29,898 nt of DNA from Candidatus Micrarchaeota archaeon (GCA_043803815.1 JAZDJR010000024.1:1-29898), one strand, 5' to 3'; counted from the first letter of the stretch, positions 1 to 29,898 are shown. A program made the numbers and translations. Notes: generated from the sequence alone by a model not told the origin.

Positions 1-51
1 GGTCTTGAGTCTAGCGACTAGTTTTTCAACAATATCTTCCGAGTACTTCAT
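1..51 (-). CDS. 5' end of an ORF running off the window (MKYSEDIVEKLVARLKT...), possibly a transposase
   Basis: ATG at 51 (minus) with GGAGGT 7 nt upstream; open to the window edge; RBS and start lie in an inverted repeat (51-94), as at the two transposase genes in this window. The product is inferred from that layout only. Confidence 0.45.
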   Translation of the reverse strand, partial: MKYSEDIVEKLVARLKT

Positions 52-149
52 GTGGGAAACCTCCATTTTTGAGCTAAAAAACGGAGGTCCCACACCCTTA
101 AAATGCGTTTAAGGTGGGGACATATGCGTTGTCACTAAACAACTAGGTT

Positions 150-255
150 CTAACCAAGCGCCTGCAAAACTTCTTTGGCGGGTGCGGCGTTGCTTTGGGC
201 CGGATTTTGGAAATGGTTCCTTTTTCGCCGATTAAAAAAGCGGTGAAAGATTCCC
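150..255 (-). pseudogene. Degraded C-terminal remnant of a BCP/PrxQ-type peroxiredoxin
   Basis: Minus strand reads TAFLIGEKGTISKIRPKATPH, then a frameshift to AKEVLQALG*. This resembles the BCP C-terminus (TFLID..G.I.K.W.KV...HA.EVL.AL). No start or N-terminal part. Confidence 0.5.
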
Positions 256-306
256 GCGGCAATCGGCCAAAGCGCCTTAAAAAGAACTCTTTTCTAATTG
301 AACTAT

Positions 307-882
307 ATGCCGTACATGATTATCGATGTTGAAACCGTTCCCGGAAACCAAGGGGAATACGAGTCTTTGGAGTCCGACGAACAGCGCAAAAAACTGCTGA
401 ATCCGATTGACTCCCGAATTGTCGCAATCGGCCTAAAGCAAGGGCTTAAAACCACGGTTTTGTTCAAGGCGCCTGAAAAAGAATTATTGGAATCGTTTTG
501 GAATGAAATCCGCCTTTTCAAAAAACAATTCCCAAGCGGCCAGCTCGTGGGCTTTAACATCAAAAATTTTGACCTGCCGTTTTTGGTTACCCGAAGCTTT
601 GTAAACGACGTTGAAATCCAGCCGTTTTTGCTCAAAAGCGTCGTTGATTTGCGCGAAAAGCTATCCGCATTCAAATTCGGACATGTCCGCGGAACACTCA
701 AGGAATTCGGCCGGTTTTTGGGAATCAAGCTTTCGGACATGGACGGCTCCATGGTCGCACAAAAATACTGGAACAAAGAACTGGACGAAATCAAAAACTA
801 TTTGGAAAAAGACCTTGACATCACCGACGCGGTTTACCAGCGATGCAAAAAAACCCGCATCATCGAAATCGAGCGATGGTAA
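307..882 (+). CDS. RNase H-like DEDD 3'-5' exonuclease domain protein (YprB/PolB-exo-like, stand-alone)
   Basis: ExoI IIDVET, ExoII VGFNIKNFDLPFL, ExoIII YLEKD. ATG 307 lies ~25 nt after TATA-like CTTAAAAA (276-283), so it is preferred to TTG 298. Confidence 0.85.
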   Translation: MPYMIIDVETVPGNQGEYESLESDEQRKKLLNPIDSRIVAIGLKQGLKTTVLFKAPEKELLESFWNEIRLFKKQFPSGQLVGFNIKNFDLPFLVTRSFVNDVEIQPFLLKSVVDLREKLSAFKFGHVRGTLKEFGRFLGIKLSDMDGSMVAQKYWNKELDEIKNYLEKDLDITDAVYQRCKKTRIIEIERW

Positions 883-945
883 ACCAAAGCCTGAAACCTT
901 TGGAATTGCATACTTTTAAATAAAGTTTAATTATATTTGTGATAT

Positions 946-1488
946 ATGAAAGGAATTCTTACTATTTTGTTGCTGGTCGGATTATTGCTTGCCATTGGAT
1001 GTACGCAAGCAAATCAAGGAACGGTGAATCCGCTTGCAAACAACGCTTTGCCCGAAGGCCAAATTCTGCTAAAAGCCGGTTTTTCCGGAGCTGGAGCGCT
1101 GGATATGCGCTGTCTGGATGAAAACTACAAGCAAGACAATTCGGATTATATCATTGAAGGAGTAATCAAAAAAGTTAAAACCAAATACAATGAAGCCGGT
1201 TCGATTGTCACGATTGTGGATATTTCGATTGAAAAATTTGTCAAAGGAGAGCCATTTGGCAACAAAATCCAACTGGAATCCGCTGGCGGTTGCATTGGCG
1301 ATGCTTGTCAAATAATGGAAGACAGCCCTGTTTTTGTGGAAGGAAAAAAGATTCGCTCCTATTTGACAAAAGTTGATAATTCCTATTATCCCGTTTGCCA
1401 ATTGTGGGGTGTCCAGTATCTGGAAGATTTTTGCGTCGAAACCGGCCCCAGTGCGGGCTGGTGCAATCGCGTTTCCGAAACCCCCTAA
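946..1488 (+). CDS. Secreted lipoprotein, hypothetical
   Basis: MK + hydrophobic stretch + LLLAIGC lipobox-like motif; Cys-containing beta-rich domain; TTTTAAATA upstream. Confidence 0.75.
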   Translation: MKGILTILLLVGLLLAIGCTQANQGTVNPLANNALPEGQILLKAGFSGAGALDMRCLDENYKQDNSDYIIEGVIKKVKTKYNEAGSIVTIVDISIEKFVKGEPFGNKIQLESAGGCIGDACQIMEDSPVFVEGKKIRSYLTKVDNSYYPVCQLWGVQYLEDFCVETGPSAGWCNRVSETP

Positions 1489-1544
1489 GCCACAAAAAAC
1501 TATTTTTTCTAATTAGTTGGTGCACTAATTTTTTTGTTTCGAGT

Positions 1545-2180
1545 TTATTGTTCTTCTTCAAGCCCAATCGGTTTTCGGTTCGGGCGCAAGGAATCGATTT
1601 CTTTTCGGGCTTTTTTTCGCAGGCGGTTATAAATCCCGAAAATTTCCATGTACTGCTCAATCCGATGCTGGTCTTTGAGTATCTGGCGGACTTTATTTTC
1701 AAAAAGCTTGAATCTCACAGTGTAATGCGTTTGCGGTTGACTGCCGGAATTTTTCATAAATGCAGCCCAGTGTTTTTTGAGTTCCTGCCGCTCTTCCCTT
1801 GAAAGCCCGGCTTTTTGGGAAGCAAAATGAAACGCCCATTGTCCGGATTTCCTGTCCAATAGGTTCTTGAACTCGGAAGAAATCGCGATACCCGGCTTAA
1901 CTTTGTCCCGGCTCAGCCACCGCCCCATGTTTTCATAAGAATACAATTTGTTGCTCAATTTGTCTCTTGCCTCTTTGTCCAACGGCTTATCCAATTGCAC
2001 CTGAATCGCTTGAATTTCGGAATTGACCCACGCAAGCTCCCGCTTTAACGCATCCGCCAATTCCATTTGTCCCAAATGCCGGCCGGCTTTTTTCACTTGT
2101 TCGCGGCGAGGCGTCTTCCGGCGTAAGTAACCCTCTTGGGCTCCGGAAAATAAGATTTTGGCGGGACTCTTTTTTTGCAT
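1545..2180 (-). CDS. Hypothetical K/R-rich protein, predicted helical
   Basis: 211-aa ORF with ATG start filling the gap between neighbours; no recognisable motif. Confidence 0.65.
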   Translation of the reverse strand: MQKKSPAKILFSGAQEGYLRRKTPRREQVKKAGRHLGQMELADALKRELAWVNSEIQAIQVQLDKPLDKEARDKLSNKLYSYENMGRWLSRDKVKPGIAISSEFKNLLDRKSGQWAFHFASQKAGLSREERQELKKHWAAFMKNSGSQPQTHYTVRFKLFENKVRQILKDQHRIEQYMEIFGIYNRLRKKARKEIDSLRPNRKPIGLEEEQ

Positions 2181-2298
2181 ACCATAATCCGATAAGAACC
2201 AATTCGGATATGTAAAATAAACCTTCGCTTTTCAAATATATCCTGGCCAAAGAAACCATTAAATAGTTGGAAATCCACTTTGGGTTCGGAGGGATTAC

Positions 2299-2577
2299 AT
2301 GACATCTGTTATCAAGCGAAGCGGAAAACGCGAAAAATTCAGCTCCCGAAAACTCGGTCAAGCCATTGAAAAAGCCGCACGCCAAGCCAAGGTTTCAACC
2401 GACGCGCGCAAAACAATGGTTCGGGAAATCGTCAGCGGAGTTTGGAAAGGAATCAAGCGCCGAAAAGCCGTCCGGGCGAGCCATATTCGCCGCATGGTGT
2501 TTTCGCGCCTGGAAAGCCGTTCTCCCAAAACCATGACCGCCTGGCGTCGCTACGAAAAAAGCCATCGCGTTCGCTGA
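2299..2577 (+). CDS. Stand-alone ATP-cone domain protein
   Basis: N-terminal VIKRSGKREKFSSRKL matches the ATP-cone pattern V.KRDG..E.F...KI; RBS GGAGGGA; 92 aa, i.e. one domain. Confidence 0.85.
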   Translation: MTSVIKRSGKREKFSSRKLGQAIEKAARQAKVSTDARKTMVREIVSGVWKGIKRRKAVRASHIRRMVFSRLESRSPKTMTAWRRYEKSHRVR

Positions 2578-2646
2578 ACAAAAAAAAAACAAAAAACCCA
2601 AGCCTTAATCTTTAATTAGCGTTCGCTCTACATTTTACCGGTACGT

Positions 2647-3579
2647 ATGACTAAAACTGCAAATCCTGAATGGGACCTTGTTATCGTCGGCTACGGCTTA
2701 ACCGGCCTTGCGGCCGCCATGTATGCGGGACGGCTGGAACTGAAAACCGTTTTGGTCGGCGAAATTCCCGGCGGCCTGATTACCTGGACCGATTTGGTGG
2801 AAAACTATCCCGGATTCAAGCGCCTGACAGGCCAAGAACTCACGGCTAAACTCCGCGAACACGCGCAGGAATATAACGTTCCGATGGACTTGGGAAAAAT
2901 TGACTCGATTGCAAAATTGCCAAATGGATTTTTTGAACTGAAAAGCGAAAGCAAAACCTATGTTTCCAAAACGGTTCTGGTCGCCACCGGAACCAAAGTG
3001 CGCGAACTGGACGTTTCAGGCTCCAAAGAATTCAAAAACAAGGGAATCCAGTTTTGCGCGTTGTGCGACGCGCCGCTGTACAAGGGAAAAGACGTGGCTT
3101 TAATCGGCGGAAGCGACTCCGCGGCCAAAGAAGCAATAGTGCTTTCACGCTACGCCAAAAAAGTGTATGTCGTTTACCGCGGAAAACAATTGCGCGCCGA
3201 ACCGCCCAACATGGAGCGCCTGAAAAAAATTTCAAACATCGAATACGTGCTCGAAACCAATGTTGCCGCGTTTAAGGGAACAAAATTCCTGGAAAAAATC
3301 GAATTGGACAAGGCCCATAACGGAAAAAAAGAATTAAGCGTAAGCGCGGCTTTCGTGTCGATTGGCCACCTGCCATTGTCGGAACTGGCAAAGCCGCTCG
3401 GAGTCAAAACCAATTCCGCGGGCGAAATAATCGTCAACCGCAACTCGGAAACCAATATCCCCGGAATCTTTGCCGCGGGAGACGTCGTGGACACGCGCTT
3501 TAAGCAGGCCATTGTGGGAGTCGGAGAAGCGGTTTCGGCGGTTTACTCGGCTTTGCAATTCATTACCGGAAAAAACTGA
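2647..3579 (+). CDS. trxB: Thioredoxin-disulfide reductase
   Basis: FAD-binding IVGYGLTGLAAA, VENYPGF, redox CALCD, NADPH-binding GGSDSA, C-terminal TNIPGIFAAGDV. Confidence 0.92.
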   Translation: MTKTANPEWDLVIVGYGLTGLAAAMYAGRLELKTVLVGEIPGGLITWTDLVENYPGFKRLTGQELTAKLREHAQEYNVPMDLGKIDSIAKLPNGFFELKSESKTYVSKTVLVATGTKVRELDVSGSKEFKNKGIQFCALCDAPLYKGKDVALIGGSDSAAKEAIVLSRYAKKVYVVYRGKQLRAEPPNMERLKKISNIEYVLETNVAAFKGTKFLEKIELDKAHNGKKELSVSAAFVSIGHLPLSELAKPLGVKTNSAGEIIVNRNSETNIPGIFAAGDVVDTRFKQAIVGVGEAVSAVYSALQFITGKN

Positions 3580-3702
3580 TTCAAAAAAAAGAATCCGGCT
3601 GAAAAAACGATTTCGAATTTTTTTACCATTTTTCGTGGCCGTTAATCGGAACGGATATATCTTTGAGACGCATTCCCGTCATATACACTTTTACTTCCTT
3701 GA

Positions 3703-3840
3703 TTATGCTAAAAAAAACGCCAGGGTTGTTATTAAAGCCAGCACGAGGCAAACTAACTGGATTTGCTCCGCTTTTTTAATGTCTTTTAACCGGTCGCTTA
3801 AACCGAGTACAGGACCGATGCGGGAATCAAACGAATCCAT
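3703..3840 (-). CDS. Small 45-aa membrane peptide missing from the ORF track (MDSFDSRIG...LVCLVLALITTLAFFLA)
   Basis: Strong RBS GAGGTGA overlapping the stop of the upstream gene, ATG at 3840, hydrophobic C-terminal helix. Confidence 0.55.
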   Translation of the reverse strand: MDSFDSRIGPVLGLSDRLKDIKKAEQIQLVCLVLALITTLAFFLA

Positions 3841-3844
3841 GGTT

Positions 3845-4090
3845 TCACCTCAAATCGAATTTTTTTTCCTTGGCGGTCAAAACGCAAAAACCCAATGCCG
3901 CCTGAACGATTCCCAAAAAGCCGCCGTACAACGGAAAAAAAAGCAATAGGCAAAGCCAGTTCGAATAATTGTTTTGCTTTAGCCAAAAAAACGCCAAAAA
4001 AGAAAAACCCAAAAGCAAAAACCCGACTAAAAAACGGGACAACCGGTTGGCGGTTCCGATATTGCACGTTCCGGAAACATATTTTGCCAT
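3845..4090 (-). CDS. DUF2892/YgaP-like small membrane protein
   Basis: CNIGTANRLSR start, two hydrophobic helices and a late GFC motif; begins 1 nt after the methyltransferase stop. Confidence 0.65.
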   Translation of the reverse strand: MAKYVSGTCNIGTANRLSRFLVGFLLLGFSFLAFFWLKQNNYSNWLCLLLFFPLYGGFLGIVQAALGFCVLTAKEKKFDLR

Positions 4091-4091
4091 T

Positions 4092-4736
4092 TTAATCCTC
4101 TTTTTTCACCAGTTTAACGAAAATTCCCGTAATAATGGTTTGCTTGGGGTCGACCGGGGAGGCAATGCTTGCCATTTTGGCTTTTACCTTGCAATCCATC
4201 CAGTAATTCTTGCCGCCGATTTTCACCAAAAACTCCTCGTCTTTTTTGGTAATCGAGCCGCTGAACGAGCTCTTTTTTGACGTGACATCGTGCAATCGAA
4301 CGGACAATAACGCGATTCCAAGCGGGGATAAAGATTGTGCAATGCGGGTCAAAACCGTTTCAAGCTCCCCGATTTCGTGCAAAGCGCGAAACGAAATGAC
4401 CAAATCGAGGTTTGGCGGAATAACCAGCTCTTGCGCGTTGCCGATTAATTTTTCGTCGACTTTGTTTGTCGCCAAGTCAAAATCAATCAGGTCCATTCCA
4501 ATAACAAAAATTTTTTCTCCGAACTCTTTTTTCAGCTCTTTTAATGCGCCGGCATTTCCGCAGCCCACATCCAAAACCCGAACGGTCTTGGCGTGCAGCA
4601 ATTGGTGGCTGATGAATTCTTCCAGAGAATGGCTTTCGCCGGAATTCGCCAAAAAACGGTTATAATCCCGCAAGGAATTCGACTTGTCGGCAACTCCAAG
4701 GGCATATTTTTGCCGGTAATACTCGACTTCAGGCAT
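4092..4736 (-). CDS. Class I SAM-dependent methyltransferase
   Basis: Motif I VLDVGCGNAG, post-I IGMDL, motif II DLVIS..ALH, motif III LSPLG. Confidence 0.88.
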   Translation of the reverse strand: MPEVEYYRQKYALGVADKSNSLRDYNRFLANSGESHSLEEFISHQLLHAKTVRVLDVGCGNAGALKELKKEFGEKIFVIGMDLIDFDLATNKVDEKLIGNAQELVIPPNLDLVISFRALHEIGELETVLTRIAQSLSPLGIALLSVRLHDVTSKKSSFSGSITKKDEEFLVKIGGKNYWMDCKVKAKMASIASPVDPKQTIITGIFVKLVKKED

Positions 4737-4777
4737 AATTCCAACATGCCATGGAACGTAATAAAAAACGGGTTATT

Positions 4778-5542
4778 TTACTCCAAAAAGCGAAGGCCGA
4801 CCATGACCAAGATTCCAAGAACCAAAAACAAGAACTGAAGAATGGTTTTGCCGATTGCCGTTTCCTTTTGGAGTTCGGGAACCAAATCCGCTCCGGCGAT
4901 ATAAATAAAGCCGCCCGCGGTAAACGGAACCAAAAACAGGTTCAGGTTTCCAAAAAAACCCAAAGAGTCATGCGCAAAAAAAATTACTCCGGCTCCAACC
5001 ATTGCAATCAAAGCGGATAAAAAATTGAAAAACAGGGCTTTTTTGACGCTAAAGCCCGCATGCAGCAACACGCCAAAATCCGAGATTTCCTGCGGAATCT
5101 CGTGCAAAATAACGGCAAGCGTGGTGGTAACTCCCAGAGGAATCGAAACCAAAAAGCTTCCGGCAATCACGACGCCGTCCACAAAATTGTGCAAGCCGTC
5201 GCCGATCAGGTTGTTTATTCCGAAAACCTTGATTTTCGCGGTATGCTCGCATTTGTCCAGCGTATGGTGGTGATGCCAATGAACGATTTTTTCAAGGACA
5301 AAAAAAACCAGTATTCCGGCCAAAACGCTGATAGGCGCAAGCAGTGCGGAATCTTCGCTTTGAAAAGCCTGCGGAAGCAAATGCAAAAACGAGTCGCCGA
5401 ACAAAGCCCCAGCGGAAAAGCTGACCAGATAGAGCAAAATCTTTCGGACGCGATGTTCGCCAAACGACAAGGTAAAAACGCCGATAAACGAAATCAGGCT
5501 TACGACCAAAACGCTTCCAAACACCCAAAAAAACAAATCCAT
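4778..5542 (-). CDS. ZIP family zinc/metal transporter
   Basis: His-rich loop HWHHHH, TM4 GDGLHNFVDG, TM5 HEIPQE, eight hydrophobic segments. Confidence 0.95.
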   Translation of the reverse strand: MDLFFWVFGSVLVVSLISFIGVFTLSFGEHRVRKILLYLVSFSAGALFGDSFLHLLPQAFQSEDSALLAPISVLAGILVFFVLEKIVHWHHHHTLDKCEHTAKIKVFGINNLIGDGLHNFVDGVVIAGSFLVSIPLGVTTTLAVILHEIPQEISDFGVLLHAGFSVKKALFFNFLSALIAMVGAGVIFFAHDSLGFFGNLNLFLVPFTAGGFIYIAGADLVPELQKETAIGKTILQFLFLVLGILVMVGLRFLE

Positions 5543-5630
5543 TCCTTTTCACCAATGCCTAAAATTATCCGCTGTTACTAATATAAACCAAACAAAAAAT
5601 CGCCAAAAACCCGTTCCTTATAACTCTTAA

Positions 5631-6743
5631 CTACCCGAAATCCGTCAATTTAGGCTGCTTAACGGAGTTTTCAGGAGTTTTGTCTCGGACCAGTTTTTCC
5701 ACCTTCACTCCCGCTCTGCGCAGGACAATCCCCGGATGCAGTTCAAAAAACTGCTTGATTAATTCCCGCGAAACCGACTGGATTGTTTGCACATCAAAAG
5801 CGGCTTCGGATAAAGATTTTATTTTGGTAAAACTTTCCAGTTGCTTTGAAACGCAGATAATCGAAACCGCCTTGAATGGAGCATTTTCCTTTTGCACGCG
5901 CACAAACAAATCCACTGCCAAAGAATCCATAAAATCCGCTATCTCTTCCCAATCCGAGGAATCTTTCGGCAGGGTTTTGATGCGCGACAACTGCAGCTTC
6001 TGCCAATCCGATTCAATGGGAGAATCGTCGATTCCGCGCGAAGAATTATACAGCAATTCGCCTTTCGCGTTTCCAAAAGTTTCCTTCAATTGCTGCAAGG
6101 GAAGACGGGATAATTCCTCGATGGTTCGGATTCCCAATTGTTCGAGTTTTTCTTCGGTTTTGATTCCAACCCCCAACAATTTTTTTGGCGGCAGGGGATT
6201 CAAAAAATCGCGAACTTGCTCCGGCAAAATAATGGTCAAACCATCCGGCTTCTTCGAATCCGCCGCAATCTTGGCAATCAGTTTGTTCGATGCAAGGCCA
6301 ATGGAACACATCAAGCGCTGTTCCTGCAGAACCATTTGCTTGATTTCCAACGCAATTTTTTTGGCTTTTTCAAAATCGCCCTTGCTTTTTTCCGTCAAAT
6401 CAAAATACGCCTCGTCCAAACCCACTGTTTCAATGGAACCCGAAAACGAATGGAGGATTTCCATGATTTGCCCTGAAATCTCGCGGTAGTATTCAATCCG
6501 AACCGGAACAAAAACCGTTTCGGGATGTTTTTCCGCTGCTTTTTTGGCCCACGCGAGGGGCATTCCGCTGTGGATGCCGAGTTTTCGCGCCTCATAATTG
6601 CAGGTCGCGACTGCCCCCGATTCTGCGGTGCGGCCCGAATACATCCCCACAACCACGGGTTTTCCCTTTAATTCGGGCTTTTCGCGCTCCTCAACCTGCG
6701 CGTAAAAATAGTCCATGTCGAGCAAGCCAACGATTCGCTGCAT
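5631..6743 (-). CDS. dinB: DNA polymerase IV (Y-family, DinB/Dpo4)
   Basis: DMDYFYAQVE, TCNYEAR, GLDEAY, KPDG motifs, HhH GVG; C-terminal PIP-like QPKLTDF. Start placed at MQRIV (6743). Confidence 0.95.
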   Translation of the reverse strand: MQRIVGLLDMDYFYAQVEEREKPELKGKPVVVGMYSGRTAESGAVATCNYEARKLGIHSGMPLAWAKKAAEKHPETVFVPVRIEYYREISGQIMEILHSFSGSIETVGLDEAYFDLTEKSKGDFEKAKKIALEIKQMVLQEQRLMCSIGLASNKLIAKIAADSKKPDGLTIILPEQVRDFLNPLPPKKLLGVGIKTEEKLEQLGIRTIEELSRLPLQQLKETFGNAKGELLYNSSRGIDDSPIESDWQKLQLSRIKTLPKDSSDWEEIADFMDSLAVDLFVRVQKENAPFKAVSIICVSKQLESFTKIKSLSEAAFDVQTIQSVSRELIKQFFELHPGIVLRRAGVKVEKLVRDKTPENSVKQPKLTDFG

Positions 6744-6810
6744 AAAACAAATGAGTTTGAAAGGGGTTATAATTGGTTTTTGGGGCGGCATTTCCGCTCA
6801 AACATCGATT

Positions 6811-7302
6811 TTATTTCAGGCATTTTAACAATTCTTTTTTTTCGAGGGTGCGTTCGCAGTAATAGCAGGTTCCCGAAAGCGCATCTTCGGAAATCGAAAA
6901 GCAGGTCGGGATTTTTTCCGCGTTGGTAATGCAGGAAGGATTCGGGCATTTGATAATGTCGTGGCAGGTCTCCGGCAGGGAAATAACCTGTTTTTTGGCC
7001 ACAATCTTGTTCACAATCGTGTTCCAGGTTGCGCCGCTTGCCAGCAAACCGATTTTTTCCAAATCGCTTCCAGCCAATTCCATGTTTTCAATGAACAGCA
7101 AATCTTTTCTTCCGCGCTTGGAACTCTCGGTATTAATCGCAACTGTCACAGCGCCGCTGGTAGGGTCAAGCCCGAGTAACTGGATGATTTTGAGCGCGCT
7201 TCCCACGGGCAAATGGTCCAAAACCGTTCCGTTGTCAATGGGAGTCAGGCGCGGCTTGATTTCACTCGTGCGCGGCCCGGTTTCCGATTGGGGCTCGTTC
7301 AC
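6811..7302 (-). CDS. pyrI: Aspartate carbamoyltransferase regulatory chain
   Basis: IDNGTVLDHLP, KDLLFIE, Zn ligands CPNPSCIT and CYYCE; 4-nt overlap with pyrB. Confidence 0.95.
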   Translation of the reverse strand: MNEPQSETGPRTSEIKPRLTPIDNGTVLDHLPVGSALKIIQLLGLDPTSGAVTVAINTESSKRGRKDLLFIENMELAGSDLEKIGLLASGATWNTIVNKIVAKKQVISLPETCHDIIKCPNPSCITNAEKIPTCFSISEDALSGTCYYCERTLEKKELLKCLK

Positions 7303-8219
7303 TTTTTCACATCCTTAAGCAGGTACAGCAGTGCTTCGCGCACGGGAATGCCATTTTTGGCCTGCTCAAAGTACCAGGCATTCGGCAAAGAGTCGCACTC
7401 GGTTGAAATTTCGTTGACGCGCGGCAATGGATGCATAATCCCAATCGCCCGATTTTGTTCCAGCAATTTTGGGGTAATTTGGTAAACACCCTGCACCTTT
7501 TCATATTCATACTGGTCCGCGAAGCGCTCTTTTTGGATGCGCGTCACATACAGCACATCGGCTTGGGGAATTATTTCCTCGATTTTTTCGTTCTGGTGAA
7601 AACGGGCTTTTCCCATTAATTGGCGCAGGATTTCTTCAGGCATCTGAAGCGATGAAGGCGCAACCAAAAACAATTCGTTGTTTTCAAATTTGGACAACGC
7701 CAAGGCCAAAGAGTGAACCGTTCTGCCGTATTTCAAGTCCCCCACCATTGCGATTTTCAAATTGTCCAGCCTTCCCAGTTTTTTCCGGATTGTAAAAAGG
7801 TCGAGCAAAGTCTGCGTGGGATGCTGGTTCGCGCCATCACCCGCGTTGATTACCGGCAAACTAGAAATTTCGGCTGCGCGCCGGCTGGCTCCTTCCAAAA
7901 AATGGCGCATCACAATGAACTGTGCATAGCTTGAAACCATGCGAATCGTGTCGCTCAAGGTCTCGCCTTTGGCAAAACTCGTGTTTTTGGGTTCCGCAAA
8001 ACCAATGATTCTTGCTCCCAGGTTTTGCGCGGCGGTTTCAAAACTCAGGCGCGTGCGCGTGGATGGCTCGAAGAACAGGCTTGCCACAATTTTGTTTTGC
8101 AGGAATTTTTTCTTTTCCGAAACCGCAAGGGATTCCATTTCAAAAGCGGTTTTTAAAACGGTTTCAATGGCTTCACGCGAAAAATCGTTGATGCTTACAA
8201 TGTCCGTCAATCCAAACAA
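7299..8219 (-). CDS. pyrB: Aspartate carbamoyltransferase catalytic chain
   Basis: FFEPSTRTR, HPTQTLLD, GDLKYGRTVHSL, TRIQKER, HPLPR. TTG start at 8219 chosen because GAGGGT precedes it (ORF track gives 8231). Confidence 0.96.
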   Translation of the reverse strand: MFGLTDIVSINDFSREAIETVLKTAFEMESLAVSEKKKFLQNKIVASLFFEPSTRTRLSFETAAQNLGARIIGFAEPKNTSFAKGETLSDTIRMVSSYAQFIVMRHFLEGASRRAAEISSLPVINAGDGANQHPTQTLLDLFTIRKKLGRLDNLKIAMVGDLKYGRTVHSLALALSKFENNELFLVAPSSLQMPEEILRQLMGKARFHQNEKIEEIIPQADVLYVTRIQKERFADQYEYEKVQGVYQITPKLLEQNRAIGIMHPLPRVNEISTECDSLPNAWYFEQAKNGIPVREALLYLLKDVKK

Positions 8220-8279
8220 TTGAACCCTCAAAATGCAGGAGAGACGTTTTTTTATTCCTTTTGCTGGCTAAAACGATTG

Positions 8280-9215
8280 ATGAATAATTTTTCGCCCAAA
8301 TTACTCGCGGGTTCCTCCAACAAACCTCTGGCTGAAAGGATTGCCCGAAATCTGGCCATTCCTTTGGCCCAAGCCGAATTAAAGCGATTTTCAGACGGCG
8401 AAACCTATTGCCGAATCGGCGAAAACGTGCGCGGACGCGACGTGTTCATCCTTCAATCAACATCGCCGCCAATAAACGACCATTTAATGGAACTGCTCAT
8501 TTTGATTGATGCCGCCAAGCGCGCAAGCGCCGCGCGGATAACGGCCGTAATCCCCTATTTTGGCTATGCGCGCCAGGACAGAAAAGCCGCGAGCCGCGAA
8601 CCCATTACCGCCAAATTGGTTGCCAACATGATTTCGAAAGCCGGCGCCGACCGCGTTATGACCGTTGACCTGCATTCCGGCCAAATCCAAGGATTCTTCG
8701 ATATTCCGGTGGACAATTTGATGGCCGACCAGTTGTTTGCCCGCGCCATTCCAAAAGAATTATCCCAAAACATGGTGGTCGTGGCACCCGATGCCGGAGC
8801 CACCAAACGCGCCGGCGCATTCGCCAAAAATTTCGGAGCCGAACTTGCCATTCTCAACAAGTCGCGCCCCAAGCAAAACGAATGCGCGGTACTGCACGTA
8901 ATCGGAAACGTGGAAGGAAAAAACTGCCTTTTGTTCGACGACATCGCGGATACCTGCGGAACTCTTGTCAACGCCGCAAACGCGCTCAAGCAAAACAAAG
9001 CCCAAAGCGTGCACGCCTGCATTGCCCACCCGTTATTCAGCGGAAGCGCGCTTTCAAAAATCGGCGAATCCGAACTGAAATCCGTTTTCGTAACCGACAG
9101 CATTTTGCAAAAACAATTGCCCGCCAACATTCAGACCGTTTCGCTTGCCGACCTGCTTGCCAAAGCCATCGAATACACGCACAAAAACGAATCGGTCTCG
9201 TCGCTTTTCGAGTAA
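8280..9215 (+). CDS. prs: Ribose-phosphate pyrophosphokinase (PRPP synthetase)
   Basis: FSDGE, PYFGYARQDRK, DLHSGQIQGFF, VAPDAG, PRPP loop DDIADTCGT; ATG at 8280. Confidence 0.96.
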   Translation: MNNFSPKLLAGSSNKPLAERIARNLAIPLAQAELKRFSDGETYCRIGENVRGRDVFILQSTSPPINDHLMELLILIDAAKRASAARITAVIPYFGYARQDRKAASREPITAKLVANMISKAGADRVMTVDLHSGQIQGFFDIPVDNLMADQLFARAIPKELSQNMVVVAPDAGATKRAGAFAKNFGAELAILNKSRPKQNECAVLHVIGNVEGKNCLLFDDIADTCGTLVNAANALKQNKAQSVHACIAHPLFSGSALSKIGESELKSVFVTDSILQKQLPANIQTVSLADLLAKAIEYTHKNESVSSLFE

Positions 9216-9248
9216 CCTTTAATAAGCAAAGATTTTCCATTTGATACT

Positions 9249-9794
9249 ATGCGATACATTATCCACTGCTTGCTCAGGGGACCGATTGAGAAATACCAAA
9301 AGAGCATGGTTAATGCCATTTATCAGAATTTTGGCTTAAACATTACAAAAAAAGAAAACCTTGCAGCCCACTTTACCTTGAAATACTGGTTTGAAACTGA
9401 AAACATAAAAGAAATAGAAAAAATAGCGCGGGTTTTTTGCAAAACCCACAAGAAAACCACTGTTCGCGCCGGCGGCTTCGGGAATTTTCCCCCAAAAACA
9501 GTTTTCATAAACGTAACGCTTTCTAATGGCGGGGAAAAAGTTTTTTTTGAATTTATCTCTGAACTCAGAAAAGTAAAGTGGATGTCCTGGGGTAAATACG
9601 ATGCGGAAAACCTTCATTTTCACTCCACAATTGCAGAAGAATGCAACGAAAAGTTTGAAGAAGCCTGGAAATTTGTTCAAGGCAAAGAAAAATATTTTGA
9701 CTGCTGGTTCGACAATATTACAATCCTTAAATCGATTGGGAAAAGACAAAATGTCGAAAAATGGAAAAGCCATAAGACATTTTCAATGAAATAA
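9249..9794 (+). CDS. 2H phosphoesterase (2'-5' RNA ligase/LigT-like superfamily)
   Basis: Two HxT motifs (HFTL, HSTI) about 85 aa apart; AT-richer than its neighbours by eye. Confidence 0.85.
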   Translation: MRYIIHCLLRGPIEKYQKSMVNAIYQNFGLNITKKENLAAHFTLKYWFETENIKEIEKIARVFCKTHKKTTVRAGGFGNFPPKTVFINVTLSNGGEKVFFEFISELRKVKWMSWGKYDAENLHFHSTIAEECNEKFEEAWKFVQGKEKYFDCWFDNITILKSIGKRQNVEKWKSHKTFSMK

Positions 9795-9894
9795 CGCAAA
9801 AATCGAACTTTTTCAGGTTCAAAACAGGGACTGATTTTGCAATTTCAAATTCTGGCCAACCCGGTTTGCGGCAGCAGATTTTCGCTGTTGTTTT

Positions 9895-10102
9895 CTAATA
9901 TAACGCCAAAATTCGAATCCGAACCGATTAATGGTGCTCCAATTCAACGTTGGATTTTTTGAGGGCACCCATTATTTTGGAAATCGGACCAAAACCGGTT
10001 TTTTCGTATGAAAACACGGCAGTGGACAAGTCCGGAATCAGTTCAAAGCACCCAGGAGCGGTTTTTGGCCGCGTTTTGCTCCAATTGCCGCAAAAAACTC
10101 AT
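9895..10102 (-). pseudogene. pyrF: Frameshifted 5' remnant of orotidine-5'-phosphate decarboxylase
   Basis: Successive frames give MSFLRQLEQNAAKNRS / CFELIPDL / SNF-ALY*, matching the PyrF N-terminus (F..L......S.LC.GLDP..., KPN.AFYE) in order. A TATA-like CTTTAATA lies ~25 nt before the ATG. Confidence 0.55.
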
Positions 10103-10188
10103 GCAAAAAAAAGGAATTTTGAATTATTAAAGGTTAGTTGTTAGTAAAAAAAATCGATTGGAAATTTTTTGTTTTTATTGGTGTGAAT

Positions 10189-10569
10189 TTACCATGTGCG
10201 GATTGATTTGATGTTTTCCACGCCTTTGAATTCAAGCGACAGGTCTCCGGCGGCTTTTCCGGACAATAATTTTCCCGCTGTCGTGACAAAACCGTCCTTG
10301 GAAACCGAAACATTCAAAGTGACTTGCGAATCGCTTTCGTTTTTTTCCAGCGCGCCGCTGGTATGAACCAGCTTGTGGGGCTCGCGAAAAAAGTTTTTAA
10401 CCGTGCGGCCGTCGCGGTTCTGATACATCAGTTCGAATTCCTTGATTTTGCCGCGGCATGAGGTTACGGCAAGCACCTTTTCGTCCCGTTCCATGGACAA
10501 TTTTTTTAATTCGGGCAAAATTTCAAGCCCGTCCGCAAGTTTGAGAACGATTTGCGTATCCTGCGCCAT
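10189..10569 (-). CDS. PPC/DUF296 domain protein (divergent)
   Basis: LKLADGLEIL..L start, VTSCRG, LVHTSG and C-terminal AGKLLSG follow the PPC pattern, but the His residues are missing. Confidence 0.65.
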   Translation of the reverse strand: MAQDTQIVLKLADGLEILPELKKLSMERDEKVLAVTSCRGKIKEFELMYQNRDGRTVKNFFREPHKLVHTSGALEKNESDSQVTLNVSVSKDGFVTTAGKLLSGKAAGDLSLEFKGVENIKSIRTW

Positions 10570-10642
10570 AACAGAGAACTACAGCATTGGATTTTTAATC
10601 CTATTATTGCCTTAAAGCTGCTTTTAAAGGCCAAACAAGGGT

Positions 10643-11284
10643 TTACAGGATTTTGGCGGCTACCAACCCCGATTCAAACAAGCCGTTAATCATCAGTTGA
10701 ACCGCCAAGGACATCAAAAGCAGCCCCATAATTCTGGTCGCAAGTTTCATGCCCAGCGGCCCCCACAGTTTGTTCAGGCGGTCGGATTGCAGCATAAGCC
10801 ACAAGCCAGCCACAAAAGCAAGCACCGCGGCTGCGACAAACTGGGCCATTTCAATCGTGCCTGTTGTGCGCGCAAAAAAAACAATTCCGGTAATAATGGC
10901 TCCCGGCCCCGTAATCAGCGGAATTCCCAAGGGAGTAAACGCCAGGTTTTCTTTTTCTTCGGCCGCTTCCTGCTCTGAAGGAGACAATTCGGTTCGCGTT
11001 TTGAATCCAAGCAGCATCTCTCCGGAAATCACCAGCAGCAATAATCCGCCCGCGATTTTAAACGAAAACAATTCGATTCCCAAATAGCCGAACAAAGCGG
11101 GTCCGAAAAAACTGAAAACAAAAAAAGCCAAAAAACCGACGAGATACGATTTTTCAATTGCCTTGCGTTTTTCTTCCGGCTTCATTTTGCTTAAAAATCC
11201 CTCAAAAATAGGAATATTGGCAAACGGGTCGGTCACCAAAAAGACTCCGACAAACACCGCGACAAAAAAACCCGGGTCAAGCAC
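10643..11284 (-). CDS. MarC family membrane protein
   Basis: DPFANIPIF, FKIAGGLLL, PLGIPLITGPGAI, RIMGLLL..AVQ. Confidence 0.93.
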   Translation of the reverse strand: MLDPGFFVAVFVGVFLVTDPFANIPIFEGFLSKMKPEEKRKAIEKSYLVGFLAFFVFSFFGPALFGYLGIELFSFKIAGGLLLLVISGEMLLGFKTRTELSPSEQEAAEEKENLAFTPLGIPLITGPGAIITGIVFFARTTGTIEMAQFVAAAVLAFVAGLWLMLQSDRLNKLWGPLGMKLATRIMGLLLMSLAVQLMINGLFESGLVAAKIL

Positions 11285-11346
11285 GATACACCAAACAAAA
11301 AAAGGATTTTAAACCCGACGAATCCGGAAACTTTCAAGCCAAACCC

Positions 11347-12540
11347 CTATTTTTTGGCTTTTGGGGCCCAGCCCAGGGTGTCGGGGTTGAGCACGAGCTG
11401 CATGTGCGGATACGCGATTTCAATGTCGGGATGGCTTTTAATGGCGGTTAAAAATCCGCGGCAAATGTCCGCGCGCATGTCGCGCACGCGGCGAATATCC
11501 GTCACGAACAAAACATTGAGTCCGATGGCCGAATCAAGCAGGTCCACCCGAACGCTTGGAACCGGAATGTCGTCTCCCTGCTGCTCGATTGTTTTCATGG
11601 TTTCGATGTTGTCGCGAAGCGCTTCTTTTAATCCGCCTTTGGACAATTTGTTGGACGCTTCCTGCAAAAGCTCTATCACGTCGTGAAACGATTTTTTGTT
11701 TTGCTTGGCATTTTTGGCTGGCAATGAAACATATTCGCGGACCACTTCGGTCGCGATTTCGTACAGCAATAATTCGGCTTTTTTCCAGTTGCTTTCGTAC
11801 GTAATTCCAATTTGCACGTCTTCCCAGTGCAGGTCGCCGCGCTTGGTAAAATTAATCACGGGAGAAGTAAGAACGAATTCGTTGGGCAAAGTCACGATTT
11901 TTTCGCTTCTATCCTGGCTGTCGGGCCGCGTCGACTGAATCACGGTATACATAGATTGAATCGCCAAAACATCCCCCCGAATTCCGTTGGCTTCAATCCG
12001 GTCGCCGATATTAAACGGCTTGTTGATGACAATAGTCAGCCAGCCCGCAAAATTCAGAATCGACCGCTGTAACGCAAGTGTCAAGCCAAGGCCGATTAAT
12101 CCCAAAGACGCGAAAAAAATCGTCAAGTCCTTAAAAATCGTGGCTAAAATCAAAATCGCGGTAAACAGCCAGACAATATACGAATACAAGGTCAAAATCA
12201 GTTTGATTTCTTTTTTTTTGCCGCGGTTTTCCAGATGCTTTGAAATGGCAAAACGCGTAATCTGCAAAAAAATAACCGTTCCGACCAATAACAGCAAAAC
12301 ATTAAGCGCGGTCGGCAAGAGCTGGTTCAAAGACCGGCCCTCCAAAAAATGCGTTTTAATAATGTCTAAAATCAGGGCGGAATACGCAAAAAAAACAAGC
12401 AATAAGACCAAAACAACAAAACCGATAATAGCCAGTTTGGCCATGCGCGCGGACTTTTGGTCTTTCCAAAAACCGGCGGGTTCTGCTGCAACCTCTTTTG
12501 GGAGGCCGTTATTTTCCCCGTTTTTTTCGCTTTCAGCCAT
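11347..12540 (-). CDS. Small-conductance mechanosensitive channel (MscS family)
   Basis: TM3 SLGLIGLGLTLALQ..NFAG, PFNIGDRI, LPN, C-terminal IEIAYP. Confidence 0.92.
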   Translation of the reverse strand: MAESEKNGENNGLPKEVAAEPAGFWKDQKSARMAKLAIIGFVVLVLLLVFFAYSALILDIIKTHFLEGRSLNQLLPTALNVLLLLVGTVIFLQITRFAISKHLENRGKKKEIKLILTLYSYIVWLFTAILILATIFKDLTIFFASLGLIGLGLTLALQRSILNFAGWLTIVINKPFNIGDRIEANGIRGDVLAIQSMYTVIQSTRPDSQDRSEKIVTLPNEFVLTSPVINFTKRGDLHWEDVQIGITYESNWKKAELLLYEIATEVVREYVSLPAKNAKQNKKSFHDVIELLQEASNKLSKGGLKEALRDNIETMKTIEQQGDDIPVPSVRVDLLDSAIGLNVLFVTDIRRVRDMRADICRGFLTAIKSHPDIEIAYPHMQLVLNPDTLGWAPKAKK

Positions 12541-12742
12541 TCCAACACCGTAAAAAAATCAGTTTTAGTATTACAAGAAAAAACAGATTTTAAAACAGAA
12601 CGCAGGGCAATTGACCGGCAGGCGGAGCCCTGAAAGAGTACGCCGCTGGCCGAAAGTTCAGGGATGCCTACGATTTCTAATCTCTCTTTTTGCGGTTTCA
12701 TCAACGATTTTTAACCGATTGCTTCCACTAATCCAATGACTT

Positions 12743-13141
12743 ATGCCAAACAATGCAAAACCGCTTTTGAATAACCGAAAGCTTCGCCTTCCGCTCTGGG
12801 CTCACCTCTGGCGCGGAAAACACCGCCTCTTTTTGCGCGAAATCGAAGCCCGGCGCGGCGACGGGGCCCGCCTAGTTCGCCTCATCAAGGAAAGAATCGA
12901 AAAATACAACCACCTGCAAAGCCCGAACAATCCGAAAGAACTCAAAAAAGCGGCGCACCAATTAATCCTGCGCGTCTCCGAACTAACCGACGAAATGCAA
13001 AAAGCCGAACTTGCAGTGGGGCACAAGCGCCATTGGGGTGCGGTTTACAGGGACTACTTCAACGCGTTCTGGCCCGAAATCCAGAGCCCCCTGCGCCGCG
13101 AAATCATCCGGCAAAGCAGGAAAAAAACAAAAACTGACTGA
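12743..13141 (+). CDS. Hypothetical basic protein
   Basis: 132-aa R/K-rich ORF; TTTTTAA about 27 nt upstream of the ATG. Confidence 0.6.
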   Translation: MPNNAKPLLNNRKLRLPLWAHLWRGKHRLFLREIEARRGDGARLVRLIKERIEKYNHLQSPNNPKELKKAAHQLILRVSELTDEMQKAELAVGHKRHWGAVYRDYFNAFWPEIQSPLRREIIRQSRKKTKTD

Positions 13142-13142
13142 G

Positions 13143-13243
13143 TTACAGGTTTTTTTGAACCATTCCACCGAAAGTTCAATCGCTTTTTCGGCGTCTTCTT
13201 TTCGATTTTCCAAGTGATGCGTTGTTCCCGAAAGGATTTCCAA
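13143..13243 (-). pseudogene. C-terminal remnant of an alpha/beta-hydrolase-fold protein
   Basis: LEILSGTTHHLENRKEDAEKAIELSVEWFKK resembles the catalytic-His loop and last helix (I.GA.H.F.......A......WF...L). Confidence 0.55.
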
Positions 13244-13272
13244 AAGAATAAATACCTCCAAGTGTCCATCGT

Positions 13273-14223
13273 ATGAATATGCAACCTATTCGAAAAATTC
13301 TTATCGGTCTGGCAGAGTTTATTATCGTTTTGGGGCTTGGAATTTTTCTTGAACCCCAACTGGGGAAAATAACAATGCCGACTTTTGCCGCGGATTATAC
13401 TATTGACTGGACAACTACTGCGCTAAGCATAGCCATTATCGGCATTTTTGCAATTCTTTTGCTTCCTTTCATTTCAAAGCAAAACCCGTTACACCTGCTA
13501 ATTAGGCAACTGGGAAATTGGTTTTTTAGCGGCCCGGCACAAATGGTTGCAATGGGAATAAGCGCGATTATTGGGCTGGCCACTTACCAATTTGTTTCCC
13601 AGTATTTATCGCCGTTTGTTGCAATCGGGGCTTTTCTTTTTCTTCGGCCGCTGCTTGGAAAGCAACCCCAATCATTTTTGGATGAAACTGAAAACCGCAT
13701 TCAAAGCGCCCAAGTTCAAACTACTTTTGACCGGCAAACAGCCGAACTCAAGGCCGAGCCAAGAAAAGGCGCGTTTTACAGCCAAAGTTATGTATTGCTG
13801 ATGATTATCCTGCTTGGAATGACCTTGATAATTGTAGCGCTGACTCAACTGTGGGCACTTTTGCTTTTTAGCGCGGCAATCCTTTTAGCATTGCAACAGA
13901 TGACTTTTACGTCCCAAATCATCGGCCTTCAAATAAATCCCGATACTATCACCATTGCAACCCAAGACAACAAAAAAAAGTCATTTAATTGGACTAGGCA
14001 ATTGCGATTAATTATTGCGAATTATAAAAACGAAGAATTGGATTTAACAACAGTCATCATCAAAAACGAGGGTAGTTTTATTCCGCAATTCACCGCTTAT
14101 TTTAATCTGCCATACGCTGACGTCCAAAACGAGCTGAACAAAATCGGATTTCTTACTGCAACGGAACAAAAAATAGGTTCTGTTTCCATTAATACAAGTT
14201 ATCAAAAGTCGAAAAAAGGCTAA
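13273..14223 (+). CDS. Hypothetical multi-pass membrane protein
   Basis: 316-aa ORF with about six hydrophobic segments and a soluble C-terminal domain. Confidence 0.75.
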   Translation: MNMQPIRKILIGLAEFIIVLGLGIFLEPQLGKITMPTFAADYTIDWTTTALSIAIIGIFAILLLPFISKQNPLHLLIRQLGNWFFSGPAQMVAMGISAIIGLATYQFVSQYLSPFVAIGAFLFLRPLLGKQPQSFLDETENRIQSAQVQTTFDRQTAELKAEPRKGAFYSQSYVLLMIILLGMTLIIVALTQLWALLLFSAAILLALQQMTFTSQIIGLQINPDTITIATQDNKKKSFNWTRQLRLIIANYKNEELDLTTVIIKNEGSFIPQFTAYFNLPYADVQNELNKIGFLTATEQKIGSVSINTSYQKSKKG

Positions 14224-14229
14224 ACATGT

Positions 14230-15033
14230 TTATTCGGCAGTAGGTTGCGTTTTGTTCAGCGAAATGAATATTTCGTTCCAGAATTCTTCCTGCCACAGGG
14301 CGAGTTTTCCATTGTTGTTCAAAAAAAGCAGGGGAACAAAAACATTGATGACGTCGTTGGGATGCGAATCGCCGCCGACCAACTGCGAAAACAGCACTAA
14401 TCCTTGCGAGTCCGCTTTTTTTTGCACGAGTTCCAAAACTTCCTTCATTTTTTGCTCGATGTCAAAGCCCGAAAACGGCAAAACAAAATTCGGTTCCCCG
14501 TAAATCTTGGTGAACTTGGGGGACGAGCGGCTTTTGTTCAGCATAACTTCGATTGTTTTGACAAGTTCGTCCAAAGAAACGCGCCCTTCGCGGCCGGAAC
14601 GCGCTTCGCGCAATTCCGGAATCGTTCCCGCCAAAAGAGCGCGCTCTTCCGGAGTCAATTGTTGCCGGCTTGCGGCTTCCATTTCGTCTTCAATGCTTTC
14701 CAATGTCAGGGATTTGGCTTTGTGCTTTAACAAAATCGCGCACGCCAAAATCGCGTTGGCGGGAATCCGCAGGCTCGCGTTTTCCAAAGCGTTGATTTTG
14801 GCCAGGTACTTGTCCGCGAGTTCGATGACATTGATATTCCACGGGTCCATTTTTTCCTGTCGGACAATTTCAAGCAGAATCGTTTTCCAGGCGGGCTGGT
14901 CGATTAAATCCAGCAAATAACCGCTGTCAATCACATCGGGCAGAATTACTCCCGCGTGTTCAAACGCGACCGACTGGCCGGAACCGGATGCATCCAAAGC
15001 GGGCTCAATTGCCGATAAAACAGGTTTTCCCAT
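14230..15033 (-). CDS. scpA: Segregation and condensation protein A (kleisin)
   Basis: MDPWNINVIELADKYL, ANAILACAILLKHKA, VSLDELV..I, C-terminal FVPLLFL...LWQEEFWNEIFI. Confidence 0.9.
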   Translation of the reverse strand: MGKPVLSAIEPALDASGSGQSVAFEHAGVILPDVIDSGYLLDLIDQPAWKTILLEIVRQEKMDPWNINVIELADKYLAKINALENASLRIPANAILACAILLKHKAKSLTLESIEDEMEAASRQQLTPEERALLAGTIPELREARSGREGRVSLDELVKTIEVMLNKSRSSPKFTKIYGEPNFVLPFSGFDIEQKMKEVLELVQKKADSQGLVLFSQLVGGDSHPNDVINVFVPLLFLNNNGKLALWQEEFWNEIFISLNKTQPTAE

Positions 15034-15078
15034 ACAGTAAAATTACTCAAAACCCGAATTTAAACTTGTTTATTCCAT

Positions 15079-15118
15079 TATTGGGCCTAAAAATGATCCT
15101 TGGAAAAAAGGCCCAATA
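15079..15118. repeat. Perfect 10-bp inverted repeat between ahcY and scpA (terminator or operator)
   Basis: TATTGGGCCT (15079-15088), 20-nt spacer, AGGCCCAATA (15109-15118). Confidence 0.6.
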
Positions 15119-15181
15119 CGGCATAAAACGAAGAATATTCCCCTTTTAAGCCCTTCAGAAACCAAAAAATTTTTAGGCAGT

Positions 15182-16435
15182 TTAGGTTCCTTCTTCCCAC
15201 GAGTTCAGGTATTTGAGCTGCTCCGCAGTCAGATTGTCCTTTTTCAGGCCCAAAGAATCGAGCTTGAGCTGCGCAATCTGCTGGTCAATCTCGCGAGGCA
15301 AGGTATACACTTTTGGTTCCAGTTTTCCCTTGTTTTTGATTCCGTATTCCAAGGCCAAAGATTGGCCGCAAAACGACAGGTCCATGACTTCGGAAGGATG
15401 GCCTTCGGCAGCCGCCAAATTCACAAGGCGACCTTCGGCGCACAAAAATATTTTTTTGTTGTTTTTTAACTGGTATTCGTCAAGCTGCCAGCGAATCCTT
15501 CTTTTGGAAACCTTGTTTTGTTCCAATGAATCAACGTCGATTTCCGCATTAAAGTGGCCGCTGTTCGCAAGCACCGCTCCGTTTTTCATCGACTGCATGT
15601 GTTCCCAGGAAATCACGCGCTTGTTTCCCGTAATCGTCACGAACACGTCGCCGATTTTACTCGCTTCCATAATCGGCATGACGCGGTAACCGTCGGCAAA
15701 CGCCTGCAAGGCACGCACGGGTTCGGCTTCGCACACGATTACGTTGGCGCCCATTCCCGATGCGCGGTTGGCGACTCCTTTTCCGCAGTCGCCGTAGCCG
15801 ATGACCACGAATTGTTTTCCCGCCAAAAGCAAATTGGTGCAGCGGAGTATTCCGTCCAAAGTGGACTGTCCGGTTCCGTAATAATTGTCAAACAAATGCT
15901 TGGTCAAATTGTCGTTGACCGCAATAATTGGGTATTTCAAAACCTTGTCGCGTTCCATGGCGCGCACGCGGATGATTCCCGTGGTGGTTTCTTCGCAGCC
16001 CACAATCAAATCTTTCAGCAAATCTTTTCGCTTGGTGTGGATTTCGGAAATCAAATCGCACCCATCATCAATCGTGGCCTGGGGCTTGTCATCCAAAACC
16101 TTGTTCAAAAACTTGTAATAATCCTCATGAGTTTCGCCTTTGTAGGCAAACACTGCCACGCCATCTTCCGCGAGAGCGGCGGCAATGTCATCCTGAGTTG
16201 AAAGCGGATTGCAACCCGTAATCGAAACTTTGGCTCCGCCGTCAACGAGGGTTCGAACCAATAATCCGGTTTCTTTGGTCACGTGCAAGGCCATTCCCAC
16301 GCGGATTCCTGCTAGGGGTTTTTCTTTTTTGAATCGTTCGCGGACCTTTGCAAGGGCGCCCATCTGCATTTGTGCCCATTCCATATTCATTCGGCCCTGT
16401 TCGGCAAGCTTGATATCCTTTACAAAATAATCCAT
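15182..16435 (-). CDS. ahcY: S-adenosylhomocysteine hydrolase
   Basis: CNPLSTQD, IDDGCDL, EETTTG, KHLFDNYYGTGQS, GYGDCGKG, GRLVNL..AEGHP; RBS AGGTGA. Confidence 0.97.
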   Translation of the reverse strand: MDYFVKDIKLAEQGRMNMEWAQMQMGALAKVRERFKKEKPLAGIRVGMALHVTKETGLLVRTLVDGGAKVSITGCNPLSTQDDIAAALAEDGVAVFAYKGETHEDYYKFLNKVLDDKPQATIDDGCDLISEIHTKRKDLLKDLIVGCEETTTGIIRVRAMERDKVLKYPIIAVNDNLTKHLFDNYYGTGQSTLDGILRCTNLLLAGKQFVVIGYGDCGKGVANRASGMGANVIVCEAEPVRALQAFADGYRVMPIMEASKIGDVFVTITGNKRVISWEHMQSMKNGAVLANSGHFNAEIDVDSLEQNKVSKRRIRWQLDEYQLKNNKKIFLCAEGRLVNLAAAEGHPSEVMDLSFCGQSLALEYGIKNKGKLEPKVYTLPREIDQQIAQLKLDSLGLKKDNLTAEQLKYLNSWEEGT

Positions 16436-16495
16436 TTTTTCACCTTGACTTGTTGGTTTTTACCAAATGGGCAACCAAATCTTTTTTAATAGAAG

Positions 16496-16660
16496 GTGGG
16501 TAATCGCTTCACGAAAACCTTCAAACCGTACCCTGTACATTTCAAAAAAAAGCCAAAAACACGGGGTTTTGGGGGTTTTGTCAGCCAGGAAACCCTTGAA
16601 GAATTCGTTGTCTACAAGGCCTTATACACTTCAAAAGAATTCGGAAAAAACGCGTTTTGA
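16496..16660 (+). CDS. Possible 54-aa small ORF (MGNRFTKTF...KEFGKNAF)
   Basis: Open frame from GTG to TGA in the 300-bp gap; no recognisable motif. Confidence 0.25.
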   Translation: MGNRFTKTFKPYPVHFKKKPKTRGFGGFVSQETLEEFVVYKALYTSKEFGKNAF

Positions 16661-16690
16661 ATTCACTCCAAAAACAATTTTTGTCGGATT

Positions 16691-16722
16691 AACCAAACTA
16701 ATAGTTTTTTATAAGTTTGGTT
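16691..16722 (+). promoter_or_regulatory. Palindromic operator enclosing the TATA box of the AbiE toxin-antitoxin operon
   Basis: AACCAAACT-A-ATA...TAT-A-AGTTTGGTT (12/13 paired) surrounds TTTATAA (16708-16714), ~25 nt before ATG 16736. Confidence 0.7.
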
Positions 16723-16735
16723 GCTTCTACTTTTT

Positions 16736-17383
16736 ATGACGATTCCGTTGAAAAACCGGTTGAAGCGCCAGGCCCAAGTCCGATTGGCGGAACTGCAGGA
16801 CGAAGCGGTCGATATCGTGTACCGGGTTCTTCCAAACGCGGTCTTGCACGGGGGAACCGCCATCTGGCGCTGTTTTTCTGGAAACCGCTTTTCCGAAGAC
16901 CTTGATTTTTACGCGCTCGCCGGAAAAAACTTTCGAGAAGAGCTTGAAGCCGAGCTCCGGAAAAGAAGCCTGATTTTGAGCAAGTTTAAGCAAACGGAAA
17001 ACGTTATTTTTGCCAAGATTTCAAACCAACAAACCGAGGTTTCACTGGAAATCGCCGTGCGCAAAAGCCCCAAAACCGTTTCAACGGCTTATGAACGGAC
17101 GGACGGCTCTTTTGTCGAAATATTCTCGCTTTCCCCCGAAGATTTTTTGGCTGAAAAAGCCAGCGCGTACCAGAACCGAAGACTGGTGCGCGACTTGTAC
17201 GATGTTTTTTTCCTTTTGGACAAAAGCGATTCTATTGAAAAAGCGAAAAAAGAACTCGAAAAACTTGTGCACGAATTCAAGCCGCCCAAAGACGAAAAAA
17301 ACCTGAAAATTCTCGTCTATTCCGGAATCGCGCCTTCCGTCAATTCCATGCTGGAAAGAATCCGAAAGAGGCTTTCCAAATGA
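16736..17383 (+). CDS. AbiEii/AbiGii-family nucleotidyltransferase (type IV TA toxin)
   Basis: LHGGTAI, RFSEDLDF, AEKA.A...R...RDLYD motifs. Confidence 0.92.
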   Translation: MTIPLKNRLKRQAQVRLAELQDEAVDIVYRVLPNAVLHGGTAIWRCFSGNRFSEDLDFYALAGKNFREELEAELRKRSLILSKFKQTENVIFAKISNQQTEVSLEIAVRKSPKTVSTAYERTDGSFVEIFSLSPEDFLAEKASAYQNRRLVRDLYDVFFLLDKSDSIEKAKKELEKLVHEFKPPKDEKNLKILVYSGIAPSVNSMLERIRKRLSK

Positions 17384-18018
17384 AATACGCCAAAGAACTG
17401 CGGGAAGAGTTCTCAAAAAAACCGGTTTTTTCGCTTCGCGATATCCGAACACGGTTCGCAGCCAAAAAAATCAGCTCGGCTTATGCCAACGTGCTGTTGA
17501 ACCATCTGCTGAAGCGAAACGAAATGCATCGCATTGCCAGAGGATTCTATTCGTTCCACAACGATCCTAACGTGATAGCGTTTGCCATCCAGCCATCCTA
17601 TTTTGGCCTGCAGGACGCCTTGTCTTTTCACGGCTTATGGCAGCAGCAAACCATTCCCATTCTGATAACCCCTAGGAAAATCCGGAGCAGTTTTCGCCTT
17701 GTTTTAGGTTCCAAGGTATTGGTCAAGCGGACCCAACGAACCATGTTTTTTGGCATTGAAATGAAAAAATACCTGGATTTCTGGGTTCCGGTTTCGGACC
17801 CTGAAAAAACCCTCATTGATTTTTTTTATTTCAGCCAGCCGCTGGAAAAAACCGTTCTGAAAAAATTATTGAAAAAAACCAATCCAAAAAAATTGCGGGA
17901 ATACCTCAAACAAGTGCCGAAAAAAACGCGAAAAAAAATCGAAAAAGCGTTAAAACTACGGCACAGGTTCAATGAACTCTGGAAAAAAGCAAAAAAACCG
18001 AAAAATGGCAGAAATTAG
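17380..18018 (+). CDS. AbiEi-like antitoxin (winged-HTH regulator)
   Basis: wHTH ending RIARGFY, PSYFGLQDALSFHGL..Q, VSDPEKTLID; ATGA overlap with the toxin gene. Confidence 0.85.
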   Translation: MKYAKELREEFSKKPVFSLRDIRTRFAAKKISSAYANVLLNHLLKRNEMHRIARGFYSFHNDPNVIAFAIQPSYFGLQDALSFHGLWQQQTIPILITPRKIRSSFRLVLGSKVLVKRTQRTMFFGIEMKKYLDFWVPVSDPEKTLIDFFYFSQPLEKTVLKKLLKKTNPKKLREYLKQVPKKTRKKIEKALKLRHRFNELWKKAKKPKNGRN

Positions 18019-18953
18019 AATCGCACGATTTCCCTGAATTCGGAAACGCGGTTTTGGATGTCCGCTTTTGAGATTTCCAGCAATCGGTCGCAGGAAAACG
18101 ATTCCGCGTTAAACGAAGCGACCGCGCTTGCGGTTACCATGGCTTTTCGCAGGTTTTTTTCGGTTACTTCTTCTTCGCTGGCAAGGTAGCCAATCAAGGC
18201 GCCGGCAAAAGAATCTCCGCAGCCGGTAGGGTCTTTGACGGTTTCAAGCGGATAGCCCGGAACCGAAAAAAATCCGAAACCGCTTTGCTTTTTTTGATTT
18301 CCAAAAAAATGCTTGGAAAACAAGACCGCGCCGTCTTCGCCTTTTTTTATCAGGGCAAATTCCGAATCCAGTTTCAGGATTTCCTGAGCGGCTTGGGACA
18401 ACTGCGGGGTTTTGAACAGTTCGCGCGCTTCCGAATCGTTCATCATCATAAAATCCGCGAGGCGCACCATTTCCAATACGTCCGAACGCTGCGATTCAAT
18501 CCATAACCTAATGGTATCCGCCAACAATAATTTCGGTTTTTTGGAAAACAATTGCGCGAATTGTTTTTGTTTGGCGGGATTCTCCGTTCCAAGAAAAACA
18601 AATTCGCTTTTTTTCAAACGCTCGGAAAGTTCCGGCTTCAAATCAAGCAGGGCATTCAATTCGACTTTTTCTTCCCGCTCGTTGACGTCAAAGCCGTATT
18701 TTGCAAACCAGCGGAACGATTTTTGGGAACTGTACTGCAAACCGGAAATATCGATTCCGCGGCTTTCCATTTTGTTCAGGAATTCTTTCGGGTAATCGGT
18801 TCCGACGCTTCCCACAACCGCGGTCTTGGAAAAAAAACTGCATCCAATCGCGGCGTAAGGGCCCGAACCGCCGATTGCGTCTTTTACCGTTCCAAACGGA
18901 GTGGTCAGGGAATCGAGGCCGAAAGAGCCGACAACCAATACCTGCGGTTTCAT
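18015..18953 (-). CDS. PfkB/ribokinase-family kinase (possible nucleoside kinase)
   Basis: GGSG, VGSVGTD, N..E (NDSE), KKGEDG, anion hole DPTGCGDSFAG. Confidence 0.92.
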   Translation of the reverse strand: MKPQVLVVGSFGLDSLTTPFGTVKDAIGGSGPYAAIGCSFFSKTAVVGSVGTDYPKEFLNKMESRGIDISGLQYSSQKSFRWFAKYGFDVNEREEKVELNALLDLKPELSERLKKSEFVFLGTENPAKQKQFAQLFSKKPKLLLADTIRLWIESQRSDVLEMVRLADFMMMNDSEARELFKTPQLSQAAQEILKLDSEFALIKKGEDGAVLFSKHFFGNQKKQSGFGFFSVPGYPLETVKDPTGCGDSFAGALIGYLASEEEVTEKNLRKAMVTASAVASFNAESFSCDRLLEISKADIQNRVSEFREIVRF

Positions 18954-18957
18954 GGTT

Positions 18958-19605
18958 TCACTTTTTGTCCATCAATGCGGTCAGTTTTGAAATGACGTTT
19001 TCTATCAGTCCGTCACCGACCAAATCAACCAGCAATCCTTTTTTTCGGTAATATTCAATCAAAGGCTTGGTCTGCTGTTCGTAAATCGCAAAGCGCTTTT
19101 GGATGGCCCGCGGCTGGTCATCGTCGCGCTGGTAAAGCTCTCCGCCGCAATCGTCGCAAACCCCTTCTTTTTTCGGCTTTAGTGTCTTGATGTTGAAAAT
19201 CTTGTTGCAGTTTTTGCAGGTGCGCCGCGAAGTGAGGCGCGACATCAGCACTTCGTCGCTGGCGAAAAAATTAATGACCTTGTCGATTTTTTTCCCGAGC
19301 TTTGCCATTAGTTTGTCCAGCATTTCGGCCTGGTCCAAGTTTCGCGGAAACCCGTCCAGGATAAAACCGTTTTTGCAGTCGGGTTTTCGCATCCGCTTTT
19401 CCAGAATTTCTGAGGAAAGTTCGTTTGGAACCAAGTTTCCGGCATTAATCAACAATCCGATTTTTTTTCCAAGGTCCGAACCCGTGGCTACTTCCTGCCG
19501 GAACAAGTCTCCCGTTGAAAGCTGGGGAATTTTTTTTATCACGCTTAACCGCTGGGCATAGGTCCCTTTTCCCGCGCCTTGCTTGCCTAAAAAAACCAGA
19601 TTCAT
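18958..19605 (-). CDS. adk: Adenylate kinase, long bacterial-type with Zn-binding LID
   Basis: P-loop GKQGAGKGT, STGDLFR, FILDGFPR, CKNC...CDDC, QRDDD. Confidence 0.96.
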   Translation of the reverse strand: MNLVFLGKQGAGKGTYAQRLSVIKKIPQLSTGDLFRQEVATGSDLGKKIGLLINAGNLVPNELSSEILEKRMRKPDCKNGFILDGFPRNLDQAEMLDKLMAKLGKKIDKVINFFASDEVLMSRLTSRRTCKNCNKIFNIKTLKPKKEGVCDDCGGELYQRDDDQPRAIQKRFAIYEQQTKPLIEYYRKKGLLVDLVGDGLIENVISKLTALMDKK

Positions 19606-19676
19606 AATACTCCCCCGTTTTTATTTTTCCCAAGTTTTTTGCTTTCACAAGCAAAAAAGCTGAAAGTCAGATTCAT
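19602..19676 (-). CDS. Candidate 24-aa upstream ORF/leader peptide coupled to adk
   Basis: RBS GGAGGGA (19681-19687) + ATG 19676; MNLTFSFFACESKKLGKNKNGGVL; its TGA overlaps the adk ATG. Confidence 0.4.
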   Translation of the reverse strand: MNLTFSFFACESKKLGKNKNGGVL

Positions 19677-19699
19677 TTAATCCCTCCGATAAAAAACTC

Positions 19700-19716
19700 T
19701 GATTATCCAATAATCA
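19700..19716. promoter_or_regulatory. Perfect 7-3-7 palindrome, candidate transcription-factor site
   Basis: TGATTAT-CCA-ATAATCA upstream of the adk leader. Confidence 0.45.
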
Positions 19717-19731
19717 ACTTATTTACAAAAA

Positions 19732-20703
19732 GGCTCTGTAGAAATCCTTTTTAAATAAAAGAAAACGCTCATGATACTGGTGGTGTCATGAGCATTTATG
19801 GTATCAAGGTTTCAAAGTTTTATAAACTTTGCTTTCGGGTTTTTTCCGAAGTTCGATTCCCGCTTCGGTTTTCGAGGTTCTCGAAAACCATGTACGGAAA
19901 CTTTGTACACGTGTTTTTGCTCGTGTACAAAGAACGGCTAAACGTGTCGTACCGGCGTTTTGTCCGCATTGTCGAAGAGTCCGGACTCTGCCGCATGCTA
20001 TGCATCAAACGCGTTCCCCACTTTACCACGCTGCAAAAGTTTTTGCAACGCGTCAACAAAGCCCTGTTTGAAAAAATGGTGAGAGCCTGCCACAAGTTGT
20101 TGAACCTGAAAAACGTGGAAGCCTGCGTGGACGGCACCGGTTTCTCAAACACCAACCCGTCGCACCACTACATCAAACGCGTGGACGGCGTAGAGGTCAA
20201 AAACTACACCAAAACCACGTTTTTAACCGATAATAACACCAAACTCATTTTGAACGTGAAAACCCATTCAGACCACGCTAGTGAAGCACTGGACTTTGTG
20301 CCGCTCATTCAAGAGTTAAAGTCGGCATTGTCCTGCGTGCTGGCCGACAAAGGCCACGACTCTGCCGCGAGTCGCGAGTTCTGCTGGAACAATGATATCG
20401 AGGTTCACATTCCGTTGCGCGACTGGAAAAACAACCGCCGCGGTTACGGTCACAAAACCCATTTTTCAAAACAAAGAAAAAAAGCTGAAAAACTGTTTGA
20501 CCCAGTCCTGTATCGGCGACGTGCACTCATCGAGTCGGTCAACTCGGCCATCAAACGAACGTTGGGCGATTGGTTGCTGGCCCGCAACCCCAGCAACCAA
20601 CAAAAACAAGCCACCCTAAAAGCCTTGACTTATAACTTGGAAATTTTGGACAAAACCATCAAAATCCGGGTCTATATAAGCGATTGAGGATTTCTACACC
20701 GCC
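19732..20703 (+). mobile_element. Complete IS5-family insertion sequence (972 bp; IS903-like GGC ends, 9-bp TSD)
   Basis: TIRs GGCTCTGTAGAAATCCT / AGGATTTCTACACCGCC (15/17); direct repeat TTACAAAAA at 19723-19731 and 20704-20712. Confidence 0.93.
19788..20687 (+). CDS. IS5-family DDE transposase
   Basis: VPHFTTL, CVDGTG, LADKGHD, YRRRALIESVNSAIKR; intact 299-aa frame. Confidence 0.93.
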   Translation: MSIYGIKVSKFYKLCFRVFSEVRFPLRFSRFSKTMYGNFVHVFLLVYKERLNVSYRRFVRIVEESGLCRMLCIKRVPHFTTLQKFLQRVNKALFEKMVRACHKLLNLKNVEACVDGTGFSNTNPSHHYIKRVDGVEVKNYTKTTFLTDNNTKLILNVKTHSDHASEALDFVPLIQELKSALSCVLADKGHDSAASREFCWNNDIEVHIPLRDWKNNRRGYGHKTHFSKQRKKAEKLFDPVLYRRRALIESVNSAIKRTLGDWLLARNPSNQQKQATLKALTYNLEILDKTIKIRVYISD

Positions 20704-20755
20704 TTACAAAAAGAAAAGGTTAAAAGCCTCGTTGAAGTTATTTTATGGGCAAATA

Positions 20756-23704
20756 ATGAACTCTAATCCTCAAAAAAAAGGCCAATCAGCTCTTGAATAT
20801 TTGATGACTTACGGCTGGGGGTTGGTTGTTGTTGGAGTTGTTATTGCGGCGCTTGTGTTAATTAATCAACCTTCGCTTATAGCCAACAGTACTACCGGGT
20901 TTAACACCAGTTTGCTTGTTAAAAATACGCTTTATCCGAAAAGTGCGTATGAACCCTTGCAGCTCATTATTGTAAACCAGAGCGGTCGCACCTTAAGCGG
21001 CGTAACGCTTGCCGTTAAAGTCAATGGTGCGAGCATTACCGGGACAACCATTGTTGACCCGCAAATCCTCAAGCCCGGCCAGCAAGCCAGCCTGTTTTTT
21101 ATGCCCACTACTCCCGCTAAATGGTCCAGTGGAAAATTGCAAGTCGAAATTATGATTACCGCGCAAGACCAGGACCTGTTTCAAAAAGCCAGTACCGGAC
21201 AAATCACTTTTCAAGTAAGCCCAAGCGGACCCATCTGCTATTCGATTGTCCTTGAACCATCCACGATTACGCAAACCGGCGGCACAGCCGCTGTCACGTT
21301 ATTATACGACAACTTATCCGCGCCTGTTACGGTTACCAATTTTGATTGTAGTGGTGGCATTGCCGGAGGCGCATCATTCGTGTGCACTGACGGTTCTTGT
21401 AGCGGAAAAACCTGCGGCAACTATACTGCGGGCGAAGAAGGATCGCATTCGATCACAGCTACGTTAACTTACGCGGGCGGAACGGTTACGTGCCCGGCCA
21501 CCACTCTGACCGTCAGTACGCAACCGCGCTGCACGGCGAGTTTTAATCCAAACTCGATTTTCACAACCGGTTCAACGGCGTTGGATATAACTTCTTATAA
21601 CAATTTTACTGGAAAACCAACCACAGCTTCAGGCGTGGTTTGCGGAGACGGCGCGGGTCCTAACGGAACTCAACCGGTTTCGTGTACTGCTGTGGGAAAC
21701 GGAACCTGTTCGGGTTTGTCCTGTAGCGGATACGCGCAGGGAATCTATAGCGCTCCGGCGGTTACGGTTTCATTAATGAACGGTTCTACCCCAATTTCGT
21801 GTTGGGTTGATAACACGCTTACGGTAAACACGCCTCCCGTTCCCGCGTGCAATTTTACCGCGCCGGCCAGCGGCGCTACGCCGTACTTTTCGGGGACTCC
21901 GCTGGCTGTTCCGGTAACCGTTTCGTATAGCACTTTTTCGCCGGTTCCAAACCAAAGTTATTATAGCGACCCTAACACTTCAACTTCTCCTAAAATTCAA
22001 TGCGTTTCCGGAAATCCGGGAACAGAAGTACCTCTTACTTGCACCAGCAGTCCGTGTACGGGAACTTGCACGTACACCGACGGCGGAAGCAAAGCGTTAT
22101 CCGCTATCGGATTGAAAAATTCAACAAGCGGCCAAACCGCGTTGTGCACCGGAACGCCGACTATTTCAATCGGTTATTGCGGGGATAGCCAATTGCAAAC
22201 CTCGAACGAACAATGCGATAGCAACTCTCTTTTGAACGGAAAAGACTGCACCACAGTTCTAGGCGGATATACTGGCGGAACCTTGGCTTGTAAATCGGAT
22301 TGCACGTTTGACACAAGCGGTTGTTTTTCCACGAATTTGAATGCCTGCGGAACCCCGCTTGGCGGCTGGCGCAACAACCAAACATATACGCTTTTGAACG
22401 ATGTGACCGCTTCTTCGGGCCAGGCCTGTTTTTCGTTTGATGCCGTTGCTTCCAATGTCACCTTAAATTGCAACAACAAAACAATTGCCGGCGATTCGGG
22501 AGCGCCCAACGGTGCCATTGATATTTTAGGAAACGGAAATACGGTTCAGAACTGCATCATTAATAATTCTCCCGCGGGAACCGGAATATACGTAGCCGGC
22601 ACAAACAACAAGCTTTCAAACAACACCATTCAAAACACGACCACGGGAAAATCAATTTGGGTGCTTAGCGGCGGAAACAACCAGCAGCAAGGAGAACAAG
22701 CCAATATTTGTCCTGTCGGAACTTGTTTTGAAACCGACCCGCTTAATTCCAGTTCTTCCAGAATTTGCGGAGATTACGGCGGACGCAATTGCGGAGCACC
22801 AATAGCACTTCCTGCCCTATGCGCCCCACCCGCAGGCGGCTGGATTAGCGGCCAAGCATACACGCTTACAGGACCAATAACCGATACTCTTTCTTCCACA
22901 TGTTTTACGATTAACCAACCCAATATTACCCTGGACTGCCAAGGAAAAACCATCACGGCAAGCAAGACTGGCAGCGTGGGAATCAGCATTACGGCTCCGG
23001 CCCAGAATGTGACTGTTAAAAACTGCACGATTACGGCAGGAAATCAGGGAGTCATGATTGCAGCAAGCAATGCCAAAGTGGAATACAACACGATTTCAGT
23101 GTTTAATACGGGCTACACTTTATCTGTCGCGGGAGTTCTCGCAAATTGCACAGCAAGCCTCTGCACCGGAATCAGCATCAGCCACAACACGTTTCCAAGC
23201 ACTAGCAAAAATCAAGCAGTCTCGGTAAGAGGGGCAACTGGTTTTGGTGTTACTAACAGTACAATTAGTAACAATACCATTGATTATGAAGGAACTACAA
23301 GGACCTACTCCAGCATTTTCTTTGACTCCTTTGTTTATGGGAACACGCTTTCTAACAACTCGATTACAAGCGACAGGAATTACGATAGCGCTGTCGGTTC
23401 CGGTGCCATCATATACATACAAGTTAGTGGACAGAATTCGATTTTGGACAATACCATTAATGCCACTAATTCGACCTCACCCCCAATTGGAATATATACC
23501 GCTGGCGGTACCTGTGCAAACAACAATTTTAGCGGGAACAACTTTTGCACTGGATACTACGGTGCTGCCATTTACAATAATTGCCCCACACCACAAGCAA
23601 CGAACCCAAACAGATGCCCGACAAGCAAATGCTATGATACTCAAGGAACCACTATTTGCGTTGCAAAGAATTCATTCAGCAATTGCAAAGGAACTCCCTG
23701 CTAA
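20756..23704 (+). CDS. Giant type IV pilin-like adhesin (class III signal peptide, Cys-rich Ig-like modules, two beta-helix domains)
   Basis: KKGQ-SALEYLMTYGW + hydrophobic helix; CGD..EQCD...C..GG.LAC..DC.FD.SGC Cys-rich motif; duplicated GGW..YTL...CF...N.TL.C..KTI caps followed by Asn-ladder repeats. The ORF-track start (20684) lies in the IS end, so ATG 20756 is used. Confidence 0.85.
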   Translation: MNSNPQKKGQSALEYLMTYGWGLVVVGVVIAALVLINQPSLIANSTTGFNTSLLVKNTLYPKSAYEPLQLIIVNQSGRTLSGVTLAVKVNGASITGTTIVDPQILKPGQQASLFFMPTTPAKWSSGKLQVEIMITAQDQDLFQKASTGQITFQVSPSGPICYSIVLEPSTITQTGGTAAVTLLYDNLSAPVTVTNFDCSGGIAGGASFVCTDGSCSGKTCGNYTAGEEGSHSITATLTYAGGTVTCPATTLTVSTQPRCTASFNPNSIFTTGSTALDITSYNNFTGKPTTASGVVCGDGAGPNGTQPVSCTAVGNGTCSGLSCSGYAQGIYSAPAVTVSLMNGSTPISCWVDNTLTVNTPPVPACNFTAPASGATPYFSGTPLAVPVTVSYSTFSPVPNQSYYSDPNTSTSPKIQCVSGNPGTEVPLTCTSSPCTGTCTYTDGGSKALSAIGLKNSTSGQTALCTGTPTISIGYCGDSQLQTSNEQCDSNSLLNGKDCTTVLGGYTGGTLACKSDCTFDTSGCFSTNLNACGTPLGGWRNNQTYTLLNDVTASSGQACFSFDAVASNVTLNCNNKTIAGDSGAPNGAIDILGNGNTVQNCIINNSPAGTGIYVAGTNNKLSNNTIQNTTTGKSIWVLSGGNNQQQGEQANICPVGTCFETDPLNSSSSRICGDYGGRNCGAPIALPALCAPPAGGWISGQAYTLTGPITDTLSSTCFTINQPNITLDCQGKTITASKTGSVGISITAPAQNVTVKNCTITAGNQGVMIAASNAKVEYNTISVFNTGYTLSVAGVLANCTASLCTGISISHNTFPSTSKNQAVSVRGATGFGVTNSTISNNTIDYEGTTRTYSSIFFDSFVYGNTLSNNSITSDRNYDSAVGSGAIIYIQVSGQNSILDNTINATNSTSPPIGIYTAGGTCANNNFSGNNFCTGYYGAAIYNNCPTPQATNPNRCPTSKCYDTQGTTICVAKNSFSNCKGTPC

Positions 23705-23785
23705 GGAATTAAATACCAAAACATTTTGAATCTGTTTTCTTTTATTATTCAATTTTTTTGAACGGGCGAGCAAAACGGTTTTTTT

Positions 23786-23950
23786 TTACTTTTTGGCTTT
23801 CTTTTTCGCCCAAAAATCAACTACAATCTGAATTAAATCCCTGCTGAAACTGCGCACCTGCTTATGTTCCAAAAAACGGACTGCAAAACCATTTTTTTTC
23901 GCAATGCCCAAAATCCGCTTTTCAATCTCTTCAAACGGGTTGTCGATTCG
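23786..23950 (-). pseudogene. Orphan C-terminal 54 codons of a Trm5/TYW2 (Met-10+)-like methyltransferase
   Basis: RIDNPFEEIEKRILGIAKKNGFAVRFLEHKQVRSFSRDLIQIVVDFWAKKKAKK* matches the family ending (..VRSYSP....VVDF); no start; in frame behind the upstream TAG. Confidence 0.65.
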
Positions 23951-26900
23951 CTACTTGAATTTCGGCTTCCTTTTTTCCCGAAGCCAAAAAAAGCCGGCCA
24001 ATAGAAGCACTACAACAATCACAATGCCTACAATGGGAGCAACCGGCCCGCCAGTGACTGGCTCCGAGGACGGTGCCTGCGGTTGGAAAACCGACTGGCA
24101 AATTCCCCTTTCGCAAAGCCCGTTTGGACATGCGGTTCCATTGGTGGCAAAAGCAAAAACACAGTTTCCATCTCGGCAATAATCTACTGTGCAGGGGTTT
24201 GAATCGCCGCAGTTTTTTCCTTCACAGGAATTGACTTTTTCGAGTTCGAATAATAGGAGTGGTTTTTTGAATTGTTCCAGTTGTTCTTGGGTTGGAAGCG
24301 TTTCCTTGCTGAAAGTGTAGGAAATGGTTTTGGATTCTTTGGGCTCCAAATCGCCCACTGAAAATGCTACGATGGGGTCGGCTTTCACAATTTCAATTGC
24401 TGTCAAGCTTTCGATTTTAGCGGCATCCAGCAACAAGGATTTGGGGATTTCCTCGAAAACCCGAGCGGTTTTCATTTTCTGGTTGCAAGAATTGGTCACG
24501 TTCAAATCCAAAAATGCCTTGTAGCCAATGATTTGGCCTTGCGCATTCTTAATTGGGTTCACCCGCACGCTTCGCACAAACTGGTTTCCACTGCACAAAG
24601 CGATTTGGTTTCCAGTTCTCACTAACTCCTGCACGAATGGCAATTCCAGCAATTCTCCCGAAGAATCGTCTGCCGAGTACTCCTTGGTTGCTGACAATAT
24701 CGGTTCTTCTGAAGAACCTGGTTCTCCAGATGGATTGGAAATGGCAGTGCAGGTAACGGAGCAGCATCGCACGGAATCGTACGCATTTAACCAACCGCCT
24801 GAACAATTCTCGTCTGCCGTACAAATATCGCTTCCCGAATAATAGAAACAGGCAGGATAACCTCCACCACCCGTATTATTGTTATTTCCGGAGCTAACTG
24901 AAACCGTTACGGTTACATTGGCATCCAAACTGTTGTTGTCCGCGTTATCCGTCGCTTTCATGTAATACACATGGGTTCCGTTGGCTTGATTGGTAAAAGA
25001 ATAATTGGTATTGGTCCCGTTATTGACAAACGCCGAGTTTGCATTGCTGTCCACTGCTACCCAGTATCGCGCAATGCCCGAATTGGAATCGCTTCCCAAA
25101 TATTGGATGGTTACGGTTGAACTGGTGCTTGTGGAACCAGTAACCGGAGAAGAAATGCTGACAAGTGGGGCTGTTTTATCAACCAAAATGTAAACCGTGT
25201 TGATGTCGTCCCAGTTTCCGGTGTTATCAACGGCATTAAAATCCAACGCATAATTTCCGTCCGTGCCAAAGAAAATGTTTGTATCGTAAGCAGTCCACGC
25301 CCCATAACTGACACCTAAGTTTGAATCTGCATCTTTCCGGAAATATTTTGTTGAACAGCCCGAAAACGCATCGGAACAGGTTAAATGGATGTTAGCATCA
25401 GTCTTCTGCCACGCATAATTATTATCCGCCACTACACTGGGATTGGTTTTGTCCACTAAAACATAAAACGTGTTAGTGTCGCCGATATTTCCCGCGTTGT
25501 CAGTACTGTTGAAATCGATTGCCCAGTTTCCGTCGCTGGTAACCAGGATGTTCTTGTCAAACGCCTGCCAATTTCCCCAACTGATGCCGGAACCCGAATC
25601 CGTGTCCAAGCTATACCAAGTACTCGAACAACCAGAAGTAGCATCCACACACGTCAAATGAGCATTGGCATCGTGATTCTGCCAAGTAATATTGCCGTCC
25701 CAGCTTGTTGAGGGTTTGGTGTTGTCTATCATGAAATTGTTGTCCGAGGAATTGAAATCGGTTTGGTTTCCGTCAGTAATGCTTATGAGCAGAAAATAAT
25801 TAGCGTCCACTATGTTTGAGATGTTCCAGTCTATCGAGCATTGTGTTGAATCAAAAAAATTGGTATCCTGACAATGATAAGGGCCGCTGGTGGAAAGACT
25901 GCTCAGATTCAAGTCTCTGACAATGCTGGTTCCGGTTCCTTGTGTGGCGGAAAGAGAATAATTCAGGTCCACCAACAAATTGTTGGTGTCATCTTGCACG
26001 TTAAAATCAATGGTCAGATTGCCATCGCGCGCATACGAAAAGACCGGAAGCGGCTGGTTATCCAAGTAGGAATCAATCCGCGTCAAATTGACATCAGGCG
26101 GCAAATTAACAGTAAGAGAAACACTAGCCGTTGAACTATTATTATCCGCATTATCATTGGCGATTACATAATACGTGTGAAGACCGCTTGTTTGACTGGT
26201 AAAAGAATAGGCAGTATTGGTTCCGTTGTTGACCCAGGTCGTGCCGTCACTAGATACCCAGTATGTCCGAATACCAGAGTTTTCGTCCGAACCCGAATAG
26301 GACAGGTTAACCGTAGAACCAAGCTGCGTAGAACCATTGGCTGGGGAAGAAATGCTAATGGTTGGCGCGGTTTTGTCAATCAAAACGTAAAACGTGTTGG
26401 TGTCTCCGATGTTTCCTGCATTATCCGTTGAATTGAAATCAATTGCCCGGTTCCCGTCCAGCGTAACCAGGATGTTCTTGTCAAACGCCAGCCAATTCCC
26501 CCAACTGATGCCCGAACCCGAATCCGTGTCCAAACGATACCAAGTACTCAAACAGCCAGAAGTAGCATCCACACACGTCAAATGAACATTGGAATCTGTT
26601 TTCTGCCAAACAATATTGCCATCCCAGGAAGTGGAGGGTTTGGTATTGTCAATCATGAAATTCTTGTCTGATGCCTTGAATCCTTCCGCCACGTTGTGAA
26701 AGTACAGTAGCGCATAATAGTTTCCGTCCGCGACATTGCTGATGTTCCAGTCAAAGGCACAGTGCGTTGAATCCAAAAAATTAGTGTCATCACAAGTAAA
26801 AAAACCAGACACAATATTGAAGTCCTTGAATACGCTGGTTCCGGTCGCATACGTTGCATTTGCCGAATAATTAAAGTCAACCGCAAAATTCTGGTCATAG

Positions 26901-28300
26901 GTTCCAATCGCATTAAAATCCATGGTCAAATTACCATCGCGCGCAGACGAAAAAACGGGAAGCGCACCGGAAAAAGGATTATTATCCACTTTATTAATAG
27001 TGCTTGTGATGGTGTGCTGGGCACGCAACTGCATATCCCACAACTGGCTAATCGTAATAACATCCAAATTAGTCCCATTCGAATCCAAGGTCGCCAAAAA
27101 ATCGATGAACGAATTGAAATCACTGATGCTCCAGTCCATCGACGTATCGGCACCGGTTTTTAAGTTGTGAAAATTGAATACGCACACATCGTTCTGGTCC
27201 ACGCAATTCCAGACCCTGCCCTCAACTGTTGCAAGCGGAACTGGAAAGCCAACCGACACCCTGGGAAGGTAGTACGGGTCGCGCATGGGAAAATTATAAT
27301 CCGCCGTAGCCAAACTAGTGGCAGCCGTGCTGATAAAATCATCAATCGCGAATTTGATGGCGGTACTGGTCACGCCGCCAGGATACGCGTAATGCATCGA
27401 GGCCCGGGTCCAGCCGTTCCCGTCAATCAGGTTTTTGTTCTGGTTTATGTCCGCCACGGCATCCGAAACGGAAAGACCTGTCAAAGTGGTGGCGCCATGC
27501 GTTCCAATATCCCAGCCAGCATTGTACATTTCCTGGATTTGCGCAATAGACAGTTTACCGGTATCCCCTGGACTGTTTCCGGCGCTGTTCATAATCAAAA
27601 AACTGGTTCCCTTGAAACCCTTTTCAGCCATTTTTGGATAGGCCGCGGTATACTCTGAAACATAATCGTCATCGAATGTCAAGAGAATTTTGGCCCCAGT
27701 AAATTGCCTTTTGTAAAACTGGATTCTATCAAAGGTTATATTGAAGTCATTTCCACTGGCTGAAGCAGTTTGAATCCGGATTTGTCCAACCGAACTCATG
27801 CTCATCAAAGGACTGTTTTTGGAACAGGTGTCCATATTAATCCAGCCCACATGCTTTTGGTATTTGTCGAAAATATAGGAGTTAAGTGATGGTACCACAT
27901 ACGTCAAAAAACTGCAGGACCAATAAGCGCTAATATCGGTATTCGCGACAAAAATAGTAGGGCCGCTCGTGCTCTCGGAATTCTGGTCTGTATAATAATC
28001 AAAACGCAGAATATTGTAGGAGGAATCCAGTCCATAAAGGGCAGTAAAATTCTTTACCCGGCTGGCCTTGACGAGTGCCCCATTGGTTGTACCCAACCGG
28101 ACGCCGTACGAATCATTGGTGCGCGAAGAATTAGTATCCTCTTCCACCGAAGAACCAGCAGGCGTGACAGCAACCCATTTGCCGGTTCCCACGCCTTCAT
28201 TCATGTCGCTTACGGTCACGCGGTCATTGACAAGCGAAAAAGCGTTCATGCTGAGCACTAACAAAAAAAGCAAGACAAGAAAAATGTGGCAACGATTCAA
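23951..28300 (-). CDS. Large membrane-anchored surface protein: polysaccharide deacetylase (CE4/NodB-like) domain + Ig-like repeats + Cys-rich regions + C-terminal TM
   Basis: Signal peptide; ILLTFDDD, WDIGTHG, YAYPGG, FNFH; repeated D.T.P...D.AGN Ig-like units; C-terminal IVGIVIVVVLLLAGFFW + basic tail; RBS GAGGGA. Confidence 0.88.
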   Translation of the reverse strand: MNRCHIFLVLLFLLVLSMNAFSLVNDRVTVSDMNEGVGTGKWVAVTPAGSSVEEDTNSSRTNDSYGVRLGTTNGALVKASRVKNFTALYGLDSSYNILRFDYYTDQNSESTSGPTIFVANTDISAYWSCSFLTYVVPSLNSYIFDKYQKHVGWINMDTCSKNSPLMSMSSVGQIRIQTASASGNDFNITFDRIQFYKRQFTGAKILLTFDDDYVSEYTAAYPKMAEKGFKGTSFLIMNSAGNSPGDTGKLSIAQIQEMYNAGWDIGTHGATTLTGLSVSDAVADINQNKNLIDGNGWTRASMHYAYPGGVTSTAIKFAIDDFISTAATSLATADYNFPMRDPYYLPRVSVGFPVPLATVEGRVWNCVDQNDVCVFNFHNLKTGADTSMDWSISDFNSFIDFLATLDSNGTNLDVITISQLWDMQLRAQHTITSTINKVDNNPFSGALPVFSSARDGNLTMDFNAIGTYDQNFAVDFNYSANATYATGTSVFKDFNIVSGFFTCDDTNFLDSTHCAFDWNISNVADGNYYALLYFHNVAEGFKASDKNFMIDNTKPSTSWDGNIVWQKTDSNVHLTCVDATSGCLSTWYRLDTDSGSGISWGNWLAFDKNILVTLDGNRAIDFNSTDNAGNIGDTNTFYVLIDKTAPTISISSPANGSTQLGSTVNLSYSGSDENSGIRTYWVSSDGTTWVNNGTNTAYSFTSQTSGLHTYYVIANDNADNNSSTASVSLTVNLPPDVNLTRIDSYLDNQPLPVFSYARDGNLTIDFNVQDDTNNLLVDLNYSLSATQGTGTSIVRDLNLSSLSTSGPYHCQDTNFFDSTQCSIDWNISNIVDANYFLLISITDGNQTDFNSSDNNFMIDNTKPSTSWDGNITWQNHDANAHLTCVDATSGCSSTWYSLDTDSGSGISWGNWQAFDKNILVTSDGNWAIDFNSTDNAGNIGDTNTFYVLVDKTNPSVVADNNYAWQKTDANIHLTCSDAFSGCSTKYFRKDADSNLGVSYGAWTAYDTNIFFGTDGNYALDFNAVDNTGNWDDINTVYILVDKTAPLVSISSPVTGSTSTSSTVTIQYLGSDSNSGIARYWVAVDSNANSAFVNNGTNTNYSFTNQANGTHVYYMKATDNADNNSLDANVTVTVSVSSGNNNNTGGGGYPACFYYSGSDICTADENCSGGWLNAYDSVRCCSVTCTAISNPSGEPGSSEEPILSATKEYSADDSSGELLELPFVQELVRTGNQIALCSGNQFVRSVRVNPIKNAQGQIIGYKAFLDLNVTNSCNQKMKTARVFEEIPKSLLLDAAKIESLTAIEIVKADPIVAFSVGDLEPKESKTISYTFSKETLPTQEQLEQFKKPLLLFELEKVNSCEGKNCGDSNPCTVDYCRDGNCVFAFATNGTACPNGLCERGICQSVFQPQAPSSEPVTGGPVAPIVGIVIVVVLLLAGFFWLREKRKPKFK
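25447..26670 (-). repeat. Intragenic direct repeat, offset 924 bp (308 aa)
   Basis: About 25447-25745 and 26371-26670 share identical blocks, e.g. CCAGAAGTAGCATCCACACACGTCAAATGA at 25632 and 26556. Confidence 0.9.
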
Positions 28301-28431
28301 AGAAATTCCCTCAATTCAGGATAAATTTACCACAAACTTGAATTTAAGCGTTTTGATCGGAAACGCGCCCTGCTACCAAGCCTTTTTCTTCCTCCAAAAC
28401 AACCTTGTTCCAGATGAACACAATCCAAAAA

Positions 28432-28580
28432 CTGGAACTTTTCGTTAGCGTTGGATTTGCCATGCTTTTTCTTTTGTTTTGGCGGGTATTTTGTCGAGTA
28501 GTGTTTTGATTTGGTTTATGTCGTTTTTGTATTCGATTGGTTGTTTTGTTTGGTAGTTGTATAATTGAGTGGTTTGATTA
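28432..28580 (-). mobile_element. Probable 3' end of an interrupted IS (family uncertain)
   Basis: Start-less frame NQTTQLYNYQTKQPIEYKNDINQIKTLLDKIPAKTKEKAWQIQR* followed directly by CGAAAAGTTCCAG, an IS-end-like sequence; strong A/C skew on the minus strand; frame is cut at the IS5 left boundary. Confidence 0.4.
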
Positions 28581-29757
28581 ACCCTCTTGCGATAGGTATT
28601 TTTTCTTCCTCAGCGTTATTTGTGCAAAGTGATTTTTATGCGGAGGGAGAGAATGGTTTCTTTGGTTGGTTTTTCGTTGCGCCAAGCGCACAAGCGCGTT
28701 GAGCGCTTGGGCGACAGACTGATAGAGGTTGAAAAACTGGTGGACTGGGAGCGGTTTCGCCCCATTATTGCCAAACTGTATGCGGATGACCCGAAACTGG
28801 GTGGCCGGCCACACACCGACGAGGTTATTTTGGTGAAGTCGTTGGTTTTGCAGTCATGGTACAACCTGGCGGATGAGGAACTGGAATACCAGTTGGCAGA
28901 CCGGTTATCGTTCCAACGTTTTTTGGGTTTCCCAGAAAACATCCCTGACTATTCCACTATCTGGTATTGCAGGGAGCGCTTGACCAGTTCCAAACAGTTG
29001 GAAAAAATCTGGGTTGAACTCCAACGGCAACTTGATGCCAATGGTTTTGGTATCAAAAAAGGAGTCATTCAAGACGCAAGCATCGTGACCGCCGATGTTG
29101 GAAAGAAACGCCAGTACTTGGAAAAAAAGGCAGCCAAAGAAGGAAAGGTCATTACGTACAAGCCAAGGCAGATAGCGCACCAAGACCACGATGGTTCATA
29201 CACTGTCAAAAACGGACAAGTTGATTTTGGATACAAAATCCACCAAAAATGTGATGTGGAACGCGGGTTCATCCGAAGCATTGACGTGAGTACCGCGTCG
29301 TTGCATGACTCGCAAGTGGATTTATCCGAAAAAGAGGACGTTCGCATGTTTCGTGACAAAGGATACGCTGGAGTCCCACTCAAGCATGCGGGAGTAAAGG
29401 ACAAAACCATGCGAAAAGCCAATCGCGGTCAAGCGCTCACAAAAAAAGACAAGGACTACAACTTTCGCATTTCCAAAAAACGTTCTCGCGGAGAGCGACC
29501 ATTTTCAGTCATCAAACGCGTGTTTCACCGCGGCCATACCCTGCTCAAAAACCTGCTTCGAGTCACCGTTCAACAAGTCTTCAACGCGTTCGCCTACAAC
29601 GTGTACAACCTTGCCACGTATGCCAGAGGCTCATAGCCTCCGGCATCGACAAGCAACAAAAAAACAGGGAAAATCAAACGACAAACGGGTTTTGGCAGAC
29701 CAAAACCCGCCAAAACCAGTCAAAATTCAGCACATCTTAAAAAAACAAGGGATAATC
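28581..29757 (+). mobile_element. IS5-family element, right end apparently interrupted
   Basis: Candidate left end ACCCTCTTGCGATAG after TTA; transposase; right side ends ...GATAATC, then the IS3 end begins. Boundaries approximate. Confidence 0.65.
28653..29636 (+). CDS. IS5-family transposase (DUF772 + DDE)
   Basis: VDWERFR, GGRP, LQSWYNLAD..LE....DRLSFQRFLG, PDYSTIW, IQDASIV, FGYKIH, DKGY, RSRGERPF..IKR; RBS GGAGGGA before ATG 28653. Confidence 0.94.
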   Translation: MVSLVGFSLRQAHKRVERLGDRLIEVEKLVDWERFRPIIAKLYADDPKLGGRPHTDEVILVKSLVLQSWYNLADEELEYQLADRLSFQRFLGFPENIPDYSTIWYCRERLTSSKQLEKIWVELQRQLDANGFGIKKGVIQDASIVTADVGKKRQYLEKKAAKEGKVITYKPRQIAHQDHDGSYTVKNGQVDFGYKIHQKCDVERGFIRSIDVSTASLHDSQVDLSEKEDVRMFRDKGYAGVPLKHAGVKDKTMRKANRGQALTKKDKDYNFRISKKRSRGERPFSVIKRVFHRGHTLLKNLLRVTVQQVFNAFAYNVYNLATYARGS

Positions 29758-29898
29758 TGGAGTGAACCCCTTTTTTTGTGCTTGAAGTTAAGCACCGACC
29801 CCCTTTAATATTTTTTGTTCGAACTCGGCCGGTGGCTGGTAGCCAATAGCCGAGTGCAACCGTTTTTTGTTGTACACTTCCTCGATGAAATGCTCGAT
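29758..29898 (-). mobile_element. Right end of an IS3-family (IS150-like) element
   Basis: Terminal TGGAGTGAACCCC at 29758 (TG...CA type end) just after the transposase stop. Confidence 0.8.
29788..29898 (-). CDS. IS3-family transposase OrfB C-terminus (partial)
   Basis: IEHFIEEVYNKKRLHSAIGYQPPAEFEQKILKGVGA* carries the YN..R.HS.LGY..P..FE signature. Confidence 0.88.
   Translation of the reverse strand: MEHFIEEVYNKKRLHSAIGYQPPAEFEQKILKGVGA

What the first reader, a model, noticed from the sequence alone, without database searches (positions are those of the whole stretch)
24890..28210. Extreme D-x-N motif enrichment in the surface protein: candidate lineage-specific modification code
Seen: by hand count about 60 D-x-N tripeptides in 1449 aa (DFN, DGN, DTN, DLN, DAN, DWN...), over 45 of them in the Ig-repeat region. 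Some extend to D-x-N-x-S/T (DGNLT, DFNYS, DWNIS, DFNST) but many do not, and x varies between repeat copies while D and N persist. The neighbouring Asn-rich adhesin has very few. Known: Campylobacter PglB needs D/E-x-N-x-S/T; archaeal AglB normally uses N-x-S/T. Inference: an oligosaccharyltransferase that reads D-x-N without needing +2 S/T, or a repeated Ca2+-binding or cross-linking motif. This is the best candidate in the window for an undescribed system.
Basis: partly seen in the sequence, partly recalled or inferred. Interest (0 to 1): 0.75.

Follow-up and report, generated by a model that had tools for sequence, protein, structure and literature searches.

The report
Asp-x-Asn motif enriched in archaeal surface proteins
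A large cell-surface protein of a tiny-genome archaeon carries five times more Asp-x-Asn tripeptides than chance predicts, and the same excess marks exported but not cytoplasmic proteins in related genomes, so it is a real and apparently undescribed signature whose function is still unknown.

Summary
The ORF at 23951..28300 (-), 1449 aa, has 61 D-x-N against 11.3 expected (z=16). N-x-D occurs 7 times. The excess exists only in the coding frame, survives collapsing the repeats (33 vs 6.3) and is present in all ten regions of the protein.

D and N are gained and lost together. E does not replace D, Pro is excluded at x, and Ser/Thr at N+2 is not enriched. In an AlphaFold model the motifs sit at strand ends and strand-entry turns.

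Archaeal homologs of three unrelated families share the excess, and bacterial homologs do not. D-x-N is the most over-represented of 400 i,i+2 pairs in the exported proteins of three of the four same-order genomes analysed (O/E 1.7, 2.1, 3.2). Their cytoplasmic proteins give about 0.9. The fourth genome shows no excess (1.0).

The oligosaccharyltransferase reading is not shown. This genome's AglB keeps W-W-D (WWDEG). The genome with the strongest excess has WWGSG, but one with WWDYG also has D-x-N-rich proteins.

My best reading (0.45) is a solvent-exposed Asp/Asn capping or cation-binding pair. An undescribed modification motif remains possible.

The parts
23951..28300 (-). Gene for a 1449-aa exported, membrane-anchored multi-domain surface protein with 61 D-x-N. 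The TTG start at 28300 gives a hydrophobic signal peptide. The database copy starts 17 residues later.
28235..28300 (-). Residues 1-22, N-terminal hydrophobic signal sequence.
   Evidence: Read from the translation.
26990..27703 (-). Residues 200-437, the polysaccharide deacetylase (NodB/CE4-like) region. It holds 6 D-x-N against 1.4 expected.
   Evidence: Pfam PF01522 scores 47.4 bits against a cut-off of 23.1 over residues 200-315.
26654..26989 (-). Residues 438-549, copy 1 of an unnamed Ig-like domain ('domain A'). It holds 10 D-x-N against 1.5 expected.
   Evidence: Repeat detection, AlphaFold model, counts. The profile found this domain only in D-x-N-rich proteins (38 instances in 23 proteins).
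26351..26653 (-). Residues 550-650, OmpL47-type domain 1. It holds 6 D-x-N against 1.2 expected.
   Evidence: NCBIfam NF047446 scores 110.6 bits against a cut-off of 40, with 5 stretches.
26066..26350 (-). Residues 651-745, Big_7 Ig-like domain 1. It holds 3 D-x-N against 0.7 expected.
   Evidence: Pfam PF17957 scores 35.1 bits against a cut-off of 24.1.
25730..26065 (-). Residues 746-857, domain A copy 2. It holds 11 D-x-N against 1.8 expected.
25154..25729 (-). Residues 858-1049, OmpL47-type domains 2 and 3. They hold 6 and 7 D-x-N against 1.4 and 1.3 expected.
24890..25153 (-). Residues 1050-1137, Big_7 Ig-like domain 2. It holds 4 D-x-N against 0.7 expected.
23954..24889 (-). Residues 1138-1449: two Cys-rich stretches, an unassigned region, a C-terminal membrane anchor (residues 1420-1440, window 23981-24043) and a basic tail. 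This part holds 4 D-x-N against 0.8 expected.
   Evidence: Read from the translation.
20684..23704 (+). Neighbouring surface protein used as an internal contrast. It has a pilin-like N-terminus and a beta-helix region, 3 D-x-N against 2.6 expected and 30 N-x-S/T against 19.8 expected.

Best explanation
The gene encodes an exported, C-terminally anchored surface protein. In order it has a signal peptide, a NodB-like domain, two copies of an unnamed Ig-like domain, three OmpL47-type and two Big_7 Ig-like domains, a Cys-rich region and a membrane anchor. The host is an archaeon with a genome of about 1.1 Mb, and the named close homologs are from DPANN archaea.

D-x-N in this protein is a paired structural surface motif. 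An Asp and an Asn two residues later both point to solvent. They sit either near the C-terminal end of a beta-strand (x is hydrophobic and points into the core) or in the tight turn that leads into a strand (x is Gly or polar, and Asn is the first strand residue).

I infer that the short Asp side chain caps or clasps the Asn, through an Asx-type hydrogen bond or a shared divalent cation. This would stabilise and solubilise very acidic extracellular domains that are poor in Lys, Arg and Glu.

In this archaeal lineage the pair has replaced the D-x-T, D-x-S and E-G-x found at the same columns of bacterial homologs, and it has spread to many further sites and to unrelated exported proteins.

Shown: the enrichment, its directionality, the D/N coupling, its position relative to secondary structure, and its restriction to exported proteins and to certain lineages. 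Inferred: the hydrogen-bond or cation clasp and the benefit it gives.
For: (1) Position in the model. In the AlphaFold model of residues 438-650 (pLDDT 89.7), 5 of 16 motifs (x = F or W) lie in the last residues of strands. Most of the other 11 lie in the loop just before a strand, and one lies in the disordered N-terminus.

(2) The same pattern at scale. Over 1997 motifs in 57 enriched proteins, those with hydrophobic x (839) have hydrophobic residues at -3, -1 and +3. Those with x = G (261) show alternation at -5 and -3 and at +3, +5 and +7, as in a hairpin.

(3) Residue preferences. Glu cannot replace Asp: E-x-N has O/E 0.55 in enriched homologs and 0.76-0.88 in the exported sets of the three enriched genomes. 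This fits a geometric need for the short side chain. At x, Pro (0.11), Asp (0.17) and Arg (0.30) are excluded, and Phe, Gly and Leu are favoured.

(4) Replacement of a structural pair. At the six recurrent column pairs of the OmpL47 domain, bacterial homologs have S-A-P, D-V-T, G-T-S, E-G-V/T, x-Y-W and A-x-K. Their most relevant enriched pairs are D-x-T (1.75) and D-x-S (1.86). D-x-N therefore sits where a structural pair already existed.

(5) Coupling. Among 102 de-replicated domains, the counts of D and N together / D alone / N alone / neither are 60/4/0/38, 41/3/5/47, 85/3/0/14 and 38/1/12/50 at four of the six pairs.

(6) No link to the N-x-S/T sequon, and this genome's AglB keeps W-W-D.
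Against: - A purely structural pair does not explain why it is nine times commoner than N-x-D, since a side-chain clasp or a shared cation looks nearly symmetrical.
- It does not explain why the excess is confined to exported proteins, or why it ranges from 1.0 to 3.2 between families of one order at similar expected levels.
- The excess also occurs in domains that are not beta-sandwiches: the NodB part (6 vs 1.4) and the VWA part of the LVIVD-VWA protein (read).
- New motifs keep appearing at non-conserved columns at 2.7-2.9 times expectation. That is how a recognised linear motif would behave.
- I had no model coordinates, so solvent exposure and D-N distances were not measured.
- No known Ca2+-loop pattern is met.
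Confidence: 0.45

Rival explanations
1. D-x-N is the acceptor or recognition motif of an undescribed modification of exported proteins, most simply Asn glycosylation that does not need Ser/Thr at +2. It would be read either by AglB variants whose Ser/Thr-pocket motif has drifted or by another enzyme on the outer face of the membrane.
For: - The motif is linear and directional, with 61 D-x-N against 7 N-x-D.
- D and N are coupled.
- Pro is excluded at x (0.11) and reduced after N (0.38).
- The excess is confined to exported proteins and is the top of 400 i,i+2 pairs in three genomes.
- It occurs in unrelated folds. The 17 most enriched proteins of G014 fall in 13 BLASTP-unrelated clusters, and only one holds the Ig modules.
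- New sites arise at about three times expectation.
- The WWDxG motif, which with DK/MI forms the Ser/Thr pocket (PMC8342417, passages read), is unusually variable in this group. The third residue is not Asp in 43 of 146 genomes (decoded by eye).
- The four genomes analysed rank WWDYG 1.01 < WWDEG 1.71 and 2.11 < WWGSG 3.16.
Against: - This genome's only STT3 keeps W-W-D.
- G029 has WWDYG, yet three of its surface proteins have 29/9.9, 14/6.3 and 24/6.0 D-x-N.
- G003, G042 and G168 lack WWDEG and have homologs at O/E 4.1-5.4.
- Families f22 and f32 lack the Asp but rarely hold the module.
- Four genomes of related lineages are not independent points.
- Glu is not accepted at -2, unlike the bacterial D/E-x-N-x-S/T rule (that rule is recalled, not taken from a call).
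- N-x-S and N-x-T stay at 1.0-1.24 in all four exported sets.
- There would be 16 sites in 213 residues, a very dense load.
- No Asp/Asn hydroxylase, GT41 or transglutaminase family was found in this 85.6%-complete genome.
- Extra GT-C-like proteins occur in all four genomes, including the one without the excess.
Confidence: 0.2
2. D-x-N pairs are ligand-binding sites displayed in large numbers on the cell surface. They would bind divalent cations that bridge domains or neighbouring proteins into a lattice, or hydroxyl-rich ligands such as host glycans. The motif would then be an adhesion or cross-linking code rather than an internal stabiliser.
For: - Asp and Asn are common Ca2+ and sugar ligands (general knowledge, not from a call).
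- The proteins are very acidic, with D 8.1%, E 2.3%, K 3.5% and R 2.2%.
- The excess is restricted to extracellular proteins.
- Foldseek's better matches include the Ca2+-binding adhesin SiiE and an S-layer protein.
- Aromatic residues are enriched at -4, +3 and +4.
- The protein also carries a polysaccharide deacetylase-like domain.
Against: - The patterns of known Ca2+ loops are not met: D or N at +4 (0.42, 0.58), G at +5 (0.60) and D at +3 (0.23).
- The Foldseek matches are generic tandem Ig folds with TM 0.25-0.47.
- The directionality is unexplained.
- No binding was tested.
Confidence: 0.15
3. There is no function of its own. The excess is inherited from a few D-x-N-rich ancestral cassettes that spread by duplication and gene transfer among fast-evolving archaeal surface proteins, helped by Asp/Asn-rich composition.
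For: - In this genome the excess is concentrated. Six proteins carry 200 of 935 motifs, and the rest of the ORF set has O/E 1.05.
- 72% of the motifs in OmpL47 domains sit at six recurrent columns.
- The gene pair is bracketed by two transposase genes.
- The module is patchily distributed, in 99 of 201 genomes.
- Unrelatedness by BLASTP does not exclude remote homology.
Against: - Composition is controlled for, both by shuffles and by per-protein expectation.
- The excess is independent of G+C from 32% to 55%.
- It is also present outside the shared domains: O/E 3.67 over 688 motifs.
- It occurs in the NodB part of this protein and in LVIVD-VWA proteins, neither of which is an Ig repeat.
- D/N coupling and continued gain at new columns need selection.
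- Three unrelated families show the same split between archaeal and bacterial members.
Confidence: 0.1

Closest known systems
Bacterial N-glycosylation sequon D/E-X-N-X-S/T read by PglB (rule recalled from general knowledge)
   Same: There is an acidic residue two positions before an Asn. Pro is excluded between them (0.11). The motif is enriched on exported proteins.
   Different: There is no Ser/Thr requirement or enrichment at +2 (24.2% vs 22.5%). Glu does not substitute for Asp. The host is an archaeon with an STT3-type AglB. The density of up to 16 motifs per 213 residues is far above known sequon densities.
OmpL47-type beta-barrel / Big_7 Ig-like repeat surface proteins of bacteria
   Same: The domains are the same: NF047446 scores 110.6 bits and PF17957 scores 35.1 bits. 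The shared landmarks D29, D42, D77-x-x-G-N81 and D93-K-T-x-P are conserved in both groups.
   Different: Bacterial members have D-x-N O/E of 0.1-1.6. At the six motif columns they carry S-A-P, D-V-T, G-T-S, E-G-V/T, x-Y-W and A-x-K. The archaeal group also has a Cys pair at columns 27 and 34, where bacteria have Ala and Val.
Ca2+-binding loops of extracellular domains (EF-hand-like DxDxDG, cadherin DxNDN); patterns recalled
   Same: Asp at i and Asn at i+2 occur in extracellular beta-rich domains, and the proteins are acidic.
   Different: The further ligand positions are depleted rather than enriched: D/N at +4, G at +5 and D at +3. Many of the motifs lie within strands rather than in loops.
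Asx-turn / strand-capping preferences for Asp and Asn (general structural knowledge, recalled)
   Same: A short side chain is required at position i (Glu is excluded), and the motif sits at strand boundaries and tight turns.
   Different: General capping preferences give modest biases. Here the pair is enriched 4-7 fold, is specific to exported proteins and differs between related genomes.

Membership tests
OmpL47-type beta-barrel domain (NCBIfam NF047446) | Profile score above the curated cut-off | tested here: met
   110.6 bits against a cut-off of 40, with 5 stretches. Three full copies lie at residues 550-650, 858-956 and 957-1049.
Big_7 bacterial Ig domain (PF17957) | Profile score above the gathering cut-off | tested here: met
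   35.1 bits against 24.1, with 2 stretches.
Polysaccharide deacetylase, NodB/CE4 (PF01522) | Profile score above the gathering cut-off | tested here: met
   47.4 bits against 23.1, over residues 200-315.
Polysaccharide deacetylase, NodB/CE4 (PF01522) | Catalytic and metal-binding motifs (TFDD, H-x-x-x-H); motif definitions recalled | tested here: inconclusive
   TFDD is present (LLTFDDDY). At the expected second motif the sequence reads THGAT, with only one His (read). No alignment to a characterised enzyme was made.
PglB-type extended sequon D/E-x-N-x-S/T | Ser/Thr at +2 of the Asn | tested here: not met
   483 of 1997 D-x-N (24.2%) have S/T at +2, against 948 of 4208 other Asn (22.5%), with a background of 19.7%. 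At OmpL47 columns 70 and 62 the archaeal group lost the Thr that bacterial homologs have.
PglB-type extended sequon D/E-x-N-x-S/T | Glu accepted as well as Asp at -2 | tested here: not met
   E-x-N has O/E 0.55-0.56 in enriched homologs and 0.76-0.88 in the exported sets of the three enriched genomes.
PglB-type extended sequon D/E-x-N-x-S/T | Pro excluded at x | tested here: met
   Pro at x is 0.11 of background. This is also expected for strands and tight turns.
PglB-type extended sequon D/E-x-N-x-S/T | An oligosaccharyltransferase with a basic residue that reads the -2 acid (R331 of PglB, recalled) | not testable with these tools
   The PDB sequence search with the AglB returned STT3 and AglB chains but no PglB. 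No reliable alignment of that position was possible.
Canonical AglB/STT3 N-x-S/T glycosylation | An STT3-family enzyme with an intact W-W-D in the WWDxG motif | tested here: met
   There is one STT3 match, at 56.9 bits against a cut-off of 24.5. The motif FNWWDEGHW aligns to WWDYG of human STT3A. The fourth residue is Glu instead of Tyr.
EF-hand-like DxDxDG and cadherin DxNDN Ca2+ motifs | Further ligand residues at +4 (D/N), +5 (G) or +3 (D) | tested here: not met
   At +4, D is 0.42 and N is 0.58 of background. At +5, G is 0.60. At +3, D is 0.23.
Intramolecular isopeptide (Lys-Asn) cross-linked Ig domains | A conserved Lys, Asn and catalytic acid triad brought together in the fold | not tested
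   Lys is 3.5% of the protein. No coordinates were available to test proximity.

The most novel reading that the evidence does not exclude
In this order of small-genome archaea, D-x-N is the acceptor motif of an undescribed modification of exported proteins. It would be read by AglB enzymes whose Ser/Thr-pocket motif has drifted from WWDYG to WWDEG, WWSYG or WWGSG, or by a second outer-face enzyme. These cells would then coat their adhesins at a density of up to one site per 13 residues without needing the N-x-S/T sequon.
Probability: 0.15. Interest if true: 0.9.

Novelty: new variant of a known kind. Interest (0 to 1): 0.62.

Why it matters
The protein itself is an ordinary type, a multi-domain Ig-repeat surface protein. 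The sequence rule it obeys is not ordinary.

- It is a directional two-residue motif whose halves are gained and lost together.
- It ranks first among all 400 i,i+2 residue pairs in the exported proteins of three related genomes.
- It is at or below expectation in their cytoplasmic proteins and missing from bacterial homologs of the same domains.

My one phrase search of the open literature for the motif name returned five papers. None concerns surface proteins or archaea.

Either outcome would be of interest. If the motif is structural, it is a lineage-specific way of building extracellular domains, and useful for recognising and modelling surface proteins of uncultivated archaea. If it is a recognition motif, it points to an unknown protein modification, and perhaps to altered oligosaccharyltransferase specificity, in a group whose cell surfaces mediate attachment to host cells.

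The variability of the WWDxG motif in these AglB enzymes (43 of 146 without the Asp) is a testable observation in its own right.

Tried and rejected
- **Chance or composition.** Rejected by shuffles (z=16.1; z=11.6 for the non-redundant part).
- **A DNA-level motif.** Rejected: 61, 0 and 4 matches in the three frames.
- **One conserved position multiplied by repeats.** Rejected: 33 non-redundant sites, and about 16 distinct positions per two-domain module.
- **A property of the OmpL47, Big_7 or domain A folds alone.** Rejected:
  - O/E is 3.67 outside those domains in 36 enriched proteins.
  - Only one other protein of this genome holds those domains.
  - Five BLASTP-unrelated clusters are enriched in this genome and 13 in G014.
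- **An effect of G+C content.** Rejected: homologs at 32-55% G+C all show O/E 3.4-5.4.
- **A PglB-like D-x-N-x-S/T rule.** Rejected.
- **WWDEG as a requirement for D-x-N-rich proteins.** Rejected.
- **Presence or absence of STT3 as a discriminator.** Uninformative: found in 175 of 201 genomes.
- **Candidate modifying enzymes.** PF05118, PF13844 and PF01841 were not found in this 85.6%-complete genome. PMT_2-like GT-C proteins occur in all four genomes compared.
- **PDB sequence search of the protein.** No hit.
- **Foldseek against PDB.** Only generic tandem Ig folds.
- **Rfam on the window.** Nothing.
- **Earlier findings of this scan.** Nothing by place, words or sequence.
- **Second structure prediction.** The job for the LVIVD-VWA family (alignment A2) could not be run.
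- **Exported-protein analysis of G029.** Could not be run. Only four stretches were read.
- **Complex prediction.** Not used, because the report does not claim a protein-protein contact.

Full report
**The gene and its setting.** The window is one whole contig (C24) of a 1,083,160-base, 36-contig assembly with 46.6% G+C. The assembly is 85.6% complete. The finding lies inside a single ORF, 23951..28300 on the minus strand, 1449 aa.

The TTG start gives a hydrophobic signal sequence. The copy in the protein database starts 17 residues later. Profile searches and internal comparison give this architecture:

| Residues | Part |
|---|---|
| 1-22 | Signal peptide |
| 23-199 | Unassigned N-terminal region |
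| 200-437 | Polysaccharide deacetylase-like region (PF01522, 47.4 bits, matched over 200-315) |
| 438-549, 746-857 | Unnamed Ig-like 'domain A', two copies |
| 550-650, 858-956, 957-1049 | OmpL47-type domains (NF047446, 110.6 bits) |
| 651-745, 1050-1137 | Big_7 domains |
| 1138-1419 | Cys-rich stretches and an unassigned region |
| 1420-1449 | Membrane anchor (1420-1440) and basic tail |

The organism is an archaeon. Its genome holds an STT3/AglB that, among 14 control genomes, matched only the archaeal ones. The named close homologs of its surface proteins come from Diapherotrites, Micrarchaeota and related DPANN archaea.

The rest of the window holds housekeeping genes and an AbiEii/AbiEi pair. 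Two DDE transposase genes (19788-20684 and 28620-29633) bracket the two surface-protein genes. No glycosylation gene lies nearby.

- There are 61 D-x-N against 11.3 +/- 3.1 in shuffles, z=16.1. N-x-D occurs 7 times, D-N 13 times and D-x-x-N 5 times.
- 47 of the 61 lie in residues 438-1137.
- Collapsing the second repeat copies leaves 33 against 6.3, z=11.6. All ten regions of the protein are enriched four- to seven-fold.
- The DNA pattern GAYNNNAAY occurs 61, 0 and 4 times in the three coding-strand frames, so the signal is in the protein.
- The neighbouring surface protein has 3 against 2.6 expected.

**Anatomy of the motif.** I pooled 1997 motifs from 57 enriched proteins.

| Position | Depleted (relative to background) | Favoured |
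|---|---|---|
| x | Pro 0.11, Asp 0.17, Arg 0.30 | Phe 1.9, Gly 1.7, Leu 1.6 |
| After Asn | Asp 0.23, Pro 0.38 | His, Ile, Tyr, Val |

- Ser/Thr two residues after the Asn occurs in 24.2% of motifs, against 22.5% for all other Asn. The motif is therefore independent of the N-x-S/T sequon.
- Glu does not replace Asp: E-x-N has O/E 0.55.
- In a confident AlphaFold model of residues 438-650 (pLDDT 89.7, 16-sequence alignment), five motifs with an aromatic x lie in the last residues of strands. Most of the remaining eleven lie in the loop just before a strand.
- The pooled motifs show the same two settings. With hydrophobic x (839 motifs) there is hydrophobic alternation around the motif. With x = Gly (261 motifs) there is alternation on both sides, as in a hairpin.
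- I had no coordinates. Exposure is inferred from this alternation, not measured.

**D and N behave as one unit.** In 102 de-replicated archaeal OmpL47 domains, the six recurrent column pairs are almost always both present or both absent. Four of the six are shown:

| D and N | D only | N only | Neither |
|---|---|---|---|
| 60 | 4 | 0 | 38 |
| 41 | 3 | 5 | 47 |
| 85 | 3 | 0 | 14 |
| 38 | 1 | 12 | 50 |

Odds ratios range from 15 to infinity. Most control pairings of non-partner columns give 1 to 12, though a few reach 14-34.

72% of the motifs in this domain sit at those six column pairs. The rest are scattered over 40 other columns at 1.25 per domain against 0.46 expected. In domain A the figures are 1.4 against 0.49. 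The motif is therefore both conserved and still being gained.

**Comparison with homologs.** Of 119 homologs of the repeat region, 34 have O/E above 2.1. Every named one of these is archaeal: Heimdallarchaeaceae, Baldrarchaeia, Altiarchaeales, Diapherotrites, ainarchaeum, Micrarchaeota and an unclassified archaeon. The other 85 have O/E of 0.0-1.6. Their named members are nearly all bacterial (Knoellia, Terrabacter, Paenibacillus and others), plus two archaea, Methanocella and Methanoperedens.

At the six motif columns the low group carries S-A-P, D-V-T, G-T-S, E-G-V/T, x-Y-W and A-x-K. Its enriched pairs include D-x-T at 1.75 rather than D-x-N at 0.43.

In the enriched proteins the excess is 4.62 inside the shared domains and 3.67 outside them, over 688 motifs.

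Two unrelated proteins of this genome gave the same split:
- For the LVIVD-VWA protein (25 against 6.1), all 23 close homologs score 2.2-5.9; the named ones are Micrarchaeota, Diapherotrites or unclassified archaea. 94 of the other 97 score below 2.2.
- For the YadA-head/tail-fibre-like protein (29 against 6.1), the only broad homolog has 77 against 14.2. The median of all 120 listed proteins, mostly bacterial partial matches, is 1.08.

**A trait of exported proteins.** I called ORFs crudely and split them by hydropathy into 'exported' (N-terminal hydrophobic segment, at most two such segments) and 'cytoplasmic'. These classes are approximate.

| Genome | Family | G+C | Exported D-x-N | O/E | Cytoplasmic O/E |
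|---|---|---|---|---|---|
| G000 (this genome) | f1 | 46.6% | 466 vs 273 | 1.71 | 0.91 |
| G014 (closed, 1,048,949 bases) | f10 | 51% | 537 vs 254.5 | 2.11 | 0.91 |
| G025 (540,043 of about 900,000 bases read) | f7 | 37.5% | 310 vs 98.1 | 3.16 | 0.89 |
| G006 (800,000 of 839,632 bases read) | f6 | 24.6% | 303 vs 300 | 1.01 | 0.86 |

- In G000, G014 and G025, D-x-N ranks first of 400 i,i+2 pairs in the exported set.
- In this genome the excess is concentrated. Six proteins in five BLASTP-unrelated clusters carry 200 motifs, and the remaining ORFs have O/E 1.05.
- In G014, 17 of 1053 ORFs are enriched at p<0.001, against about 1 expected. All 17 have an N-terminal hydrophobic segment. They fall in 13 unrelated clusters, and only one holds the Ig modules.
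- In G025, 14 of 19 exported proteins with an expectation of at least 1.5 have O/E of 2 or more.
- In G006, D-x-N is not among the top pairs, and only five proteins reach p<0.001.
- The repeat module occurs in 99 of 201 genomes sampled from the phylum. Eleven homologs from eleven relatives, at 32-55% G+C, all have O/E 3.4-5.4.

**The oligosaccharyltransferase question.** This genome has one STT3 match. Its motif reads FNWWDEGHW and aligns with WWDYG of human STT3A. W-W-D is therefore intact and the fourth residue is Glu. According to the passages I read in PMC8342417, WWDYG and the DK/MI motif form the Ser/Thr-binding pocket.

A pattern for N-W-W-x-x-G-H-W matched 146 of 201 genomes. Decoded by eye, the third residue is Asp in 103 and is not Asp in 43:
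- Ser or Gly in 13 of 13 matches of family f7.
- Ser in 6 of 6 of f22.
- Asn in parts of f12, f23, f9, f26, f5, f13 and f4.
- Ser, Gly or Asn in 11 of 11 of f32.

The four genomes analysed rank WWDYG (G006, 1.01) < WWDEG (G000 1.71, G014 2.11) < WWGSG (G025, 3.16). That is suggestive, but several results speak against a link:
- The four lineages are related and not independent.
- G029 has WWDYG, and three of its module-bearing proteins have 29/9.9, 14/6.3 and 24/6.0.
- G003, G042 and G168 lack WWDEG and have homologs at 4.1-5.4.
- f22 and f32 lack the Asp but rarely hold the module.
- N-x-S and N-x-T remain at 1.0-1.24 in all four exported sets.
- STT3 itself is in 175 of 201 genomes.

No Asp/Asn hydroxylase, GT41 or transglutaminase family was found in this genome. 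PMT_2-like GT-C proteins occur in all four genomes compared.

**Reading.** This would be a solvent-facing Asp/Asn clasp or cap at strand boundaries, possibly sharing a cation (confidence 0.45).

Four results that this reading does not explain keep a recognition-motif reading alive at about 0.2: the nine-fold directionality, the restriction to exported proteins, the spread over unrelated folds, and the variation between sister families. A ligand-binding or cross-linking role (0.15) and plain inheritance (0.1) complete the list.

**Literature.** One phrase search for the motif name returned five papers, none about surface proteins or archaea. Searches on archaeal N-glycosylation and on DPANN surface proteins (listings only) showed nothing on such a motif. 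I read passages of one paper only (PMC8342417). Supplements were not consulted.

**Limits.**
- ORF calling and the exported/cytoplasmic split are crude.
- Taxon names come only from source labels of homologs.
- Families and genera of the genome collection are unnamed codes.
- The AglB variants were decoded by eye from the matched DNA.
- One structure model was made, without coordinates. A second could not be run.

Noticed in passing
G000 C35:9678-10424 (L001:1435-3609) and relatives G006, G014, G025, G029: The AglB/STT3 WWDxG motif is unusually variable in this archaeal group. Of 146 genomes matching N-W-W-x-x-G-H-W, 103 keep the Asp (mostly WWDEG, with WWDYG mainly in family f6). The other 43 have Ser, Gly or Asn in its place, for example WWSYG and WWGSG in all 13 matches of family f7. 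Family f8 (34 genomes, 29 with STT3) did not match the pattern at all.
   Followed up: partly
window 19788-20684 and 28620-29633: Two DDE (IS4/IS5-type, DUF772 + DDE_Tnp_1) transposase genes bracket the two large surface-protein genes. The pair may therefore be mobile.
   Followed up: no
window 20684-23704 (+): The neighbouring 1006-aa protein has an archaeal pilin-like N-terminus (QKKGQSALEYL followed by a hydrophobic stretch) and a weak beta-helix match. It has 30 N-x-S/T against 19.8 expected and no D-x-N excess. Its real start is probably the Met 24 residues into the listed ORF, because the listed start overlaps the end of the transposase gene.
   Followed up: partly
window 16721-18015 (+): An AbiEii nucleotidyltransferase toxin gene and an AbiEi antitoxin-like gene lie side by side. 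Here the toxin gene comes first.
   Followed up: no
window 26990-27703 (-), residues 200-437: The NodB-like domain keeps TFDD but shows THGAT where the H-x-x-x-H metal-binding motif is expected (motif recalled). The deacetylase may be divergent or inactive.
   Followed up: no
OmpL47 domain columns 27 and 34 (window residues about 576 and 583; also 884/891 and 975/982): The archaeal D-x-N-rich subgroup has Cys at two columns (78% and 74%) where bacterial homologs have Ala and Val. This is probably a lineage-specific disulfide.
   Followed up: no
G000 C36:16935-22700 (L004): Four adjacent genes for proteins with N-terminal hydrophobic segments all show D-x-N excess: 326 aa (13 vs 2.1), LVIVD-VWA 1143 aa (25 vs 6.1), 161 aa (5 vs 1.0) and 169 aa (3 vs 0.3). 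An orthologous-looking pair sits at G014 181363-185986.
   Followed up: partly
bacterial OmpL47 homologs P0028-P0122: Many actinobacterial homologs of about 2300 aa show the opposite bias: N-x-D at 15-28 per protein and D-x-N at 0-8. Pooled outside the shared domains, N-x-D is 1077 against 594 expected. The likely cause is a conserved motif in another repeated domain.
   Followed up: no
window 28300 vs database copy P0003: The public gene call for this protein starts 17 residues downstream and so loses the hydrophobic core of the signal peptide. The TTG start at 28300 fits an exported protein better.
   Followed up: no
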